In this document: piece after piece, positions 1 through 64,000 of the stretch
Numbering within the stretch: the first letter of the stretch is position 1
Layout: every line of letters begins with the position of its first letter
Origin: Candidatus Parcubacteria bacterium
GTDB lineage: Bacteria; Patescibacteriota; Minisyncoccia; JACPXH01
Assembly: GCA_016196625.1 (NCBI GenBank)
Contig: JACPXH010000007.1
Location: 18,631 to 82,630 of the forward strand
DNA: 64,000 bases
Direction of reading: 5' to 3'
The notes under the pieces: model-generated
The model's input: only the letters and a program-made list of their open reading frames with translations
Told to the model about the DNA's origin: nothing
Database searches by the model: none
Position numbers and translations under genes: made by a program

Positions 1-2218
1 GGTGGAATTTTTACGGGAGCGCGAGGACGTCTATGATCTGACCATTGATGGTACTCACAACTTCGCGTTAGCTGCCGGAATCTTCGTGCACAATTCGATA
101 GATGGCGATAGTCAGGCCGCGATGCGTTACACGGAGGCAAAATTGACGCCCCTGGCCGCCGAGATGCTCGCAGACATCGACCGCGATACCGTTGATTTCG
201 TGGACAATTACGACGGCACGCGCCAGGAACCCACGGTGCTGCCCGCCAAGGTGCCGCAGCTGTTGCTCAACGGCACGGTCGGGATTGCGGTGGGTATGGC
301 CACGAACATCCCGCCGCATAACTTGGGCGAGGTTGTTGACGCGCTCACGTACCTAACCCATCACCGCTCGGCCTCGGTCGAAGAGCTGCTAAAGTTCGTC
401 AAGGGGCCGGATTTTCCGACCGGCGGAGCCATCTATTCGGTTAAAGACATCGCTGCCGCCTATGGCACCGGTCGGGGAGCCATCATCACGCGGGGGCTCG
501 CCGAGATTGTGGAAGGCAAGGGCAACACCCAACAGATTATCATCAACTCGATTCCATTTCAGGTGAACAAAGCCACACTGATTGAGCATTTGGCCGAGCT
601 CGTGCAGGAAAAGAAAATCGAGGGCATCAGGGACATCCGCGATGAATCTGATAAAGATGGTTTGCGGGTGGCGATTGATCTCAAAGCCGACGCCTTCCCC
701 CAGAAGGTGTTGAACAGCCTCTACAAATACACCGATCTGCAAAAGACTTTTCACCTGAACATGTTGGCACTCGTGGACATCGTGCAGCCGCAGGTGCTTT
801 CGCTCAAGGGGATGTTGGAGGAGTATTTGAAGCATCGCGAGGTCATCGTGCGCCGGCGTGCCGAGTTTGATCTGGCCCGGGCGCGCGAACGGGCGCATAT
901 CCTTGAAGGTCTGGTCAAAGCGCTCGATCAGATTGATGCGGTCATCAAAACCATCCGCCAGTCGCGCGATCGCGAAAGCGCGCATCAGGCCCTCAAGTCC
1001 AAGTTCGGCTTCACGGATCTGCAGGCTTCAGCCATTCTCGACATGCGGCTTCAGACCTTGGCGGGTCTCGAGCAGGAGAAGGTGCGCGAGGAGTTGAGTG
1101 CGAAGCGCAAGCTTATGGGTGAGCTCACGCTTTTGCTTGGCGATCCCAAACGGATTTTGGACGTTATCAGAGACGAGCTTGCGCAAGTCAAGGCGAAATA
1201 CGGCGACGAGCGCAAAACCAAGGTGGTGGCGCACGCGCCCGGCGAAATCAAGGAGGAAGATTTGGTGCCGGAGGGGGAATCGCTCGTCATTTTGACTCGG
1301 GGCGGATCAGTCAAGCGAATGAACCCGGCTGCGTACCGCACGCAAAAGCGAGGCGGCAAGGGCGTGGTTGGCGTGGTGCCCAAAGAAGAAGATGTGGTGA
1401 TGCACGCCGTCTCGGCCCACACGCACTCGAACCTGCTCTTTTTCACGAACACCGGTAAGGTCTTTCAGACCAAGACCTACGAGATTCCCGAGGTCTCCCG
1501 CCAGAGCCGGGGCAAAGCCATTGAAAACTTCTTAGCACTCGGCCCCGGTGAAGCGGTAACGGCTATTTTGCCCTACCGGCTGCGCAAGAACGAGCCGATC
1601 GGCGCAAAATTCTTCGTGATGGGCACGGCCAGTGGTATAATCAAGAAAACCGCGATTGAGGAATTTTTGCAGGTGCGCCGCTCCGGACTCATTGCGATCA
1701 AACTCGGCCGAGGCGACACGCTGCGCTGGGTGCGGGCATCGGGCGGCGGGGATGAAGTTATGCTGGTGACTAAAAACGGGCAGGCCATCCGTTTTTCCGA
1801 GCGTGATGTCCGCGCCATGGGGCGCCCCGCCGCAGGCGTTACCGGCATTCGGCTTCGCAGCACCGACGAGGTCGTCGGCATGGAAGTGATTGCCAAGAAA
1901 GCGGAAGCGCCGATGGGTGAGGCGGTTTTGGTGGTAACGGAAAACGGCTACGGTAAGCGCACGTACCTCAAGGAGTATAAAAAGCAAAAGCGGGCCGGCG
2001 TGGGCGTGAAAACGGCTAAAGTAACCAAGAAGACCGGAGCACTCGTGGTGGCTGCCGTGCCGGCGCCCGAAGCAGGCGAGGTGATCGCCCTTTCGGCCAA
2101 AGGTCAGGTGATTCGCACCCCGGTTGAGAAAATTTCGATTTTGGGCCGGGCTACCCAAGGGGTGCGTCTCATGAAAGTGGAGGCCGGGGATCGGGTCGCG
2201 GCAGCCACCGTTTTCTAA
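1..2218 (+). CDS. gyrA: DNA gyrase subunit A, 5'-truncated by window edge; first ~31 codons are the C-terminal end of an intein
   Basis: ORF 2..2218; extein motifs [17 protein letters not shown] (catalytic Tyr), [15 protein letters not shown], long C-terminal repeat domain; TAA stop 2216-2218. Confidence 0.93.
2..94 (+). other. intein C-terminal splicing region (blocks F/G) inside gyrA; extein resumes at Ser codon 95-97
   Basis: [24 protein letters not shown] followed by S+1, canonical VYDLT..HNF..G..VHN intein terminus, immediately followed by conserved GyrA extein [12 protein letters not shown]. Confidence 0.8.
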
Positions 2219-2265
2219 TGGCTGGGGTTATGCGTTTCAGTCCGGTACGGTTAGCTGTAGAAAAT

Positions 2266-2441
2266 ACCAGCGTTGTTTACATCAAACGGGCGAGCTTCTC
2301 GCTACGCTCGAACCCCCACCGAGGGTTCTCGCTGCTCTTCGGGCTCGCTCGCCTCGCCCTTCGACACGGCTCAGGGCTTGGCGCCTTGGCCGCTCGCCCT
2401 TCAGACGCCGCTTGGAGCTTGCCCGTTTGATGAAGGTAGAG
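2266..2441. repeat. GC-rich structured repeat (copy A) with terminal inverted repeats ttacatcaaacgggcgagc / gcttgcccgtttgatgaagg and internal ctcgct-rich core; related copy at 44638-44830
   Basis: read directly: TIR pairs are exact reverse complements; ~70% identity in blocks to copy B (ttgtttaca, ctcgctacgc, cttcggGctcgctcgcc). Confidence 0.55.
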
Positions 2442-2484
2442 TTCTCGCAAATAACGCTCGGAAATCTTACGGGTCAGTGTTTCC

Positions 2485-3036
2485 ATGAAAACTAAGACTA
2501 CCGCAGGCGCGCGCGCGTTTTTAGACCCCACGAGACTGCTTGAAGCAGTCGGTCTCAAGCTCGGCATGGAGGTGGCTGATTTTGGGTGCGGGGCCGGGCA
2601 CTTTGCCATCCCCTTGGCGCGGTTCGTGGGAGACCGTGGCGTGGTGCACGCGCTTGATGTCCGCTCGGAGATGTTGGAAGCCGTGGTCGGCCGGGCCAAA
2701 CTCGAGCGGCTCTACAACGTTCAGACCGAACGCGTTGATTTGGAGGCCGAGCGCGGCTCAAAGCTTAGGGACGGATCGCAAGATATGGTGGTGGCGGCCA
2801 ACATTCTCTTTCAGGTGCGCGACCAACGCGCCATCATCGGTGAGGCGTATCGCATCCTGAAGCCGGAGGGACGGTTTGTCGCGGTCGAATGGCACAGCGA
2901 AAGGATGTTTGGCCCCGCCTTCGCGCTCCGCCCCACTCCGGTTGACGTCAAAGCTCTCGCCGCCGAGGTGGGGTTTAAACTGGAGCATACGCTTGAAGCC
3001 GGCTCATTCCACTTTGCGATTGTGTTTAGAAAGTGA
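2485..3036 (+). CDS. class I SAM-dependent methyltransferase
   Basis: motif I VADFGCGAGHFAIPLA, acidic post-I DVRSE, ILKPEGRFV motif; 183 aa. Confidence 0.7.
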   Translation: MKTKTTAGARAFLDPTRLLEAVGLKLGMEVADFGCGAGHFAIPLARFVGDRGVVHALDVRSEMLEAVVGRAKLERLYNVQTERVDLEAERGSKLRDGSQDMVVAANILFQVRDQRAIIGEAYRILKPEGRFVAVEWHSERMFGPAFALRPTPVDVKALAAEVGFKLEHTLEAGSFHFAIVFRK

Positions 3037-3116
3037 ATCTCAAACGTCAAACTTTCGTTTCGGTTTTGAGCTTTGGCATTGATTCGTCATTTGGATTTTG
3101 TCATTTGGATTTGTGA
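3037..3116. repeat. AT-rich palindromic intergenic element, copy 1 (tandem gtcatttggattt units, tttgagctttgg arm)
   Basis: shares core with copies at 29484-29571 and 47607-47742; AT-rich in GC-rich background; sits between methyltransferase stop and SBP start. Confidence 0.6.
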
Positions 3117-3118
3117 GT

Positions 3119-4450
3119 ATGCCTTCTTTCTCCCGTGGTCTAATCATCGCCGCCGTCATCGCCGCCCTGATCCTTGCGGTTGGGGCGCTCATGCTGACCT
3201 GCGTTATCCCCGGGGTGAAATACTGCTCGGATAAAAACAAAGCCGCGACCTTGGAGGTGTGGGGCGTGTTTGACGACACGGATGCGTTCAAGCCGTTCAT
3301 CGACGCCTACCGCGCGCTGCGGCCCAGCGTGAAGGTAAATTATCGGAAGATGGACGCGCGCGACCCGAAGCGCTACGAGCAGGAGCTCTTGGAAGCGTTC
3401 GCCGCTGGTCGGGGCCCGGACATCTTTTTCATCCACCACACGTGGCTCAAGCGCTACCTCGAGAAGCTCCGTCCCCTGCCCGAAGATCTCATGGCGCTCC
3501 GAGAGTTCAAGGAGACATTCGTGGATGTGGCGGTTGAAGATCTGACGACAGACGGTCAGATCTATGCACTCCCGCTGTATGTGGATACCCTCGCTCTCTA
3601 CTACAACCAGGATATGCTCAATTCAGCCAGGCTCTCCAAGGCGCCGGCCACGTGGACCGAATTCAACGCGGCCGTGCCCAAGCTCGTTTCGGTTGACGCC
3701 CGCACGGGTGCGGTAACCAGAGCCGCAGCCACTATCGGCACGGCAAAAAACATTAACCGTTCCACCGACATCCTGGCCCTCCTCATGCTGCAGTCGGGTA
3801 CCGCCATCGTGGATCGCAAAACCAGTCAGGTGGTTATGGACGAATCGAAACAGTTAAATGGCCAAGCCCACCGACCCGGTCTCAACGCTCTTGAATTTTA
3901 TACCGCCTTCACCGACCCCGGCCGGAGCGTTTATACGTGGGGAGTGGGGTCGAATTTCCACTGGTCAGTGGACGCATTCGCCGAAGAGTCGGCGGCGATG
4001 ACCTTCAACTACGCCTACCAATTGCCCGTTATCCGCCAGAAAAACCCCAACCTGCGTTTCGGGATTTCAAGCATGCCCCAAATTGAAAACCGGACCATTG
4101 ATGTCAACTATGCGAGTTACTGGGCGCCGGCGGTTTCCTTCCAGTCGCGCAACGCCCGGGCGGCGTGGGAGTTCATTATTTTTGCGAGCGGCAAGGATGC
4201 GGTGGTATCATATTTGAAGACAACACAGCGTCCGCCGGCCCGGCGCGATCTGATCGAGACCTTCCGGAGCGATTCGAACCTTGGCGTTTTCGCCGAGCAG
4301 GCGTTGACCGCCCGTAGCTTCTACCAGTATGACAGCAGCCAGGTCGAGCAGATTTTTGCGGACATGATTGAAACAGTGGTCAAACGCGAGAAAACGCCGA
4401 ACGAAGCGCTAGAGACCGCGGTCAATGCGATGCGCGTGGCGACGAAGTAA
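3119..4450 (+). CDS. ABC transporter extracellular solute-binding protein (family 1, sugar-type) with N-terminal membrane anchor
   Basis: N-terminal TM, then SBP-like fold; ATG at 3098 lies inside the repeat so start at 3119 (MPSFSRGLII) preferred; no permease or ATPase adjacent. Confidence 0.55.
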   Translation: MPSFSRGLIIAAVIAALILAVGALMLTCVIPGVKYCSDKNKAATLEVWGVFDDTDAFKPFIDAYRALRPSVKVNYRKMDARDPKRYEQELLEAFAAGRGPDIFFIHHTWLKRYLEKLRPLPEDLMALREFKETFVDVAVEDLTTDGQIYALPLYVDTLALYYNQDMLNSARLSKAPATWTEFNAAVPKLVSVDARTGAVTRAAATIGTAKNINRSTDILALLMLQSGTAIVDRKTSQVVMDESKQLNGQAHRPGLNALEFYTAFTDPGRSVYTWGVGSNFHWSVDAFAEESAAMTFNYAYQLPVIRQKNPNLRFGISSMPQIENRTIDVNYASYWAPAVSFQSRNARAAWEFIIFASGKDAVVSYLKTTQRPPARRDLIETFRSDSNLGVFAEQALTARSFYQYDSSQVEQIFADMIETVVKREKTPNEALETAVNAMRVATK

Positions 4451-4460
4451 CACGAAAGTT

Positions 4461-4937
4461 ATGAAGACTCTGCAACGGACGACTTTTGGGGCATCTCTGG
4501 TCGGCATCGAAATCGCCACCATCCTGATATTGTTTCAGCCGACCGCGAGCTTCGCACAGACATGCAACTGCAATAGCGGTCGTACCGGCATCACGGCGCC
4601 TCCCGGGCAGACGTGCGAACAGGTCTGCCAAAGCGAAGGCGGTGTGGTTGGAAGCGGTGCGGGAGGATCGGTTACCATCCCCAACTTCCTTGGTTTCAAC
4701 ACCATTCAAGCGGTGATCAACGCGGTTATCCCCAAGCTCATTATCTTGGCCACCGTCATCGTCGCGCCCATGGTCATTTGGGCCGCTTATATGCTGATGT
4801 TTTCGCCGGCCTCTCCTGATCTTATCAACAAGGCCAAAACCACCTTGTTGTGGACGTTGGTGGGGTATGCTATAATCTTGGTGGGTAGCGGCATCGCTTA
4901 TATTGTGAGCGAGATTCTTGGGGTGCCCACCGGTTAG
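4461..4937 (+). CDS. TrbC/VirB2-like pilin (signal peptide, Cys-rich segment, two TM helices)
   Basis: MKTLQRTT.. signal, CNCN..C..C region, two hydrophobic helices joined by SPASPDLINKAK loop; paralog of next gene. Confidence 0.4.
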   Translation: MKTLQRTTFGASLVGIEIATILILFQPTASFAQTCNCNSGRTGITAPPGQTCEQVCQSEGGVVGSGAGGSVTIPNFLGFNTIQAVINAVIPKLIILATVIVAPMVIWAAYMLMFSPASPDLINKAKTTLLWTLVGYAIILVGSGIAYIVSEILGVPTG

Positions 4938-4981
4938 AGATAGCCGCGAAATATAATTTTTATTATTAAAAACCTTTTGTT

Positions 4982-5338
4982 ATGAGAAAAATACTTTTTT
5001 CAGTGATTGCCGCCGTGTCTTCATTCCTGCCGCTGGTTGCGAGAGGCCAAGGAGGTTTTCTTCCGGTGCCGCAGCAGAACGTGCCTAACATCCCCACGGA
5101 TTTGCAGGGGCTCATTAGAGTGATTGATCGGGTGGGGGTATTCATGTTTGGTTTTCTCTTGGTGGGGGCCTTTATTATGTTTATGATCGGTGCGTTTATG
5201 TATCTTGTGGGCGGGGGCAGCCCGGATGCGCAGAAAAACGCCAAGAACTATCTCATTTACGCCGCCGTTGCGGTGATCGTGGGTTTTGCCGCTTTTGCCA
5301 TTGCTCAGACTCTCAAGACCGTGGTTGGCGCGCAATAA
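4982..5338 (+). CDS. TrbC/VirB2-like pilin paralog
   Basis: signal peptide, two TM helices with conserved GGGSPDAQKNAK loop matching the upstream paralog. Confidence 0.4.
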   Translation: MRKILFSVIAAVSSFLPLVARGQGGFLPVPQQNVPNIPTDLQGLIRVIDRVGVFMFGFLLVGAFIMFMIGAFMYLVGGGSPDAQKNAKNYLIYAAVAVIVGFAAFAIAQTLKTVVGAQ

Positions 5339-5367
5339 AGTATTTCAAGGTACTAAGGAAAAGAAAT

Positions 5368-5410
5368 CTGCCCAGCCGCCTCAAAGGCGGCTGGGCAGAC
5401 GGTTTTCGGA
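5368..5410. terminator. bidirectional Rho-independent terminator between convergent genes
   Basis: 13-bp perfect stem ctgcccagccgcc/ggcggctgggcag, loop tcaaa, followed by ggttttcgg; T-rich on both sides. Confidence 0.6.
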
Positions 5411-5417
5411 AAGAGCT

Positions 5418-6605
5418 TTACTGCGGCCTTACTTGGACCGTGAGTGAATCCCCGGAGCCGCCCCAGCCGTTCGTCTTGAACGCCACGTACTGCGGCTGGT
5501 CGGAGTCATTGCAGGGTTTGCTGTCGAGTGTGGTGGCATCGAAGCGGTACTCGCTTCCACCCACCACGATAGCGGTCTCCCTCAGGATCGGGTTGCGGTC
5601 CGTTCGGAGGCTCTCGAGGTAGATTTTGTTGAGGACGGGTCGCCGGTCGAGCGAGATGTGTTCCCAACCTGGCTGCACCGCACCCTCGATCCAGATCCGT
5701 ACGCACTGGCCCGGTTGAACCGCGATCGGGGTCGGGAAATGGGGAAGACCCTTGAGAAATACCAGCCCTGTGCCGGGTTGCGTAGAGCTTGCCTGCGCCA
5801 CAGGCGGATACCGGATCTCGAGTTCTTTCTGCGGCCCCCGATCATTCGATACCATCGCTTTCGCGATGTCGGCGCCGAAGAAGAGCCATACGAGACCCGC
5901 GATCAGCGCAAGCCCGCCGAGCGTACTCGCAATCCACGCGGGGCCAATCTTCACTTTCGACATCGCAAATCCGATGCCGAAGAGCAAGAGGCCCAGCGCG
6001 ATGAGCCCGCCGGCTGTGCCCGCTTGCGAGAAGTCGGGCAGGGATTCCTTTAGGGTATCCCACCAGGAGGCGTCACGTGCCTTGCGCAAGCACGTAGCGA
6101 TTATTTTGCTGCTGCGTTCAGCGCGCGCCCAAACTCGTTTGAGGTCGTTCTCGCTCATTGCGAGAGTGCGGCCGGTGATGTTCTGGATGCCCCGGATCGC
6201 CGCGTACTCTCGGCGGATGCGTCCACCCTCGATCTCGTCGTAATCCAAGCATGCTTCGAGCGCGGCTTGCCGTGCGCGGAGTCCCACTGGTGAAATCCTC
6301 GCCGCGTTCGTGACATCGGTACTCTCGCGTTGGCGCTCGAGCGCGTCTTGTGTCCTTGGCTGGTAGACAAGGTAGGTCTGAACGCCTACAACGGTGAGGA
6401 ACGTGACGGCAATGGCGACGAGCGGTATCGTGAGCGGCCAGTGCACTTTGCCGAGCGTGTGCATCGCTACTACGACCGCGATCGCTATCGCGAGTAGCCC
6501 GAACGTCGCCCAGAACACCGGAACGATCCCGGCGAAGTAGAGGATGGCGGAGAGCACGAGGCTCCCCACCAGTCCCCACAGCCCGTACTGCATCACTTGC
6601 GGCAT
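5418..6605 (-). CDS. hypothetical polytopic membrane protein with C-terminal beta-rich extracytoplasmic domain
   Basis: 395-aa ORF, several predicted TM segments, no recognisable catalytic motif. Confidence 0.5.
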   Translation of the reverse strand: MPQVMQYGLWGLVGSLVLSAILYFAGIVPVFWATFGLLAIAIAVVVAMHTLGKVHWPLTIPLVAIAVTFLTVVGVQTYLVYQPRTQDALERQRESTDVTNAARISPVGLRARQAALEACLDYDEIEGGRIRREYAAIRGIQNITGRTLAMSENDLKRVWARAERSSKIIATCLRKARDASWWDTLKESLPDFSQAGTAGGLIALGLLLFGIGFAMSKVKIGPAWIASTLGGLALIAGLVWLFFGADIAKAMVSNDRGPQKELEIRYPPVAQASSTQPGTGLVFLKGLPHFPTPIAVQPGQCVRIWIEGAVQPGWEHISLDRRPVLNKIYLESLRTDRNPILRETAIVVGGSEYRFDATTLDSKPCNDSDQPQYVAFKTNGWGGSGDSLTVQVRPQ

Positions 6606-6617
6606 GACTCTTCCTCC

Positions 6618-8165
6618 TTACGCCGACTTCCGGTGGAAGACGGCGTTGCTCACCATATCGCTCAGAAAACTTATGCCTAACTCCATGAGCGGATACACGC
6701 GCCAGAACTGCCGTGAGGTGAGGGGGGTCTCTCCTGCCGTCGGGGTAGCGCCCGGCTGGCCGCCGGTCTGCTTACCCTGTTTGATCGCGGCGACGGTTTC
6801 GCCCAACGAGGCGCGGCCTTCACGGATATCCACCTCGCCTACGCCGTATTTCCGAGTAATCGATTGCTTCGCACGTCGCCATGAGCGGCGCGCGTCGTCG
6901 CGGAACACCGCGAAGAAGCAGACGATCATCACGATGATGGAAGCCCAGAATCCGCGCCAGTACCACTTCACGAAACCAGAAACCATTTTCGGTTGTGGCC
7001 GCTGGACCTTGATCCCCTCCCGGTCAAGCTCCGCATCGGTCTTGAACTTTCCGAAACGGTACTCATTCCGGTACCGCTGGGCGATTTCGCTCGGCGGCGC
7101 GGTCAGCTTAACCTCCCATGAGGAAGGGTTGAAGCCGACCATCGTAAGCCCGACCACGAGGAGGATCACGTTGAGGATTCCTAATACGTAGAAGGGTTTA
7201 TTGCTGACATCCCGGACGGGGCCGTCGAGAGACAGTCGATGGTCCTTCGACGTTCCGCGGAGGAACAGGTGGACCCCCCGACTTTTCTCGGCGAAATCCA
7301 TCTTGAACTCAACGATGCCGTCGGCATCGGTTCGCCGAATGGGCGGATCAATGCCGGCGCCAACGATCTCTACCTGCCAGTCCGGCACCGGCTGTTTGGC
7401 AGCGTCGAAGACGGCAACGCGAATGGTTTGTTTCCCATCTTCGCCGCTGACCTTAATCTCCCAGTCGTCCGCCCGGCGTATCTGGCTGGCCTGGTCCAAC
7501 TCTTGCTCGATCTGCGCGAGCTCACGCCGAAGCTTCGCCTCGGCCACCTGCTTTTCGAGCGAACTCGGCTGTGCCCCGAGTTTCTCGAGGTCAGCCGTGA
7601 TGCGTGCGAGCTCGAGCTTGAGCCGCGCTTCCGTGACATTCCTTTCGGTATCGCTCGGCGTTGCGCCAAGCTTCTTGAGTTCGGCGTCAATGCGAGCAAG
7701 CTCAAGCCGGAGGCGCGCGTCTACGAGTTTCTTCTCGTTCGAATCGGGCCGCTGGCGGAGCCTCGCAAGTTCCGCAGCAACCTTCGTCCGTTCGAGTTTG
7801 AGTTTGTCGTGCTCGAGCGAAACTTCCTCGGCCGATTTCTGTTTCGGTAGCTCGGGGACCATAAGAAGTCGTTCTGTCCGCTGGCCTCCGATTGCCACCT
7901 CGGCGAGGTAGTGGTGACCCGGACCTAGGCCGGTGATGGCTTTGGTGGCATAGCGATCTTGAACCGGTACTGCCCGGCCGAACCGTTCGCCATCCATATA
8001 GAAGATTGCCTCGGGGATTTCCCCCTCCCAGTCGCCACGCGCAAACGCGCGTAGCGTCGTGGAGTAGGTGTCATCCGCCGCGAGGGCAAGGGGTGTGTTG
8101 GTAATCTCTACCGACGGTCGCTGACGCCGTCGCTCCCTTCTGTCTCTTCCTTCATCTGCCATCAC
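6618..8165 (-). CDS. hypothetical membrane-anchored protein with tandem 23-aa coiled-coil repeats and a carboxypeptidase-regulatory-like beta domain
   Basis: 515-aa ORF; repeats KLELARI(D/T)A(E/D)L(K/E)KLGA(T/Q)PS... x3-4; two TM segments near C-terminus. Confidence 0.5.
   Translation of the reverse strand: MMADEGRDRRERRRQRPSVEITNTPLALAADDTYSTTLRAFARGDWEGEIPEAIFYMDGERFGRAVPVQDRYATKAITGLGPGHHYLAEVAIGGQRTERLLMVPELPKQKSAEEVSLEHDKLKLERTKVAAELARLRQRPDSNEKKLVDARLRLELARIDAELKKLGATPSDTERNVTEARLKLELARITADLEKLGAQPSSLEKQVAEAKLRRELAQIEQELDQASQIRRADDWEIKVSGEDGKQTIRVAVFDAAKQPVPDWQVEIVGAGIDPPIRRTDADGIVEFKMDFAEKSRGVHLFLRGTSKDHRLSLDGPVRDVSNKPFYVLGILNVILLVVGLTMVGFNPSSWEVKLTAPPSEIAQRYRNEYRFGKFKTDAELDREGIKVQRPQPKMVSGFVKWYWRGFWASIIVMIVCFFAVFRDDARRSWRRAKQSITRKYGVGEVDIREGRASLGETVAAIKQGKQTGGQPGATPTAGETPLTSRQFWRVYPLMELGISFLSDMVSNAVFHRKSA
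7540..7800. repeat. intragenic tandem ~69-bp repeats encoding the coiled-coil units of the 6618-8165 protein
   Basis: repeated gcgagctcgagcttgagccgcgc / gcgagcaagctcaagccggaggcgcgc units seen directly. Confidence 0.5.
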
Positions 8166-8238
8166 GTCCTCCCGGGCTTTCGGCCCTTCTTTGGTTTCCG
8201 TATTCTGCTGTCAACGAGCGCTCGTCCTGTTTTGGCTG

Positions 8239-8268
8239 CTCTATGCAGTTGTCAGGACGCTTTGACTA
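8239..8268 (+). promoter_or_regulatory. candidate sigma70-type promoter for tRNA-Leu (TTGTCA -N17- TATACT)
   Basis: hexamers at 8239-8244 and 8262-8267 in AT-rich stretch ~100 nt upstream of tRNA-Leu. Confidence 0.3.
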
Positions 8269-8368
8269 GATTATACTAACATTATATACGTAAGTCAATA
8301 GGGCGTTTAGAATTGGCTGTTTTTGGCTTGTAAAAAAGGATTCTGGTCAGTAAAATGCGTGAGTCAAC

Positions 8369-8454
8369 GCTGGGGTGGCGAAACTGGAAGACGCGACGGC
8401 CTTAGGAGCCGTTGAGAGCAATCTCGTGGGAGTTCGAATCTCCCTCCCAGCACC
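8369..8454 (+). tRNA. tRNA-Leu (anticodon TAG), long variable arm, partial CC encoded
   Basis: acceptor GCTGGGG/TCCCAGC, anticodon stem ACGGC/GCCGT loop CTTAGGA, T-arm GGGAG-TTCGAAT-CTCCC; ORF-track ORF 8375.. is an artefact reading through it. Confidence 0.85.
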
Positions 8455-8458
8455 GCCT

Positions 8459-9010
8459 ATGGCGGGCTTCCAACTTTTTGCCCATCCCTGGTGGGTCAAT
8501 CTTGTCTTCGGAGTTCCATTCGTCGCTTATCTTATTTGGCGGCTGAGCGGCCTTGCCATAGCGCCGAAAACTCTCGTCCTCGCCGCGATTTTCGGTGTGG
8601 CGTTTGGATTTGTGGAGGCGGCGGTAGTCGTGTATTTGCGCGCGGCGGTCGGGCTTACCGACCCCGCACTTGTTCAGAACATCGAAGCGCTGGGCAAACT
8701 TTCCGGGCGCTTGTTTACAATTGAGCTTTTCCGCGAAGCGGCAACGCTCGTGATGCTTGCGACCCTCGCCATGCTCGCCGCGCCAGCGCGCCGCGAACGC
8801 TGGGCAATATTTTTCTGGATGTTTGCGATTTGGGACCTCACGTACTATGCGGGGCTGTGGGCGACCGTGCGCTGGCCACAGTCCATTACCGCGCCGGATG
8901 TCCTCTTTCTCATTCCCGTGCCTTGGGTGGCGCCAGTGGGGTTTCCGATGTTGGTGAGCGCACTGATACTCGCCGCTGTACTCGCAGCGTGGCGGAGGCA
9001 TGCATCGTAG
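8459..9010 (+). CDS. hypothetical polytopic membrane protein; start codon 5 nt after tRNA-Leu
   Basis: MAGFQLFAHPWW.. start at 8459 inside longer ORF; 5-6 predicted TM helices. Confidence 0.5.
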   Translation: MAGFQLFAHPWWVNLVFGVPFVAYLIWRLSGLAIAPKTLVLAAIFGVAFGFVEAAVVVYLRAAVGLTDPALVQNIEALGKLSGRLFTIELFREAATLVMLATLAMLAAPARRERWAIFFWMFAIWDLTYYAGLWATVRWPQSITAPDVLFLIPVPWVAPVGFPMLVSALILAAVLAAWRRHAS

Positions 9011-9148
9011 GAGATTGCAGCTAACTTTTTGTGATGCAATCAGCAGGGATGCCCCAGAGAAGTTTCGGCATCGGCCCTATACATCTTTCTGCGATCGCAG
9101 TAGAATGTTTTATAGACGATTCGTTTATTTCTCTTATAGTTTTTCGGC

Positions 9149-9709
9149 ATGGCAACCGTAGCACACCGTCTTCCGTACGGCGCTCTCACGAAAGCTATTC
9201 TCACGACTCTGGCGGCAGGGTCATTGGTTCTCGCCGTGGCGACGCTCCCTGGTTTGGCATTGGCACTTCGGCCCTTCTTGCCGCGCAGGCGGCACCATTC
9301 CACAGCCGTGCGGCAAGCAACGTATCGGCTCGCGAAGCAGCGTCTGGTGAAGCTTCAGCAGCGTGGTCGCCGCACCACCGTGGCGCTGACGGAAACTGGC
9401 AAGCAGCGCGCGCTCCGATATCGGGTCGCAAATCTTGCCATCAAAAAGCCGAAACAATGGGACGGTCGGTGGCGCATAGTTATTTTCGACATCCCCGAGG
9501 AACGGAAAGCGGTCCGCGAAGCACTCCGGGCGAAATTCCGAAGCCTTGAGTTCTACCAGCTTCAACGGAGCGTGTTTATCACCCCGTACGCCTGTCGCGA
9601 GGTGATTGAGTTCCTCAAGAGTTACTTCCATATCGATCGGTACGTACACTATGGAGAGTTGACGGCTATTGATTGCGATCGCTTTCTCCGCGAGCAGTTC
9701 GAGGTGTAG
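9149..9709 (+). CDS. PaaX-family-like transcriptional regulator (short form: wHTH + WDGRW..FDIPE core)
   Basis: wHTH LAKQRLVKLQQRGRRTTVALTETGKQRAL then WDGRWRIVIFDIPEERKAVREALRAKFRSLEFYQLQRSVFITPY, matching PaaX middle-domain motif (WDGKW..) and resembling the Cas2 fold signature. Confidence 0.5.
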   Translation: MATVAHRLPYGALTKAILTTLAAGSLVLAVATLPGLALALRPFLPRRRHHSTAVRQATYRLAKQRLVKLQQRGRRTTVALTETGKQRALRYRVANLAIKKPKQWDGRWRIVIFDIPEERKAVREALRAKFRSLEFYQLQRSVFITPYACREVIEFLKSYFHIDRYVHYGELTAIDCDRFLREQFEV

Positions 9710-9857
9710 GTTCAACACTGGCTTTTTCGGAATTTCGAAAAACATCTTTCAGCGATCGCCTATAGATGTTTATCCAGCACCTTTCAGAATACCCCGCGGG
9801 AAGGTGCTGGATTTATCTGTGCTTCGATCGTTTAACGGGTGCGACGTTCCCGGATTC

Positions 9858-11504
9858 TTATTCGAGCGGATTGCGCTCGACCGGGTAGAGGGCCGGTGAT
9901 TTGTAGTTTGACCAGAATGTTTTTTTGCCGATGAGTTCGCCGTTGCGGCTCACGATCTGGGTTATTTTGGCCTTGAGCGAGCCGTCAGGGTTTTTCTCAA
10001 ATTCGTAAGGACCGTCAATTGTAACCTCACGGCCGTCAGGGGCGCCAAAAAAGTCAATGGTGAGGTTTGTACCTTCGACGCGGGTCTGGATTAGAATTGG
10101 GGCGTTCGTGTCATTCCGAAATACGAGATCCGGGCCGCCCGGATAGATGGTCGCGTCAAACCCTTGGGGCGTGCCGTAGTAGCGGACCGGATAGGCGTGC
10201 GGGAAGCGCTTCAAGATTTCGAGGCCGGCTTTGGCGGCCGCGCGGAACATGGTGGTTGAAACTTGGCACACCCCGCCGCCGTATTCGGGCACGGTCTTGC
10301 CGTTTTTGATCACGAGCGCGATGTGGTAGCCGGTGGTGGCGTCAATGGGGCCGATGGTTTCGTTAAACGAGAACGTGGCTCCGGCTTCAACCAGAAGGCC
10401 ATTGTACCGTTCGGCAGCCACTTTGATGTTGTGGCTGCGCGCGGGGGTGGAACCGTTAAAATCAGTCTCCCCCCGGCCGAGCAGCGCCGTGATGCCAAGT
10501 TCACGCAGCCGCTCCAAGCTGACCGCCGCACTTTTGTTGGCAACGAGCAAGGACAGCACTTCAGTGTTTGTTTCAAGGATGTGCCGGGTTATGCGCGGTA
10601 CGTTTTCTTCAATGAGCAAGTCTGCGCCGTTCCGGCTGGGGGTGGCTTCGGTTAGGATCCCGTTCTGTTCGGCAAGGTATGCTTGAGACGGATCGCGGTG
10701 GACCGATGGCGCAAGGTCGGCCAGGAATCCGCGCACCGCATCCGGTTCGAGCCTTTCGTCTGGCGCCGTGAGCGTGAGCCACGGTTTGAGCACGTCTGTG
10801 GTGATTGCGAGCACCCGGCCGTCCACGCTGAACCGAAACGGAGCTGTGGCGAGAATGCGGTACGCATCTGTTTGCACGCGCGCAAGTTGAGTTCCAGTGG
10901 TCGCGGGCGCGCGCGAAACCAGTGAAACGTTGAAAGGCGGGTGCGAGGACTGGAGTTGTTCGGTTGCGTCTGCCAGTTGCGTCTTGAGTTTTGTGCGATC
11001 AATGACAAGACCGTTCTGCCCGGGTGTGATCGCGAGCGTATCTCCTCGCCAAGTGAGCGCCGGCTCTCGTACTGCCCGCTCCAGATCCCCAAAGTGTTCT
11101 TTCAGGAAATGTGCCAGCGTGAGTTCGTTCAGGCGGTAGGCTACCCGAATGCGGCGGGGCTTCAAGAATAGCTCGACTTGTTCGATGAGCGCCCGGAGCG
11201 GGTTCGGGTTGTGCCCCGCTTGCCAGATTGCCGCCAGAGTTTCCTTGGCGTCGATGGTGAGACCCAGCTCGGCCGGCGTGGCCCCGATAGAGTTCGCTTC
11301 AGATGTAAAGATGAATGAGGCGGCACTAAAACGGTCGATGCGGGCCCCCAGGAGAGCTGAGGCTTCATTCCTCGTAAGCTCCCCAAACGAAAGATCGCCC
11401 ACGCGCACGCCCCGGGCTACCTGTCCGCTGTTGGCGGAAGAGAACACGGCCAGGCCTAGGCCGGCTAGGAGGAAAACGGCAGTCGCGATTCTCAAAATTC
11501 TCAT
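9858..11504 (-). CDS. VanW-family protein
   Basis: N-terminal TM, GGGVCQVSTTMFRAA motif typical of VanW domain; 548 aa. Confidence 0.7.
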   Translation of the reverse strand: MRILRIATAVFLLAGLGLAVFSSANSGQVARGVRVGDLSFGELTRNEASALLGARIDRFSAASFIFTSEANSIGATPAELGLTIDAKETLAAIWQAGHNPNPLRALIEQVELFLKPRRIRVAYRLNELTLAHFLKEHFGDLERAVREPALTWRGDTLAITPGQNGLVIDRTKLKTQLADATEQLQSSHPPFNVSLVSRAPATTGTQLARVQTDAYRILATAPFRFSVDGRVLAITTDVLKPWLTLTAPDERLEPDAVRGFLADLAPSVHRDPSQAYLAEQNGILTEATPSRNGADLLIEENVPRITRHILETNTEVLSLLVANKSAAVSLERLRELGITALLGRGETDFNGSTPARSHNIKVAAERYNGLLVEAGATFSFNETIGPIDATTGYHIALVIKNGKTVPEYGGGVCQVSTTMFRAAAKAGLEILKRFPHAYPVRYYGTPQGFDATIYPGGPDLVFRNDTNAPILIQTRVEGTNLTIDFFGAPDGREVTIDGPYEFEKNPDGSLKAKITQIVSRNGELIGKKTFWSNYKSPALYPVERNPLE

Positions 11505-11514
11505 GGTGAATGCA

Positions 11515-11544
11515 GAGCAGGTCCGCCAGCCGGCGGACCTGCTC
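11515..11544 (-). terminator. hairpin terminator downstream of hsp20 gene
   Basis: perfect 12-bp stem agcaggtccgcc/ggcggacctgct, loop agcc. Confidence 0.45.
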
Positions 11545-11574
11545 TAAGTTTCCAAAGCCGATACGGGAGCCCGG

Positions 11575-12117
11575 TTAGATGGTCTTGACCGAAATGCGTT
11601 TACTCTTTTCTTTTTCCGCCTTGGGGAGCCGCACCGTGAGGATGCCGTTGTTTAAGATGGCTTCGGTCTCCTCTACTTTGATGTCCACCGGCAGGATGAC
11701 AGACCTCGAGAAAGCGCCCCAGTAACATTCTTGGTAGTAGTATTGATCGTCGGTCGGGTGCTCGTCGCGTTCGCGCTTGCCCTTTATAGTAATCATGTCG
11801 TTCGTGATCGAAATATCAAGGTTATCGCGCGTAACGCCGGCAATGGTGGATTTGATGACGATGTCCGCGGGCGTTTGGTAAACGTCTATAGTGAGTTGTC
11901 CCTCAGGCTCTTGGAGCCAGTCCTCCTTTTTTGTCGTTGGACGGGGAGTCTGCGGGGCGGGGGACTCGGGTTCGTTCACCGCAGTAACGAGGATCGCGGG
12001 CGTTTGCGGCTCGGCCGGAGCCGGTTGGGACGGAGGTGTCGGTTGCGGACTCGCCGGAGTTTCCGGTTCGTCCGGAGTAGACATGCCGGTCAAACGCTCG
12101 AAAAAAGATGGTGCCAT
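11575..12117 (-). CDS. Hsp20/alpha-crystallin family small heat-shock protein with Pro-rich N-terminal extension
   Basis: alpha-crystallin domain ..ILPVDIKVEETEAILNNGILTVRLPKAEK. Confidence 0.75.
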   Translation of the reverse strand: MAPSFFERLTGMSTPDEPETPASPQPTPPSQPAPAEPQTPAILVTAVNEPESPAPQTPRPTTKKEDWLQEPEGQLTIDVYQTPADIVIKSTIAGVTRDNLDISITNDMITIKGKRERDEHPTDDQYYYQECYWGAFSRSVILPVDIKVEETEAILNNGILTVRLPKAEKEKSKRISVKTI

Positions 12118-12123
12118 AGGAGT

Positions 12124-12828
12124 TTAGGTGGCGCGTCCGGCAATGCGTTTGAGGCGGGCCAGATACGCAGCCACAGTAAGAATAAGTGAAATCAGGAGGA
12201 CTCCAAGGAGCACAATGGAGACTCGACTATTGATCAGTATAAGCGAGTTGAAGAGTGCGTGCAAGAGCGTGGCGAGCCCCAAGCCGAGTGCCAACAAGAG
12301 CGTTGTTCTCTCGCGCATGATGAGCCCGAGCGCAAAGAAGTACCCCAGCACCGCTGACGTAAGCACGTGCAGTAGCGTTGCGCCCACAAATCGAAGTCCG
12401 GCCACTTGGATCCCGAATCCAACCGACTGTCCGAACGGAGCCCACAAGAAAAAGAAGTTTTCCACGGCGGCAAAGCCGAGCGCACTCACAATGAGGTACA
12501 TCATGGCATCGACCGGCTCGTCGAACTCACGGCTGTGGCTTACCCCGAGTGCGACCACCGAGAACTTGAGCACCTCTTCGATAAACGCAAAGCCGGTGAA
12601 AGCGAAGAACGAAGGGGCGGTGGCCGCTCCGCACGCTCCGCCCAATAGCTGCCACCAGCTGCACTCGAGTAGGAGTGCTATGGGCGTTACGGCCATGCCG
12701 CCCGCAAAGACGGCGAGCACGAGACGTTTGGGTTCCGGGTGCTCGTCTTCGTGCAAGTAGAAGACGAGCCACACCAAACTCGCCCCGAGGGCGGCGACAA
12801 TAGAGAGAAAAGGAAGTCCGCTGATCAT
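12124..12828 (-). CDS. PrsW-family intramembrane metalloprotease
   Basis: EEVLKFS, FAAVENFFF and HALFNS motifs in multi-TM protein. Confidence 0.6.
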   Translation of the reverse strand: MISGLPFLSIVAALGASLVWLVFYLHEDEHPEPKRLVLAVFAGGMAVTPIALLLECSWWQLLGGACGAATAPSFFAFTGFAFIEEVLKFSVVALGVSHSREFDEPVDAMMYLIVSALGFAAVENFFFLWAPFGQSVGFGIQVAGLRFVGATLLHVLTSAVLGYFFALGLIMRERTTLLLALGLGLATLLHALFNSLILINSRVSIVLLGVLLISLILTVAAYLARLKRIAGRAT

Positions 12829-15302
12829 TTGTCGAACAGGTGAACGGTGAGGCCTGCCTCTATGGTGGCCGAGTGGCTGGCGTTAGGTGGCGCAGCGCCC
12901 GTGGTGAACACCTCCCACGCATCCAGACGCGCGAGGTGTTTTATGAGCGCCGCCTCGGCCTGGAGGAGCTTTAAGTGCCTGTTCGCATAACTCAAAGCCG
13001 CGGCAGGCGTTTTCGGATCAAACCCGGCTGCCTGACGCAGCCGACGCAGAGCGGTGACGACGGCGCGCACGGTGGCAAACTGGACCTCGGTTTTCCGATC
13101 GGTGCGCTCAGGAGCGCTGTGCGGCCACGGCGCAATCAGGAGGAGTTCTGTCGGCAGTCCCTTAACGTGCTGGCGGGCGAGTTGCCAGAGATGTTCGGTG
13201 AGAAACGGCATGAAGGGATGCCAGAGAACGAGTATGCGCGTGATGACATACGCAAGTAGCGCATCTTTCGCGCCCTCAATTTTGGCGATCTCAAGGTACC
13301 AGTCGGCCAGTTCTTCCCAGGTAAACGCGCGGAGTCTCTCGCCCGCCTGCGAGAGCCGCAGCGCTTCGATGTCAGCGGTTACCTCGTGGGTAAGCGTCTC
13401 AAGCCGCAAGAGGATCCAGCGGTCGGCCAACGTGCGGGGCCGGGGCGTTTTCGGCACGGTTGTGCCCGCCTTCATGGTGAGAAACATGAAGCGCGCGATG
13501 TTGAAGAGTTTGTTTGAGAAATTTCTCAGGCCCGCGATTTTGGCCTCCGAGAGCTTCATGTCTTGACCCGGAGTGTTGCCGATGATGAGTGAAAGGCGCG
13601 TCGCGTCGGCGCCGTATTTGGCGGCCATCTCCAAGGGGTCAATAACGTTGCCAAGAGATTTCGACATCTTTCGGCCTTCACCATCGCGCACGAGCCCATG
13701 CAGGTACACCGTGCGGAACGGCACCTCGCCCAGAGCGTAGGTGGACATCATGATCATGCGCGCGACCCAGAAGAATAAAATGTCATAGCCGGTCTCCAGG
13801 ACTGACGTGGGGTGGTAGGTTTTGAGATCTTTGGTTTTGTCCGGCCAGCCGAGGGTCGAGAAAGTCCACAGCGCCGAGGAGAACCAGGTGTCGAGCGTGT
13901 CCGGGTCTTGTTTCCAGCCATCGCCTTTCGGCGGTTCAACGCCAACGTAGATTTCGTCGTCGCGAGACAACCTTGAACCCTGAACTTTGTTTGTCCGTCG
14001 AAGCCTTGGCGCAGGCGGGAACCCTGAACTTTTCTTGTACCACACCGGAATTCGGTGCCCGAACCAAATCTGGCGCGAGATGGTCCAGTCATGCAGGTTT
14101 CTCATCCAGTGGAAGTAGATTTTGGAAAAGCGTTCGGGGACAACGTTGATGGCGCCGGATTTGACCGCGTCGGTCGCGAGTTGCTTTATGGTTTTGCCGC
14201 GCCCGGGGATTTTTTTGTTGACCGCCACAAACCACTGCAAAGACGGCAACGGCTCGATCGGCGTGGCGCACCGGTAGCAGACCGAGAGGTTGTGTTCGTA
14301 ATCCTCGATTTTTTCGATCAGTCCCAGTTTCTGGAGTTCTGCCACGATCTTCTCGCGGGCCTCTTTGACGGTGAATCCGGCATAGGCGCCCGCCTGTTTG
14401 GTCATCCGGCCGTCTTCGCCGATAACCTGGCGCGATGCGAGTTTATGGCGCGCGCCGATTTCCGCGTCCACAAAGTCGTGTGCCGGCGTTACTTTGATGA
14501 TGCCGGTGCCGAAAGTCGGATCAACCGCCCGGTCCGCGACAACCTTGAGCGTAACTTCGCCATCTATCGATTTAACCTGTAGCTCCTTGCCGACGTAGCG
14601 TTGGTAGCGTTTGTCGTTTGGGTGCACGGCAAGCGCGGTATCCCCAAGTTTTGTCTCCGGGCGGACCGTAGCCAGCGTGAAGGGTCCGTATTTGATGTAG
14701 TAGAGTTTTCCCTTTGTCGGCTGGTATTCGACTTCATCATCAGAGAGCGTCGAGCGACACCGCGGGCACCAGTTCACGATCCGCGTGCCGCGGTAGATGA
14801 GGCCGTCTCCGTAAAGACGCACGAAAATTTCTGCAACCGCGCGGGATAGTCCAGCGTCTAATGTGTAACGCTCCCGCGACCAGTCCACCGAAGCGCCCAA
14901 GGCTCGGATTTGGCCGCGGATGGTGCTCTTTGAGTTTTCAGCAAAGGCCTCAACGCGTTTGAGGAATGCCTCCCGTCCCAGGTGCTCGCGCGAGGATCCT
15001 TCTGTGGCGAGCTCTCGCTCGACGACATTTTGCGTGGCTATAGCCGCATGATCCGTGCCCGGCAGCCAGAGCGTTTTGTAGCTGGCCATGCGGTGGTAGC
15101 GCGCGAGGATATCTTGGACTCCCAGCATGACGGCGTGGCCCACGTGGAGCACCCCTGTTGCGTTTGGCGGGGGGAGCGCCATGGAGAAGACTTTTAGGCG
15201 TTTACCGGGGAGGTTATCCGGGTTAAAGAACCCCGATGCTTCCCAGAGGGCTTCGATGTTGCTCTCGACGTCGCGGGGTGCGTATGCTTTGGGGAGGTTC
15301 AT
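12825..15302 (-). CDS. valS: valyl-tRNA synthetase
   Basis: PPPNATGVLHVGHA (HIGH), KMSKSLGN; likely start MNLPKAYAP at 15302 rather than ORF-track 15533; 4-nt overlap with prsW. Confidence 0.93.
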   Translation of the reverse strand: MNLPKAYAPRDVESNIEALWEASGFFNPDNLPGKRLKVFSMALPPPNATGVLHVGHAVMLGVQDILARYHRMASYKTLWLPGTDHAAIATQNVVERELATEGSSREHLGREAFLKRVEAFAENSKSTIRGQIRALGASVDWSRERYTLDAGLSRAVAEIFVRLYGDGLIYRGTRIVNWCPRCRSTLSDDEVEYQPTKGKLYYIKYGPFTLATVRPETKLGDTALAVHPNDKRYQRYVGKELQVKSIDGEVTLKVVADRAVDPTFGTGIIKVTPAHDFVDAEIGARHKLASRQVIGEDGRMTKQAGAYAGFTVKEAREKIVAELQKLGLIEKIEDYEHNLSVCYRCATPIEPLPSLQWFVAVNKKIPGRGKTIKQLATDAVKSGAINVVPERFSKIYFHWMRNLHDWTISRQIWFGHRIPVWYKKSSGFPPAPRLRRTNKVQGSRLSRDDEIYVGVEPPKGDGWKQDPDTLDTWFSSALWTFSTLGWPDKTKDLKTYHPTSVLETGYDILFFWVARMIMMSTYALGEVPFRTVYLHGLVRDGEGRKMSKSLGNVIDPLEMAAKYGADATRLSLIIGNTPGQDMKLSEAKIAGLRNFSNKLFNIARFMFLTMKAGTTVPKTPRPRTLADRWILLRLETLTHEVTADIEALRLSQAGERLRAFTWEELADWYLEIAKIEGAKDALLAYVITRILVLWHPFMPFLTEHLWQLARQHVKGLPTELLLIAPWPHSAPERTDRKTEVQFATVRAVVTALRRLRQAAGFDPKTPAAALSYANRHLKLLQAEAALIKHLARLDAWEVFTTGAAPPNASHSATIEAGLTVHLFDK

Positions 15303-15381
15303 GGGCGGTGGTTGCGTTTTTTCCTGTGTATCCGTATTATGGCGATTCGGCTTGCAGCGCGCAACGATTGAGGAGGGGACG

Positions 15382-16047
15382 ATGGCGGTAGAGCTGGTAA
15401 CGGAATGCCGTGAAGCGCTCCGGCGGGTGTATCGCCTGGTTTCGGTCTTGCGTTCGGCGTTGATCTGTGCGTATACTCTCGGCAGGTTCATTGAGGAAGG
15501 CAGTTCTCGAAATAACGAAGGAGGGCCTGCCATGGCGGTCCGAACGGAGTGTCAGCGTGTACGCAGTGAGATATTTCACTTGCGTGGTGGTGGCCGGATG
15601 CTGCAAGGAGCGATCCTCCACATCGTGGGGTGCCGCAGGGGGATATGCGCGGGCATCTGGAACGGTTGGGCACAGCTTCTGGCGAGCGCTGCGCGGCTCC
15701 GGGCAGCGTGTGGGCGAGCGGCGGCACCTTCGGTTCCCCACGGATCGCAACACGACTGTGCGTGGGCGCAGAGGACGTTGCGTGAGCCAACTGCCGATGA
15801 GTTGGTCCGGGCAGCCACCGTCCACATCGTCTCGTGCGCGGACGCAGACGGAGCACAGTGCCTGGCAATGAAACAGGCACTCGTCCAGTATCTGAGCGCG
15901 TTGCGGGCGCTCAACAATCCCGGGCAACTCGAGTTGCCCGAAGAAGTACGGGAAGCGCTGGCGCGAGGCAAGTATCTTGCGCCGCCGCATTGGCCCATGG
16001 TAGAGCCGTTCGCGATACTCAGCGATTTGCGCAGGGGATCTGGCTAA
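15382..16047 (+). CDS. hypothetical Arg/Cys/Ala-rich protein with internal N-terminal duplication
   Basis: strong SD gaggagggga before ATG 15382, own terminator at 16080; MAVELVTECREALRRVYRL / MAVRTECQRVRSEIFHL duplication; no known domain. Confidence 0.4.
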   Translation: MAVELVTECREALRRVYRLVSVLRSALICAYTLGRFIEEGSSRNNEGGPAMAVRTECQRVRSEIFHLRGGGRMLQGAILHIVGCRRGICAGIWNGWAQLLASAARLRAACGRAAAPSVPHGSQHDCAWAQRTLREPTADELVRAATVHIVSCADADGAQCLAMKQALVQYLSALRALNNPGQLELPEEVREALARGKYLAPPHWPMVEPFAILSDLRRGSG

Positions 16048-16079
16048 CGCATCTCGCGTTTGCTCTTGGGGGGTACACC

Positions 16080-16127
16080 GCGGCCGATCGCTCAACGCGT
16101 TGAGCGATCGGCCGCAATTCTTTTTAT
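16080..16127 (+). terminator. Rho-independent terminator (perfect 18-bp palindrome + T-run)
   Basis: gcggccgatcgctcaacg|cgttgagcgatcggccgc then aattcttttta. Confidence 0.65.
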
Positions 16128-16153
16128 GCGTCGCCGCGCACGCCATGCGGGTT

Positions 16154-17334
16154 TTACAGCCCGAGATTCGCGTCAGCACCGAGGTACTGCCATGAGACGG
16201 TTGTCGGTCGCCGCGACGTCGCGATGGCCGCGGCCATCGCCACCATCACCGCGTTATCGGTAGAGAGATTCCTTTCGGGCGCATAGACGCGTGGGGCGGT
16301 CGGGAGCAGTTTTGCTTGTTTGCGCAGCTCACGGCGAAGCTTTTGGTTGGCGGCGACTCCGCCCGCAAGAAAAATGGTGTGTGCGCGGTGTTCGCGGGCG
16401 GCGCGCATGGTCTTTATGACGAGTACGTCCACGATTGCGGCTTCAAAGCTTGCGGCGAGGTCCGCTTTTCTTTGGATGAATGTTGGATTGTCCCTGAGCA
16501 GATAGAGGAGTGCCGTTTTGAGGCCTGCGAAACTGAATTCGTGGTTTTGTCCGCCAGCTGGCGGATTTATCATGGGGCGAGGGAAATTGAACGCAGCGGG
16601 GTTGCCTTGTCTGGCCAGTTTGGCAAGATGCGGGCCGCCGGGGAAGGGAATCCCGAGGAGCCGCGCACCCTTGTCAAAGGCCTCGCCAGCTGCGTCGTCC
16701 CGCGTCTCGCCCAAGACGCGATATTTTTTGAGCGATTTAAGCACGATGAGTTGGGTGTGCCCGCCAGAAACAGTTAGGCATACGATGGGGTAGTGAAAGG
16801 TTCGACGCGGGCCATAGAAATTGGAATAGAGATGCGCCTCCATGTGGTTGACTGGGATGAGCGGTTTGCCCCACGCATACGCAAGGGCACGGGCGAAGTT
16901 GACTCCCACCCAGAGCGCCGGCGCGAGTCCCGGTCCGATCGTGACGGCGAGGGCGTCAATTGCCGGAACGTGCGTGAGGAGTGGAGATGCTCCTAGTCGC
17001 GTGAGTAAATCCGGCTCGCGTTCGAGGATTGTAGCTAGGGGTAAGTAGCTAGTAGTTAGGGTTTTCTTCTTTCGTACCCTAACCCCTAACTTCTGACCCC
17101 TAGCTACTGCGAGAAGTTTTGCTTCCCGCAGTGCGTGTATCACGACCGGCACCAGGTTTCTCTGATGTTCTCTCTTGGCAAGATTCGGCACCACGCCGCC
17201 GAACGGCGCGTGGGTTTTCACTTGCGAGGAGACGACGTTGGAGAGAATCTTGAAGCGAGGCGCAGTTTTCCCCGCGGCCTCAACGATCGCGATCGCCGTT
17301 TCGTCGCAGCTCGTTTCGATGGCGAGAATGCGCA
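16154..17334 (-). CDS. tsaD: tRNA N6-adenosine threonylcarbamoyltransferase TsaD with ~45-aa in-frame insertion
   Basis: MRILAIETSCDETAIAIV, GPGL, HMEAH, GGHTQL, DDAAGEAFDK motifs; start at 17334 preferred. Confidence 0.9.
17031..17107. repeat. imperfect palindrome embedded in-frame in tsaD (gtagctaggggtaagtagctagtagttagggt ... accctaacccctaacttctgacccctagctac)
   Basis: arms are reverse complements (ctaggggt/acccctag, gttagggt/accctaac); lies inside the segment absent from E. coli TsaD. Confidence 0.6.
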
Positions 17335-17411
17335 TCCCGCAGAGCATACCGGAATTATTGCCGCTTTTCAATCTTTTTGGTACTCTATTGCAATACAAGG
17401 CGAGGAAACGG

Positions 17412-17487
17412 GGCCCCATCGTCTAGAGGCCCAGGACACGAGCTTTTCAAGCTCGGTACATGGGTTCGAATCCCATTGGGGCCGCCA
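17412..17487 (+). tRNA. tRNA-Glu (anticodon TTC) with encoded CCA
   Basis: acceptor GGCCCCA/TGGGGCC, anticodon stem CGAGC/GCTCG loop TTTTCAA, T-loop TTCGAAT. Confidence 0.88.
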
Positions 17488-17547
17488 AGCACGGATTACT
17501 TGCACGCGCAGTTTGAAGGAGTCGCCACGGGACTCCGATGACGTGGT

Positions 17548-18522
17548 ATGACATCTCCAAAACTATATCAAGCCCTCGATCGTTTCACCGCCAAGAAGAT
17601 TGGCGTGGTTGGCGATCTCATTTGGGATCACTATATTACGGGCGAAGTTGAGCGGATTTCACCAGAGGCGCCGGTACCGGTGGTGATGAACCACCGCGAG
17701 TTCGGCGTGCCCGGTGGAGCCGGTAACGTGGCGGCCAATATTCAGGCGCTCGGAGGCGAGGCATGGGTGGTGGGGGTGGTGGGGAAGGATATCTCCGGCG
17801 AGACGTTGCTCGTTGAGTTTGCCACGCGGGGGATTCATTCGGACGGTGTCGTGCGTTTGGGGCATCGTCCGACGACCCAGAAAACTCGCGTGTTGGTTCG
17901 GGGTCAGCAGGTGTTGCGAGTTGATCGGGAAACCGCCCAGGACATTGACGCGGACGCGCGCAAGGCCTTGGTGCGGTTCATCCGCGCGCATCTGCCGGGA
18001 TGGGATGCCGTGGCCATTTCTGATTATGCGAAAGGGATGTTCGGGACCGGTCTCATGCGGGACGTGATTCGTCTTGCGCGCCGCCACCGTAAGCCGGTCG
18101 TCGGCGACATCAAGCCCGCGCACCGCACCGAAGCGAAAGGCATGACGCTGCTCGCACCGAACGCGTTTGAAGCCGCGGGCATTACGGGGCTTCGCGACGT
18201 TCAATTGGCCGGTAAGGCCATCCAGCGGCGGCTCCATTGTGATGTGGTGATTACGCAGGGGAATCGCGGCATGACGCTATTTATTGGCAAGCGGGTAGAA
18301 CATTTCCCGACACAGGCGCGGGAGGTGTTCGACGTGACCGGAGCCGGCGATACCGTGGTCGCGGCGCTCGTGTTGTCGCTCGCGGCAAAACTGTCAATGC
18401 GAGATGCGGTGCGAGCCGGGAACTGTGCTGCGGGCATTGTGGTAGGCAAGCACGGGACCGCAACCGTTTCGCTCACAGAGCTTAAGCAGGAGTTGCGGAA
18501 ACAGGGTTCGGTGGCGGCGTAA
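17548..18522 (+). CDS. hldE: D-glycero-beta-D-manno-heptose-7-phosphate kinase (HldE/RfaE domain I, PfkB family)
   Basis: VVGDLIWDHY..ISPEAPVPV, DVTGAGDTV, GxGN motifs closely matching E. coli HldE N-domain. Confidence 0.75.
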   Translation: MTSPKLYQALDRFTAKKIGVVGDLIWDHYITGEVERISPEAPVPVVMNHREFGVPGGAGNVAANIQALGGEAWVVGVVGKDISGETLLVEFATRGIHSDGVVRLGHRPTTQKTRVLVRGQQVLRVDRETAQDIDADARKALVRFIRAHLPGWDAVAISDYAKGMFGTGLMRDVIRLARRHRKPVVGDIKPAHRTEAKGMTLLAPNAFEAAGITGLRDVQLAGKAIQRRLHCDVVITQGNRGMTLFIGKRVEHFPTQAREVFDVTGAGDTVVAALVLSLAAKLSMRDAVRAGNCAAGIVVGKHGTATVSLTELKQELRKQGSVAA

Positions 18523-18547
18523 GCTCGATGTACTCCTCCTCGTAGGG

Positions 18548-19216
18548 GTGAATGATCCCATGCTTACTCCTGACTCAAAAAACTTTAACCACTCGTACAT
18601 TAAAGCCAAAGAAGCGCAGGTAAAACGCCATGAGCAATCTCATGCGCAAACCGACGACCCGAATCGTCTGCCGCCCGGGCAGGTCAAAACCGATCGGTTT
18701 CCGATTTTGGATTTGGGGGTGCGGCCCACGCGGGATTTGTATCCCATGTGGAAAGTAACGGTAGAAGGGTTGGTGGAGCGACCGATGGAGTGGAAACTCG
18801 ATGAGTTGCGCAAGCTCGGCGAAGTTGACCAGACGTCTGATTTTCACTGCGTAACGCGCTGGTCAGCGTATGACGTCCACTGGACCGGTATCCCGTTCGT
18901 GAAGATCATGGAGCTCGTCAAGCCGAAACCCGAGGTGGCGCATGTTATTTTTCACTCTTTCGACGGCTACACCACGAACGTGCCGCTCAAAGAGCTCAAG
19001 AAGCCGAACGTGCTCGTTGCGCTGCAACTCGACGGCAAGGAAATTCCGCCTGAACACGGCGGGCCGGTGCGGATGGTTGTTCCACGCCTTTACGGCTGGA
19101 AATCAGCCAAGTTCTTGACGATGATCCGGTTTGTGGAGGAAGATGAGCCTGGGTTTTGGGAGGTGAGGGGGTATAATAACCACGGAGATCCGTGGGGAGA
19201 GGAGCGGTACAGTTAA
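18548..19216 (+). CDS. sulfite-oxidase-family molybdopterin oxidoreductase (MsrP/YedY-like catalytic domain)
   Basis: FHCVTRWS..DVHWTGIP, ALQLDGKEIPPEHGGPVRMVVP, GWKSAKFL motifs. Confidence 0.65.
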   Translation: MNDPMLTPDSKNFNHSYIKAKEAQVKRHEQSHAQTDDPNRLPPGQVKTDRFPILDLGVRPTRDLYPMWKVTVEGLVERPMEWKLDELRKLGEVDQTSDFHCVTRWSAYDVHWTGIPFVKIMELVKPKPEVAHVIFHSFDGYTTNVPLKELKKPNVLVALQLDGKEIPPEHGGPVRMVVPRLYGWKSAKFLTMIRFVEEDEPGFWEVRGYNNHGDPWGEERYS

Positions 19217-19240
19217 ACGCATCGTTCAAGGAGGAGCGAG

Positions 19241-19483
19241 ATGTTGGTGCTCACGCGGCGGTTAGGAGAGCGGATCAAAATCGGGGATGACGTTTCCGTG
19301 GTCGTGTTGGAAATCAAGGGTGGCCAGGTGCGGTTGGGGATTGAAGCTTCGTCGGCGGTTCCGGTGCATCGCGAGGAGATCTGGAAGAAAATCAAGCAGC
19401 AGAGGGAGGAGGAAGATGGAGGAGCGGCGCGAGCAGATGCACCACCTGTTCTTCACGGCGCGTGCCTGGCGGGGGAGCGATGA
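19241..19483 (+). CDS. csrA: carbon storage regulator CsrA homolog with C-terminal extension
   Basis: [48 protein letters not shown], near-identical to CsrA consensus. Confidence 0.8.
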
Positions 19484-19743
19484 AGTTTTTATCCGGGTAG
19501 GAGGCACACGTCAGCGCGGAGGACTCGAGCTTCGGATGACGGTGCCAGATGGCTGGCAGAGCGAGTTCAACCCGCTGCCGCCAGATACAGACAACGGCAG
19601 GGGGAAGAAGCCGCGGCGGAGGCGAGTGTTGCGGCGAACGTAGTCCTGTGTCCGTACGAATCATGAGAGCGGCCCGCCAATCGGTGGGCCGCTCCTTCGT
19701 TTTGTTCTTACGCAGGCTGGAGTATCATGTGGTTATGGCTTCT

Positions 19744-20979
19744 GCGCGCGATTTTTCGCCGGATTTCCTCTTTGGCGCTTCAACCTCTGCCCATCAGGTT
19801 GAAGGCCATAACGTTGCGAGCGACTGGTGGCTTTGGGAGCGCAGCCGGGCGCGGCGCATAGAGCTCGAACGCCGCGGTCTTGATCCCCTAGATTTCATTT
19901 CCGGAGAGGCGTGCGATCACTCACGCAGATTTGAGGAAGACTTCGCTTGGGCCAAACATTTTGGGCACAACGCCCACCGTTTTTCAGTCGAATGGGCCAA
20001 GTGTGAGCCGGAAGAAGGCATGTTTAACCAAGCGGCATTCGATCATTACGGCGCAGTGCTTGAAGCGTTGCGGCGTCGGGGGATAGTCCCGATCGTAACC
20101 TTGTGGCACTGGACTTTGCCTGCGTGGCTTGCCGAGCGCGGCGGGTGGGAAGCGCCTGACGCGATCAGGGCCTTTAGCCGGTTTGTCGGCCGCGTGGTGC
20201 ACGATTTTGCGGGCCAGGTGCGTTGGTGGGTTACCGTGAACGAGCCCACGGTCTACGCGTGGAAAGCGTATGCGAAAGGAGAGTGGCCGCCGCAGGTTCG
20301 TTCGTCCGCGCGCACCCAGACGGTATTAGAGCGACTTCTTGAGGCGCACCGGAAGGCATACGAAGTTATCAAGTTTGTTGACCCCGTGTCAGCGGTTGGC
20401 ATCGCGCACCATATCTCGGCAATCGAACCTGCGCGGCCGCACTCGTTCTTCGACGCCTTGGCCGCGCGCGCGGCCCGAGCGGTTGCGGTGAGCCGCCCCA
20501 TTGCGGCCACGCTCGTCACGTCAGACTTCATCGGCGTCAACTACTACTCGCGCCGGCGCGTACGCTTCTCGCTTGCGCGCCCTGCCGACTGGTTTATCAA
20601 GACTGAACCCTCCGTGTTGGCGACCTCAGACCTCGGGTGTGAGATTTACCCCGAAGGGTTGCTCCGGGCGTTGAGAGAGCTAGCTCGGCATTTGAAACCC
20701 CTCCTGGTTACGGAAAACGGGATCGCGGACGCAACCGACACCTACCGGGCTCGTTTCATCGTGGGTCACCTCCGGTGCGTCAAGCAGGCGCTGGGAGAAG
20801 CAATTGACGTGCGTGGATACCTGCACTGGTCGCTCTTGGACAACTTTGAGTGGGCCCAAGGATTTGGGCCGCGTTTTGGACTATTAGCCGTTAACTACTT
20901 GAACCAGCAGCGAACGCCCAGACCATCGGCCGAGATCTATGCAGAAATTTGCCGGACCGGCCGGCTGCCCGCCCCATGA
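19744..20979 (+). CDS. GH1 family beta-glucosidase
   Basis: FLFGASTSAHQVEG, TLWHWTLP, VTVNEP (acid/base), LVTENG (nucleophile), WSLLDNFEW. Confidence 0.85.
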   Translation, partial: ARDFSPDFLFGASTSAHQVEGHNVASDWWLWERSRARRIELERRGLDPLDFISGEACDHSRRFEEDFAWAKHFGHNAHRFSVEWAKCEPEEGMFNQAAFDHYGAVLEALRRRGIVPIVTLWHWTLPAWLAERGGWEAPDAIRAFSRFVGRVVHDFAGQVRWWVTVNEPTVYAWKAYAKGEWPPQVRSSARTQTVLERLLEAHRKAYEVIKFVDPVSAVGIAHHISAIEPARPHSFFDALAARAARAVAVSRPIAATLVTSDFIGVNYYSRRRVRFSLARPADWFIKTEPSVLATSDLGCEIYPEGLLRALRELARHLKPLLVTENGIADATDTYRARFIVGHLRCVKQALGEAIDVRGYLHWSLLDNFEWAQGFGPRFGLLAVNYLNQQRTPRPSAEIYAEICRTGRLPAP

Positions 20980-21860
20980 ATTGGCTCCTCTTCGCTCTGA
21001 GCGCGTACTTTCTTAATGCGGTCGCCACGACCGTTGACAGCATTCTGTTGCGCCGGCGCATCCCGGAGCCGCTCACGTATACCACGTATGTGGGCTTGGT
21101 GAGTATTTTTGCGTTGGTGCTGGCGCCGTGGGGGTTTGGGGTGCCGAGTGCGGGGCTCGCGGTATTGAGCATACTTACCGGTTGTGTGTTTCTCGGGAGC
21201 TTGGCGGTTATCTTCCAGCTGCTTAAATCGTTCGAACCCTCGCGTTCGGCCGCGGTGGCAGGCACCGCCACGGTGCTCATATTACTCGCGGCGGAACGAC
21301 TGCTCATGGGTACAACCTTCACGAGCGCGGAACTTGCGGCCGTGGTGCTTTTGCTTGGGGGCATTTTTTTGCTGACACATCGTAGCAGCGGGGCAGCTCA
21401 ACGCGGGCGGTTCATGCGGCTTACGCTGGCGGCCGGAGGTCTGGGGGCACTTTATTTGTTTTTGGCCAAGATTGTTTTCGGCGCGCTCGGGTTTGTGAAC
21501 GGGTTTATCTGGACTCGGTTGGGTGCGTTCTTGGGGGCGTTGGTGCTGTGGCTGGTATTGAGGTTGCGCGGCCGCGGCGAGCCGATGCCCGCAGCGAGTG
21601 CGTTGGTGCTGGCCAACCGTACCGTAGCCGGAGTTGGTTCAGTGCTCATGAATGGAGCCGTGGCGCTGGCGAGTCCGGCCTTGGTGAGCGCGCTCAGAGG
21701 CAGCGAGTACGCGTTCCTGTTTTTGTTGGCGTTTGCACTGTCTGCGTTTGCGCCGCAGCTGTTGCAGGAAGAGCTGCGGGCAAAACGCGTGGTTGAAAAA
21801 ATCGCGGGCTTGGTTTCGGTCGCGTTCGGCTTAGCGCTTCTTACATTTGGCAAACCATGA
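20976..21860 (+). CDS. EamA/DMT-like 10-TM transporter
   Basis: two repeats of 5 TM helices; start MNWLL overlaps GH1 stop. Confidence 0.45.
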   Translation: MNWLLFALSAYFLNAVATTVDSILLRRRIPEPLTYTTYVGLVSIFALVLAPWGFGVPSAGLAVLSILTGCVFLGSLAVIFQLLKSFEPSRSAAVAGTATVLILLAAERLLMGTTFTSAELAAVVLLLGGIFLLTHRSSGAAQRGRFMRLTLAAGGLGALYLFLAKIVFGALGFVNGFIWTRLGAFLGALVLWLVLRLRGRGEPMPAASALVLANRTVAGVGSVLMNGAVALASPALVSALRGSEYAFLFLLAFALSAFAPQLLQEELRAKRVVEKIAGLVSVAFGLALLTFGKP

Positions 21861-22882
21861 GATTTCTCCCGCGTTGGTTTTTCCGTTTGGTCTTGCTCGT
21901 TTTGCTCGTGTTGGCGGCAGTAGTGGCCTTTGCCTGGTGGCAGGTGCGCGCAGTGCCTGATAACCCGCACGTGCGCTACGGCGTTACGTTTTCGGCCAAA
22001 CGCGCCGAAGATCTGTTTCGGCTCGATTGGCGACGGGCGTATCTGTCCGTACTTGACGATCTCAAAGTTCGCCGCTTGCGGATTCCGGCGTACTGGGACC
22101 GGATTGAGAAAGAGAGCGGAGCCTATGACTGGGCAGAACTCGACTTTCAGATGAAAGAGGCAGAAACGCGTAACGCCTCGGTCTTGCTCGCGGTGGGCTT
22201 GCGGCTGCCCGGCTGGCCGGAATGCCACATGCCCGATTGGGTCAAGAGTTTGAACACCGCAGAACGCGAAGCAAAAATTCTGGCATTCATTGAACGGGCG
22301 GTCGAGCGCTACAAACCCTCGCGAGCCGTCTGGGCCTGGCAGGTGGAAAATGAACCGTTCCTGTTTGGGTTCGGCGAGTGTCCGGCTTTGGACGTGCAAT
22401 TTTTGGACAAGGAGATTGCTCTCGTGCGCACCCTGGATGATCGAGCCGTCGTTATCACCGATTCGGGCGAGCTGGGCCGCTGGATCAGGCCCGCGCGTCG
22501 GGCTGACATTTTTGGTACCACCATGTACCGAACCGTCTGGGATCGCCGCGTTGGCTATGTGCATTATCCTATGGGCCCGGTGTTCTTTCGGATCAAGGCT
22601 TGGATTGCCCAGCACATTGTTCGAGTTAAACGCATCATCGTGGCGGAACTGCAAGCTGAGCCCTGGGGGCCCAAGCAGATTCCAGAGATTTCCATTGAGG
22701 AGATGGCCAAATCCATGAACGTGGAGAAGTTTCGGGATATTATTCGTTTTGAGCAAGAGACTGGCTTTGATGAAGTGTATTGGTGGGGAGTGGAGTGGTG
22801 GTATTGGATGAAAATGAGGCAAGGCAAGCCCGAGATGTGGGAGGAGGCGGCGAGACTATTTGTCCAACAGAGCCGCCGTTGA
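21857..22882 (+). CDS. membrane-anchored glycoside hydrolase, clan GH-A (GH5/GH113-like)
   Basis: N-terminal TM, WQVENEP catalytic-acid motif, Trp-rich C-terminus. Confidence 0.5.
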   Translation: MRFLPRWFFRLVLLVLLVLAAVVAFAWWQVRAVPDNPHVRYGVTFSAKRAEDLFRLDWRRAYLSVLDDLKVRRLRIPAYWDRIEKESGAYDWAELDFQMKEAETRNASVLLAVGLRLPGWPECHMPDWVKSLNTAEREAKILAFIERAVERYKPSRAVWAWQVENEPFLFGFGECPALDVQFLDKEIALVRTLDDRAVVITDSGELGRWIRPARRADIFGTTMYRTVWDRRVGYVHYPMGPVFFRIKAWIAQHIVRVKRIIVAELQAEPWGPKQIPEISIEEMAKSMNVEKFRDIIRFEQETGFDEVYWWGVEWWYWMKMRQGKPEMWEEAARLFVQQSRR

Positions 22883-23036
22883 CTTTTTGGTTTCTTTGGA
22901 GATAAAATGTGGCATCCCGATGGGAGGCTGGCCGCCACAGCCAGTCCATTAGCCGTTTTGGGACCGGCTCATCGCGCTGACTGTGCAGCCTCTCATCGGG
23001 ACCAGTTACGCAACCCATCGTCAGGGAGGGAACGAA

Positions 23037-23294
23037 ATGGCAGAGAAAACGCAGAAGCGGGTCGAGCGCGCGCAACGTCGTCAGGACCCAGATGGAGGTT
23101 CGCCACCAGCCGCAAACCCCGAGACCGTCGAACGAGGGAAGAAGGTCAGCGAGAAGCTCGACGCGTTGGCCCAAGAGATAGACGAGCTTTTGGCGCAAGA
23201 GGCCGAGCGGCGAGGGCATGGCACGGGCGAAGCTGCCTCGATCGCCGCAGCCGATGAGATCGTCAACACGTATGTTCAGTTCGGCGGGGAGTAA
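23037..23294 (+). CDS. pup: prokaryotic ubiquitin-like protein Pup homolog ending YVQFGGE
   Basis: 85-aa disordered E/A/Q-rich protein; KLDALAQEIDELLAQEAE helix region matches Pup Mpa-binding segment; C-terminal IVNTYVQFGGE matches Pup [FY]VQKGG[QE]; GGGAGGG SD 6 nt upstream. Confidence 0.6.
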   Translation: MAEKTQKRVERAQRRQDPDGGSPPAANPETVERGKKVSEKLDALAQEIDELLAQEAERRGHGTGEAASIAAADEIVNTYVQFGGE

Positions 23295-23364
23295 GTAGCT
23301 CGCATTGGCCAGAAGCCCCCGCGCTTCGCGCGAGGGCTTCAATAGAGTAGAGAGGAGGTGTCCT

Positions 23365-23736
23365 GTGAGAGCGACCGCGAAGTATCCGACAAGGAGAAAC
23401 GAGCTCCTCACGAGTGCTCTTTTCCCAGACAGGAGCTACCCCGAAGAATTTGCTCGGGCTGTTACGGCAGAGTTACCCGATTGGGAGGACATCCACTTGG
23501 CTTTGAGCGAATCGGACTTTATGGTCGGCGCGCTGCTGGGCATTTTTGGGAGAGGGCACTTGGGATCCCCAGAGCAGATAGTCGCCGATTTCGCAGGAGG
23601 CAGGGCTCACGACGTGAGGGCGAGAGCCGAGCGGGTCATCCGTTGTCGCCGGCTCTTTGAACAGTGGTTGGCCATCACGGATTCTTGGAGGGGCCAGCCG
23701 TCTATCGAGCGTAAGATGACGCCCGTCCTTGCGTAG
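23365..23736 (+). CDS. hypothetical protein (124 aa from GTG with strong SD)
   Basis: agaggagg SD before GTG 23365; no recognisable domain. Confidence 0.4.
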   Translation: MRATAKYPTRRNELLTSALFPDRSYPEEFARAVTAELPDWEDIHLALSESDFMVGALLGIFGRGHLGSPEQIVADFAGGRAHDVRARAERVIRCRRLFEQWLAITDSWRGQPSIERKMTPVLA

Positions 23737-23815
23737 GGAGGTATCAGGTCTCGCCCCACGGGGCGAGGCCTCTTGTTTTTGGCCCACTTTGCGCGCTACG
23801 GTACATACGCGTTCT

Positions 23816-25390
23816 ATGACCGAAAGCCGCCATTATTTGCGCGTCGGCCGCGCCACTGATCTGGTTGATTCGTCCGAGCGGCACCTCTACCGGGCACTCG
23901 AGATCTTCCCGGGCGCTTTGGCGTGGGTGACGCTTGTTTTTGTCGTCATCGGCTCGGCGTTTTTCCCGGTGGCGATTGCCCTTTTTATTATTGCTTTTGA
24001 CGTCTATTGGCTGCTTAAAACAGTTTATTTGTCGCTACACCTGCGGGCCGCGTACCGTCGTTTACGTGTCAACTTGGCCACTGACTGGCGGCAAAAGCTC
24101 GAAGCGTTGCCGGCGCATGCATACACGCTACCGATTGAGTCATGGCGTCAGCTCGACCATTTGGTGATTTTGCCAATGGTGGACGAAGGGTTGGAAGTGG
24201 TGCGGCCGACCATGCAGATGCTCGCCGCCTCGCATTACCCCTTGGAGCAACTGATGGTGGTATTGGCCATTGAAGCGCGGGTAGGAGAGTCCGCTCGGCA
24301 GGTGGCCCAGACGATCGAAGCAGAATTCGGAGCGCTTTTCGGCGCGTTTCTCGTTACCGTCCACCCCGATGGACTTGGCGGAGAGATTCGCGGCAAAGGC
24401 TCGAACGAGACGTGGGCGGCCCGGGAGGTGAAAGAGAAGATTGTTGATCCGCGCCGCATTCCCTACGAACACATCATCGCTTCGGTCTTTGATGTTGATA
24501 CCGTGGTTCGGCCGGATTTTTTCGCGTGCCTCACGTACCAGTACCTAACCACCCCGAACCCCACCCGCAAGAGCTTTCAACCTGTTCCATTTTATTCAAA
24601 CAACATCTGGCAGGCGCCGGCACTCGCTCGGGTGGTCGCGCTCTCGGCCACGTTCTGGCACATGATGCAACAAGAGCGGCCCGAGCGACAGACCACTTTT
24701 TCTTCGCACGCCATGTCCTTTGCCCCGCTTGTCGAGATCGGTTTCTGGCAGACCAACGTGGTCTCCGAGGACTCGCGGATTTTCTGGCAGTGCTATCTTC
24801 ACCTTGACGGCGATTGGCGGGTGGTCCCCCTGTACTATCCAGTTGAAATGGATGCGAACCTCGCTCCAACCTTCTGGCAGACGATGGCCAATGTATATAA
24901 GCAGCAGCGCCGGTGGGGATACGGGGTTGAAAACGTGCCCTACTTTCTCTACGGGTTTTTGAAAAACAAGGCGGTTCCCTTTCGGAAAAAACTTCGGTTC
25001 GGGTTCATGGTGATTGAGGGCTTCCACGCCTGGGCCACCAATGCGCTCATTATCTTTCTTTTGGGGTGGTTGCCGTTAGTTTTGGGCGGACGGCTGTTTA
25101 ACGTAACCGTGCTCTCGGCCAACCTGCCGGTGGTAACGCGCAACCTCATGACGCTGTCCATGATCGGGTTGGTGTCATCAGCCGTGCTTTCACTCAACTT
25201 GCTTCCGCCGAGGCCCCCGGAATACGGACGATTCCGATATCTGTGGATGGTGCTCCAGTGGCTATTCATGCCGTTGACTATCATCGTCTTTGGCGCGCTC
25301 CCCGGTTTGGAAGCTCAGACGCGGTTGATGCTGGGTCGCTACATGGGGTTTTGGGTCACGCCTAAGGTGCGCAGGTCCGCAGCAGCGTGA
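23816..25390 (+). CDS. processive family-2 glycosyltransferase (cellulose-synthase-like, QxxRW)
   Basis: multi-TM, DxD-containing GT-A core, YKQQRRWGYG (QxxRW) motif. Confidence 0.7.
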   Translation: MTESRHYLRVGRATDLVDSSERHLYRALEIFPGALAWVTLVFVVIGSAFFPVAIALFIIAFDVYWLLKTVYLSLHLRAAYRRLRVNLATDWRQKLEALPAHAYTLPIESWRQLDHLVILPMVDEGLEVVRPTMQMLAASHYPLEQLMVVLAIEARVGESARQVAQTIEAEFGALFGAFLVTVHPDGLGGEIRGKGSNETWAAREVKEKIVDPRRIPYEHIIASVFDVDTVVRPDFFACLTYQYLTTPNPTRKSFQPVPFYSNNIWQAPALARVVALSATFWHMMQQERPERQTTFSSHAMSFAPLVEIGFWQTNVVSEDSRIFWQCYLHLDGDWRVVPLYYPVEMDANLAPTFWQTMANVYKQQRRWGYGVENVPYFLYGFLKNKAVPFRKKLRFGFMVIEGFHAWATNALIIFLLGWLPLVLGGRLFNVTVLSANLPVVTRNLMTLSMIGLVSSAVLSLNLLPPRPPEYGRFRYLWMVLQWLFMPLTIIVFGALPGLEAQTRLMLGRYMGFWVTPKVRRSAAA

Positions 25391-25406
25391 AAACAAAAAA
25401 TGAAAA

Positions 25407-25482
25407 CCGGCAGCGCTGGGGCGGTTTTCAGTCGGCTTTCGCCGATGCAGCGCTGCCGGCTATCCCGGGAGGGCCCCCCGGG
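25407..25482. terminator. hairpins between convergent GT2 gene and minus-strand ORF
   Basis: ccggcagcgctg ... cagcgctgccgg and cccgggagggccccccggg. Confidence 0.4.
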
Positions 25483-25540
25483 ATTCACGGAAAGGGCACG
25501 ACAAGGAAGACACGGGAGAGGGCGGCAACGTTACGGTTAA

Positions 25541-26068
25541 CTACCGCCCACGAGAGCCGTTGAACCTGCCGTGGCGGTTGACGTACGGCGGTCTCCTCTT
25601 GCCGTTCGCCGCGGGCAGAACCATCTTACCGGGCCGTTCCTCCGTCACGGCCCACGCCGGCACCTCCAGTTCATCGCCGGTCGCGAAGCGCACCCGCGAT
25701 CGGGCCTGGCCGTTCCCGCCGATCGAACGGGCGAGCACAACGCCCTGCGAGGCGCCTCGCCTGATCAGTCCGTAGTCTAGCTGGAGGTTCTCGGGGAGTT
25801 TTCGGAGCAATGCTTCGTTGATCCAATGGGTGGGCGCGAAGATGACAGCGTGTTCGGGTACCGACACCTTCGTGCCGCACTCAAGCCGCATCGAAAGCAT
25901 GCCCGGGTGGTGTCGGTTCACACCGAGTACCATCAATCCCCGTCCATTGACCGCTTTCGACAGCGTCTTGGCGTGGGGTATGAGGTCTCGGGTGAGTCCA
26001 CCCAAGAACTCCGGCGCGAGCCGATGGGTTGGGATGAATTCTTGCGTTGCGGATCCGCTTGGTGCCAT
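25541..26068 (-). CDS. hypothetical protein with HPx8C signature and basic C-terminal tail
   Basis: 175-aa ORF; GVNRHHPGMLSMRLECGTK: spacing His-Pro ... Cys identical to UBC/E2 HPN-x8-Cys; otherwise no clear family. Confidence 0.4.
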   Translation of the reverse strand: MAPSGSATQEFIPTHRLAPEFLGGLTRDLIPHAKTLSKAVNGRGLMVLGVNRHHPGMLSMRLECGTKVSVPEHAVIFAPTHWINEALLRKLPENLQLDYGLIRRGASQGVVLARSIGGNGQARSRVRFATGDELEVPAWAVTEERPGKMVLPAANGKRRPPYVNRHGRFNGSRGR

Positions 26069-26312
26069 AAGGGGGGCCTCCCTTTCTGGGTTTTAGTCGC
26101 GGACCCTCTCCCGTGTCTACTAAAACTAAATCAAGGTACTACTTCCTCGTGGAAGGATATTAAAGAAACGCCACGCTGTCAACCTCCATCACGCCGCACC
26201 TTTCCTCTTGTGGTACGAACGTGAAATAATGATAATTTTTTCTCATCCAGACATCTCTCCGCCGTCGCAGAGGGCCACGGGCTCTGCCCTTGGAGCTTCA
26301 CCGATGCGTTCA

Positions 26313-28526
26313 TTACTCTAGGTGTGCCTCTGACTCAAACTCAGCCAGCTGCTTTTTGAGCAGCGGCCAGCGCACCAGATCAGCGCTTTGTTGAAGCAGC
26401 AATTCGGCTTCGGCTCGTGCGGCTTTGATGAGCCGGCCGTCAGCGAGACTCGCCATGGCGAGATCCGGCAGGCCGGATTGCCGTGTCCCCAGAAAGTCTC
26501 CGGGACCACGGATCTGCAAGTCTTTCTCCGCGAGTTCAAATCCGGACTTCGCCTCGATGACGGCTCTGAGCCTTTGATGCGCGGTACGCGAGGTTGAATC
26601 GGTGAGTATAAGGCAGAAAGATTGGTGCTCGGCCCGCCCCACCCGACCGCGGAATTGGTAGAGCTGGGCCAGCCCGAAGTGCTCGGCGCCCTCAATCATC
26701 ATTACGGTTGCATTCGGTACATCCACGCCTACCTCCACTACCGAGGTAGAAACGAGGAGGTCCAACTCACCTTGAGCAAAGCGCGCCATTACCGATGCCT
26801 TCTCTTTCGCGCGCAATTTTCCGTGGAGCATGCCAACTCGGAGATCGCGGAATACCTCTTTGGAGAGCTTTTCGTATTCAACCGTGACGGCCTTGACCTC
26901 GGCGCGAAGGAGCGCAAGCTGACCGCGAGCGTTCGGGTGTGGACTATTCGCATCTTCGAGTTCGATGCGTGGACAGATGACAAACACTTGCCGTCCGCGG
27001 CGAACTTCTTCCCGAATAAACCGGTAGGCACGCTCTCGTTCGGTCGGTGCTACGAGTTTCGTTTCGATGGGTCGTCGTCCTTGCGGCAGTTCATCGAGAA
27101 TGGAGAGGTCCAAATCGCCGTAGATGGTGAGCGCCAGCGTGCGAGGAATCGGGGTGGCGCTCATACTCAAAAGATGGGGGGTGAGCTTATCAGGGTTTAG
27201 CGGAGCATTCGGAGCTTCTGGGGTAGCTGCTTCTGCCCGCGTCTGTCCGCGGGCAATGAGCGAAGCTCGCTGTTCAACTCCGAACCGATGCTGCTCATCT
27301 ACGATGACGAGCGCAAGTTTAGGGATGGCGACGTGCTTTTGCAGGAGCGCGTGTGTTCCGACCACGATGTCGGCGAGGCCTTCGCGAATGTGCGCATGCA
27401 GTTGTTTTTTTGAGGTGGTCATTCCCTCTCCGCCGGAAAAAAAACGCGCTTCAGAGCTGGTCAGCAGCGCGGCCGAGGCAGTGCCGAACGGAAACAGTTT
27501 TTTGAGCGTGAGGAAATGTTGGCGGGCGAGGATTTCCGTGGGCGCCATGAAGGCAGTCTGCCAGCCGGCGCGGCTCGCGAGGTACGCCGCGATGGCCGCC
27601 ACCACAGTCTTGCCGGAACCCACGTCGCCTTCGAGGAGTCGCGCCATGGGGTGGGGCTTGGCGATGTCCTGAAGAATCTCCCAGACCGCCTTGCGTTGGG
27701 CATTGGTGAGCGGGAAGGGGAGGGATGCGACAAACTGTTTTACCTCGGCCAGATCCAATGGGACAGCCGGAGCGGCCAGCTCGCTGATTTTTGCGCGCGC
27801 CTTGAGGTGCGAGAGTTGTATAAGGAGGAGCTCTTCGAAGGCGAGCCGGCGTCTCCCCTCTTTGGCCCTTTCGAGCGTAGTAGGGAAGTGGGTTTGTTGG
27901 AGCGCTTGGTCTAATGGCAGGAGTGTCTGGCGTCGGATCGTTTCTGCGGGCAGGGGATCGGGCCAGTCCCCTGCTGTTTTCACGAGCGGTTGGATGAGGA
28001 ATCTGAGCCAGCGACTGGTGAGCCCGGCGGTCTCGGGGTAGACGGGGACAAGGCGCCCCGTGTGCAGCATGTCTGAATCGCCTTTTTCGGTTCGCGCTCC
28101 GCGGAGCACCTCGTGACTGGGGTGAGAGAAGAGTAGGCCGCGGTTGTCGAGAGAAACCTTGCCGGAGACGGCGACGAGGTATCCTTGCCGGAGGGAATCG
28201 GAAAGGTACGGCTGGTTGAACCAGACCGCACGGACCGAACCGGTAGCGTCCCGCAGAACCGCCTCGGTAACCATCATGCGTTTTCGCCACGTGCGCTGGG
28301 ATTTGACCGAGGCGACCTCTCCTTTTATTGATGCAGTCTCCCCCGCCTTTAAGTCGCGAATTGCGGTTACGTTCGAAAAATCTTCGTACCGGCGGGGCAG
28401 GTGCAAGAGCAAGTCGCGTACGGTTTCGATGCCGAGATTTTTCAGGCGCTTCGCGACCATAGGCCGCACCCGCGGCAGTTTAACCACGGGGCTCGCGAGG
28501 TTTGGAGAAATAATGCCTTTGATCAT
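26313..28526 (-). CDS. recG: ATP-dependent DNA helicase RecG
   Basis: wedge domain, GDVGSGKT Walker A, DEQHRFGV, C-terminal helicase motifs. Confidence 0.92.
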   Translation of the reverse strand: MIKGIISPNLASPVVKLPRVRPMVAKRLKNLGIETVRDLLLHLPRRYEDFSNVTAIRDLKAGETASIKGEVASVKSQRTWRKRMMVTEAVLRDATGSVRAVWFNQPYLSDSLRQGYLVAVSGKVSLDNRGLLFSHPSHEVLRGARTEKGDSDMLHTGRLVPVYPETAGLTSRWLRFLIQPLVKTAGDWPDPLPAETIRRQTLLPLDQALQQTHFPTTLERAKEGRRRLAFEELLLIQLSHLKARAKISELAAPAVPLDLAEVKQFVASLPFPLTNAQRKAVWEILQDIAKPHPMARLLEGDVGSGKTVVAAIAAYLASRAGWQTAFMAPTEILARQHFLTLKKLFPFGTASAALLTSSEARFFSGGEGMTTSKKQLHAHIREGLADIVVGTHALLQKHVAIPKLALVIVDEQHRFGVEQRASLIARGQTRAEAATPEAPNAPLNPDKLTPHLLSMSATPIPRTLALTIYGDLDLSILDELPQGRRPIETKLVAPTERERAYRFIREEVRRGRQVFVICPRIELEDANSPHPNARGQLALLRAEVKAVTVEYEKLSKEVFRDLRVGMLHGKLRAKEKASVMARFAQGELDLLVSTSVVEVGVDVPNATVMMIEGAEHFGLAQLYQFRGRVGRAEHQSFCLILTDSTSRTAHQRLRAVIEAKSGFELAEKDLQIRGPGDFLGTRQSGLPDLAMASLADGRLIKAARAEAELLLQQSADLVRWPLLKKQLAEFESEAHLE

Positions 28527-28607
28527 TCGTTTCAGTATATCAGCACGGGGCGGTTAGACCGCAACACACCAGCGTCCCGCCAAATGGCGCGGCGCTGGTT
28601 AGGCGTG

Positions 28608-28679
28608 TGCCCTCGAGAGGAATCGAACCTCTATTACGAGATCCGCAATCTCGCGTCCTATCCGTTGAACGACGAGGGC
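28608..28679 (-). tRNA. tRNA-Arg with apparent anticodon GCG, no encoded CCA
   Basis: acceptor GCCCTCG/CGAGGGC, D-stem GTTC/GGAC, perfect anticodon stem CGAGA/TCTCG with loop TTGCGGA, T-arm AGAGG-TTCGATT-CCTCT. Confidence 0.75.
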
Positions 28680-28803
28680 GCGAGGCCGTCAATCCGCCCG
28701 CTGGCGGATTGAGCAAGACAATTTATTGTCTTGCGACGGCCGAGCGGGGCGCCACGATGCCGCACAGCGGCCGTGGCGCCCGGGGTATTCCTTATTCCGA
28801 GTT

Positions 28804-29364
28804 TCAAAATCCTAACCCGTCCGCAATCAGTTCCGCAAGCGACGGACGCTCTTCTTTCTCTGGCAGGAATTCAGCCACATATTCGTGCACTGCCGTCGGG
28901 TTTTGATTTGCCAAAGGGATAATAAGTACTGGCGTTAGCCACTGCGCAGTGCGCAGCCGTATCTCCCGACGACCTCCTGCGTCCGCAGACACCCAAAAGG
29001 AGTTCAATTCTTTCCACTCGCGGCGTTGTTGGTTGATCGTGACACCCGCGTGGTCAATGCGTACGCTCAAGAGGGCGGGTTGGCGCGAGCCGTAGACGAG
29101 AATGAGAATCGCGCCAAGCCCCACGATGACGACAAAGAGCGGGTTTTCCGTGAGTGCGCCGAAGATGGCGAAAATCGCCGCCGCACCAATCACGGTCAGG
29201 CGCCACCCCTTGGGCTTCGCGCGGTGCGTATATTCCGGCGCTTGCCACTCGAAAGAGGTTGCTTTTGGCACTGTGGTGGGTGTTTGGGTGCGGCCCGCAG
29301 GGGCAGCTGCCCCTGCGGGCCGCAGGTTTACGATAGGATTATTGGTTTCTGGAAGGAGAGGCAT
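28804..29364 (-). CDS. hypothetical membrane protein
   Basis: ORF 28804..29493; internal Met (MPLLPETNN) preferred because upstream part lies in AT-rich repeat. Confidence 0.4.
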   Translation of the reverse strand: MPLLPETNNPIVNLRPAGAAAPAGRTQTPTTVPKATSFEWQAPEYTHRAKPKGWRLTVIGAAAIFAIFGALTENPLFVVIVGLGAILILVYGSRQPALLSVRIDHAGVTINQQRREWKELNSFWVSADAGGRREIRLRTAQWLTPVLIIPLANQNPTAVHEYVAEFLPEKEERPSLAELIADGLGF

Positions 29365-29483
29365 CGGCGGAATTCCAAATATCAACCCCGTTAGAAAACA
29401 AGATTTTGTTCTATCGAAAGCGGAAACCCTATTTTTAGATGACGGGTCGAAGAAAGCAAGACCAACGAGTTTTCTAACGGGGT

Positions 29484-29571
29484 CAAAGCTCAAATGTCAA
29501 ATCAAGTTCAAAATCCAAGGCCCACAACGCTTTGAGCTTTGAATTTGATTTGTCATTTGGATTTTCTTACA
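29484..29571. repeat. AT-rich palindromic intergenic element, copy 2
   Basis: caaagctcaaatgtcaaatcaa ... ttgatttgtcatttggatttt; 22-nt block identical to copy 3. Confidence 0.6.
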
Positions 29572-30239
29572 ATGGCTATCGGCGTTTGTTCGTCTGATTG
29601 TCCCAGCGGGTTGTCGCGGAAGACGGCTTTGGCGAACTGGTCCGTGATACCCCCGCTTTTCCCGAGCACCGCAACCCCAAGATCATTGGCGTCAATGATG
29701 ACGACCGGCGCGCCTACGGCTGCGCTTAGCGCTATCGCGACGCGATCCGGTTCTTTGGGGCCGAGCTTGGCGTATTTATTGTAGGGCGGCAGGGTATAGT
29801 CGCACGGGCCATCGATGGCGGCGACAGTTGGTCCGGCAATTTTGTAGAACACGCCCCGGATACCGAAGGGTTTCGTGGATAAGGCGGCGAGTGCGGCCAG
29901 TATTATCCGCGCGGCACCAGCCTCCCGAACGGCAAGCTCCATAGTCCACGGGCTGCCCAGGCCAATTCCATAGGGAGATTTGTGGACGAACCGCACGAGG
30001 AGACGCGCCAGCCACGAGGGATTTATATCTTTAATGGGGAAGGCTCGGCCTTGGGCGATAGCCACGACGCGCTCGGCGATGAACACGTGGTCGTCTGGCT
30101 GCAAGTGCGGCCGGACATAGCGTTCCATGATGTTGGGCAGTTGATCGCGCGCCGTAATCACATGCGTGCGGATAGGCAGCCGTTGCCAGCGTTCCGCGCC
30201 GACCGCAATCTCAAGGCGTTTGTTTGGGTTGGGCGTCAT
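29553..30239 (-). CDS. CofE-family (F420-0:gamma-glutamyl ligase-like) protein
   Basis: core from MTPNPN.. resembles CofE/FbiB-N fold (DVVVSSK-like HVFIAERVVAIAQGRAF, GPxxAAIDGP, IIDANDLG). Confidence 0.45.
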   Translation of the reverse strand: MTPNPNKRLEIAVGAERWQRLPIRTHVITARDQLPNIMERYVRPHLQPDDHVFIAERVVAIAQGRAFPIKDINPSWLARLLVRFVHKSPYGIGLGSPWTMELAVREAGAARIILAALAALSTKPFGIRGVFYKIAGPTVAAIDGPCDYTLPPYNKYAKLGPKEPDRVAIALSAAVGAPVVIIDANDLGVAVLGKSGGITDQFAKAVFRDNPLGQSDEQTPIAIVRKSK

Positions 30240-30420
30240 CGGGCGATTCGAGTCTCTCCAGCGCGGCGAGCTCTTGGCGTAGGCCAGCGAGTAGTTTTTC
30301 TTGTTCAGCCGCAGTGAGGTCCGTAAAGATGTCTTGCCAGTACGAAAGTTCTTCGGCATCTTCGCCGTGGGAGACGAGTTTGCGGACGAGTTCACCGAGT
30401 TCTGGGCCTGGGTCGGTCAT
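30211..30420 (-). CDS. small hypothetical protein (69 aa)
   Basis: ORF only; overlaps neighbours by a few nt on both sides. Confidence 0.25.
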   Translation of the reverse strand: MTDPGPELGELVRKLVSHGEDAEELSYWQDIFTDLTAAEQEKLLAGLRQELAALERLESPDDAQPKQTP

Positions 30421-30983
30421 GCGGCAGCGGGCATATGTTTTTCAAAAGCAGCTCGCACCGAAGCGCCGATGCCCGCGAAGCGCTCGCGCTGGCGCATGGC
30501 CACGGTGGCGGTGCGGTCGAGCAGGTGCGCGGTTTTGGGGAAACGTTCAGCCGCAAGCCGTGCGGTCTCGGCCAGAAATTCAGGGCCGTATTCGACCTTC
30601 GAGAGTACCGCAGCAGCGGCGCGAGCCGCAATGGCTTCAGCGGGCAGGCCGGCAAACTCAAGGGCGTAGGCGAGCGAGGTAGCCCCAGCGATCGCGAAGT
30701 GATCGAAGCGGTGGCGACTCGAGAGCTTTTCGCCGCTTACAGTTTCACCTCGGAGCGCCTCCCCGATCATCTTAGGCACGTCAATTCCGGGGAGGAAATT
30801 ACCGATGAGATCTGCGGTTCGGGAAGTGAAAATTTCTTTGAGGAGGTTTCGGCGGCCCGCGCGGGCGTGCTCGATGATTTGCTCGCGCGTCTCGGCGCGT
30901 TGCTCGACGATTGGCTCCGGCGTTGCGGGTTCTGGATTCGACGGCGTCCCGCCGTGAGGTTGCTCAAAATGATTGCGCATCAT
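30417..30983 (-). CDS. hypothetical protein (188 aa)
   Basis: ORF with Ala-rich helical C-terminal half; no family recognised. Confidence 0.4.
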   Translation of the reverse strand: MMRNHFEQPHGGTPSNPEPATPEPIVEQRAETREQIIEHARAGRRNLLKEIFTSRTADLIGNFLPGIDVPKMIGEALRGETVSGEKLSSRHRFDHFAIAGATSLAYALEFAGLPAEAIAARAAAAVLSKVEYGPEFLAETARLAAERFPKTAHLLDRTATVAMRQRERFAGIGASVRAAFEKHMPAAA

Positions 30984-31136
30984 CTACGCGCGAATGAAAC
31001 CAGGAGCGATGTGTCTGGTCGGAGCGTGCCCATGGCGCCACTATAAACCGCGAGGCTCTTGGGCGCAAAGGCCATGAGCCTTGAGTCCAGCCGCGGAGTC
31101 AACTAGGGCAAATTCCGAGAGCCGTGGTTGGGGCGT

Positions 31137-31553
31137 TTACCGCCAAACCGCAAGAAGTGCGCCCATGACTAGGAGCGAGACGAGGTAGTAGCCGGCGTTG
31201 ATTTTGAGCAGCTTTACGGGTTTGCCTTCCCAGAGATAGGCAGCTAGAAACACCGGCGCGATAAACCCTAGCCAGAGCCAGAAGCCCGTCTTAGCGCCAA
31301 GCGCAGCAGTCTCGGCGCGGGTAAAGTACACAAAGTGCTGGAGCGTAGCCGCCATCACCAGCGCACCCACAAAACCAAGCGCGTAGGTGCGTTTCATCCC
31401 TTTCTTGCGCGACTCAAGTTCTTCGTGGCTCCAGCCCATCGCCTTGAGCCAGGCTTTGCCAAAGAGCGTGGGCGAGTACCAAGCTGCGCCGAGCGCCGTG
31501 CTGACGATGGCAGCGCCGATGATGGGCAGCCAGTTAAGGTAGAATTGGGGCAT
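31137..31553 (-). CDS. DUF1761-like small membrane protein
   Basis: 4 TM helices, WYSPTLFGKAW motif. Confidence 0.45.
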   Translation of the reverse strand: MPQFYLNWLPIIGAAIVSTALGAAWYSPTLFGKAWLKAMGWSHEELESRKKGMKRTYALGFVGALVMAATLQHFVYFTRAETAALGAKTGFWLWLGFIAPVFLAAYLWEGKPVKLLKINAGYYLVSLLVMGALLAVWR

Positions 31554-31610
31554 GTGTAGTCTCCTTGTGTATTAGTTTTTATGCAGAAAATTGACCGAAT
31601 TTCTGCAATT

Positions 31611-32066
31611 TTATTTTGTTTTTCTTTGACGACGCAACTTGCTCCTGAATCTCAGCAAATATCCATTTGCCTCCTTCGTAATAAAACTCTTTGTATCGTC
31701 CCCCTTATTAAAAAGACTCAATGCCTCTTTGAAAGAAAGCCAAGCAAACCCAGCGCCTTCATCGAATCTGAATTCTCTAGTTTTATATTTTGGATAAATG
31801 ATATAATGCATCTTCTCATTTTTATTGTGCGCTAAAACTTTGATGCATTTTTGTTCGACTGATACGCCAAGCTCTTCGTACAACTCACGTTCAAGCGCAT
31901 GGTTTGGATCATCTAAGTCTGCCGACTCGAGGGAGCCACCAAAATAGTCCCACTTATTTGGACTTGATATATCTCGTTTATCATCGCGCTTGTGGACTAA
32001 AACCAGTTTCTTATTTGGATCATAGAGGAAAAATCCAACCCGTGTGATTTTTTGCTTTCTTGGCAT
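31611..32066 (-). CDS. NUDIX hydrolase
   Basis: Nudix box GGSLESADLDDPNHALERELYEELGV. Confidence 0.75.
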   Translation of the reverse strand: MPRKQKITRVGFFLYDPNKKLVLVHKRDDKRDISSPNKWDYFGGSLESADLDDPNHALERELYEELGVSVEQKCIKVLAHNKNEKMHYIIYPKYKTREFRFDEGAGFAWLSFKEALSLFNKGDDTKSFITKEANGYLLRFRSKLRRQRKTK

Positions 32067-32483
32067 ATATCAAAGTATTATACGCTGAATTCAAAACGGC
32101 TTGAAATTTCCCCGAAAAACGGCTGGCGAGCCCGCGTATTTGTCCCTCGTAGCCCGAAGGGCGAAGTGGGAGCGGGCGAGCCAATGACTTCATTTCCTAA
32201 CTGGCGGTGTCTGTTTGAAAATATCCGAACGGAACTCTCTGGGCCCCGCCTGCGTTGAAACTTCGGCGGGCAGGTCGGCGGGCGGCCCCGCAACTATCTC
32301 GCTTCGCTCGAAGTGCGGGGTAAAAATTCCCCCCGACCCCCTGGAGTTTATCCCGCATAATCCCGAAGGGATTTGTGCGGGGCCCGCCTCGCCTTGCCTG
32401 CCCGACCGATAGGCGGGAACCGGAGCGGAAAGCATGCCCCGTAGTGAACGCGGAGCGTTCTACTACTGGGGGCGATTTCAAGT

Positions 32484-32819
32484 CTACATCGGCAACGGCA
32501 TTGATTCGTGCACTTCGATTTCACATCCACTTGACCACTCAAGATGGGGGTGTCCCTTAAGCATCGCTACGGCGTCTTTCATACTTTCAGCTTGCAGAAT
32601 TGAGTAGCCAACAACATCTTTGTCGCTCGGAGAGGTTCCGTCTTTGGTAACTTTTTGTCCATTAGCCAAAGGAGTTCCCATGTCCACAAGCCCACTACCA
32701 CATTTTTTAGCCCATGCCATCCACGGTTCCATCCCCTTTTTCATGTCTTCTGGGCTTACGTCTTTCATACCCGCCATTGCACTTTTTGACATGTGATAAA
32801 CTACAATAAATTTTTTCAT
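32484..32819 (-). CDS. YciI-like/DGPF-domain small protein (tentative)
   Basis: 111-aa ORF, loose resemblance to YciI-like alpha+beta barrel proteins. Confidence 0.3.
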   Translation of the reverse strand: MKKFIVVYHMSKSAMAGMKDVSPEDMKKGMEPWMAWAKKCGSGLVDMGTPLANGQKVTKDGTSPSDKDVVGYSILQAESMKDAVAMLKGHPHLEWSSGCEIEVHESMPLPM

Positions 32820-32917
32820 AGTCGTTGCATTTTTAATGATTTATTACTCGACCTTGATGGTATTGTACGCTAAGGAAAGAATGATCTCAAGTTTTTCTTT
32901 GGCGGCAATGCTGGAGA

Positions 32918-33208
32918 TTACAATCTGAAATAGAAAACAGGAGCACATGCCGCAAGTATGGCAACAATTTGAATTGCGAGGACCAAGAGCACTTGCTTTG
33001 GTCTCTGCGGCAACCACCTAATTGCGAAAAACGACACCATCAGTACTTCTAGAACTAGCCAAATTTGAAATAGATGTGCGCCCGTTCCTTCATCTGGCTG
33101 ACGGACGGGAACGCCGGATATCGCAATATAAATCAGCATTGTAGCCAAAACAATCAACGACATTGCTATTGGAATCCAAGCACTAGGCTTTTTTATTGTT
33201 GAATTCAT
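32918..33208 (-). CDS. small membrane protein (3 TM)
   Basis: 96-aa hydrophobic ORF; preceded by island repeat tctcaagtttttctttggcgg. Confidence 0.35.
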   Translation of the reverse strand: MNSTIKKPSAWIPIAMSLIVLATMLIYIAISGVPVRQPDEGTGAHLFQIWLVLEVLMVSFFAIRWLPQRPKQVLLVLAIQIVAILAACAPVFYFRL

Positions 33209-33394
33209 GGGCTTATCTCAAGTTTTTCTTTGGCGGAATACAAATTTGAGCGTGCGGAGTGCTCATGATTAGCTCTTTATAAAAAGAGGATGTGTGGTTC
33301 TATCGGTTGTGTTGCTCCAAGTCAGGATTTTTTCGGTAAAGAAAATATTGTACTAGAGTGATTCCCCACATGATAATGCCGACAGAAAAAGATA

Positions 33395-33592
33395 TTAGAG
33401 GTAGAAAGGCGTGGGTAGCATAAAAAAATGCAATTTGAGAAGCGTAAAAACATAGGCAATCAATATTGCCGTTACCGGTTGCCCGGATCTCTTTTCGCGA
33501 TAATTTTTTGCTATCTGGGCTGGTATGCCAACCAACACTAGGGTGAGTGCAAAAACGCTTACTAAAATGCTAAGAAAAAATATTAAGTCCAC
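33395..33592 (-). CDS. small membrane protein (65 aa)
   Basis: two TM helices; AT-rich. Confidence 0.25.
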   Translation of the reverse strand: MDLIFFLSILVSVFALTLVLVGIPAQIAKNYREKRSGQPVTAILIAYVFTLLKLHFFMLPTPFYL

Positions 33593-33783
33593 GATTATTT
33601 ACAGAATTATGGAAAAAATGTTTCTTTTGCCTTTATGGTTCGATAAGCTCACCACAGGTTGATACATCTTCTTCGTTTTCCTTGTCCGCCAAAGCCTTGG
33701 CGACGGCGGAGCCAAAAAATCCCTTTCAAATCCTAGCCGAGCGGCGCGTCCCGTGCCGCGAGCCAATGACTTCATTTCCCAAC

Positions 33784-33875
33784 TGGCGGTGGGCAGAGGA
33801 TTCGAACCTCTGTGGGATTTTTTAGATCCCCGCAGTTTAGCAAACTGCTGCCTTAAGCCACTCGGCCAGCCCACC
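33784..33875 (-). tRNA. tRNA-Ser (anticodon GCT), long variable arm, CCA encoded
   Basis: acceptor GGTGGGC/GCCCACC, D-arm TGGCCGAGTGG, anticodon stem GCAGT/ACTGC loop TTGCTAA, variable arm GGGGATCTAAAAAATCCCAC, T-loop TTCGAAT. Confidence 0.88.
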
Positions 33876-34004
33876 ATTTTAAATTTCTCGGCAAAGCCTA
33901 ATCAAGTCGTGGTCTCGTGTCTTCCCTGGCGACTTTTTGTCGCCCGTCAAAAGCTGCGCACGCTCGCTTTTGACCCACTCAGCCACGCCTCCTCCTTGTA
34001 TCCC

Positions 34005-34108
34005 TAACTGGCGGTGTATATTGAAAATAGCTCGAACGGAATTCTGTCCTCGCCCGCCTGCGGCGGGCTCGGGTCGGGAGGGCAAAAAATCCGCGCGGCT
34101 CCGCCGCG
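34005..34108. repeat. inverted repeat IRa-left (exact partner at 34870-34968); begins with tRNA-Ser 3'-end-like aactggcggtg and degenerate T-arm
   Basis: reverse complement of 34870-34968 matches over ~99 bp with no mismatches seen. Confidence 0.7.
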
Positions 34109-34148
34109 AACATTAACAATTTCAAGTTTTTCTTTGGCGGCAATTACG

Positions 34149-34790
34149 TTATTTTGAAAATTTAAAAGAATTGATCATTTCCAGAAATATCTCATCGGGT
34201 GCGGGCGCTTCTGTATCTCTCTGTTTGACCAGAAGATAAAGCCAACTATCCCTAGTCACAAATGCATTCTCAAGGTAACTATTTTCTCCCCCGAATGAGG
34301 CGTATATAACGGGAATGTATTTTCCTTTTACGCCATCGAAGAATGGTATTAATGCTTTTTCTTCCTCAATATCCCGAGGGAATCCAAGAAACGTATTGGA
34401 ATTCAAGAAGTTAAGATTTTGTGGTGAAGCGGTGAAGCTCGGCGCAACATATAATTCGGCCCCGCAAGAAAATTCCCTTTGATGAACTGGAGTAAAGCAA
34501 ATACTGTATAAAGAATTTAGTTTTGGTTCAGGGTAAAAATAAGGCGGTGGTATGGGATTCTTATCCTTGGGAAGTGTGTGGTCTTGTTCCAGTGGTTTTA
34601 AATCACTTGGATATTTTATCTCAAATCCATATTTTTCATTTCTATATGTTTTCCAGGTAAAAGTTTTAATCTGACTCAGAGGTTCCGGTTTTAGCGGCAG
34701 AGGAACATTTCCCGATTTTTTTGCAATAAAATAGCTTGCTAACACTATAATTGCAACGATTATTATTACCCAAGTTACTTTTGTTCTCAT
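34149..34790 (-). CDS. hypothetical secreted/membrane-anchored protein bracketed by IRa pair
   Basis: MRTKVTWVIIIVAIIVLASYF signal/anchor; AT-rich; ORF-track N-terminal extension is read-through of IRa. Confidence 0.5.
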   Translation of the reverse strand: MRTKVTWVIIIVAIIVLASYFIAKKSGNVPLPLKPEPLSQIKTFTWKTYRNEKYGFEIKYPSDLKPLEQDHTLPKDKNPIPPPYFYPEPKLNSLYSICFTPVHQREFSCGAELYVAPSFTASPQNLNFLNSNTFLGFPRDIEEEKALIPFFDGVKGKYIPVIYASFGGENSYLENAFVTRDSWLYLLVKQRDTEAPAPDEIFLEMINSFKFSK

Positions 34791-34869
34791 ATGATTAAAA
34801 AATTCCCCAAAAATTAAAATATGGTTCGAGCCGATTTGTTTTTCAGGTTCTTTGGCAGTTTGGGATCTT

Positions 34870-34968
34870 TGCGGCGGAGCCGCGCGGATTTTTTGCCCTC
34901 CCGACCCGAGCCCGCCGCAGGCGGGCGAGGACAGAATTCCGTTCGAGCTATTTTCAATATACACCGCA
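34870..34968. repeat. inverted repeat IRa-right
   Basis: see IRa-left. Confidence 0.7.
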
Positions 34969-35066
34969 AGTCAGGAAAACGCAAATTATGGACAGATGCC
35001 TCGCGGCGCGGGACGCGCCGCTCGGCTAGGGTTTGAAAGGGCTTTTTTGGCGAAAAGGAAAGGGAT
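34964..35066. repeat. inverted repeat IRb-left (partner 36478-36578, ~97% identical), abuts IRa-right
   Basis: caccgcaagtcaggaaaacgcaaattatggacagatgcctcgcggcgcgggacgcgccgctcggctagggtttgaaagggcttttttggcg is the reverse complement of 36478-36578. Confidence 0.7.
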
Positions 35067-35105
35067 TTATCAATCAGGGCAAAAGAATTTTTTAACTACA
35101 AAACT

Positions 35106-36656
35106 ATGAGATATATAATTTACGCGAGGAAATCCACGGAGAGTGAGGAACGACAGATATTAAGCATTGAATCTCAAATATCTGAATTGAAAGAATTTGC
35201 CGCCAAAGAAAAACTTGAAATTGTTGCCTCGCTTTGCGAAGCCCAAACTGCCAAAGAACCTGGGCGAATGAAATTCGCAGAGATGTTGTCATTTTTGGAA
35301 TCAGGAAAAGCAGACGGAATACTTTCTTGGAATCCAGATCGTCTCGCCAGAAATTCCATAGACGGAGGACAGATTATCTATCTGTTGGACACAGGAAAGA
35401 TAAAAGATTTGAAATTTCCAACGCACTGGTTTGAGAATACACCGCAAGGAAAATTCATGCTGAACATTGCCTTTGGGCAAAGCAAGTATTATGTGGACAA
35501 TTTGAGTGAGAACATCAAGCGTGGACATAGGGCAAAACTACGAAAAGGAATTTGGCCGAGCTTTGCCCCACTAGGATATACGAACAATCACAAAACGCGA
35601 GATGTTGATGTTGATTTGGAGAAAGCTCCGCTAGTCCGAAAAGGTTTTGAGCTTTACTCAACTGGTAAATATACCCTTAAGCAAATAGCTAAAATTTGGA
35701 AAGATCTCGGATTGCGGAGCTACAAAGGCAATGTTCTAGCAGTTTCCTGTGTCCAGCGAATTTTGAAAAGTACATTTTACTATGGAATTTTCGAGTTCAA
35801 TGGCGAGACGTATCAAGGTTCGCACGAGCCGTCAATCTCAAAGAAACTTTTTGATAACTGTCAGGAAATAATGAAGGATCGCGGACATATTATGACTAGA
35901 AAATCAGAGAAAACTTTTCCATTTCGCGGTTTGCTCACTTGTGGAGAATGTAAATGCGCCATTACCGCCGAAACACAAAAAGGACACAACTATTATCGTT
36001 GCACCAAGAAGCGCGAACTGTGTTCACAAAAATATGTCCGCGAAGAATTGCTCACCGAGCAAGTAAAAAGTTTTCTTCAAAAAGTTTCTTTGCCGAGCCA
36101 AGACATGGAAAAAGTTTTGCGCGAGTTGGACAAGGACGAGCAGAAAGCAAGAGAGGATAGTTTAGCTCTGGTTAGTACTTTGAAAAATGATTTAGTGGAC
36201 ATAGAAACAAGGTTAGACAAATTGCTTTCTGCTTACCTCGATAAAGTAATTACATCGGAAGAATATGCCGCGCAAAAACAAAAAATGCTCGACCAGAGAG
36301 TAGAGCTGAAAGAGAAAATTCATGAAATCGAGGATAAAGGCGTGTCTTGGCTCGAACCAGCTCGTGCGTGGATTAAATCCTTGAATCAAGCGGAGAAACT
36401 GCTTTTGTCTGGGGATAAGTCGGAAATGACAACATTTCTAAAACAAATCGGCTCGAACCATATTTTGATCGATAAATCCTTTTCTTTTTCGCCAAAAAAG
36501 CCCTTTCAAATCCTAGCCGAGCGGCGCGTTCCGCGCCGCGAGGCATCTGTCCATAATTTGCGTTTTCCTGACTTGCGGAAGCGGGAGGATTCGAACCTCC
36601 GAAGGGGACTAGCCCCCAACTGGTTTTTCCCGATTTTGTTCACGCGGAACGCGTGA
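35106..36656 (+). CDS. large serine recombinase (resolvase catalytic domain + recombinase domain + zinc ribbon); C-terminal ~40 codons likely read-through into IRb-right
   Basis: YARKSTESEERQ..SIESQ catalytic Ser motif, ILSWNPDRLARN, CGECKC..YYRC zinc ribbon, coiled-coil; AT-rich. Confidence 0.8.
   Translation: MRYIIYARKSTESEERQILSIESQISELKEFAAKEKLEIVASLCEAQTAKEPGRMKFAEMLSFLESGKADGILSWNPDRLARNSIDGGQIIYLLDTGKIKDLKFPTHWFENTPQGKFMLNIAFGQSKYYVDNLSENIKRGHRAKLRKGIWPSFAPLGYTNNHKTRDVDVDLEKAPLVRKGFELYSTGKYTLKQIAKIWKDLGLRSYKGNVLAVSCVQRILKSTFYYGIFEFNGETYQGSHEPSISKKLFDNCQEIMKDRGHIMTRKSEKTFPFRGLLTCGECKCAITAETQKGHNYYRCTKKRELCSQKYVREELLTEQVKSFLQKVSLPSQDMEKVLRELDKDEQKAREDSLALVSTLKNDLVDIETRLDKLLSAYLDKVITSEEYAAQKQKMLDQRVELKEKIHEIEDKGVSWLEPARAWIKSLNQAEKLLLSGDKSEMTTFLKQIGSNHILIDKSFSFSPKKPFQILAERRVPRREASVHNLRFPDLRKREDSNLRRGLAPNWFFPILFTRNA
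36478..36578. repeat. inverted repeat IRb-right
   Basis: see IRb-left. Confidence 0.7.
36579..36650 (-). pseudogene. tRNA 3'-half-like fragment (T-arm GGAGG-TTCGAAT-CCTCC + acceptor 3' strand, no matching 5' acceptor)
   Basis: ggaggattcgaacctcc on + strand; no complementary GGAAGCG 5' strand found. Confidence 0.4.
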
Positions 36657-36683
36657 TTACAAAATCGAGGATCCCGTCCAAAG

Positions 36684-36770
36684 CGGCGAGGGTGAGATTC
36701 GAACTCACGATACCCTTTCGGGTATACCTGTTTTCAAGACAGGTCTGTTCAACCACTCCAGCACCTCGCC
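36684..36770 (-). tRNA. tRNA-Ser (anticodon TGA), long variable arm, no encoded CCA
   Basis: acceptor GGCGAGG/CCTCGCC, anticodon stem CCTGT/ACAGG loop CTTGAAA, variable arm TATACCCGAAAGGGTATC, T-loop TTCGAAT. Confidence 0.85.
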
Positions 36771-36822
36771 GCTTTGTTCGGGACAAGACCGTTCCTTTCA
36801 ACCACTCAGGCACCCCGCCGCA

Positions 36823-37527
36823 TTATCTGGCCACAACTACGCCCCACACTTCCCTTGCGCCGGCTGACCGTAAGGCCCGCGCGCACGCAGAGAGTGTGGC
36901 GCCAGTGGTGGCTACATCATCTACGAGGACAATCACCCTTGGCAAGATTCGCGCGTTTCCGGAGAGTGCAAAAGCTCCGGCCACGTTGGCCCGGCGCAAA
37001 TCTGGATTCGAAAGTTCTACTTGCGGTTTGGTCCTGCGAGTTCGGATAATGGCCGGCACGAGAGGGAGATTGAAGGTTGCGGCCAGAGAGGCGGCTAGCA
37101 GTTCTGCCTGATTGAAGCCGCGCTCGTGCAGGCGGGAGGGGTGGAGCGGCACCGGCACGAATACGGCATCACGGGTCAGATGCGGCGCGAATTCCCGGAG
37201 GGTTCCCGCAACCAAGTGGGCTAGGATCGTGGTAATTTCGCGTACCCGCTGGTACTTTAGTTCGTGGATGAGTTCTCGCGCGAGCGGATCGCCGTAGGAG
37301 AGGCTGGCTACGAGGCCCGTAAGATTGAGCTTTTTGCGGCATGCGCCACAGGTTCGGCCGTCCGGCCGGCGCCGACCGCAAGCAAGGCAGGTGAGCCCAG
37401 GCAGTTTTACAAGACGGGCCGCGCAGGCGGAGCAAAGGTACGCTCCTTCAGTGCCGCACCCCACACACTGGCGCGGAAAGAGAAGGCTTAACCCGGCCGA
37501 GTAGAGGTTGCGTCCAAACGCGAGCAT
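36823..37527 (-). CDS. comF: ComF-family competence protein (zinc-finger + phosphoribosyltransferase domain)
   Basis: CVGCG..CSAC..CLACG Cys clusters; VLVDDVATTGATL PRTase motif. Confidence 0.8.
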   Translation of the reverse strand: MLAFGRNLYSAGLSLLFPRQCVGCGTEGAYLCSACAARLVKLPGLTCLACGRRRPDGRTCGACRKKLNLTGLVASLSYGDPLARELIHELKYQRVREITTILAHLVAGTLREFAPHLTRDAVFVPVPLHPSRLHERGFNQAELLAASLAATFNLPLVPAIIRTRRTKPQVELSNPDLRRANVAGAFALSGNARILPRVIVLVDDVATTGATLSACARALRSAGAREVWGVVVAR

Positions 37528-40046
37528 CAGCGGATCATCAGCCGGTTCGCCTTGAGGCTCACATGCACGCGCGTCTTCTTTGCCCCGCGCCGGATGAGCA
37601 ATTGCGCCAGCGGGTTTTCCAGCTTGTCCTCGAGGATTCTCCGTATGAGCCTCGCGCCCTCGCTGGGCTTCCAGGATGTCCGGCTAAGCAGTTCTTCGAC
37701 GCCTGGACCGATCGAGAGCGCGCAGCCACGTTGGGCAAGCCGTTTTTTAAGCGCGGCCGTATGCAGGCGCACGATCGACAAGATGGCCTTGGGGTCGAGC
37801 GGCCGGAAGACGATCGTGTGATCAATGCGGCTTAGGAGTTCCGGGCGGATCGTGTGCTTTAAGGTGGAGAGTGTTCGCTCCCGGATCGTTTGGAATGAGT
37901 CAAGCGCTCGCTCGCGGGACGAGAAGCCGAGTGCGGCGGCCCGGGTGAATTCCTCGGTGCCGATGTTCGAAGTGAGGATGATGATGGTGTGGGAGAAGTT
38001 GATGTGCCGGCCGTGGCTGTCGGTCAGAATGCCGTCTTCCAGAATTTGCAGCAGGATGTTATGGACCTGCGGGTGGGCTTTTTCAATCTCATCAAGCAGC
38101 AGGAGCGAGAAGGGGTTTTTGCGGATCGTTTCAGTGAGCGCGCCGCCCTCTTCGTAGCCCACGTATCCGGGCGGAGCGCCGATGAAGCGCGCGATCGAGT
38201 GGGGTTCGCTGTATTCAGACATGTCGACTTTGAGCAGCGCTTCGGGTTTGCCGAAGATCGTCTCGGCGAGCACCCGGGCCAGTTCTGTTTTGCCCACTCC
38301 GGTTGGCCCCAGAAACAAGAATGAACCCCACGGTCGTCTTTCCCCGGTGAGCCCCGCTCGGGCGCGTCGCAGCGTTTTGGCGACCGCCGAGATGGCCTCG
38401 GGTTGGCCTAGCACCCGCCGGGCGAGCACGCGCTCGAGAGCCAAGAGCTTCGCAGCCTCGCCTTTCTCCATGTCGTGGACGGGTATGCCGGTCATTTGCG
38501 CGACCGTGGCTCTTACGTGTTCCGGTTTGAGCGTTGGTTTAACCAGAGTTGGCAGAGCGGTCGTGTGGGTGCGCAGCGTTCCCACGGACAGTTCAAGACT
38601 GCGTTGTTCACGCTGGACCGCGAGCGCCCGTTCGTATTCGCCGGCAAAAATTGCCTGCTTAAGCTCTCCGGCCAGACGTTCACGATCGAAGCGGAGCGCC
38701 TTGAGCCGACTTTCTGCTGGGCGGAGGGGCTCGCGCGTTCTGAGCCGCGAGGCAGCTTCGTCCAATACATCGAGCGCCTTATCCGGCAGGACCCGTTCGT
38801 GCAGGTACCGATTTGCGAGCCGCACGGTCTCCCGCAGAGCCTCCGGGGTGATGGCGATGGCGTGATGGTTTTCGTAGGCGGGCTTTAGTCCTTCTAAAAT
38901 TTGGTAAGTTGCTTCTGGCGTGGCTTCCGGCACGAGCACGGGCTGAAACCTGCGTTCGAGAGCAGCGTCTTTTTCGATGTAACGATGGTACTCGTCCAGC
39001 GTCGTTGCCCCGATACATTGAATGTCGCCGTGGGCTAGGGCGGGCTTCAAGATGTTGGCCGCATCGAGCGATCCTTGGGCTGAACCAGCTCCAACCACGT
39101 TATGCACTTCGTCTATGAACAGGATGGCGTGTTTGTGTTTGGCTTCGCGGAGGATGTCTTTGAGGCGCCCTTCGAATTCACCTCGAAAGACCGTGCCGGC
39201 AATCACCAGTCCCAAGTCAAGGGCAATGAGTTTGCGAAAAGTGAGGTGTTCGGGCACACGGCCCTCGGCCATGCGCCGGGCAAGCCCGTAGACAATGGCC
39301 GTTTTTCCCACGCCTGGTTCGCCAATGAGAATGGGGTTGTTTTTGCTGCGGCGCGAGAGAATATGGACGAGCCGTTCCTGTTCAGCTTCGCGGCCAATGA
39401 GGATGTCGAGCTCGCCTGATTTTGCTCGTTCCACGAGGTCGTCTCCGAAGTGGGCGAGGGCTGATTTGGTATCGTCACCGCGCGGCTCTGCCACTGAACG
39501 AGCCTCCAAGTGGTTAGAGGTGTTCGGCCGGCGGTGAACGCCAAGCAGCTGAGTCAGCTCTTGGAGCGATTTGCCTGCGGGCAAGGCGGCGATGGTGTCC
39601 GCGGAAGGAAAAGTCGAAAAACTCGCAAAGACCTCTTCGAGATGCGCGCGGAGTTTGTTAAGGGTTGCTGTTTTTACGGTGGTGCCGTGGTAGGGGGTCG
39701 GGCCCAAGCCGATCAATCCGTAGAGAAGGTGTTCGGTGCCGATGTAGCGGTTACCGTGTTTTGCCGCCGCAGCCGCCGCGTGCTTGAGGCCGGCTTTGAC
39801 AAAGGGTGCCAACGAAAGATCCGTTTCCTTTAGGGTCGACGCTCCCCGGAGCGTCCCGTCAGTCAGTCCGTAGTGCCGCAACATGAGGCTCGCGAGAGAG
39901 CCGTTTGTTTTTGCGAGTCCAGCTAAAATGATAGCCGGAGTGAGCGCGGTTGCGGACTCGCGCGCGAGGTGCTCTGCTTTGCCCAGCGCCTCGCGGGCGC
40001 GGTGGGTGAGCCGCTCAAGGTAGCTCTCGGGCAGCCAGTGATTCAT
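37527..40046 (-). CDS. clpC: ClpC/ClpA-family AAA+ chaperone (two AAA modules)
   Basis: N-domain repeats, GEPGVGKTAIV and GPTGVGKTELAR Walker A, sensor motifs; 839 aa. Confidence 0.88.
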   Translation of the reverse strand: MNHWLPESYLERLTHRAREALGKAEHLARESATALTPAIILAGLAKTNGSLASLMLRHYGLTDGTLRGASTLKETDLSLAPFVKAGLKHAAAAAAKHGNRYIGTEHLLYGLIGLGPTPYHGTTVKTATLNKLRAHLEEVFASFSTFPSADTIAALPAGKSLQELTQLLGVHRRPNTSNHLEARSVAEPRGDDTKSALAHFGDDLVERAKSGELDILIGREAEQERLVHILSRRSKNNPILIGEPGVGKTAIVYGLARRMAEGRVPEHLTFRKLIALDLGLVIAGTVFRGEFEGRLKDILREAKHKHAILFIDEVHNVVGAGSAQGSLDAANILKPALAHGDIQCIGATTLDEYHRYIEKDAALERRFQPVLVPEATPEATYQILEGLKPAYENHHAIAITPEALRETVRLANRYLHERVLPDKALDVLDEAASRLRTREPLRPAESRLKALRFDRERLAGELKQAIFAGEYERALAVQREQRSLELSVGTLRTHTTALPTLVKPTLKPEHVRATVAQMTGIPVHDMEKGEAAKLLALERVLARRVLGQPEAISAVAKTLRRARAGLTGERRPWGSFLFLGPTGVGKTELARVLAETIFGKPEALLKVDMSEYSEPHSIARFIGAPPGYVGYEEGGALTETIRKNPFSLLLLDEIEKAHPQVHNILLQILEDGILTDSHGRHINFSHTIIILTSNIGTEEFTRAAALGFSSRERALDSFQTIRERTLSTLKHTIRPELLSRIDHTIVFRPLDPKAILSIVRLHTAALKKRLAQRGCALSIGPGVEELLSRTSWKPSEGARLIRRILEDKLENPLAQLLIRRGAKKTRVHVSLKANRLMIR

Positions 40047-40090
40047 GGGCGAGATTATAGCACGCTCAACTCATTTTGTGGATAAGCACT

Positions 40091-40119
40091 TTACGCTACA
40101 GCAAAGCACGACGTATAAT
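40091..40119 (+). promoter_or_regulatory. candidate sigma70 promoter for pil operon (TTACGC -N17- TATAAT) followed by 7-bp perfect palindrome cacacgt-atcgag-acgtgtg at 40132-40151
   Basis: hexamers and spacing read directly in clpC-pilM divergent intergenic region. Confidence 0.3.
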
Positions 40120-40251
40120 CAGGAGTAGAGCCACACGTATCGAGACGTGTGTTGAGGCGTTGCAGTTCTTGCTGTGCGCTTGAGAGTTAGGCCACAGGTA
40201 CAACGGCTCGCCGTCTGGTGGTGTTGTTTTGCTAAAATACTTAAGGCAGGT

Positions 40252-41391
40252 ATGCTGCAACTTTTCCGGCGTCAACCGAAGAGTGCGATCGGCATTGACA
40301 TCGGCTCTTCCGCCGTCAAGATCGTTGAGTTGGCGTGGGAAGATAAACGTTTTCGGGTCAGCAATTACGGCTCCGTGAGTGTCACCGAGTCAGACGACGA
40401 CCGGGGACTGCCGCGGCGTCTCACACAGCTTGCGGTGGGAGACGTCGCGAATCTGATTCGAACGCTTCTTGCGGCCATGGGTTTTGGGCGCTCAGCCCCG
40501 CCAGCCGCGATCGCTGTCCCGGTATTCTCGAGTTTCTCGACGCTTATTGAAATGCCGCTCATGTCTGAATCTGAAGTTGGGCAGGCAGTGCAGTTTGAAG
40601 CGCGCAAGGTGATTCCCGTACCGCTTTCGGAAGTGGTCATGGAGTGGACAGTGCTCCAGCGCGAGCGCGATCCCAAGCTCCTCAAAGATCAGGCGCCGTG
40701 GTTGCGGCTCTTAGGAATCGGCAAGGGTTCTTCACCCCCCGGGACTGCCAGCAAAAACATTCAGGTAATGCTGGCTGCGGTGCCGCGCGAAGTGTTGAGT
40801 CGTTCCGTTTCGACTGCCAGCCAAGCCGGACTGAAGCTTTTGTTTCTTGAGGTGGAGACCTTCAGCCTCGCGCGCGCGCTCGCCGACCAGACCCCGGATC
40901 CTTCTTTGCTCATCGATATTGGCGCCCGCTCCACGAACTTTAGCATCATTGAGGAGGGGTTTGTTTCACTCACCCATACCGTTGAGATCGCGGGTTATAA
41001 TCTTACGCGAGCGACAGCCGAGGGACTCAACATTCTGCCGGCGCGCGCCGAAGAGCGCAAACAGACTCAAGGGCTTGCCGGGGGCGGCGGGGAAGGACAA
41101 ATTGCGCATTTAATGCTTTCTTATATCGAGGTGCTCACGACCGAAGCCGAGCGGGTGTTGGGGCTTCACGAGCGTTCGGGCGTCAAGGTTCAACGCATCG
41201 TTCTGGCTGGTGGTTCAGCGCGACTTACCAAATTGGCCGAATACGTTTCGACTAAGCTTGGTCGGCCCATTGAGATCGCGCAGCCTTTCAAGAACCTTTT
41301 GTATCCGGAGGCTTTGAAGGTTCAGTTGGAAGAGCTGGGGCCATCTTTTGCCGTTGCAATTGGGCTCGCCCAAAAAGCTTTGAGTGGCTAA
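40252..41391 (+). CDS. pilM: type IV pilus assembly ATPase-fold protein PilM
   Basis: actin-like IGIDIGSSAVKIVEL, ..ILAGGSARL. Confidence 0.8.
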   Translation: MLQLFRRQPKSAIGIDIGSSAVKIVELAWEDKRFRVSNYGSVSVTESDDDRGLPRRLTQLAVGDVANLIRTLLAAMGFGRSAPPAAIAVPVFSSFSTLIEMPLMSESEVGQAVQFEARKVIPVPLSEVVMEWTVLQRERDPKLLKDQAPWLRLLGIGKGSSPPGTASKNIQVMLAAVPREVLSRSVSTASQAGLKLLFLEVETFSLARALADQTPDPSLLIDIGARSTNFSIIEEGFVSLTHTVEIAGYNLTRATAEGLNILPARAEERKQTQGLAGGGGEGQIAHLMLSYIEVLTTEAERVLGLHERSGVKVQRIVLAGGSARLTKLAEYVSTKLGRPIEIAQPFKNLLYPEALKVQLEELGPSFAVAIGLAQKALSG

Positions 41392-41956
41392 ATCTATGGC
41401 CATTGATATCAGCACTATCCAGCGCGCTACTGCCGCACCAGCTCCGGGGCGGGCGACAGCGCCAGCGAGGCCGGTCGCGCTTATCGTGGGCATCGTACTC
41501 GTCTTACTCCTGGCGGCACTCACAGGAATACTCATGTTCGTGCGTAGCCGGGCGCAGCGCGAGGCCGAACAGGTTGCCTCGAGCATTAAGGCGTTGGATG
41601 AGGCGCGTAAACCAACGGACGAAGCGAAAATTCTTGCCTTCGACACGCAGCTCAAAACTCTCGCCCGGCTTTTGAATGGGCATATCCGTCCCATCAGGCT
41701 TTTCGATTTTTTTGAAACGACAACGCTCTCCGAAGCGGTGCTCAAAAACTTCGTTTGGTCTTCGGACGGACGGCTTACGCTGACGGGTGACGTTTCCAAT
41801 TACAACGCCTTGGGCCGGCAGCTTTTGGTCTACGCGCAAGATGCGCGGGTGCTGAACGTAGAGTTGACCGGTTTTACTCTTGAATCGGCTGGTGGGGTCA
41901 GTTTCACGATGGCGCTCACCCTTAAGCCCGACGTCGTGCGGGCCGTGACTCCCTGA
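41384..41956 (+). CDS. pilN: PilN-like bitopic pilus assembly protein
   Basis: single N-terminal TM + periplasmic domain, position after pilM. Confidence 0.5.
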   Translation: MAKSMAIDISTIQRATAAPAPGRATAPARPVALIVGIVLVLLLAALTGILMFVRSRAQREAEQVASSIKALDEARKPTDEAKILAFDTQLKTLARLLNGHIRPIRLFDFFETTTLSEAVLKNFVWSSDGRLTLTGDVSNYNALGRQLLVYAQDARVLNVELTGFTLESAGGVSFTMALTLKPDVVRAVTP

Positions 41957-41960
41957 TCGT

Positions 41961-42491
41961 ATGGCGTACCGTCAAATAATCGGACTCGTACTCATTGCGG
42001 CAGCGCTCATTGCGGCGTGGGTGTTTGTCTGGCCTCTGTGGATTTCATCTCAGGAGGCGTCGCGCCTACTCAACGATGCGCGCGTACGGCTCAATGACAA
42101 ACAGGAGTTTGTTCGTCACATCGCCGAGCTTCAAAAAGAGTACGAAGCGAACCGGGTCGAAGCCGGCCGGGCGAGTTTGGTTATCCCGGTGGGCCGAGAC
42201 ATTCCGGGGCTGCTTGAGACGGTGAGTGCGCTGGCTACTGTCAGCGGCGTGGCGCTTGACACGTTTGGTTTTGCCGGGGGGCAGGCGACCGGTCCGGCAA
42301 CGTCAGGGAACATATCGTTGCCCACCATAGCAATCAACATGAATGTTGCGGGTTCATACGAAGCCATCAAGAGCCTGGTGCGGAACATCGAGCAGAACAT
42401 CCGGTTGTTCGAGGCTGAGACCGTTAGCTTTAGTCGCCGTGAAGATGGGCTGTATTCGGCGGGGCTTAAACTCGACGCTTACTATCAGTAG
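41961..42491 (+). CDS. pilO: PilO-like bitopic pilus assembly protein
   Basis: N-terminal TM, coiled-coil, position. Confidence 0.5.
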   Translation: MAYRQIIGLVLIAAALIAAWVFVWPLWISSQEASRLLNDARVRLNDKQEFVRHIAELQKEYEANRVEAGRASLVIPVGRDIPGLLETVSALATVSGVALDTFGFAGGQATGPATSGNISLPTIAINMNVAGSYEAIKSLVRNIEQNIRLFEAETVSFSRREDGLYSAGLKLDAYYQ

Positions 42492-42494
42492 TTC

Positions 42495-42800
42495 ATGATC
42501 GTTCCGCTCCAACAACCAGCAAAGAGGTCTCCATTTCTAGTCTATGGGCTGGGGGCGGTGGCTCTGCTGGGACCGATTGTCATTTACCTCGTTTTTTTCG
42601 CGCAGCCGGCGGCGAAGGTGCCCCCCGCGACCGTGGGGGTGCAACCTGCAGTCGTCAACCCGAACGATGCGCGCCTGCGCGGAGTGCGTTTTAACCTTGA
42701 GGTACTGCGCGATCCACGCTTCCAGACTTTGCGCGTTTTCGGAACGTTGCCGGTAACAGTCTCCAGGCCCCCCCTGCGGACAACCCCATTTGCCCGATAG
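42495..42800 (+). CDS. small single-TM protein (PilP-like position)
   Basis: 101-aa ORF with one TM. Confidence 0.3.
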   Translation: MIVPLQQPAKRSPFLVYGLGAVALLGPIVIYLVFFAQPAAKVPPATVGVQPAVVNPNDARLRGVRFNLEVLRDPRFQTLRVFGTLPVTVSRPPLRTTPFAR

Positions 42801-42847
42801 CGGACCAGCCCCACGGGCGTAGAGATCAGCCGGCAGCATCCCCGGAT

Positions 42848-44623
42848 TTGTTGATGCCGATCGTTATGACACTCCCTCAACCAAAAACTCTACTCGATGC
42901 GCTGCGTGAAGCGAAGGCCATTGACGAGTCTACCCGGAAGGCGATCGAGCGCGAAGTAACGACGACCGGACGCGATCTAGAGAGCGTGCTGGGTACGACC
43001 GGCAACGTACCCGAACCCGCGATTCTCGAGGCGAAATCGCGGCTATTTAACATTCCGGTTCGGGCCGTTGAAAACGTTGACGACATAACTCAAGAAGCCC
43101 TCCAGACCATCCCGGAGGAAGCCGCCCGCTTCTACCAGCTCGTGCCCTTGGAGAAGCGCGGCCAAACACTCACCGTCGGCATCATCAATCCCGGCGATTG
43201 GCGCACGCAAGAGGCTCTCAAATTCATTTTGGCGCGCCGGTCTCTCAAGGCGCAGGTGTATCTCATCAGCCAGCACGACTTCGAGGAAGTCTTGAAGCGG
43301 TACCGTACCCTCCGGGGCGAAGTAGCCCAAGCCCTCGAGGAGCTCGAGAGCGAACTCTCGGGCGATACCGTTACCCTCGGCGAGCGCAAGCATGAGCCGG
43401 CGGTTGACGAGGAAGTTATCTCAGAGGAGGCGCCAATCACCAAGGTGGTCGCAGTAATCTTAAAGCATGCCACCGAGGGGAACGCCTCTGACATTCACAT
43501 TGAGCCGGGCAAGCGCGAGCTGAGAGTGCGTTTCCGGGTGGACGGCGCGCTGCGCACCAGTCTTGTTTTGCCGCTCGCGATCCATCAGGCAGTGGCAAGC
43601 CGCATCAAGATTCTTTCCGACTTAAAGATTGATGAGACGCGAATCCCGCAAGACGGTCGGTTCCACGCCCGTATCGGCGACAAGGAGATTGACTTTCGGG
43701 TTTCCACTTTTCCCACTTCATTCGGCGAGAAAGTGGAGATGCGTATCCTCGATCCTTCCGTGGGCATCCGAACGCTCGAGGAGCTGGGCGTTTCCGGGCG
43801 CAACCTTGAAGCTCTCAACAAGGGCATGAACCGGCCTTACGGCATGATTCTGGCCACCGGTCCTACCGGTTCGGGAAAATCTACGACTCTCTATGCGGTT
43901 TTGCGCGTGCTCAACAAAGAAGACGTCAATATTATTTCGTTGGAAGATCCGGTCGAGTACTACATTGAAAACCTGAATCAGTCTCAGATTCGTCCGGAGA
44001 TCGGCTACACGTTTGCGACGGGGCTGCGCCATGTGCTCCGGCAGGATCCGGACATCATCATGGTGGGTGAGATCCGCGATTCAGAGACGGCGGAGCTAGC
44101 GATTCACGCCGCCCTCACCGGGCACATCGTGCTCTCGACTTTGCATACCAATGATGCGCTAGGCGTCATACCGCGGCTTGTAGATATGGGCATTCAACCC
44201 TTTCTCATTCCTTCGGCGCTCAACCTCGTCCTGGCCCAGCGACTTGTGCGCCGTCTCTGTCCTGACTGCAAACGGCCATACCCAGCCGCAGCCGCAGCCG
44301 AAAAAATCATTCTGGAAACCGTTGCTACTTTACCCGAGAGCGAACTCAAGCTCATCCCGACTAGGACACCTCCCTTTACGCTCTATGAGGCGCCGGGATG
44401 CAAGCGCTGCGGGCATAAGGGCACGCGTGGGCGCATCGCGATCTATGAGGTACTGGAAATGACCCCGCAGCTCGAGGAGATTACTGTCCACAACCTTCTG
44501 GAGTCAGCCCTGGTGAAAGAAGCCGAGCGACAGGGCGTGGTGCGTATGAAACACGATGGTGTCATCAAGGCCTTGCAGGGACTGGTGGGTCTTGAAGAAG
44601 TGCTGGAGGCGGTGGAAGTGTAG
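42848..44623 (+). CDS. pilB: type IV pilus assembly ATPase PilB/GspE
   Basis: N-terminal GSPII_E_N domain, GPTGSGKSTTLYA Walker A, Asp/His boxes, tetracysteine CPDC..C..C. Confidence 0.9.
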   Translation: MLMPIVMTLPQPKTLLDALREAKAIDESTRKAIEREVTTTGRDLESVLGTTGNVPEPAILEAKSRLFNIPVRAVENVDDITQEALQTIPEEAARFYQLVPLEKRGQTLTVGIINPGDWRTQEALKFILARRSLKAQVYLISQHDFEEVLKRYRTLRGEVAQALEELESELSGDTVTLGERKHEPAVDEEVISEEAPITKVVAVILKHATEGNASDIHIEPGKRELRVRFRVDGALRTSLVLPLAIHQAVASRIKILSDLKIDETRIPQDGRFHARIGDKEIDFRVSTFPTSFGEKVEMRILDPSVGIRTLEELGVSGRNLEALNKGMNRPYGMILATGPTGSGKSTTLYAVLRVLNKEDVNIISLEDPVEYYIENLNQSQIRPEIGYTFATGLRHVLRQDPDIIMVGEIRDSETAELAIHAALTGHIVLSTLHTNDALGVIPRLVDMGIQPFLIPSALNLVLAQRLVRRLCPDCKRPYPAAAAAEKIILETVATLPESELKLIPTRTPPFTLYEAPGCKRCGHKGTRGRIAIYEVLEMTPQLEEITVHNLLESALVKEAERQGVVRMKHDGVIKALQGLVGLEEVLEAVEV

Positions 44624-44637
44624 TTGTTGTCAGAAAT

Positions 44638-44830
44638 CCCAGCATTGTTTACAGAAAATATACATGACACGATTTGATATCAAGCGGGGCGGCTCTCGCT
44701 ACGCGAAAATCCCCAGCGAGGATTTTCGCTGCCCTTCGGCCTCGCTCGCCCCTCGACAGACTCGGGGCACCATGCCCGCTCGGCCTCAGAAGCCGCTCGA
44801 GCCTGCCCCGCTTGATATAAACAACACTCG
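44638..44830. repeat. GC-rich structured repeat (copy B), TIR tgatatcaagcggggcgg / cctgccccgcttgatata
   Basis: see copy A at 2266-2441. Confidence 0.55.
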
Positions 44831-44859
44831 AAAATGTTACATACGTGTAGTATAGTATA

Positions 44860-45261
44860 ATGGAACGCATCATGCCGGGGCGTATTCTTATGGTCGAGCC
44901 GGATGCGTTTTGGGCAGAGCTTTTGACGCGCCGGTTTGAAGAGCTTGGTTACGAGGTTGATCTGGCTGGCGATTGGCAGAGTGCTCTCACGTTCATGGGT
45001 GGGAGCACGCCGGCGGCGATCGTCCTTGACGCGGCAGTCGGCCCGGTTGCCACTTCAACCTTGCTGCATGCGATCCGTTCGCTTCCGGCTGCCGGCGTGG
45101 CGGGTGTGGTCATGCTGGGGCACGCCGGTTCCCCTGACGAGCGTAGCCAAGCCGCTCGTTTCGGGGTCGAGCGCTACGTTCCAAAAATGTCTGCGACGCC
45201 AATTGAAATTGTGGCCTTGGCCACTGCTCTCGCCGCCCGAAGGGAGTTTAAGCGAGCGTAA
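44860..45261 (+). CDS. stand-alone CheY-like receiver domain protein embedded in pilus locus
   Basis: ILMVEPD acidic pocket, AAIVLDAAV phospho-acceptor Asp, YVPK conserved Lys. Confidence 0.6.
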   Translation: MERIMPGRILMVEPDAFWAELLTRRFEELGYEVDLAGDWQSALTFMGGSTPAAIVLDAAVGPVATSTLLHAIRSLPAAGVAGVVMLGHAGSPDERSQAARFGVERYVPKMSATPIEIVALATALAARREFKRA

Positions 45262-45273
45262 GTATGGGTTTGT

Positions 45274-46350
45274 ATGTCAGCACTGAATGCGAAAATTGAG
45301 TTGGAAGAGCTCTTGGGTGAGGTCGTGACGACGAACGCTTCCGATCTGCACGTGTCCGTCGGGCGCCATCCGACCCTCCGTATCGACGGAGCGCTTTTGC
45401 CACTCGCCAAGTATCCGGTGCTTACGCCGGAGGCAGCCGAGGAGTTGAGCTTTCTGTTGTTTACACCGGAGCAGAAAAACTTTTTCCTTGCCGAGCAAGA
45501 GATTGATTTTTCGTACGGCTTCGCCGACAAGGCCCGTTTCCGGGTGAATGTTTTTCGGCAGCGCGGTTTTGTCTCGGCCGCTTTGCGGCTGATCCCGAGC
45601 AAAATCCGGACCATCGAAGAGCTTAACTTACCCGTTGTCTTGCACCGTTTCACCAAACTCTCGCAGGGGTTTTTCTTGTGCGTTGGGCCGGCTGGACACG
45701 GCAAATCCACCACACTTGCGGCCCTCATTGATGAGATCAATCATACCCGGACCGAACACATCATCACCATTGAAGATCCCATCGAGTACGCTTTCTCGCA
45801 GGATCGATCCATTGTGGACCAGCGCGAGGTGCATCACGACACGAAGGGTTTCCACCGGGCTTTGCGCAGCGCCCTCCGGCAGGATCCGAACGTGATCATG
45901 ATTGGCGAGATGCGTGACTCTGAAACTATTTCGGCCGCAATTACCGCGGCGGAGACGGGGCACCTCGTGTTGGCGTCATTGCATACGAACAACGCCGCGC
46001 AGACCATCGATCGGATCATTGACAGTTTCCCGCCGGGCCAGCAAGCCCAAATCCGGGCTCAGCTTTCTGGCACCATCGTGGGCATTGTTTCGCAACGGCT
46101 CATCCCCCGGATTGACGGCGGCAGAACGCCCGTTGCCGAAATCTTGATCGCGAACCCCGCGGTGCGCAACCTCATCCGTGAAAACAAAACCCACCAGATT
46201 GAAATGGTGGTTGAGACGAACGCCGAGCAGGGGATGGTGTCGCTCAACCGGAGCCTTGAAGAACGAGTTAGGCGCGGCGAGGTTTCGCCGGACATGGCTG
46301 AGATTTACTCGCTCAACCCCGAAGAGCTCCGGCAACTGCTGTCGCGGTAG
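45274..46350 (+). CDS. pilT: twitching-motility / pilus retraction ATPase PilT
   Basis: GPAGHGKSTTLAA Walker A, ..IMIGEMRD, His box; 358 aa. Confidence 0.88.
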   Translation: MSALNAKIELEELLGEVVTTNASDLHVSVGRHPTLRIDGALLPLAKYPVLTPEAAEELSFLLFTPEQKNFFLAEQEIDFSYGFADKARFRVNVFRQRGFVSAALRLIPSKIRTIEELNLPVVLHRFTKLSQGFFLCVGPAGHGKSTTLAALIDEINHTRTEHIITIEDPIEYAFSQDRSIVDQREVHHDTKGFHRALRSALRQDPNVIMIGEMRDSETISAAITAAETGHLVLASLHTNNAAQTIDRIIDSFPPGQQAQIRAQLSGTIVGIVSQRLIPRIDGGRTPVAEILIANPAVRNLIRENKTHQIEMVVETNAEQGMVSLNRSLEERVRRGEVSPDMAEIYSLNPEELRQLLSR

Positions 46351-46397
46351 CGCGGTATGCCTCGAGTGGTTTCACAACCAGAGTTATAGCACCGGGT

Positions 46398-47606
46398 ATG
46401 CTGTTTTTTTACACCGCGCGCACGTCTGACGGTCAGATGCAGACCGGCACGATTGAGGCAGCTTCGCCGGACATAGGCGTGGAACTTCTGCAACAGCACG
46501 GGCTGGTGGTTATAAGTCTGCGGCCTCAGGGCGCGTCGATCTTTGACGCCCCCCTCAAGTTCTTCAACCGCGTCAAAAGTAAGGAGATCGTGATTTTCTC
46601 CCGACAGCTTTCGACCTTGTTGGATGCCGAAGTGCCAATCACCGAATCCCTGCGGACGCTCATGGAACAGACGGGCTCGGCTACGTTCCGGGGCGTGCTG
46701 TTTGAAATCTCGGCTGACGTGGAGGGTGGGATGTCGATGTCGAAAGCTTTCCAGAAACACCCGCAGGTGTTCTCTGATTTTTTTGTAACGCTCGTCAAAT
46801 CAGGGGAGGTTTCGGGTAAACTGCAGGAGGTGTTCGCGTACCTGGCGAGCTACTTGGAACGCGAGTACGAGTTGGTTTCTAAAGCCCGGCGCGCCACGGT
46901 CTATCCGGCGGTGGTGCTGTTCGCGTTTCTCGTCGTCGCGGTCATCATGCTGGTTTTCGTGGTGCCGCAGCTCACTCTCATTTTGACCGAATCCGAAGTG
47001 GAACTTCCGTTTCTGACCAGACTTTTGATTGGGACCAGCAACTTTTTGCAAGCGTGGGGGTGGCTGGTTGGCATTGGCGTTGTGGTGGGCATATTTTTTC
47101 TCATCCGCTACGGCCGCACGACCGAGGGCAAGGAGTTTTTTGACCGGCTTATTCTGCGGTTGCCCGGCTTCGGAAATCTGTTTAAGAAAATGTATCTCGC
47201 GCGGCTTGCCGAAACGCTCTCCACCATGATTGTGGGCGGCATCCCCATTGTTCAGGCGCTCGGGGTTACCAGTGATGTGGTGGGCAACACCGTCTACCGG
47301 ACGATTCTGGGTGAAGTCATGGAGGCAGTTCGGAGGGGCGAGATGATGTCCGGCGTGCTGCGCAGCCACCACCCCACGATTCCGCTCCTCGTTACCCAGA
47401 TGATGAGCGTGGGCGAGAAATCCGGCAAGCTGGATACTATTTTGCGCAAGCTCGCCGACTTCTATCGGCGGGAGGTGGAATCCTTGGTCGAGAACTTGAC
47501 CAACTTAATTGAACCTATTCTCATTTTGGTGCTGGGTGGGGGTGTGGGCATACTCATCGCGGCGGTGCTCTTGCCCATATATAACCTCGCGAGCGCGATT
47601 AAATAG
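46398..47606 (+). CDS. pilC: type IV pilus platform protein PilC/GspF
   Basis: two T2SSF domains, 3 TM. Confidence 0.85.
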   Translation: MLFFYTARTSDGQMQTGTIEAASPDIGVELLQQHGLVVISLRPQGASIFDAPLKFFNRVKSKEIVIFSRQLSTLLDAEVPITESLRTLMEQTGSATFRGVLFEISADVEGGMSMSKAFQKHPQVFSDFFVTLVKSGEVSGKLQEVFAYLASYLEREYELVSKARRATVYPAVVLFAFLVVAVIMLVFVVPQLTLILTESEVELPFLTRLLIGTSNFLQAWGWLVGIGVVVGIFFLIRYGRTTEGKEFFDRLILRLPGFGNLFKKMYLARLAETLSTMIVGGIPIVQALGVTSDVVGNTVYRTILGEVMEAVRRGEMMSGVLRSHHPTIPLLVTQMMSVGEKSGKLDTILRKLADFYRREVESLVENLTNLIEPILILVLGGGVGILIAAVLLPIYNLASAIK

Positions 47607-47742
47607 AAACTCCAAATTTCAAAGCTCAAATGTCAAATCAAATCCAAAATCCAAAGCTCAAAAACGATTGGCTGTTTTGGTTTTTGATTTTTGAGCTCGA
47701 TTTGTCATTTGGACTTTGAAATTTGGATTTTTCATTTATTCG
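47607..47742. repeat. AT-rich palindromic intergenic element, copy 3 (~135-bp imperfect hairpin)
   Basis: ccaaatttcaaagctcaaatgtcaaatcaaatccaaaatccaaagctcaaaaa ... tttttgagctcgatttgtcatttggactttgaaatttgg. Confidence 0.6.
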
Positions 47743-47752
47743 GTTCTTGGCC

Positions 47753-48268
47753 ATGAACAGAATGATGTATCGGAGCATGCCCAAAGTAGCGGGCTTTACG
47801 CTGGTCGAGCTACTCATCGTGCTCACCATTATCGGGATACTGCTCGCGGCGGCCATCAGCTCCTACCAACTCGCGCGTATCCGTTCGCGGGACAGCCGGC
47901 GGATCAGCGATCTGCGTCAGATTGAGACGGCCTTGGCGCTTTACGAAGGCCGACAGCATAAGTTCCCCGTTGATATCTACGCCGCCCCCGGCGCCGACCC
48001 GGCTGGACTTTCGCCTGATTTCATGCCGGTTGTGCCTCGGGAGCCGCTCGGCGCAGTAGCGTACGCCTATGCGATTTCAGCCGATCGACTGGAATATCAT
48101 CTGGGAGCGACCATGGAAGACGCCCAGAGTGCGGCCCGGGACAGTGATTCTGATTTTAGTTCGGTTGTTGCTGGTTGGGCTCAAGGGTTTGCCGGAGATG
48201 ATGCGGCCGGGCCTTGCTTGGCGACGCAAGCGGGGAGTTTTTGCTACGACATTGTTGAACTTAAATGA
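47753..48268 (+). CDS. pilA: type IV pilin (class III signal, G|FTLVELLIVLTIIG)
   Basis: prepilin N-terminal methylation motif. Confidence 0.8.
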   Translation: MNRMMYRSMPKVAGFTLVELLIVLTIIGILLAAAISSYQLARIRSRDSRRISDLRQIETALALYEGRQHKFPVDIYAAPGADPAGLSPDFMPVVPREPLGAVAYAYAISADRLEYHLGATMEDAQSAARDSDSDFSSVVAGWAQGFAGDDAAGPCLATQAGSFCYDIVELK

Positions 48269-48460
48269 GCAGCCGGGCGAATTGATTGTGGATAAGTGTG
48301 TTATCGAGCGAACCGCCGGTTTATGTTAAAATATAGCTACGCCCCTAAGGGGCAATAAAGTCATGGGAACATTGCTTTGGTCGAGGGCAGTGCCCCCAAA
48401 TTCAGGTGGTCTCATCAAACCTAATTTCATTTAACTGATTTATCCATCTCGGAAAAGTCT

Positions 48461-49069
48461 ATGCTTCACAAATTATTTTTTCGTAACGAAGAGCGCGCCT
48501 TCACGCTGGTCGAACTTCTCGTGGTGATTGCCATCATCGGGATTTTGGCCACGATTGTGCTGGTTTCACTCAACACGGCTCGAATCCGAGCGCGCGACAC
48601 CAAGCGCTTGGGCGACATCCGGCAGATTCAGCTGGCACTAGAGCTATTTGCCGACAGTCACAATCAAGTGTATCCATCCGGTACTGGCGCTAACGATCTG
48701 TATTCATTGACGGCTTGTGGGGCTGGCACTGCCTGCGGTTTGGCGTCAGCCGATGCCTGTGGCACGAAATCCTGCATGAGTAGTGTGCCGTTGGATCCAA
48801 CCGGTACAGGGGTGAAGTACTGGTATGATTTCCTGTCAGCTACAGCGCCGACCCAGTACCACTTGGGTGCGGATCTTGAAGAGACTACTAATTCGGGTCT
48901 CAACAGCGATCGCGACTGTCAGGATACTGTTCCTGCGGGCGCCGGGTTCTGCGCGACTGGTGCCGCAGCCTACGCGGTTGGCGGCGCAGCGGGTGGTGTT
49001 TCGGTTATAGTTGATACCACTGGTTGTGGTGGTGCAGCTAACCGAGGTTGCTACGACGTAACGAACTGA
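48461..49069 (+). CDS. type IV pilin paralog, Cys-rich C-terminus, Ala at -1 (ERA|FTLVELLVVIAIIG)
   Basis: prepilin motif; 6+ Cys in C-terminal half. Confidence 0.75.
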   Translation: MLHKLFFRNEERAFTLVELLVVIAIIGILATIVLVSLNTARIRARDTKRLGDIRQIQLALELFADSHNQVYPSGTGANDLYSLTACGAGTACGLASADACGTKSCMSSVPLDPTGTGVKYWYDFLSATAPTQYHLGADLEETTNSGLNSDRDCQDTVPAGAGFCATGAAAYAVGGAAGGVSVIVDTTGCGGAANRGCYDVTN

Positions 49070-49169
49070 TTCATTCTGACCGAGAGTAAACACAAAAATC
49101 CCCAGCTGGGGATTTTTGTGTTGTTTGATCCCCTATGGTTCGGTATAATGGTTTAAGCCGATACAATCC

Positions 49170-49790
49170 ATGATCATGCCTTCTTTACTTTTGAGGCGTC
49201 GGGGCGAAGCCGCTTTTACGCTCGTGGAGCTTTTGGTGGTGATAGCCATCATTGGGTTACTCGCCACTATCGTGCTGGTTTCAATCAACTCCGCCCGCAT
49301 CCGCGCGCGGGACATCAAGCGCTTAAGCGACTTGCGGCAGATTCAACTCGCACTCGAGCTCTTTGCCGACAGCCATAACCAAACTTATCCGGCGCACGAC
49401 ATTTACGACGCAGTGACGCTGTGCGCCGGCGGGGTGGACTGCGGGCTTGCGGTAGCGGATGCCTGCGGCACCAAGCGGTGCATCAACCCCCTGCCCGTTG
49501 ATCCTGCCGGCGGTAGCAGCAGCAAGTATTGGTACACCTATACGCAGACCGCTGCAGCGCCCACGCTTTTCCACTTGGGCTCAAATCTGGAAGAGGCGGT
49601 GGGTGCCCTGCAGAGCGATCGGGATTGCGACGACGGTGCCGGCGGCACCTGTCCGGGCTCCTTGCCTTATACGATTGGCTCCACCCCTGTCGGCGGGGCC
49701 GGCATTGTCAACTCTTCCAGCCCCGAGGATGCTAACGGCTGCCAGAACGTGGTCGGCACGAACCGCTACTGCTACGACCTCACCAACTGA
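49170..49790 (+). CDS. type IV pilin paralog, Cys-rich C-terminus, Ala at -1 (EAA|FTLVELLVVIAIIG)
   Basis: N-terminal 60 aa ~85% identical to preceding pilin. Confidence 0.75.
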   Translation: MIMPSLLLRRRGEAAFTLVELLVVIAIIGLLATIVLVSINSARIRARDIKRLSDLRQIQLALELFADSHNQTYPAHDIYDAVTLCAGGVDCGLAVADACGTKRCINPLPVDPAGGSSSKYWYTYTQTAAAPTLFHLGSNLEEAVGALQSDRDCDDGAGGTCPGSLPYTIGSTPVGGAGIVNSSSPEDANGCQNVVGTNRYCYDLTN

Positions 49791-49817
49791 CGCCACCACC
49801 ACCACTGCAACTCAGCT

Positions 49818-50666
49818 ATGGCGGCATTTTTACAGTACCCGGCACTCTATTGGTTTGCGGTGAGCGCTGGGGGCGTGTTGGGTTTGGCGGTTGGGAGTTT
49901 TCTCAACAGTTTCATCTACCGGCTCGAGCGGGGCGAAGGGGTGATATTTTCCGAAAGGCGGAAACTCGCACGCTCGCGCTGCCCGGCCTGTCGGCGTGGG
50001 CTCAACTGGTTTGAACTCATACCCCTTGTGAGTTTTTTTGCCTTAGGCCGGCGTTGCCGCACGTGCCGGGTGCAAATTTCTTGGCAGTATCCGATCGTGG
50101 AGTTCCTGACCGCGGTTTTGTTCGTCCTCATATTTTGGCAAGTGGCGAGTCAAAGCCAGCCAGCATCCGTTCGATTGATCACGCTACTGTTTGAGCTATA
50201 CGTGGCCGCGGTATTCGTGGTGGTTGCGGTCTTTGACGCCCGGGCCTACGTAATTCCTGACCGGGTCATCTGGCCTGCTATTTTTACGGCACTCGTGTAT
50301 AATGGGGTGCGGAGCTTGTTAGAGCAGGATTTTTTGATGTTTCTGGGAGCGCTGGGCGCGGGTCTCGGGGCAGCAGGATTTTTTTGGCTGATTGTGGTGT
50401 TCTCTCGCGGCCGGTGGCTCGGCTTGGGAGACGTTAAACTGGTGGCGTTCTTGGGATTGGTGCTTGGCTGGCCCAGGATTTTGCCGGCCTTGGCATTAGC
50501 CTTCTGGTCAGGGGCGATCGTGGGCGGGGCGCTTCTTGCAGCCGGACGCAAAAAAATCTCGAGTCCCATCCCTTTTGGTCCATACTTGGTTTTCGGCGCC
50601 TTGACTGTGATGCTGTTAGGGGATGTCATTAGTCAGACTTGGTGGTTCGTGCGGTTCTTGTTTTGA
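49818..50666 (+). CDS. pilD: prepilin peptidase PilD (A24 family)
   Basis: CPACRRGLNW zinc-finger, two conserved Asp-containing TM regions. Confidence 0.8.
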   Translation: MAAFLQYPALYWFAVSAGGVLGLAVGSFLNSFIYRLERGEGVIFSERRKLARSRCPACRRGLNWFELIPLVSFFALGRRCRTCRVQISWQYPIVEFLTAVLFVLIFWQVASQSQPASVRLITLLFELYVAAVFVVVAVFDARAYVIPDRVIWPAIFTALVYNGVRSLLEQDFLMFLGALGAGLGAAGFFWLIVVFSRGRWLGLGDVKLVAFLGLVLGWPRILPALALAFWSGAIVGGALLAAGRKKISSPIPFGPYLVFGALTVMLLGDVISQTWWFVRFLF

Positions 50667-50674
50667 TCGTAAAT

Positions 50675-50765
50675 AGAGTAATCACGAATATACGGATGTT
50701 CGCAAATATACCAATCCGCTGTATTCGTATATTGTTTTCGTAATTTGTATATTCGCGATTACTCT
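50675..50765. promoter_or_regulatory. AT-rich operator-like palindrome with repeated TATACGAAT/ATTCGTATA half-sites
   Basis: agagtaatcacgaatata ... tatattcgcgattactct inverted repeat plus internal half-site repeats, between pilD stop and minor-pilin block. Confidence 0.4.
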
Positions 50766-50771
50766 TCCGCA

Positions 50772-51203
50772 ATGCATACTGACAAATCAAACTGGCTTTT
50801 GCTCGCACTTTTGGTGCTTGTGTGGTTCGGGATTGCGAGCGTTGTGCCCCAACCGGCCCCGTCCGTTCGTGACAGCGGCGAACCGGCCACAGCGCCGAGA
50901 GCGTTGCAGACCGAAACTGAGGCCGAGGTGGTGGTTGACTTCGGGAATGGCGAGCGGCGCGCCTTTTCCGGGCCGGTCGGGCCGGAGACAACGGCGCTCG
51001 ACGTGATGGCGTTTGTGGCGGCGGCAGGGAGTCTTGAGCTTGAGCTGGCCGGACAGGACGAGATGGTGCTGGTCCAAGTGGGAGAGTTTCGGACGAACAC
51101 CCAAAGCCAGTGGGAGGTCTGGTTGAACGATCGTGGTCCCATCCAAAATCTGCAACGCACGTCCATTCGGCCGGGCGACCGGCTCAACCTACGGTTTCAA
51201 TGA
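50772..51203 (+). CDS. hypothetical secreted protein
   Basis: signal peptide/TM then beta-rich domain. Confidence 0.4.
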   Translation: MHTDKSNWLLLALLVLVWFGIASVVPQPAPSVRDSGEPATAPRALQTETEAEVVVDFGNGERRAFSGPVGPETTALDVMAFVAAAGSLELELAGQDEMVLVQVGEFRTNTQSQWEVWLNDRGPIQNLQRTSIRPGDRLNLRFQ

Positions 51204-51760
51204 AGAAGTTTGCGGGCCGTGAGCAGTCAGCATTCTCCATTATTGAGGGCCTCGCGGTCCTCGCTATTGTCGCGATCGTGGCTACGCTGGTGCTTGCGAA
51301 TCTCCGGCTCGGGCAGCGCAAGACCTTGCTCGACAATGAAGCGTTGCGGCTGTCGCAGATGGTCAGTCGTGCGCGGACGAACGCTTTGGGTTCGGTTATT
51401 TTTCAGGGCGCAGTGCCGACCGGCGGGTATGGGGTACGGTTTGATCTGGCGCAGGCAGGCAACGTCGCGGTCCTCTTCGCCGACACCAACGGCAACAAAC
51501 GCTTCGAAGGCAATTTTGCTTCTTGCAGTGGGGAATGCGTGGAGCGCGTGGTCTTCGGCTCCGGTGTTATCGCCGCGAGTCTCTCGCCCGACAGCCCCCT
51601 CGACGTTACCTTTGTTCCGCCTTACGGCGCGGCCACCATTCGGGCCGGCACGAGCGCCCTTGACCAGACCGAAGGGCGAGTTGTGCTTGCGTTTGCGAGC
51701 GATCTGAATTTGCGCAAGACCGTTGTCGTCGCCCAAGGGGGTCAAATTCGGGTGGAGTAA
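51200..51760 (+). CDS. minor (pseudo)pilin, prepilin-type N-terminus A|FSIIEGLAVLAIV
   Basis: class III signal. Confidence 0.6.
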   Translation: MKKFAGREQSAFSIIEGLAVLAIVAIVATLVLANLRLGQRKTLLDNEALRLSQMVSRARTNALGSVIFQGAVPTGGYGVRFDLAQAGNVAVLFADTNGNKRFEGNFASCSGECVERVVFGSGVIAASLSPDSPLDVTFVPPYGAATIRAGTSALDQTEGRVVLAFASDLNLRKTVVVAQGGQIRVE

Positions 51761-51766
51761 TTTCTT

Positions 51767-52270
51767 ATGCGGTCCATTCTGGCGCAATTATTCATGCGCC
51801 GCTCGCGCGAGCGGGGATTCACACTCATTGAACTTTTGGTTGCGATGGCTGTTATTACGGTTGGCGTGACGGGCGCTCTGTCGCTCCTTATTCATAGTAT
51901 TGCTTCGGCCCAAGCCGTGCGCAACGAAGTGATTGGGACGAACCTGGCCCAAGAAGCTTTGGAGATTGTCCACAGCATCCGTGATCAGAACGTGGTCGAT
52001 GGTCGCGCGTGGAGCGAGGGCTTGACCGTGGGGCAAGTATTCAGGGTCGAGGCTTTCCAAGGTGGGTTGCTTAGCCGTGACGACGGCGCCACGCTCAACA
52101 TTGACGCGGACGGCTTTTACACTTACGGCGCCGGCACCCCCACTGCCTTCAAGAGAACCGTGGCCTTTGACGCCTACAGTGATCCGGCCCGCGACCGGAA
52201 GGTAACCATAACCGTAACGTGGCCCGGCCGGACTTTCACGGCCGCCGGTGTCATTACCGATTGGCGTTAG
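51767..52270 (+). CDS. minor pilin (PilV-like) G|FTLIELLVAMAVI
   Basis: class III signal. Confidence 0.65.
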   Translation: MRSILAQLFMRRSRERGFTLIELLVAMAVITVGVTGALSLLIHSIASAQAVRNEVIGTNLAQEALEIVHSIRDQNVVDGRAWSEGLTVGQVFRVEAFQGGLLSRDDGATLNIDADGFYTYGAGTPTAFKRTVAFDAYSDPARDRKVTITVTWPGRTFTAAGVITDWR

Positions 52271-52275
52271 GATCC

Positions 52276-52797
52276 ATGCTTGCATTGGTCCACAACCGGC
52301 GTTTCAGAGAATCGGGGCTGGTCCTCATTGAGCTGATTGCGGCCCTCGCCATCTTGGGGTTTGTTACGATCGCGGCGACAGCGCTGTTTCTCGCGACCAT
52401 TCAGGGGCAGCTGCAGGTCAGGGGCGATGTGGCAGTGGTTGAAAGCTTGCGCACGACCATGGAAACCATGACCCGCGAGATACGTGCGAGCCAGTCCTTC
52501 CAGTACAACGCCGCCCTCTACGGCGCTCAGAGCTTGGCGTTTACCCGACCCCTAGATGGTGGAGCCACCGCAACCGTGGCCTATCGGCTTGCAGCTGACG
52601 GAGCCATTGAGCGTTCGGGCGATGGCGGAGCTACGTGGAGCAAGGTTACTTCACCTTTGATTTCCGTAACCGCCCTCACCTTTAAACCCGCACCGAATAG
52701 CCGGATCGCCATTTCGGCCAAGGTGCGCAGCGCCCGAGGTAGTTTGGGGCAGTTTTATTTTTCAACTGTAGTCGCGGCCCGGAACGAGTCGCTGTAG
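52276..52797 (+). CDS. minor pilin (PilW-like) G|LVLIELIAALAIL
   Basis: class III signal. Confidence 0.55.
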   Translation: MLALVHNRRFRESGLVLIELIAALAILGFVTIAATALFLATIQGQLQVRGDVAVVESLRTTMETMTREIRASQSFQYNAALYGAQSLAFTRPLDGGATATVAYRLAADGAIERSGDGGATWSKVTSPLISVTALTFKPAPNSRIAISAKVRSARGSLGQFYFSTVVAARNESL

Positions 52798-52827
52798 ACG
52801 GCAGCGGCTGATTCCGGCTACCTGTCT

Positions 52828-55227
52828 GTGGGCCAAAGATTTTTTTTATCCAATGCGCCATCCCCGAGGCACCGACGTTTGATTCGGCTACCCGGACGCG
52901 CGTCCAATCGGGGGGTTACGCTCTGGCTCGTGGTTTTGATTTTGGGGTTTGCTCTGGCCGCAAGTCTGGGCGCATCCGCGCTCGTGCTGGGTGAGGTGAA
53001 GCAGACCCGCATCATCAGCGATTCGGTCGCGGCTTTTTTTGGGGCCGATGCCGGCGTAGAGCGAGCGCTTTATCAACTGTGTAAGCAAAACGACAAGTCA
53101 GATCAAAGCAACCAACCCGTGGGTTCGGCGCAGTATTCATATGCGGTGGATAGGGGCGTTGGGGCGCTCAAGGTGGTCTCCACCGGCAGTTTCCGCGCCA
53201 GCCGCCGGACCATTGAGGTATCCGGCTTTACCGAAAGCGCCGGCACGGTTGACTGCGGTACGCCGCCTACACCTACAACATTTACCCTATCCAGCAGCGG
53301 CAATGTCAATCTGCCCTTTTATATTTCAGGTTCAAAACCCACGGTTGATTCTACTATCACAGTAACCTTAACCTCCGGCGCTCCCCAGCTAGTTTCTTTG
53401 AGTTTGACTAACGACCCATTTATTCCCGCTGGTGTTACTGCGACCTTTAACCCGTCTAGTTGTACCCCCAATCCCACCTGCACAAGCCAACTAACTTTTA
53501 AAAATGCAGGGTCAATGTGGGCCGGGTGGTGGACAGCTAAAGTCTCGGGCAATGACGGAACGGCCACCAATGATACTAGTTTTGGGGTTACTATTCCTGC
53601 TCCGTCGTGTGATTCCCCACTTTGGACAATAGCGTATAAGGGCGACACCATGTGTTCCATTAAGGCGTACTACCATGATTTTGTGTCCGGTGGTGGCGGT
53701 CCATTTTATTGGTATATTAATGATTTTGTGTGGCCCGGGGGTCCGTCAGTGCTTAGCACAATGAAACCGTATCTGGATCCCAATGGAGGATTGTGTCCAG
53801 GAACTATACTTCCCATACCATGCATCTCAACCGTAATTCCTGGATCCGCGCAACAAAACGGACCTGCGCCTTATAGGGTAAAAGTATATAGAACCACACC
53901 CCCAGGAGGAAGTCCGGGACCTGTGGCTTGCACCGGCAGTTATCCAGACCCGATTATAACTTGTCCCTTTGATGGAACTCCTCCCGCAGCTGTCACTGAT
54001 CTTACCGCCTCCGGAGCAACCGCTTCTTCCATAAACTTAAGCTGGACCGCGCCCGGAGACGACGGTACAACTGGCACGGCCTCAAGTTATGATATTCGCT
54101 ACTCAACCTCGGCCATTACCGATGCCAACTGGGGTTCCGCCACCCAGGTTAGCGGAGAACCTTCTCCGCTCGTAGCCGGTTCAGCTCAATCTATGACTGT
54201 TTCCGGCTTGTCAGCAAGCACTCTTTACTATTTTGCCATGAAGACGTCGGATGAAATACCTTACGTTTCCGCTCTTTCTAACGTGCCGAGTTTATCAACC
54301 CTAATTTCTTATATTCTAACTATTAATAAGTCCGGATCAGGCAACGGTACGGTCACTTCCAGCCCGGCAGGCATTGACTGCGGTTCAACCTGCTCCAAAG
54401 ATTATCCATTTGACACTGTTGTAACCCTTACTGCTTCAGCCAGCGGCGGCTCCACTTTTGACGCTTGGAGCGGCGCGGGTTGTTCGGGAAGCGGCACCTG
54501 TATAGTAACCATGGCTGCTGCCAAAAGTGTTACGGCGACCTTTAATTTGCCTCCTATTGCCCACTGGAAAATGGAAGAAACCGCGAATAACCAGTGCGGC
54601 GCGGGCAAGGACGTGTGCGACTCTTCTGGCAACAACAACCACGGAGACGCGAATGGCGCAAGCATTGTTATTGGCGGCGGCATTGGGGGGAGCAACGCCA
54701 GGAGTTTTGATGGCATTAACGATTATGTAGACACAGCGGCAAAAACATGGGGCATAAGCAATAACTTTACCGTATCGGCTTGGATTTATGCTGCTAGCGA
54801 TGATAATAGAGACATTTGGACCATTGGCAATAGTGGAGATTATAATGAGGCTGGAATTTTAGGTCTTAGAACACCCCGGCAATTAATGTTCCTATTTTAT
54901 GATAATCCTGGCGGCACTACTTACCGACGAGCCGTTTCTGCAACTAACGTAGTTCCACTCAATACCTGGACCCACGTTGTTGGAGTAGTAAACAATAATG
55001 AAATGTATGTTTATATAAACGGCGTTGATGTCACTTCCACTCGAGATGGTGGAGGTGTCTCGCTATCAGATACCAGTAGGACAGTATTTCTCAGCAAGTG
55101 GCCTACCGGTTCTTCTGATTTTTTCAATGGGAAGATTGATGAGGTTGCGATATACGATCAGGCTTTTTCATCCACTCAAATCTGCGGCCTCTACAAAGCC
55201 CAGAGCGGAAGCGTGAGCTGCCCATAA
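52828..55227 (+). CDS. pilus tip/adhesin candidate: PilX-N-like anchor + fibronectin-III domain + C-terminal LamG/ConA-like lectin domain
   Basis: RGVTLWLVVLILGFALAAS..GADAGVERALYQ (PilX_N-like); Fn3 (INLSWTAP..YYFAMKTSD); Laminin_G_3 (FTVSAWIY..WTHVVGVVNNNEMYVYINGV..FFNGKIDEVAIYDQAFS); start codon uncertain (GTG 52828). Confidence 0.6.
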   Translation: MGQRFFLSNAPSPRHRRLIRLPGRASNRGVTLWLVVLILGFALAASLGASALVLGEVKQTRIISDSVAAFFGADAGVERALYQLCKQNDKSDQSNQPVGSAQYSYAVDRGVGALKVVSTGSFRASRRTIEVSGFTESAGTVDCGTPPTPTTFTLSSSGNVNLPFYISGSKPTVDSTITVTLTSGAPQLVSLSLTNDPFIPAGVTATFNPSSCTPNPTCTSQLTFKNAGSMWAGWWTAKVSGNDGTATNDTSFGVTIPAPSCDSPLWTIAYKGDTMCSIKAYYHDFVSGGGGPFYWYINDFVWPGGPSVLSTMKPYLDPNGGLCPGTILPIPCISTVIPGSAQQNGPAPYRVKVYRTTPPGGSPGPVACTGSYPDPIITCPFDGTPPAAVTDLTASGATASSINLSWTAPGDDGTTGTASSYDIRYSTSAITDANWGSATQVSGEPSPLVAGSAQSMTVSGLSASTLYYFAMKTSDEIPYVSALSNVPSLSTLISYILTINKSGSGNGTVTSSPAGIDCGSTCSKDYPFDTVVTLTASASGGSTFDAWSGAGCSGSGTCIVTMAAAKSVTATFNLPPIAHWKMEETANNQCGAGKDVCDSSGNNNHGDANGASIVIGGGIGGSNARSFDGINDYVDTAAKTWGISNNFTVSAWIYAASDDNRDIWTIGNSGDYNEAGILGLRTPRQLMFLFYDNPGGTTYRRAVSATNVVPLNTWTHVVGVVNNNEMYVYINGVDVTSTRDGGGVSLSDTSRTVFLSKWPTGSSDFFNGKIDEVAIYDQAFSSTQICGLYKAQSGSVSCP

Positions 55228-55286
55228 TAAAAATCTTCCTCATGACTTATGGAGGGCGAGCCCCGTACATTTGATGCGAATTCAAT

Positions 55287-57326
55287 ATGGACAAAGAAGG
55301 AGTCCGAGAACGAATTCAAAAACTCCGGCGCGAGATTGACGAGCTTCGGTACCGCTATCACGTCCTCAACGACCCGAAAGCGACCGATGAGGTGTACGAC
55401 TCGCTGACGCGAGAACTGAAAAAGCTTGAGGTCTCCTGGCCGGAGCTCCAAAGGCCCGACTCGCCCACCCAGCGCGTGGGCGGCAAGGCGCTCAAGAAGT
55501 TTGAGAAAATAGCGCACCGCGCGCCGATGCTCTCGCTCACCGATGCCTTTGACGAGGCGGAGCTTCGGGCGTGGGATGAGCGTAACCGTAAGCTTGTGCC
55601 CAAAGGGGCGGCGTTCGAATACTTTGCCGAGCTCAAAGTTGACGGCTTTGCCGTCTCGCTCGTGTACGAAAAGGGGATTTTGCAGGTGGGAGCTACGCGC
55701 GGCGACGGCCGGGTGGGTGAAGACGTAACGCAAAATCTCAAAACCGTTCGGGCAATTCCGCTCAAGCTGCGCGAAGCCGAAGGACCCATTGAGAAGATTA
55801 CGGGCCGCAAGCTCTCTTCGGGCGCGTTCGCTCGGCGCCTTGAAGTTCGCGGTGAGGTTTACATGACTAAGGCCGCCTTTGCCAAGGTCAACCGCGAACA
55901 GAGAAAGACAGGCGAGCCGATCTATGCGAACCCCCGCAATTTAGCCGCCGGCTCCATTCGGCAGCTGGATCCAGCCGTGGCCGCTTCCCGCGAGCTCGAC
56001 TTCCTCGCCTATGACCTCGTAACCGATCTGGGACAGGAGCGGCACGATCAGAAACACGCGATTTTGTGGGCACTGGGGTTTAAGACCGTCCAACCTGAGG
56101 CGCGCTGTGAGACGCTCGAAGCAGTGCTGAAATTTAGAGAGAAAGTTCGGACGCTGCGTCCGCGGCTCGCCTTTGGCATTGACGGCATTGTCGTGAGCGT
56201 CAATCAAAACGATCTCTACGAACGCTTGGGCGTTGCGGGCAAAGCACCCCGCGCCGCGGTAGCTTTCAAGTTTCCGGGCAAAGAAGTAACGACGGTGGTT
56301 GAGGACATTGTCGTTCAAGTCGGCCGCACCGGGATACTCACGCCGGTGGCGCTGTTGCGGCCGGTTGAGGTGGGCGGGGTTACGGTGAGTCGCGCGACCT
56401 TGCACAATGAAGATGAGATCGCGCGCCTGGGAATCAAGGTCGGTGATACAGTCGTGATTCAACGCGCTGGCGACGTGATCCCGGATATCATGCGGGTGCT
56501 GCCGAAGTTGCGTCCGCGCCGCGCCCGGGCCTTCCGGATGCCGCGGCAGTGTCCTATCTGCGGCTCGCGGGTGGTGCGCGTAGCCGGCGAGGCGGCGCAC
56601 CGGTGCACGAACAAGAACTGCGCCGCTCTGGCAGCGCAGCGGATCGAACACTTTGCTTCGCGCCGGGCCTTTGATATTGTGGGTTTGGGTCCCGAGACGG
56701 TGGAACTTTTGATGAATCATAAGTTCGTGCGAGATCCGGCGGATCTGTTCGCGCTTACCGCAGGCGACCTCGCGAGTCTCGAGCGGTTTGCCGAGACATC
56801 AGCGCAGAAACTTATAGCGAGCATTCAGGCGAGAAAGAAACTCCCGTTGGCTCGGTTCCTCTATGCGCTTTCAATACCGCAGGTGGGCGAGGAAACCGCG
56901 ATTGATCTTGCCGAGCACTTTGGTTCGCTTGAACGCGCGATGGGAGTCTCCGTCGAAGAGCTCAAGCGAGTGCGCGACGTGGGGCCGAAGGTGGCCGCAG
57001 CTATTCACGATTGGTTTGGGGCGGAACGCAACCGCGAGTTGGTGCAAAAGTTGCTCCAAGCCGGCGTGCAAATCGAAAAACCAAAACAGGGGCGCCAGCC
57101 CTTGAGGGGCAGGGTGTTCGTGTTCACCGGCGGTCTGGAGACTTTGAGCCGCGACGAGGCCAAAGAGAAGATTCGCGCGCTGGGCGGGGATGTGTCTGGA
57201 GCGGTCTCAAAAGAAACCGATTACGTGGTGGTCGGCTCTGACCCGGGCTCCAAATATGAACAGGCCAAGGAGCTCGGCGTACCCATGATAGATGAGGGAC
57301 AATTTCTGAAACTGATCTCGAAGTAA
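55287..57326 (+). CDS. ligA: NAD-dependent DNA ligase
   Basis: KVDG adenylation motif (AELKVDGFAVSL), OB fold, Zn finger CPICGS..C..C, HhH, BRCT. Confidence 0.93.
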   Translation: MDKEGVRERIQKLRREIDELRYRYHVLNDPKATDEVYDSLTRELKKLEVSWPELQRPDSPTQRVGGKALKKFEKIAHRAPMLSLTDAFDEAELRAWDERNRKLVPKGAAFEYFAELKVDGFAVSLVYEKGILQVGATRGDGRVGEDVTQNLKTVRAIPLKLREAEGPIEKITGRKLSSGAFARRLEVRGEVYMTKAAFAKVNREQRKTGEPIYANPRNLAAGSIRQLDPAVAASRELDFLAYDLVTDLGQERHDQKHAILWALGFKTVQPEARCETLEAVLKFREKVRTLRPRLAFGIDGIVVSVNQNDLYERLGVAGKAPRAAVAFKFPGKEVTTVVEDIVVQVGRTGILTPVALLRPVEVGGVTVSRATLHNEDEIARLGIKVGDTVVIQRAGDVIPDIMRVLPKLRPRRARAFRMPRQCPICGSRVVRVAGEAAHRCTNKNCAALAAQRIEHFASRRAFDIVGLGPETVELLMNHKFVRDPADLFALTAGDLASLERFAETSAQKLIASIQARKKLPLARFLYALSIPQVGEETAIDLAEHFGSLERAMGVSVEELKRVRDVGPKVAAAIHDWFGAERNRELVQKLLQAGVQIEKPKQGRQPLRGRVFVFTGGLETLSRDEAKEKIRALGGDVSGAVSKETDYVVVGSDPGSKYEQAKELGVPMIDEGQFLKLISK

Positions 57327-57407
57327 GTAAGTCAGACGAGTTATTGGCAGCATTATACTACGATCGTATTATAACGCGGCACCCCTGACAGTTCGGGCAT
57401 AAACAAC

Positions 57408-57704
57408 ATGGCGATTGATGCGAAAACCGTAGAACACATTGCTAAGCTCTGCCGGCTGGGACTCTCGGAGTCAGAAAAGCAGAAAGTGAGCCGAGAGCTT
57501 TCGGCGATTTTGGAGTACGTGGCCAAGCTCCAAGAGCTTGAGACTCAACGCGTTGAGGCGACTATGCAGGTGGGCGGTCTTGAGAACGTGTGGCGCGATG
57601 ATGCCGAGAGCCGTGCGCCCGCGCACCATCCGGGACCGCTCAAAGAGGCGTTTCCGAAAAAGAAAGACGGGTTTCTCGAAGTGGCGGCGGTATTTAAAGA
57701 GTGA
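57408..57704 (+). CDS. gatC: Glu/Asp-tRNA amidotransferase subunit C
   Basis: 98 aa, VEHIAKLCRLGLSESE..LSAILEYVAKLQELET. Confidence 0.8.
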   Translation: MAIDAKTVEHIAKLCRLGLSESEKQKVSRELSAILEYVAKLQELETQRVEATMQVGGLENVWRDDAESRAPAHHPGPLKEAFPKKKDGFLEVAAVFKE

Positions 57705-59188
57705 TCGCGAATATGCCCATGCGTTTAGCGGAGTTTACCATCGAGAAAATCCAATCCGGTCTGCGCCAGCGCGAGTTCTCGGCGGCAGAGCTGGCGAAGG
57801 CTGCGCTGGCGGCAATCGAGGATAAAAATGGCGAGCTCCATGCGGTGTTGGCGCCTCTCGCCTTGCAGGCGCTCGCTGCGGCCAGAACCGTTGATGACAA
57901 GATTGCCGCCGGAGAAGATCCCGGTTCGCTCGCCGGCGTACCCGTGGCGATCAAAGACAATATTCTCGTGGCCGAAGCGAGGGCGACGGCCGGCTCGAAG
58001 ATTCTCGAAAACTATATCGCACCTTATGATGCGACGGCGGTGGCCAAGCTTAAAGCCGCTGGCGCGGTGCTCGTCGCGAAAACCAATTTGGACGAGTTTG
58101 CGATGGGCTCGTCCACGGAAAATTCCGCCTTCGGTCCTACGAGGAACCCGGTTGATCCCGAGCGCGTGCCGGGTGGATCTTCCGGCGGGTCAGCTGCCGC
58201 GGTGGCGTCTGGAATGTGTTTGGCCGCGCTTGGCTCTGATACCGGCGGTTCCGTCAGGCAGCCAGCAGCGTTCACCGGTATTGTGGGGTTCAAGCCCACG
58301 TACGGTTCTGTCTCGCGCCATGGGCTCATCGCCATGGCTTCAAGCCTCGATGTCATTGGGCCGCTTACGCGTACGGTTGCGGATGCGCGGGCGGTCTACG
58401 ACGTAATCCGGGGGGTAGATGAGTTTGACGCGACAAGCCACAACAATAACCCAAAACCCAAGAGCGGATTGAACGGTCTTAAAATTGGCGTGTCGAAGGA
58501 GCACTTCATCGAGGGGCTCGACCCCGACGTTGAGAAAACGATCCGGCAGGCGATTGAGCATTTAACAACGCTCGGTGCCGACATCGTTGACGTGTCGCTG
58601 CCGCATACCGAATACGCAATCGCGGCCTATTACATCGTGATGCCCGCCGAGGCTTCCTCGAATCTGGCCCGATTCGATGGCATCCGCTACGGGCTCTCCG
58701 AGCATGGAAGTGGACTGCTTGAGACGTACTTACAGAGCCGCGGTCGCGGCTTTGGCCCCGAGCCGCGCCGGCGCATCATGCTGGGCACGTATGTTCTCTC
58801 GGCTGGCTACTACGAAGCTTACTACCGGAAAGCCATGCAAGCTCGTACGCTCATCCGGCAAGATTTCTCCAAAGCGTTTGAGCAAGTGGATGTGATTGTG
58901 TCGCCCACCTCGCCCTCGGTGGCTTTCAAGCTGGGCGAGAAAAACGCGGATCCCCTCCAGATGTATCTTGAAGATATTTTTACCGTGCCCGCGAATCTTG
59001 CGGGCATACCCGCTATTTCCGTGCCGTGTCCGCGTGGGGCTGTCGAATCTCGTAGCGCGGGTGCTGTTTCAGGGCATGAGCTGCCCGTGGGGCTGCAGTT
59101 CATGGGTTCATTCGGTGCGGATGATTTGCTTTTAGATATCGCCGCAGCCTATCAGGCGAGTTACGGCCGTTCGCGCAATTCTTTCTAA
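57701..59188 (+). CDS. gatA: Glu/Asp-tRNA amidotransferase subunit A (amidase signature)
   Basis: GGSSGGSAAAVA amidase signature, Ser-cisSer-Lys triad context; 4-nt overlap with gatC. Confidence 0.9.
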   Translation: MIANMPMRLAEFTIEKIQSGLRQREFSAAELAKAALAAIEDKNGELHAVLAPLALQALAAARTVDDKIAAGEDPGSLAGVPVAIKDNILVAEARATAGSKILENYIAPYDATAVAKLKAAGAVLVAKTNLDEFAMGSSTENSAFGPTRNPVDPERVPGGSSGGSAAAVASGMCLAALGSDTGGSVRQPAAFTGIVGFKPTYGSVSRHGLIAMASSLDVIGPLTRTVADARAVYDVIRGVDEFDATSHNNNPKPKSGLNGLKIGVSKEHFIEGLDPDVEKTIRQAIEHLTTLGADIVDVSLPHTEYAIAAYYIVMPAEASSNLARFDGIRYGLSEHGSGLLETYLQSRGRGFGPEPRRRIMLGTYVLSAGYYEAYYRKAMQARTLIRQDFSKAFEQVDVIVSPTSPSVAFKLGEKNADPLQMYLEDIFTVPANLAGIPAISVPCPRGAVESRSAGAVSGHELPVGLQFMGSFGADDLLLDIAAAYQASYGRSRNSF

Positions 59189-59228
59189 TATACTAGTGTA
59201 ATAGAAATCATCAGGAGAAGTTTCTAGC

Positions 59229-59435
59229 ATGCCTGAACAAGATGTTTTTGGGACAATTCAGTCTTTTCTCGCCGCACCAGTCGCGGCTGTGAGCCTCACG
59301 TTGCTCAAATGGATTTCGGCCGTTGTCTCTATCGCATTCCTCTACGGCATCATCTACGTGATCATCAAAAAACTCCAAGAGCAGGCGAAGGCTAAGCGCG
59401 AGAAAGAGGAGCGGTTGAGGCAGCAGAAGCTCTAA
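59229..59435 (+). CDS. small membrane protein (68 aa)
   Basis: one TM + Lys/Glu-rich tail; followed by perfect 11-bp hairpin gcgccccgccc/gggcggggcgc at 59480-59508. Confidence 0.3.
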   Translation: MPEQDVFGTIQSFLAAPVAAVSLTLLKWISAVVSIAFLYGIIYVIIKKLQEQAKAKREKEERLRQQKL

Positions 59436-59521
59436 AGTTTCGTTTTGGATGGAGTTGTTGTTTACCGGCTGAACGATCAGCGCCCCGCCCAAATGGGCGG
59501 GGCGCTCAAACGTTTCGAGTG

Positions 59522-59575
59522 GGGCGGGGACGACGGGATTTGAACCCGCAACCTCTGCCGTGACCCCGCACCAAA
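59522..59575 (-). pseudogene. tRNA-Asp 3'-half-like fragment directly downstream of tRNA-Asp
   Basis: GTCACGGCAGAGG..CGGGTTCAAATCCCGTCG parallels tRNA-Asp GTCACGGAGG..ACGGGTTCAAATCCCGTCG but lacks D-arm and has different acceptor. Confidence 0.45.
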
Positions 59576-59582
59576 ACCGAAG

Positions 59583-59658
59583 CGCTCGCGACGGGATTTG
59601 AACCCGTGGTTTCCTCCGTGACAGGGAGGCGTGTTGGACCGGGCTACACTACGCGAGC
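59583..59658 (-). tRNA. tRNA-Asp (anticodon GTC)
   Basis: acceptor GCTCGCG/CGCGAGC, anticodon stem CCTCC/GGAGG loop CTGTCAC, T-loop TTCAAAT. Confidence 0.88.
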
Positions 59659-59727
59659 ATATATTTTGTACGGGGCAGGCAGGGCAGCGCTTTGAGCCGC
59701 TAAGCTACGCCCGCATTCTGGTTTGTA

Positions 59728-59803
59728 CTGGTAGCGGTGGAGGGATTCGAACCCCCGACCCATGGCTTATGATGCCACTGCTCTACCGCTGAGCTACACC
59801 GCC
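59728..59803 (-). tRNA. tRNA-Met elongator or Ile2 (anticodon CAT), CCA encoded
   Basis: acceptor GGCGGTG/CACCGCT, D-arm GCTCAGCGGTAGAGC, anticodon loop ATCATAA, T-loop TTCGAAT. Confidence 0.85.
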
Positions 59804-59950
59804 ATTCTGAACATCATCTAGTGTATCCCAGGTGTTTGGCACCGCGCAATTGCAGGGAAGTAGTCAACCTTCGCCGCAAAAAAGAAAGGCTCCGATCCCG
59901 AAGGACCGGAGCCCAGTGCCGAAGGGGGAGCGACGCTCCCCGTCGAAGTT

Positions 59951-60376
59951 CTACCTGCGGAGCGGTTGGCCGAGGAGACCGCCGTCAGTGCTGGCGATCA
60001 AGGCCGGAGCCGGTTTCGTCGTAGTATCGATATCGCCGTGGGCCGTGCCAGTACCCGTGCATTCAGCGAGTCGCCAGTGCGGACTCGATGATATGTCAGC
60101 CGTGAGGCCGCGCAGGGTCGCCGTCGCCGGAGCAGTCACAGTAACCGGAATCGCCGCCGTCATGGTCGTCAGGCCGTCGCGCTGGAAGGATGTCCAGGTG
60201 GCCATGTATTGGGGAACCGTAATCCAGACCGTGATGTCGATGTCGCCGCTGGCGGTTATGTTGACCGTCAGGATCGGCTCGCTGCCGGGATTCATCGTGT
60301 CGGTGGCGATCGCCGGCGGCGGAGCCGCAACGAACAGAATGGCGAGCAGTGCGATCGCGAACAACGCGCGTCTCAT
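59951..60376 (-). CDS. hypothetical secreted protein
   Basis: GGAGG SD, signal peptide MRRALFAIALLAILFVAAPPPAIA; preferred over overlapping + strand ORF. Confidence 0.5.
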   Translation of the reverse strand: MRRALFAIALLAILFVAAPPPAIATDTMNPGSEPILTVNITASGDIDITVWITVPQYMATWTSFQRDGLTTMTAAIPVTVTAPATATLRGLTADISSSPHWRLAECTGTGTAHGDIDTTTKPAPALIASTDGGLLGQPLRR

Positions 60377-60498
60377 GCCCCCTTCCTCCTTCCTGCAGAG
60401 CGGAAAAGAGTTTACGAAGAGCCGGTTGCCCGATGCGTTACCCTCCTTTCTCCGATTTGTTTAAAAGACCATTACGCAACCCGAAAAGCTGCGTACTC

Positions 60499-61011
60499 TC
60501 ACTCTACAGTAGCTTGCCGTAGTTGGCAAGCGGCGTTGTCCACAGCAGTGGCCATGTCGTTCTCTGACAGGGTTCTTTCCAGCAGGTCGGATTCCACAAG
60601 AGCTGCCTTGATTCGGGAGAGCGCGGCATTCAGTGGTGCGTCGTGATCGGCGAGCTCGGCGATCTTCCGACAGGCGTGCAGCACGGTGGTGTGATCGCGG
60701 TTTCCGAACATCGCTCCGATGGCCGAGTAGGACCATGTGAGCTCGGTTCGTATCAGGTACATTGCGACTTGACGCGCGAGGGCAGTACGTCGCATCCGCG
60801 ACTTGCCGGTGAGCTCTCCCGTTTGGAGTTCGAAGGCAGCCGCGGTTACCCCAAGAATACCCCTTCCGCTTCTCTTAAACACCTGACCTTTCTTGGCGCT
60901 TTCGGCCTCCTGATTGGTACGTTGGACAGAGAGGCAACACTCCCGAATGAAAAGCCGGAGTGCGGCTCTTGCCGCAGGCGGGAGCTCTTGGAGCAGCTCT
61001 GCATCAGTCAT
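60499..61011 (-). CDS. DnaA C-terminal (domain IV) HTH-only protein
   Basis: LARQVAMYLIRTELTWSYSAIGAMFGNRDHTTVLHACRKI almost identical to DnaA domain IV signature; no AAA+ domain. Confidence 0.7.
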   Translation of the reverse strand: MTDAELLQELPPAARAALRLFIRECCLSVQRTNQEAESAKKGQVFKRSGRGILGVTAAAFELQTGELTGKSRMRRTALARQVAMYLIRTELTWSYSAIGAMFGNRDHTTVLHACRKIAELADHDAPLNAALSRIKAALVESDLLERTLSENDMATAVDNAACQLRQATVE

Positions 61012-61020
61012 GGTGCCCTC

Positions 61021-61428
61021 CTAGTTGACTCGCCGGGACTTATCCTGCGCTCGGCCCAGTTCGCTGACCTCCACTATGAGCTCGGCGATTGCCCGCTGGG
61101 TTGAACCATCGGTGAGGGCCTGCTCGACCAACCGTATTCCCGCATCTGAATACATTGCGGCGATCGTCGTGAGGAAACTCACAAGGTCAATGTCGGTGGC
61201 GAGCACAGCTCGACCCTTCGCTTTGGCGAGATCGTTGGTTTCGTCAACGACTTGCTTCCGGAGCGATTCAATGCATGCCTCGATGAATTCAATGAGCTTT
61301 GCTTTTGCCTCCGTACTCAACGACCGCGAGTAGGCTTCTCCCTGCATGGTTCCCTCCCTTTTCGGTTTCAGAAACCAATAGCATGCTTTGTAGCTGCCGG
61401 TCAACCGGCAGTTCTTTTCGCAAACCAC
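61021..61428 (-). CDS. hypothetical protein co-oriented with DnaA-domain-IV genes
   Basis: ORF; likely start MQGEAYSRS. Confidence 0.35.
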   Translation of the reverse strand: MVCEKNCRLTGSYKACYWFLKPKREGTMQGEAYSRSLSTEAKAKLIEFIEACIESLRKQVVDETNDLAKAKGRAVLATDIDLVSFLTTIAAMYSDAGIRLVEQALTDGSTQRAIAELIVEVSELGRAQDKSRRVN

Positions 61429-61535
61429 TGTATAGCGGCCTATCCATCGGCTGTATCTATTTGTATTGTTGGTGGGGATAGCGCGTTCTAGCGGTAAAGC
61501 AAAGCGCCTGCCGGGTCCTAGCGGATCGGCAGGCG

Positions 61536-62030
61536 TTAGCTGGCAGCCAGAGCGGCCCTGATTTCCGAAACCAGCTGCTGGATATACGGTTCGTTGAGGC
61601 GCGTCTCAATCTTGCGCAGGCCATAGGTCGTCATAGCATTGTCCGAGTGACCAAAGGCCTGCGAAATCGTGTCGGGTGTCCAGCCTAGGTCGGCTGAAAG
61701 CAGGTACATGACCAGGTGTCTGGCCAAAACGAAGTCTTGAATTTTGCTTCGGCCAAGGATCGCCTCCGGCTCAACGCGACAAACCTCGCCGACTGATCTT
61801 AGGAGCTGCTGGGCGCGTTGGTCGGAGGTGAGAAGTTCAGCCGGTAGGTTATGCATCGGCCTCACTTCGGCGGCGCCATCAGCTCCACCGTTCCCATGGC
61901 AGTAGCACTGGTTCCCCCTGTTGTACAGGCCCAGGGGCTTTCTGCATATTGTGCACCGGCGCTTTGGCTGAGGGGCTGGAGCTGTGCGTGCATCTTCAAG
62001 AACCGTGAGATCTACAGAGAGCTTATCCAT
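61536..62030 (-). CDS. zinc-finger + divergent DnaA-domain-IV-like HTH protein
   Basis: CTICRKP..CYCHG Cys cluster; FVLARHLVMYLLSADLGWTPDTISQAFGHSDNAMTTYGLRKIE. Confidence 0.5.
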   Translation of the reverse strand: MDKLSVDLTVLEDARTAPAPQPKRRCTICRKPLGLYNRGNQCYCHGNGGADGAAEVRPMHNLPAELLTSDQRAQQLLRSVGEVCRVEPEAILGRSKIQDFVLARHLVMYLLSADLGWTPDTISQAFGHSDNAMTTYGLRKIETRLNEPYIQQLVSEIRAALAAS

Positions 62031-62214
62031 TTCTTCCTCCTTTCCCGTGGTTGCTACTATATAGCATTTTCGTCTTGTCTACAACTTTAGGCCACCGGTC
62101 GGTTGTCAACGGCCTTTACGGAGTAACGCTTTGCAACCAACAGTTATCTATACTACAATATAATGAGATTCGTGGAGGTACGATTTTATTAATATCTATC
62201 TCACAAGACGGCCT

Positions 62215-62580
62215 ATGAGGCTTTTCGAAAGAAATACGAAAAAGAAGTGGGTCCTCCACTTTATGGTTTTCCCCTCTAGGCGCACGGGGTGGTATACAGC
62301 CGTTTGTTTCGAACTTGCGCTGGTACGCGAGGGTCAGGAGGCTTACCGCCTGATACAGCAAATAAACAAGATTGCCCTCAGGTACATGCAATCTGTGATA
62401 AAAAGTAATTTGAGCGATGAATTACTGAATCAAAAGCTACCCCAGCGTTACCTAGCAAGATATAAACAAGCTCAAGCTAAAGAGGTTGAAGCATTGAAAT
62501 TGAAATGGGAGGGTATTGTCCGTGAATTCATTTGGCGGCGAAGTTCTCGCTCATCTCGTCCCATTGCTATCAATGTCTAA
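62215..62580 (+). CDS. HicB-like (UPF0150) antitoxin candidate
   Basis: WVLHFMVFPSRRTGWYTAVCFELALVREGQEAYRLIQQINKIALRY fits HicB N-domain pattern; AT-rich. Confidence 0.35.
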   Translation: MRLFERNTKKKWVLHFMVFPSRRTGWYTAVCFELALVREGQEAYRLIQQINKIALRYMQSVIKSNLSDELLNQKLPQRYLARYKQAQAKEVEALKLKWEGIVREFIWRRSSRSSRPIAINV

Positions 62581-62908
62581 GAAAGAAGGTAATCGGCTAG
62601 GTAACCCGCCGCATTACAATGTTGGTACATGGGAGCCCTCGCTTGTCGAGGGTTTCCTTGTAGCTCATGGGTTTGAGCTTGTGAGCATTGATGGCGACGA
62701 CGCTCTATGGAGGGGGAAGGCACCAAGTGGCGAGGACGCACAGGTTGCGTTTCCGGTGAGGAGACTACAGTTAACGCCTGGCACTATGCGCGATTCTGTA
62801 ATGCGGCACTCTGGTTACGATAAGAAGCACTGGGATCTTTGGCGTTCTCTCGGTAAACGTGAGCGTAAAAGCGCTAGATGCTGTTTTTTCAGAGAAGGTA
62901 AGGTCTAA
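62516..62908 (+). CDS. HicA/YcfA-like toxin candidate (lacks canonical GSH His)
   Basis: LVAHGFELVSIDGDDALWRGKAPSGEDAQVAFPVRRLQLTPGTMRDSVMRHSG fits HicA fold pattern; overlaps upstream ORF by 65 nt. Confidence 0.3.
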   Translation: MSVNSFGGEVLAHLVPLLSMSKKEGNRLGNPPHYNVGTWEPSLVEGFLVAHGFELVSIDGDDALWRGKAPSGEDAQVAFPVRRLQLTPGTMRDSVMRHSGYDKKHWDLWRSLGKRERKSARCCFFREGKV

Positions 62909-62970
62909 TCCAGAGCGTCAAAATAAACTCTTCCGACCCCCTTCAAATCCCACCCTACACGGTACAGAAA

Positions 62971-63003
62971 CGCTCACCACCGAAGGGGTGGTGAGCGTTT
63001 GTT
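62971..63003 (+). terminator. Rho-independent terminator (cgctcaccacc-gaag-ggtggtgagcg + tttgtt)
   Basis: perfect 11-bp stem, 4-nt loop, T-run. Confidence 0.65.
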
Positions 63004-63007
63004 AGTG

Positions 63008-63081
63008 TTGCGGGGGTGGGATTTGAACCCACGACCTCAGGGTTATGAGCCCTGCGAGCTACCAGACTGCTCCACCCCGCG
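63008..63081 (-). tRNA. initiator tRNA-fMet (anticodon CAT)
   Basis: near-identical to E. coli tRNAfMet: CGCGGGGTGGAGCAG..CTCATAA loop with GGG/CCC stem, C1:A72 mismatch, TTCAAAT T-loop. Confidence 0.9.
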
Positions 63082-63160
63082 ATAGTGCACGCAGGGTCAT
63101 GATAACGCACGGTTATTCTCTTGTCTATAGGCCGTCTTTCCCCTAAACTGAAAACGAGTC

Positions 63161-63535
63161 ATGACACTCAAGGCATATGGAGCTGTGCTTGCGGCCGTTG
63201 CGGTGCTGGGTTGGGCATCGGTGGCGACTATTCTATTCGGTACGAGCGCGGTTGCGGCAGGCCGCACGGGGACACTTTTATTTTTCGTGAGCGTCGGACT
63301 GGCGTTCGCGAGTTCATTTACCTTCGTCGGTTTGGTCCTGCGACGGCATACCATTGGACATGAGACGGCGGTAGCCGCGAGTTTGCGTCAAGGGGTACTG
63401 CTCGCCATATTTGCCGTCAGTCTCTTGTGGTTGCAGGCCGAGCGGCAGCTTACGGTCTTGACCGGCGGACTTGCGGCCGCCCTCACCATTGCGTTTGAAA
63501 CTATTTTTCTCTGGCGGCCATGGAAGAAAAGTTAA
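63161..63535 (+). CDS. small 4-TM membrane protein
   Basis: 124-aa hydrophobic ORF. Confidence 0.4.
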   Translation: MTLKAYGAVLAAVAVLGWASVATILFGTSAVAAGRTGTLLFFVSVGLAFASSFTFVGLVLRRHTIGHETAVAASLRQGVLLAIFAVSLLWLQAERQLTVLTGGLAAALTIAFETIFLWRPWKKS

Positions 63536-64000
63536 AGCATCTTGGCGAACAAGCCCGTGCTGATTTGCAGGTGGTTGGGCGCGCCTCTGATCTTGAGGCG
63601 TGGCGCGTGAAGTATTTGGGTCGCCAGGGGGCGCTCGCAAAATTCACGGCGGGCTTAGGCACGCTGGCCGAGGCCGAACGCCGGAAAAACGGCCAGAAGG
63701 TAAACGAGCTAAAAGCACGACTTGTCGAATCTTTCGAAGAAGCGAAACGTTCGCTGGTGCAAGAACGCGCTGTCCATAGATTTGATCTCACGCAGCCGGG
63801 CAAGCGTTCGGCTAGAGGCCACCTGCATCCGCTTACCAAAATGCGCTCTGAGATTGAGCACATTTTTGAGACGATGGGGTTTGCGGTGGCGGATGGGCCT
63901 GAAGTGGTGAGCGAATACGACAACTTTGACTCACTCAACATGCCCCCGGACCATCCGGCGCGGGAGATGTGGGACACGGTCTGGGTGCGTAGCGCCCAGA
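63520..64000 (+). CDS. pheS: phenylalanyl-tRNA synthetase alpha subunit, 3'-truncated by window edge
   Basis: MEEKLKHLGEQA.., HPLTKMRSEIEHIFETMGF, DNFDSLNMPPDHPAREMWDT; ORF-track minus ORF 63501..63977 is its shadow. Confidence 0.8.
   Translation, partial: MEEKLKHLGEQARADLQVVGRASDLEAWRVKYLGRQGALAKFTAGLGTLAEAERRKNGQKVNELKARLVESFEEAKRSLVQERAVHRFDLTQPGKRSARGHLHPLTKMRSEIEHIFETMGFAVADGPEVVSEYDNFDSLNMPPDHPAREMWDTVWVRSAQ

Follow-up and report, generated by a model that had tools for sequence, protein, structure and literature searches.

Large serine recombinases (LSRs) act on attP and attB sites of ~40 to 50 bp with a 2-bp crossover, the outer motif lying 5 bp further out in attP, and a canonical LSR element requires one attP only. 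Tyrosine integrases typically target tRNA 3' ends, which serine integrases seldom do. The invertases Hin, Gin, Cin, and Pin are small enzymes that act at ~26-bp sites with the help of an enhancer, thereby switching a promoter or alternative gene ends. In Patescibacteria (CPR), which have tiny genomes, few mobile elements have been recognised.

Here, we consider a locus in a 64,000-nt stretch of DNA from a Candidatus Parcubacteria bacterium (the whole of it is referred to as the window). A sequence-only reading had proposed either a Hin/Gin-type invertible segment or stacked attL/attR remnants of repeated integration into tRNA-Ser. We consider it probable that positions 33998 to 36578 represent a copy of an integrative element that is bipartite, ~2.6 kb long, and conserved in Patescibacteria; this copy is located at a tRNA-Ser 3' end and was presumably placed there by its own LSR. 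Judging by the genomes compared, the element is very common in Patescibacteria; its kind (LSR elements) is known, whereas the bipartite architecture appears to be a new variant. A full-text literature search returned no published description of the element family, and a search of a viral collection returned no match to the element.

RESULTS

The locus consists of two back-to-back modules, each within its own inverted arms, i.e., a cargo module (IRa-L, a variable gene, IRa-R) and a recombinase module (IRb-L, the LSR gene, IRb-R). The nested, near-perfect inverted-repeat pairs noted in the sequence-only reading are real. IRa, with a left outer arm at 33998 to 34113 (IRa-L) and an inner P-type arm at 34865 to 34980 (IRa-R), is 116 nt long and has 6 mismatches, every one within 13 nt of the arm ends, and an exact 97-nt run at 34011 to 34107. 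IRb, with an inner P'-type arm at 34964 to 35076 (IRb-L) and a right outer arm at 36466 to 36578 (IRb-R), is 113 nt long with 5 mismatches. The arm pairs of the window copy are 95 to 96% identical, and self-BLAST of an 8-kb region gave E-values of 4e-48 (IRa) and 1e-47 (IRb), which excludes chance for both pairs. As had also been stated, IRb flanks the serine recombinase gene and abuts IRa-R; the two inner arms overlap at the internal core CACCGCA (34962 to 34968). The crossover region GCGG of IRa-L is located at 34011 to 34014, and the core GCGG of IRb-R at 36575 to 36578. Read on the minus strand, IRa-L ends in ...ATACACCGCCA and is followed by non-repeated DNA. The start of IRa had been likened to a tRNA-Ser 3' end with a degenerate T-arm; indeed, the 8 nt at its terminus, CACCGCCA, also form the 3' end of tRNA-Ser(gct), and a degenerate T-loop, GTTCGAGC, is present. 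The region is a low-GC island (0.42 to 0.45 versus 0.58 in the remaining window).

The LSR gene (35106 to 36656, plus strand) lies between the IRb arms, with IRb-L just upstream of its promoter-like segment. Its product matches, in order, the Pfam domains Resolvase (PF00239; E, 2e-20), Recombinase (PF07508; 5e-15), and Zn_ribbon_recom (PF13408; 3e-10). The conserved protein is 455 aa long and ends near 36470 (..KQIGSNHILI), the remainder of the open reading frame running through IRb-R into a tRNA fragment. As read from the sequence, the N terminus is MRYIIYARKSTESEE, and Ser10, within the conserved N-terminal motif IIYARKSTESE (a Y-x-R-x-S context), is the predicted catalytic serine. Among solved structures, the only match by sequence at an E-value of 1e-5 or better was an N-terminal domain (3g13; E, 4e-8); homologues of the LSR number more than 7,000. 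Within the coding sequence, nt 121 to 136 (35226 to 35241, plus strand) form a hairpin, the stem of which shows compensatory changes between lineages, flanked by the segments c (nt 85 to 120; 35190 to 35225) and r5 (nt 137 to 157; 35242 to 35262). The element encodes just the LSR and one variable cargo gene; we found no conserved third gene for a directionality factor, the role of which could conceivably be taken by a host factor or by intrinsic bidirectionality.

The product of the cargo gene in the window copy (34149 to 34793, minus strand) is 214 aa long and has an N-terminal membrane anchor and a weak PsbP-like match below the Pfam cut-off. Across loci, the slot is occupied by unrelated genes (PsbP-like, HAD hydrolase, methyltransferase, LigT-like, and others). 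The surrounding DNA retains short remnants of the LSR gene (nt 85 to 120, 137 to 157, and 1335 to 1364), all on the minus strand and inverted relative to that gene: c' (34115 to 34150), the copy of c, touches the distal end of IRa-L; r3' (34813 to 34842) is an inverted copy of the recombinase 3' end (36440 to 36469); and r5' (34844 to 34864), the copy of r5, touches the distal end of IRa-R. In addition, a copy of the LSR promoter-like segment sits upstream of the cargo gene, so that both genes have a conserved promoter-like segment inside their own arms; it had been suggested to look for a promoter outside IRa. These four short segments co-vary with the cognate recombinase gene. By sequence, the cargo module is a circularly permuted, gutted copy of a recombinase module, opened at the hairpin of LSR nt 121 to 136. 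The variable region ends raggedly within the arms, between the promoter-like copy and c'. One locus (L026) is a recombinant at the c/r5 point. The likeness of c/r5 to the att core (a common GCCA and an A-rich run) is probably coincidental, the coding sequence being conserved across sublineages with different cores.

Intrinsic terminators are predicted in both IRa arms. A distal hairpin followed by a T-run in IRa-L (34094 to 34108, minus strand) is the predicted terminator of the cargo gene and recurs in an alignment of 15 loci; its counterpart in IRa-R lies at 34870 to 34884 on the plus strand, and a second IRa hairpin covaries. We also considered whether a small RNA might start at an antisense promoter and end at the IRa-R terminator, but dismissed this, since there is only a weak consensus match in the variable cargo gene, and it is not conserved.

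The tRNA 3' fragment reported earlier at 36579 to 36650 (minus strand) was identified as a tRNA-Ser-like 3' part with variable arm, T-arm GGAGGTTCGAATCCTCC, and acceptor, which would constitute the B arm of an attL-like junction. Neither ARAGORN nor Rfam called a tRNA at this position; the fragment is nearly identical to the 3' part of an intact tRNA-Ser(tga) in another locus (L030). In the window, an intact tRNA-Ser(tga) follows 32 nt past the fragment (36683 to 36770, minus strand). On the other side, tRNA-Ser(gct) (33784 to 33875, minus strand) is followed by an IRb-like stretch (33711 to 33783), likewise noticed before, of which 33711 to 33765 is 93% identical to both IRb arms; it resembles an attL remnant of another element of the family.

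Three junctions can be compared: tRNA/core/IRb on the right, IRa/core/unrelated host DNA on the left, and IRa/core/IRb, in the opposite orientation, in the middle. A short core is common to all three and matches the target tRNA in its last acceptor bases, discriminator, and CCA. By sequence, the junction of the tRNA and IRb-R looks like attL and that of IRa-L and the host flank like attR, and the internal IRa-R/IRb-L junction would be a complete attP-type site (P/core/P'), inverted relative to both. In 17 loci, the left boundary lies immediately behind ACACCGC(CA), beyond which the flanks are unrelated, and in other sublineages the core matches the end of their own target tRNA (e.g., GCACCA, CCACCA, GAGCCA). 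Comparison of junctions narrows the crossover to CCGC in the Ser sublineage or GCA in the Leu/Arg sublineage. A GTTCG motif lies 29 nt from the P-arm end and 24 nt from that of the tRNA in the Ser and Leu/Ile sublineages (counted by hand), which would match the 5-bp offset between LSR attP and attB half-sites that Rutherford et al. reportedly described in 2013. The junction grammar {tRNA or P arm}/core/{P' arm or flank} is obeyed throughout 94 loci, among which there are no palindromic junctions. A palindromic crossover dinucleotide was rejected as the cause of the inverted sites, the crossover sequences (CCG in the Ser sublineage versus GCA in Leu/Arg) not being consistently palindromic.

The same layout was found in ~60 loci from many Patescibacteria metagenome-assembled genomes with recombinases 53 to 93% identical to the LSR of the window, a range that excludes a shared recent ancestor for these loci. 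The shared order is host flank/IRa, one variable gene, IRa/IRb, the recombinase gene, and IRb/tRNA 3' end on the opposite strand. LSR copies that are 75 to 93% identical occur in many candidate phyla. A tRNA gene on the opposite strand lies no more than 260 nt from the LSR 3' end in 55 of the 61 loci with a complete LSR gene; its 3' end touches or overlaps IRb-R, and in most other loci the tRNA there is intact. The element is found at different tRNA-Ser isoacceptors with unrelated flanks in different genomes, and the genes flanking it in the window have only 65 to 72% DNA similarity to Patescibacteria loci. The comparison with sister genomes that had been suggested shows the nested IRa/IRb pairs not only in close relatives but also in relatives with an LSR identity of only 53 to 64%, where the arms within one locus are mostly 98 to 100% identical and the targets include Leu, Arg, Lys, Tyr, Ile, Phe, Ala, Glu, Val, Trp, Gly, and Asn tRNAs. 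The target tRNA (Ser, Leu, Arg, Lys, and others) varies with the recombinase sublineage, and the core matches it in each case. The family also includes tandem arrays (L086) and ~280-nt miniature derivatives bounded by IRb and IRa (L082, L088, L093).

Both modules have a constant orientation in every genome locus examined. Of 120 protein tails of LSR homologues, 1 indicates the flipped state. A targeted metagenome scan returned six contigs (L083, L084, L085, L087, L090, L092) in which a reversed LSR gene comes after IRa-R/core/IRb. These contigs may be real or short-read misassemblies, since they start or stop within perfect ~100-nt repeats. In one further locus, a module also has the other orientation; a purely static architecture does not predict such flips. 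Conceivably, then, modules do invert on occasion.

DISCUSSION

In the model that we favor, IRa and IRb would be the P and P' arms of attP and the outer junctions attL and attR, by analogy with established LSR biology. Recombination of attP with attB would integrate the element into the tRNA 3' end and rebuild the tRNA, IRb providing it with a new downstream hairpin, and the whole unit would be excised between the two outer cores, which are direct repeats. The cargo module would now function as an expression slot for one accessory gene, with its own promoter-like copy and terminator, and the distal IRa hairpins with their T-runs would stop transcription leaving the module on both sides. Excision by recombination of attL and attR is an assumption, because no conserved directionality factor is encoded. 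A scan for IRa/core/IRb followed by the LSR 3' end recovered no circular form, and no empty allele of the same locus was seen; the sole c-IRa/core/IRb-rc(LSR) junction found belongs to a tandem array of two different elements. A search for LSR genes whose full 3' end runs into the cargo promoter-like copy gave 0 cases versus 22 standard junctions, and both the circle junction and a tandem isomer were rejected. The window copy itself may be old or immobile, given that the tRNA at its right junction is a 3' fragment and that its arms are 95 to 96% identical. Of note, the model does not require the internal inverted attP copy, the near-identity of the arms, or the four short co-varying segments.

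Possibly, the duplicated arms exist for the inversion or exchange of modules, an explanation that is compatible with integration as an LSR element and would give the internal site a function, but that we regard as fairly unlikely. Each module is bounded by two inverted att-type cores, and the LSR could flip it or swap it with another copy by two crossovers, keeping a constant frame while cargo genes and recombinase modules are shuffled, as in engineered cassette exchange. The six metagenome contigs with a reversed LSR gene would fit such a process, as would L094 and the protein tail of P0007, in which an LSR module lies between two mirror-image cargo modules with different IRa types. Arms also reassort: IRb-L and IRb-R differ in type in L008 and L094, the IRa-L of L032 goes with a cargo common to L001 while its IRa-R differs, and the cargo can be unrelated between otherwise close elements. 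Against this stand the constant orientation in all genome loci with both arms, the rarity of the flipped state among LSR tails, and the possibility of misjoins in the flipped contigs. Moreover, exchange at the cores predicts that variable regions end at cores, whereas they end raggedly inside the arms, and canonical LSRs are not known to synapse attP with attL or attR.

It seems unlikely that the locus is a three-site serine-recombinase device, the function of which depends on internal complementarity. The placement of the two arm pairs and the four short segments would allow one strand to fold into a perfect three-way junction (IRb stem, promoter:promoter', and r3:r3') or, alternatively, a perfect four-way junction (IRa stem, c:c', r5:r5', and the hairpin of nt 121 to 136). 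Inversion between r3 and r3' would place the three cores in direct orientation, yielding a miniature plus a simple element, and excision from this isomer would release the known free miniature elements. Isomerisation or a folded single-stranded DNA or RNA form would be possible mechanisms. Such a device would offer a minimal element lacking a directionality factor a way to control excision, module exchange, or recombinase expression; to our knowledge, no such control by isomerisation or folding has been described for serine recombinases. A folded single strand as a direct integration substrate was discarded on logical grounds: stacked IRa and IRb stems would rebuild a duplex attP, yet the product would be a broken chromosome with hairpin-capped ends.

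A further explanation, which we judge improbable, is that the modules are two independent transposon-like units, each a circle with a perfectly palindromic attP (IRb/core/IRb or IRa/core/IRa), the cargo unit being non-autonomous and mobilised in trans. Integration via the centre of the palindrome would generate terminal inverted repeats and so account for the inverted arms with a core at the outer ends of each module. It would also explain why the cargo interior is an exact circular permutation of a recombinase module, opened at nt 121 to 136, the recombinase module being opened between its 3' end and promoter; L094 resembles a recombinase module inserted between two cargo modules. However, no locus contains a palindromic circle junction, the relative order and orientation of the modules are constant, and IRa would need to serve as an element-type half-site in one reaction but as a target-type one in the other. 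Nor did we find a recombinase module without adjoining IRa-R and r3'/r5' segments, an adjacency that a script detected in 39 to 43 of 51 loci and that was seen by eye in three loci it missed (L038, L052, L064).

A Hin/Gin-type inverton, a switch in which the recombinase inverts the IRa and/or IRb segment to turn a surface-protein gene on or off, is very unlikely. Its appeal lies in the long inverted repeats flanking a membrane-anchored protein gene beside a serine recombinase gene, and in the rare flipped recombinase modules of the metagenome contigs. The enzyme, however, is an LSR of more than 455 aa, unlike an invertase of ~190 aa with a C-terminal helix-turn-helix, and the ~100-nt arms are att arms tied to a tRNA end. 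With the promoter-like copy and the terminator flipping along with the cargo gene, inversion would leave expression unchanged; alternative gene ends are not present, and the cargo product is in many cases something other than a surface protein (HAD hydrolase, methyltransferase, LigT-like). Since the promoter-like segments lie inside the arms and lineages do not differ in orientation, the repeats do not look like an expression switch, and phase variation is not supported.

Finally, the proposal of stacked, decaying attL/attR remnants of repeated independent integrations into tRNA-Ser, without an architecture of their own, holds insofar as the repeats are att arms at tRNA 3' ends and the island does contain remnants (the attL-like stretch after tRNA-Ser(gct), a 34-nt direct repeat at 32176 to 32209 and 33758 to 33791, the tRNA 3' fragment and a decayed tRNA 5' half, and an LSR-less IRa/core/IRb unit at 32085 to 32254), but for the two nested pairs it is hardly tenable and already contradicted by the recurrence of the nested layout in ~60 loci, across sublineages with different tRNA targets. 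In these loci, the breakpoints coincide to the nucleotide, the arms are near-identical, and the LSR gene is intact.

Returning to the bipartite integrative element, its family is abundant, with over 7,000 recombinase homologues and near-identical copies across many candidate phyla, retargets to almost any tRNA through changes of a few bases beside the core, and carries one exchangeable gene, often for a cell-surface protein; for these reasons, it is likely to be a major route of gene flow in Patescibacteria. The family also offers compact serine recombinases of natural origin, the tRNA-end targets of which are predictable and programmable and the att sites of which are readable directly from genomes; this is useful in genome engineering. 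Neither the inverted attP conserved inside the element nor the short segments that co-vary are explained by current serine integrase models; they may point to a novel control of directionality or module exchange.

Among known systems, tRNA islands of tyrosine integrases are likewise bounded by a tRNA 3' end on one side and by a short repeat of that end on the other and show a tRNA rebuilt by element sequence, tandem accretion, and a deviant base composition, but the present element has an enzyme of another family, a direct repeat of 4 to 9 nt, a minimal size of 2.6 kb, and inverted arms. The SSV-type "suicidal" archaeal integrases (PMC7253208) integrate via a site inside the recombinase gene, which leads to the order seen in the cargo module (C-terminal recombinase part, remainder, N-terminal part); these are tyrosine integrases, with the split gene as the only copy. 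Here, in contrast, only short remnants are retained, an intact LSR copy is adjacent, and the split is flanked by IRa arms with no tRNA.

Engineered recombinase-mediated cassette exchange shares the principle that a segment between two inverted sites can be flipped or exchanged and not excised. In the element, cargo variation has its limits within the arms, and for the action of the natural enzyme the comparison is one of layout alone. As in Hin, Gin, Cin, and Pin systems, a serine recombinase gene lies between inverted repeats (compare hin between hixL and hixR) beside a variable surface-protein gene, but the large enzyme, the att-arm repeats at a tRNA end, the promoter-like segments inside the arms, and the constant orientation set the element apart. 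Compared with LSR elements (phiC31, Bxb1, A118/LI; TnpX of Tn4451, TndX of Tn5397; Ccr of SCCmec), it differs in its tRNA-gene 3' end targets, in the inverted duplication of both ~100-nt att arms that creates a third, internal attP-type site, in lacking a directionality factor gene, and in a single-gene cargo slot derived from a permuted recombinase remnant. With these same elements, it shares the domain set Resolvase, Recombinase, and zinc ribbon, the short crossover core, an apparent 5-nt outer-motif offset between the putative half-sites, and a recombinase gene adjoining the att site, and it is, like the TnpX and TndX elements, small and equipped with no other mobility gene.

Two nested inverted-repeat pairs around a cargo gene and a recombinase gene

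Both inverted-repeat pairs claimed in the sequence-only reading are present (self-BLAST of the 8-kb region, E ~1e-47). The arms of the first pair, IRa (33998-34113 and 34865-34980; 116 nt, with an exact run of 97 nt at 34011-34107 and 6 mismatches, all close to the arm ends), enclose a cargo gene for a 214-aa membrane-anchored protein, and those of the second, IRb (34964-35076 and 36466-36578; 113 nt, 5 mismatches), enclose the gene of a large serine recombinase (LSR). IRa and IRb arms meet at the core CACCGCA (34962-34968). The claimed copy of the tRNA-Ser 3' end is borne out, the IRa terminus CACCGCCA being that of tRNA-Ser(gct); likewise, a 55-nt stretch 3' of that tRNA is IRb-like, and a tRNA 3' part overlooked by tRNA finders does occupy 36579-36650. 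The GC content is 42% in the element, 45% in the surrounding island (about 31100-36680), and 58% in the remaining window. The window copy may be old: identity between its arms is 95-96%, its promoter-like copy has degenerated, and only a truncated tRNA stands at attL.

Homologues of this LSR number in the thousands. A scan for relatives, limited to one genome per species, gave 80 loci, nearly all from Patescibacteria MAGs, in which LSR identity was 75-93% across many candidate phyla and 53-64% in a further set. Among the 61 loci with a complete LSR gene and enough flank, 55 have a tRNA gene on the opposite strand no more than 260 nt from the LSR 3' end, and the stretch between the two is the right IRb arm, its start coinciding with the final tRNA bases. 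The recurrent order 5' of the LSR is r3' and r5' (inverted copies of the LSR gene segments r3 and r5), right IRa arm, core, left IRb arm, promoter-like segment, and ATG. The second, inverted copy of IRa lies 0.9 to 1.4 kb farther left and terminates exactly at ACACCGC(CA), beyond which the DNA is different at every locus. Distant relatives also carry both nested pairs, with arms mostly 98-100% identical within a locus, at tRNAs for Leu, Arg, Lys, Tyr, Ile, Phe, Ala, Glu, Val, Trp, Gly, and Asn, and with cores that match the target end (e.g., GCACCA, CCACCA, and GAGCCA). Neither assembly artefact nor chance can be the origin of the two pairs.

Assembly ends fall within the repeat arms at L004, L006, L009, L012, L085, and other contigs; because many assemblies break there, the family is probably assembled incompletely and counted too low in short-read MAGs. 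At the right junctions of L001 and L078, the tRNA-side arm has a common decayed T-arm-like sequence, AGGTTCTnACnTCGTCCACTAC, before the core and no tRNA, despite the different cores (CCGCCA and GCACCA) of these two loci.

Putative attachment-site junctions

Along the tRNA sense strand, the right end of the element runs from tRNA through core to IRb, and its left end from IRa through core to host DNA; in the middle, on the opposite strand, IRa passes through a core into IRb. As judged from sequence, this is the grammar of putative attL, attR, and attP sites, in which IRa would be the P arm and IRb the P' arm. Every junction obeys it in 94 of 94 loci, among which no palindromic junction was found. 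Of the proposal that the repeats are stacked att remnants of repeated integration, the att-type junctions stand; for the two nested pairs, a random pile-up of remnants is excluded. Comparison of junctions placed the crossover within CCGC for the Ser sublineage and within GCA for Leu/Arg. In both sublineages, a T-loop-like GTTCG lies 29 nt from the P-arm end, compared with 24 nt in the tRNA. Work on the LI integrase reportedly identified an outer motif 5 bp farther out in attP than in attB as a hallmark of LSR sites, and the spacing seen here may represent the same offset.

Tandem arrays of units bounded by IRb and IRa (L086) and miniature units of ~280 nt, in which only IRb, r3', r5', and IRa lie between two cores (L082:337-602, L088:79-348, and L093:81-349; search pattern on the plus strand, L093 reverse-complemented), indicate that such units are handled as elements. 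The miniature units appear to be non-autonomous, MITE-like derivatives.

A permuted cargo slot

IRa encloses one gene per locus (two in L026), ~130 to 255 aa long and on the strand opposite the LSR. These genes are unrelated among loci and encode PsbP-like and other membrane-anchored proteins, a HAD hydrolase, a methyltransferase, and a LigT-like phosphoesterase, as well as proteins that, from reading their sequences, we take to be GtrA-like and MOSC-like. The frame around the cargo gene is constant and is assembled from parts of the LSR module in inverted form: its promoter-like segment is copied there, r3' (LSR nt 1335-1364) and r5' (nt 137-157) adjoin the right IRa arm, and c' (nt 85-120) adjoins the left. 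Together these parts follow promoter plus LSR in an exactly circularly permuted order, with the opening at nt 121-136, which in the intact gene form a hairpin whose stem changes are compensatory among lineages (GCTTCGC/GCGAAGC, GCTTCC/GGAAGC, and GCCTCG/CGAGGC). The breakpoints of the short pieces are constant family-wide. Lineage-specific variants of the short segments appear in both copies: c' matches its own LSR at 23-24 of 24 positions in 14 of 16 loci and those of other loci at 21 on average; for r5', the corresponding matches are 17-18 of 18 and 15 on average.

The cargo module has the order C-part, rest, N-part, which archaeal SSV-type elements acquire when they integrate via a site in the recombinase gene (PMC7253208). 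We read the cargo module as a possible ancient remnant of such within-gene integration that would now serve for expression of the inserted gene. Toward c', the variable region ends raggedly, with 17 to 36 nt of c' left, which points to illegitimate gene replacement rather than site-specific cassette capture.

The two tandem cargo genes of L026 arise where the core of one cargo unit is joined directly to another unit via a common GCCA (core CCGCCA, r5 CTGCCA; position 1160, minus strand). In L029 (4885-5010), tRNA-Ser on the recombinase strand is followed by 25 nt and then by an LSR gene cut just before the nt 121-136 hairpin; the breakpoint of this rearrangement is the point at which the cargo module is permuted.

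The arms contain hairpins of their own. In both IRa arms the distal hairpin and its T-run form a predicted terminator, which on the minus strand would end the cargo gene and on the plus strand would block transcription of the cargo module from entering the LSR. At three pairs of a second IRa hairpin, GC-to-CG swaps in 5 of 15 loci leave the stem intact. The GC-rich IRb hairpin, directly 3' of the tRNA, varies in sequence among loci and keeps its stem as read by eye; conceivably, it could substitute for the tRNA terminator displaced by the element.

Orientation of the modules

A phase-variable switch of the Hin/Gin type, as had been suggested, is unlikely: the enzyme is no small invertase, the repeats are att arms, and the cargo is often no surface protein. 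Also against it, the cargo gene's own promoter-like copy and terminator sit inside the arms. The check on relatives likewise went against a switch, the same layout and orientation recurring in the mapped loci: c' adjoins the left IRa arm and r5' the right in 15 of 15 close and 16 of 16 distant loci, and the tRNA invariably lies on the side of the LSR 3' end.

The LSR reading frame has no stop before the right IRb arm and runs through it into the DNA past the core (36470-36656 in the window; homologues P0001-P0120), so that its C-terminal tail reports the neighboring sequence. Tails are tRNA derived (..WRRGWDSNPR..) or P-arm derived (..WRCLLDKVRNYFEQNP..); of 120, ~65 enter a tRNA, ~14 enter P-arm-like sequence (arrays), and one, P0007, enters IRa and r5. 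At the locus of the latter, L094, two cargo modules that differ in type flank the LSR module as mirror images. Metagenome contigs were scanned specifically for IRa, core, and IRb followed by a reversed LSR 3' end; of the 13 contigs returned, 6 have the LSR module flipped. These may be short-read misjoins, as L085, the only contig with its repeats compared, begins and ends within repeats. Inversion may happen occasionally, through homologous recombination or through LSR activity; regulated switching is improbable.

Neighboring remnants in the low-GC island

A 34-nt direct repeat (32176-32209 and 33758-33791), comprising the tRNA-Ser(gct) 3' end plus 26 nt, encloses a 1.6-kb low-GC segment without a recombinase. 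Its small genes encode a YCII-like protein (32484-32819), a 96-aa membrane protein (32918-33208), and a 65-aa protein (33395-33592), and it looks like a decayed or non-autonomous member of the element family. Between these genes, with unrelated flanks, lie further copies of the c motif ATCTCAAGTTTTTCTTTGGCGG (LSR nt 95-116, inverted) at 32884-32905 and 33215-33236; the 20 nt next to the latter are common to the cargo modules of L023, L024, and L026. At 32085-32254 (minus strand), IRa, core, and IRb recur as a GC-rich variant unit, which is homologous to the region 5' of the LSR in L028 and L017 and is followed by NUDIX and DUF1761 genes (31137-32066) in place of their recombinase. An apparent decayed tRNA-Ser 5' half (GGAGGCGTGGCTGAGTGGGTCAAAAGC...), not called by ARAGORN or Rfam, abuts the attR-like junction of the element at 33895-33985 (minus strand).

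Relation to known recombinase elements

For a canonical LSR element one attP suffices. The internal inverted attP, the near-identical arms, and the co-varying short segments are required by no finding here. Arms and modules reassort in the mosaic loci L008, L032, and L094, as would fit exchange at the cores or close to them. In geometric terms, the complementarity of the segments would allow one strand to fold into a perfect three-way junction atop the IRb stem and a perfect four-way junction atop the IRa stem, and inversion at r3/r3' would give a miniature and a simple element with all cores direct, an isomer that was sought and not found. The element encodes no directionality factor, and neither a circular form nor an empty site was recovered among the loci and metagenome contigs searched.

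A full-text search of the literature returned no description of the family. Apparently undescribed are the targeting of tRNA ends throughout an entire radiation of sublineages, the duplication of the arms in inverted form together with a third att site, and the permuted cargo slot. The enzyme and the integration logic of the Patescibacteria element are those of known LSR elements.

Follow-up and report, generated by a model that had tools for sequence, protein, structure and literature searches.

The interval from the tRNA-fMet gene to the tRNA-Met and tRNA-Asp genes in a groundwater Parcubacteria (Sungbacteria-like) genome may be a recombination hot spot that holds an exchanged three-gene module, including the gene for a putative 170-aa DnaA-box reader, together with strain-specific inserts; we give this interpretation an even chance. 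The segment sits between two methionine tRNA genes and was analyzed within a window of 64,000 nucleotides, the whole stretch of DNA under study, which is part of a contig of at least 217 kb. The comparison genomes were three or four relatives, all metagenome-assembled from similar groundwater samples.

Boundaries and Gene Content

Two tRNA-Met genes had been placed at the ends of the segment in an earlier note made from the sequence, and both were recovered by ARAGORN and Rfam with coordinates shifted by at most 1 nt. The left boundary is a tRNA-Met(CAT) gene (59729-59803, minus strand) that differs by 0-1 nt from its counterparts in the relatives L001, L003, and L005. The tRNA-Met(CAT) gene at the right boundary (63007-63081, minus strand) is of the initiator type (tRNA-fMet), as shown by the C1xA72 mismatch in its sequence and by an anticodon stem with three G:C pairs. 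Its 3' end (63007) points toward the segment, and it is 100% identical to the L003 copy; the flanking tRNA genes as a whole share 99-100% identity between genomes. Beyond the left boundary, the tRNA scan and sequence comparison revealed an intact tRNA-Asp(GTC) gene (59582-59658, minus strand) with an allele unlike that of the relatives. Beside it lies the remnant of an older tRNA-Asp (59522-59564, minus strand) comprising the 3' 43 nt from the anticodon on, which is 100% identical to the corresponding part of the L003/L001 tRNA-Asp; neither ARAGORN nor Rfam reports it as a tRNA. At the other end, 14 nt of the tRNA-fMet T-arm recur in inverted orientation at 62942-62955, and a perfect 14-bp hairpin (62968-63000, plus strand) lies between the HicA-like gene and tRNA-fMet.

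The proposed secreted protein is present (59951-60376, minus strand), and its gene adjoins tRNA-Met in L001, L003, L004, and L005 as well. The 141-aa product starts with a signal-peptide-like MRR, 15 hydrophobic residues and AIA, an arrangement kept in four relatives, and has a hypervariable center (residues 38-100, dN 0.39-0.47, omega 0.5-0.98) and a conserved C-terminus; no family was matched in profile searches. A terminator-like hairpin with a 12-bp stem and a T-run follows this gene (59887-59914, minus strand), and another (60473-60495, minus strand) follows the gene of the 170-aa protein (60499-61011, minus strand). The third gene of the module (61536-62030, minus strand) codes for a 164-aa Zn-finger protein with a DnaA-domain-IV-like region. 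The intergenic DNA at 61357-61535 (minus strand) is conserved, with a mean column identity of 92% over four genomes, and carries a terminator-like hairpin after the Zn-finger gene, then a promoter and RBS that serve the 170-aa gene in the relatives. The conserved upstream (promoter) region of the Zn-finger gene (62031-62121, minus strand) is the right edge of the shared module, where homology stops at 62084 for L003 and at 62121 for L001/L004. Every transcription unit of the module is equipped with a promoter-like and a terminator-like signal of its own.

One strain-specific gene, orf108 (61021-61347, minus strand), lies as an insertion upstream of the 170-aa gene, separating it from the promoter/RBS, and is absent from L001, L003, and L004. 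The insertion is 336 bp; the inserted DNA (61023-61356) includes a duplicated RBS and start context, and homology to these three relatives resumes exactly at both ends. The orf108 protein forms a singleton cluster with weak family matches.

Synteny and Divergence of the Module

The three genes of the module, two for domain-IV proteins and one for the secreted protein, occupy the same slot, with the same housekeeping flanks, in three other Parcubacteria/Sungbacteria assemblies. In L003 the module is syntenic between ligA-gatCA-tRNA-Asp-tRNA-Met and tRNA-fMet-membrane protein-pheST, in L001/L004 it is syntenic on the gatA side, and synteny in L005 is partial. Its ORFs are intact and of equal length across the relatives, and its GC content is host-like, with GC3 values of 0.63-0.77 resembling those of host genes. 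The module is 82-95% identical to the relatives at the nucleotide level, compared with only ~71% for housekeeping genes; mean sliding identity was 0.87 in the module versus 0.69 in the flanks (Mann-Whitney p=1.4e-6), and the steps are located at the tRNAs and at ~62.1 kb. Against the relatives, dS was 0.20-0.25 in the two DnaA_C genes and reached 0.37-0.45 in the gene of the secreted protein, compared with 2.1 for gatA and 1.7 for ligA, and the synonymous sites and intergenic DNA of the module were 5-10 times less diverged than those two genes. Because the dS of the module lies so far under that of gatA and ligA, we infer that it was recently swapped between diverged genomes.

An ordinary, vertically inherited core locus, whose low divergence would stem from unusually tight constraint or from a mutation rate that is reduced locally, would fit the host-like composition, the conserved promoter and terminator regions, and the perfect synteny on both sides in L003. 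We consider it unlikely, since the low dS is coupled with a higher dN/dS (0.25-0.37, compared with about 0.08 in gatA/ligA), which is the opposite of stronger constraint. Moreover, three genomes are roughly equidistant in the module, whereas the window is a distant outgroup in gatA (dS 2.1 versus 0.59 for L003-L004). Histories are also mosaic: in L005 the secreted-protein gene has a dS of 0.3-0.4 to the window and the Zn-finger gene a dS of about 2.

If the module has been exchanged, the simplest route would be homologous recombination, without an integrase, in which the invariant tRNA genes on either side serve as anchors. The unit exchanged would consist of three lineage-specific genes, which are intact, evolve under purifying selection and resemble host genes in composition. 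Counting against anchoring in the tRNAs, homology to the relatives ends on the right side in non-homologous DNA and not in a tRNA. A second kind of content would be small strain-specific insertions, namely the 336-bp orf108 insert and a low-GC HicB/HicA-fold cassette, which are the only strain-specific parts of the segment.

Low-GC HicB/HicA-Like Cassette

The right end of the segment is AT-rich, as the earlier note had described, with a GC content of 0.476 (62085-63006) compared with 0.566 for the window. The block at 62122-63006 (plus strand) has no homology to L001, L003, or L004, and contains a promoter-like site at 62130-62159 and a cassette of ~0.9 kb with a GC3 of 0.48, compared with 0.62-0.69 in host genes. 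The cassette codes for a 121-aa HicB-like protein (62215-62580, plus strand) made of three strands, a helix and a long C-terminal helix, and a 111-aa HicA-fold protein (62573-62908, plus strand); the two ORFs have the same orientation and overlap by 8 nt. The pair is kept in L006-L012 (with a 4-nt overlap in L006/L007), and homologues occur in unrelated low-GC contexts with the overlapping stop and start codons retained.

Neither ORF matched anything in Pfam, NCBIfam, PADLOC, a PDB sequence search, or hhalign against E. coli HicA/HicB (probability 0.6% for the HicA-like protein against E. coli HicA), and none of 14 members of the HicA-like family had a Pfam match at E<=10. In the AlphaFold comparison, HicA was the clear top group for the downstream protein, which has a dsRBD-like alpha-beta-beta-beta-alpha fold. 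The match of the upstream protein to the N-terminal, partial RNase-H-like fold of HicB was weak and not separated from other small alpha/beta folds; in its model a single long helix covers residues 77-110, and there is neither an HTH nor an RHH. All genes that the earlier note listed exist, and its DnaA domain IV assignments are correct; the HicB/HicA-like pair is recognizable in fold only.

The catalytic His of HicA (PF07927/COG1724; G-S-H; His23/24/28/36) and the hicBA gene order have been described, and HicB proteins without a DNA-binding domain are common (PMC11594946). E. coli HicA carries GSNH. Placed by secondary structure and motif, the corresponding beta1-beta2 turn of the HicA-like family has an invariant G41-D42-D43 and no His; an invariant His86 is found elsewhere, and a 30-aa basic tail ending in CC is conserved. 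On this placement, no His stands at the canonical catalytic position of the HicA-fold protein, which, if it is a toxin, would have a modified active site, and the HicB-fold partner encoded upstream would neutralize it. The toxin-antitoxin-like pair lies next to the tRNA-fMet 3' end and is a recent acquisition.

Possible Phage, Plasmid, or Integrative Origin

The earlier note regarded the segment as accessory, and this view is appropriate for the right end, which is low in GC and GC3 and absent from the relatives, but not for the three-gene core, which is largely syntenic and core-like in composition. Atypical composition and patchy presence coincide only in 62122-63006; orf108 is patchy in presence only, and the three-gene core is neither, although its divergence is discordantly low. 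The note had further read the segment as a decayed element. In that case the whole segment would be what is left of an integrated phage, plasmid, or integrative element whose replication-control genes and toxin-antitoxin survive and whose integrase was lost. The flanking tRNAs, the tRNA-fMet 3' end facing the segment, the toxin-antitoxin-like pair, and the content that differs among relatives agree with such an origin, as do the nearby tRNA-Asp remnant and inverted T-arm copy and a divergence far below that of the flanks, which is expected of a recent arrival.

However, we consider this origin quite unlikely. Intact ORFs of equal length under purifying selection, with conserved promoters and terminators and host-like GC and GC3, are contrary to decay, and the core lies at the same position in genomes whose synonymous divergence is saturated. 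The cassette is a separate, later low-GC insert that is absent from module-bearing relatives. The note had stated that no integrase is present, and no integrase or recombinase domain occurs in the scanned ORFs of at least 40 aa within 59.8-63.1 kb; in addition, the tRNA-fMet 3' end has no direct repeat at the far boundary, the only copy being the inverted 14-nt one of the T-arm at 62942-62955. The claim that stand-alone domain-IV proteins are typical of phage and plasmid replication modules was not borne out: among 50,697 phage records 41 gave a tblastn match to the domain, as did 59 among 72,556 plasmid records, and many of these hits are complete dnaA genes. PHROG matches had E-values of at least 1e-3, compared with 1e-25 to cellular DnaA, and the genes of the segment matched no phage, plasmid, or defense family beyond an E of about 1e-3.

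Stand-Alone DnaA Domain IV Proteins

A 170-aa protein with DnaA domain IV and no AAA+ module had been recognized from the sequence, and profile searches agree: it matched Pfam Bac_DnaA_C (PF08299) at 84.3 bits (E=6e-24, residues 52-117; gathering cut-off 31.5 bits), with the domain spanning residues 52-127, and had no AAA+ match. When AAA+-bearing DnaA fragments were searched against the whole window by tblastn, only their domain-IV parts matched and no AAA+ remnant was found. A full-length initiator DnaA is ruled out, as the score against TIGR00362 was 90.4 bits (cut-off 343.9), covering model positions 350-436 only, and domains I-III are absent. The dN/dS of the gene is 0.25-0.35.

The alignment to 1J1V (E. 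coli DnaA 374-467) is gapless over 73 residues. The equivalents of R399, R407, Q408, D433, H434, T435, T436, and H439 are all kept, and the DHTTVLH recognition helix is complete. Through these residues, domain IV of E. coli DnaA contacts the DnaA box. Since the protein keeps all of these contacts and lacks domains I-III, it should bind boxes and not initiate. It would recognize TTATCCACA-type boxes simply as a DNA-binding protein and, unable to oligomerize on ATP or to open DNA, may act as a competitor of DnaA or as a transcription factor at DnaA boxes. We infer from these residues that it occupies such boxes while being incapable of starting replication. Clusters of DnaA boxes, which the earlier note proposed to look for in 59.8-63 kb, were absent from that interval, in or beside the module; a single one-mismatch box lies in a coding region.

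The only characterized stand-alone domain-IV protein is HdaB, for which the roles of R399 and L422 have been described; it lacks R399, keeps L422, and is of the HdaA-binding type (PMC7049699). The domain-IV proteins of the module might likewise work by protein-protein contacts (HdaA titration, RIDA block) and not by DNA binding, which would suit the lack of a nearby box cluster and the weak matches to the PRK06030 (HdaB) models. This is distinctly improbable, as the 170-aa protein reverses the HdaB pattern: R399 and DHTTVLH are kept, and a Tyr occupies position 422. Its scores against three PRK06030 NCBIfam models (37.5, 32.7, and 29.9 bits) are far below the cut-offs (136, 148, and 181), and it is rejected as an HdaB on these grounds. 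Furthermore, Hda and RIDA are known from Proteobacteria.

The second predicted protein, combining a Zn finger with a domain-IV-like region, was also found. The 164-aa product matched Bac_DnaA_C at 35.6 bits (E=9.7e-9). Four homologues, the most distant at 47% identity, all retain its N-terminal C-x2-C-x12-C-x2-H. Its recognition helix reads DNAMTTY where DnaA has DHTTVLH, and the positions that contact the DnaA box are not kept in the alignment (K, D, N, A...Y). Homologues are rare (only 5 in 5.8 billion proteins, 1 GTDB species), and the N-terminal 58 codons have a dN/dS of 0.37-0.42. With its altered helix, this paralogue probably reads a different sequence.

Assembly and Wider Implications

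It is highly improbable that the module is an assembly or binning artefact from a co-occurring relative joined through identical tRNA genes: such genes are identical between co-occurring species, and a contig with this sequence, assembled independently in Logan, spans only 59527-63038 and ends exactly inside the tRNAs, which are for that reason branch points of the assembly graph, but three independent assemblies (the window, L003, and L004/L001) agree in gene order and each has a module variant of its own. The tRNA-Asp arrangement peculiar to the window is included in the Logan contig at 100% identity, and the repeats are only about 75 nt. A related contig from the same study is named k141_..., which suggests assembly with k-mers up to 141, presumably also used for the contig of the window.

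Beyond exchange itself, the module might be a selfish or semi-autonomous integrase-free cassette, spread across diverged CPR by transformation and tRNA recombination, whose box reader rewires host DnaA-box promoters or replication and promotes its own transfer. We consider this very unlikely. Two identical TTGTGGATAAG sites are located upstream of type IV pilus genes in the window; if the module were selfish, these sites and/or replication initiation would be candidate targets, and the 170-aa box reader would favor the transfer of its own module.

Comparison With Known Systems

The segment is a variant of known things and most likely not a decayed phage or plasmid. It is similar to tRNA-linked genomic islands in its position beside a tRNA 3' end, its variable content, its low-GC insert, and the nearby tRNA fragments, but it has no integrase or direct att repeats, is only about 3 kb long, and has a core with host-like composition and a conserved location.

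The cassette resembles known HicAB/HicBA systems (PDB 1WHZ, 6G26, 5YRZ, 4P78, 6HPB) in having a small dsRBD-like protein whose gene overlaps that of a partner encoded upstream, in the order hicBA; the beta-beta-beta-alpha domain of this partner may be HicB-N-like. It is likewise self-contained, with a promoter and terminator, and found in varying contexts. Unlike these systems, its proteins show no sequence similarity detectable by Pfam, NCBIfam, PADLOC, or hhalign; the HicA-like protein has GDD for G-S-H, the basic CC tail and His86 elsewhere, and the partner ends in a long helix, unlike HicB proteins that bear an HTH or RHH.

Compared with domain IV of E. coli DnaA, the 170-aa protein has P423 replaced by S and L422 by Y, adds helical N-terminal (~50 aa) and C-terminal (~43 aa) regions, and without domains I-III has no AAA+ module, no oligomerization, and no helicase loading. 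The Zn-finger paralogue differs by H434N, T435A, and H439Y in addition to its finger. The 170-aa protein and HdaB of the Alphaproteobacteria are both short, stand-alone homologues of domain IV that are encoded away from dnaA and have a putative role in tuning replication initiation. However, HdaB has lost R399 and acts via HdaA binding, whereas the DNA-reading residues of the 170-aa protein are intact, and the CPR module encodes two paralogues, one of them fused to a Zn finger.

Gene Content of the Segment

The segment is located on a 216,792-bp contig of a Candidatus Parcubacteria metagenome-assembled genome (locus tags HYZ80_), between two tRNA-Met(CAT) genes of the minus strand at 59729-59803 and 63007-63081, with a tRNA-Asp gene on the same strand outside it (59582-59658). 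These tRNAs were called by ARAGORN and Rfam, and an Rfam scan of 59.0-63.4 kb returned the three tRNAs and no other non-coding RNAs or introns. The second tRNA-Met has features typical of initiators: position 1 is mismatched with position 72 (C1xA72), and its anticodon stem contains three G:C pairs. The minus strand codes for a 141-aa protein (59951-60376) whose N-terminus resembles a signal peptide, a 170-aa DnaA-domain-IV protein (60499-61011), a 108-aa ORF, orf108 (61021-61347), and a 164-aa Zn-finger (ZnF) protein (61536-62030). The plus strand carries two ORFs, 62215-62580 and 62573-62908, which overlap by 8 nt and are preceded by a promoter-like site. Three genes are followed by terminator-like hairpins, namely those for the 141-aa and 170-aa proteins and the last one on the plus strand. 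The Pfam, ORF, and tRNA calls agree with the inventory of an earlier note on this DNA, which listed two DnaA-domain-IV proteins, a secreted-type protein, and an overlapping ORF pair, and which had seen no integrase; none was found in the segment.

Synteny and Proposed Recent Exchange of the Three-Gene Core

The ZnF gene, the 170-aa gene, and the secreted-protein gene form a core that is conserved in related assemblies. In L003 (GCA_016186535.1), the order is pheST, a membrane protein, tRNA-fMet, the ZnF gene, the 170-aa gene, the secreted-protein gene, tRNA-Met, tRNA-Asp, a small membrane protein, gatA, gatC, and ligA, which matches the window on both sides. The same core is found on the gatA side in L001 and L004, while L005, whose ZnF protein is 48% identical, has the ZnF gene, the secreted-protein gene, and tRNA-Met without the 170-aa gene. 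The core genes are host-like in composition (GC 0.57-0.64; GC3 0.63-0.77 vs. 0.62-0.69 in ligA, gatA, clpB, and pilM), have equal lengths in all relatives and dN/dS values of 0.25-0.37, and their intergenic promoter and terminator regions are conserved. By the refutation criterion that the earlier note itself set, the proposal of a decayed phage or plasmid element finds no support for the core. PHROG and PADLOC searches gave no signal better than E about 1e-3, and no att-type direct repeats of tRNA-fMet were found. Proteins with domain IV alone had also been called typical of phage and plasmid replication modules, but the domain occurs in only 41 of 50,697 phage and 59 of 72,556 plasmid records, and full dnaA genes account for many of these. 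A decayed phage or plasmid is thus an unlikely reading of the segment.

The divergence of the core from its relatives, all of them MAGs, is much lower than that of neighboring genes. GatA and LigA share 75-77% protein and about 71% DNA identity with their counterparts (dS 1.7-2.1), compared with 84-90% protein identity and a dS of 0.20-0.25 for the two domain-IV genes, and a dS of 0.37-0.45 for the secreted-protein gene. In 150-nt bins, the mean identity to L003 was 0.69 in the flanks vs. 0.87 at 59.7-62.1 kb (Mann-Whitney p=1.4e-6). Identity changes in a step at the tRNAs and again near 62.1 kb, and the comparison with L004 was alike; a caveat is that the right-hand homology stops in unrelated DNA and not in the tRNA. 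The window and these two relatives are roughly equidistant in the module, whereas in gatA the window is a distant outgroup (dS 2.1 vs. 0.59 between L003 and L004). L005 has a mosaic history, with a dS to the window of 0.3-0.4 in the secreted-protein gene and about 2 in the ZnF gene. Stronger constraint fails to explain the low divergence, because it is the synonymous and intergenic sites that are conserved, and dN/dS exceeds that of gatA. The simplest reading is that diverged genomes recently exchanged the module. Across these genomes, the flanking tRNA genes share 99-100% identity and would be obvious homology arms for such an exchange; as a caveat, an independent Logan contig of the same sequence ends inside the tRNAs. 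The tRNA-flanked slot appears to behave as a recombination hot spot, and the drop in synonymous divergence exactly over the module makes it a clean, testable example of recent exchange, which would run between diverged, uncultivated episymbionts without a dedicated recombinase.

The gatA genes of L003 and L004 (L003 12600-14300) are themselves mosaic, with identities of 0.55-0.74 in some 150-nt bins and 0.87-0.95 in others, suggesting that recombination in these lineages extends beyond the module. In the secreted protein (59951-60376), residues 38-100 are hypervariable (dN 0.39-0.47, omega 0.5-0.98), whereas the signal peptide on one side of this center and the C-terminus on the other, which ends in LRR, are conserved, a pattern that would be expected of a surface-exposed protein.

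Strain-Specific Insertions

Window 61023-61356, comprising orf108 and a duplicated RBS/start context, is absent from L001, L003, and L004, and homology resumes exactly on both sides. The insertion separates the conserved promoter/RBS from the 170-aa gene, which is therefore now probably co-transcribed with orf108. orf108 is a singleton cluster with no convincing family, and a paralogous relationship to the N-terminal part of the 170-aa protein was rejected (BLASTP E=1.8). Neither orf108 nor the HicA-like family described below was found in viral contigs.

The right end of the segment, about 62122-63006, has no counterpart in the relatives and is low in GC (0.476; GC3 0.48), confirming the AT-rich right end that had been reported. 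For the plus-strand pair, proposed to be HicB/HicA-like, modeling shows a HicA fold for the 62573-62908 product, while the HicB assignment and any toxicity are putative; no sequence link emerged from Pfam (E<=10), from a profile search of the PDB, or from hhalign comparison with the HicA and HicB of E. coli. HicA toxins carry G-S-H with the catalytic His at the beta1-beta2 turn (PMC11594946). This turn reads GSNH in E. coli HicA, and the family found here has an invariant G-D-D, apparently in place of G-S-H. Away from this turn, the family has an invariant His86, and its basic tail, which ends in CC, is conserved. The pair recurs on other contigs with overlapping stop/start codons, about 40-45% GC, and different neighbors (tRNA-Arg in L006, L27/RNase T in L008), and its HicB-like upstream component comprises at least 106 sequence clusters. 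In our reading, the pair is a divergent cassette of the hicBA type that came from a CPR lineage of lower GC. Such a HicA-fold/HicB-fold pair would represent a toxin-antitoxin-like family that circulates in CPR genomes and that Pfam, NCBIfam, and PADLOC all miss.

Just downstream of the HicA-like gene, at 62942-62955, the T-loop and T-stem of tRNA-fMet reappear as an inverted copy of 14 nt. In L006 and L007, the homologous cassette follows tRNA-Arg and is flanked by imperfect direct repeats resembling a tRNA 3' end (about 118-150 and 940-1010 in L006). These repeats and the inverted copy may be traces of cassette movement.

Rearrangement is also seen at the tRNA-Asp locus (59522-59728). At 59522-59564 it retains the 3' 43 nt of the tRNA-Asp present in relatives, a stretch that starts with the anticodon, and next to this remnant lies the intact tRNA-Asp, which is another allele (59582-59658). 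The spacer between tRNA-Met and tRNA-Asp contains a piece like a tRNA 5' half that stops in the anticodon loop. After this piece comes CCTGCCCCGTAC, and the same motif occurs in relatives where a LAGLIDADG insertion starts. It looks as if the replacement tRNA-Asp was inserted into the anticodon loop of the old gene; Rfam detected no intron at this locus. The gap between tRNA-Met and tRNA-Asp is 70 nt in the window and 26 nt in L003, and in L001 (3016-4012) and L004 (3148-4023) it holds a free-standing LAGLIDADG homing-endonuclease gene of ~1 kb. Elsewhere in the window, about 32300-36000 is low in GC (0.40-0.47 vs. 0.566) around tRNA-Ser genes at 33784-33875 and 36683-36770, and this stretch is presumably the "first" accessory segment to which the title of the earlier note alludes.

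Stand-Alone DnaA-Domain-IV Proteins

Both domain-IV proteins passed the Pfam Bac_DnaA_C cut-off of 31.5 bits (84.3 bits for the 170-aa and 35.6 bits for the 164-aa protein), and both matched the NCBIfam DnaA models over the last ~90 positions alone, with scores far under the cut-offs. The 170-aa protein aligns without gaps to 1J1V, the E. coli domain IV crystallized on a DnaA box, and retains the equivalents of R399, R407, and Q408 (E. coli numbering) and the entire DHTTVLH helix, with P423 replaced by S and L422 by Y. Over 75 residues, the 164-aa protein shares 32% identity with it, and its recognition helix reads DNAMTTY instead of DHTTVLH. Its N-terminus carries a C-x2-C-x12-C-x2-H motif, invariant among homologues down to 47% identity, and the N-terminal 58 codons evolve as coding sequence (dN/dS 0.37-0.42). 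The NCBI model of this gene, 106 aa starting at Met59 (HYZ80_02285), is thus probably too short, and the 164-aa model is the likelier one. This ZnF architecture is very rare, with five homologues in 5.8 billion proteins. A GTDB search for further relatives of the ZnF or secreted protein yielded one species only (Candidatus Sungiibacteriota), a search of JGI metagenome contigs for relatives of either yielded none, and no literature on domain-IV proteins in CPR was found.

A frameshifted dnaA was rejected as the origin of either gene, since AAA+-containing DnaA fragments match the window through their domain-IV parts only. This check mattered because four of four short "DnaA_C-only" database proteins sampled on long contigs (L015, L016, L017, and L018) were frameshifted dnaA pieces directly upstream of dnaN, probably from assemblies with indel errors. 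Database counts of stand-alone domain-IV proteins are therefore inflated.

The earlier note had suggested looking for a DnaA-box cluster at 59.8-63 kb, and there is none. Allowing <=1 mismatch, the box TTATCCACA occurs once in the segment, inside a coding region, and TTWTNCACA is absent from the segment and occurs twice in the window (2.5 expected). A nearby replication origin was also rejected, as the GC skew is positive across the entire window with no switch, and no dnaA or dnaN was detected. A perfect TTATCCACA lies within the 3' end of the L003 170-aa gene (L003 11152-11160); its window counterpart (60536-60544) has one mismatch, TTGTCCACA, and it is absent in L001. This box is probably a by-product of V-D-K codons. 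The only two perfect boxes of the window (40077-40085 and 48287-48295) are intergenic in the type IV pilus cluster, one upstream of pilM and the other between two pilin-like genes. The same 11-mer, TTGTGGATAAG, surrounds both boxes in the same orientation, and a -10-like hexamer follows 28-31 nt downstream of each. DnaA or the 170-aa protein may target these boxes, which is a lead rather than evidence.

As the box-reading residues are kept while the AAA+ and N-terminal domains are absent, the 170-aa protein should occupy DnaA boxes without opening DNA, and it would be incapable of forming an ATP-dependent filament. Its role might then be that of a DnaA competitor at boxes or of a transcription factor. 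A CPR protein with the full box-reading surface and no initiator machinery would be a natural competitor or regulator at DnaA boxes, in a group about whose replication control and regulatory repertoire very little is known. None of this forms a new category, but both the step in divergence and the intact reader of DnaA boxes are concrete and can be tested. New here are the variants of stand-alone domain-IV proteins: one that, judging from its sequence, reads DNA, and one in which a Zn finger is fused to a domain IV whose recognition helix is altered. To our knowledge, HdaB of Alphaproteobacteria, in which DNA binding has been lost, is the only characterized stand-alone domain-IV protein. HdaB has lost R399, keeps L422, and binds HdaA (PMC7049699). 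The residue pattern of the 170-aa protein is the reverse, with R399 kept and L422 replaced by Y, and matches to the PRK06030 models fall far under their cut-offs.
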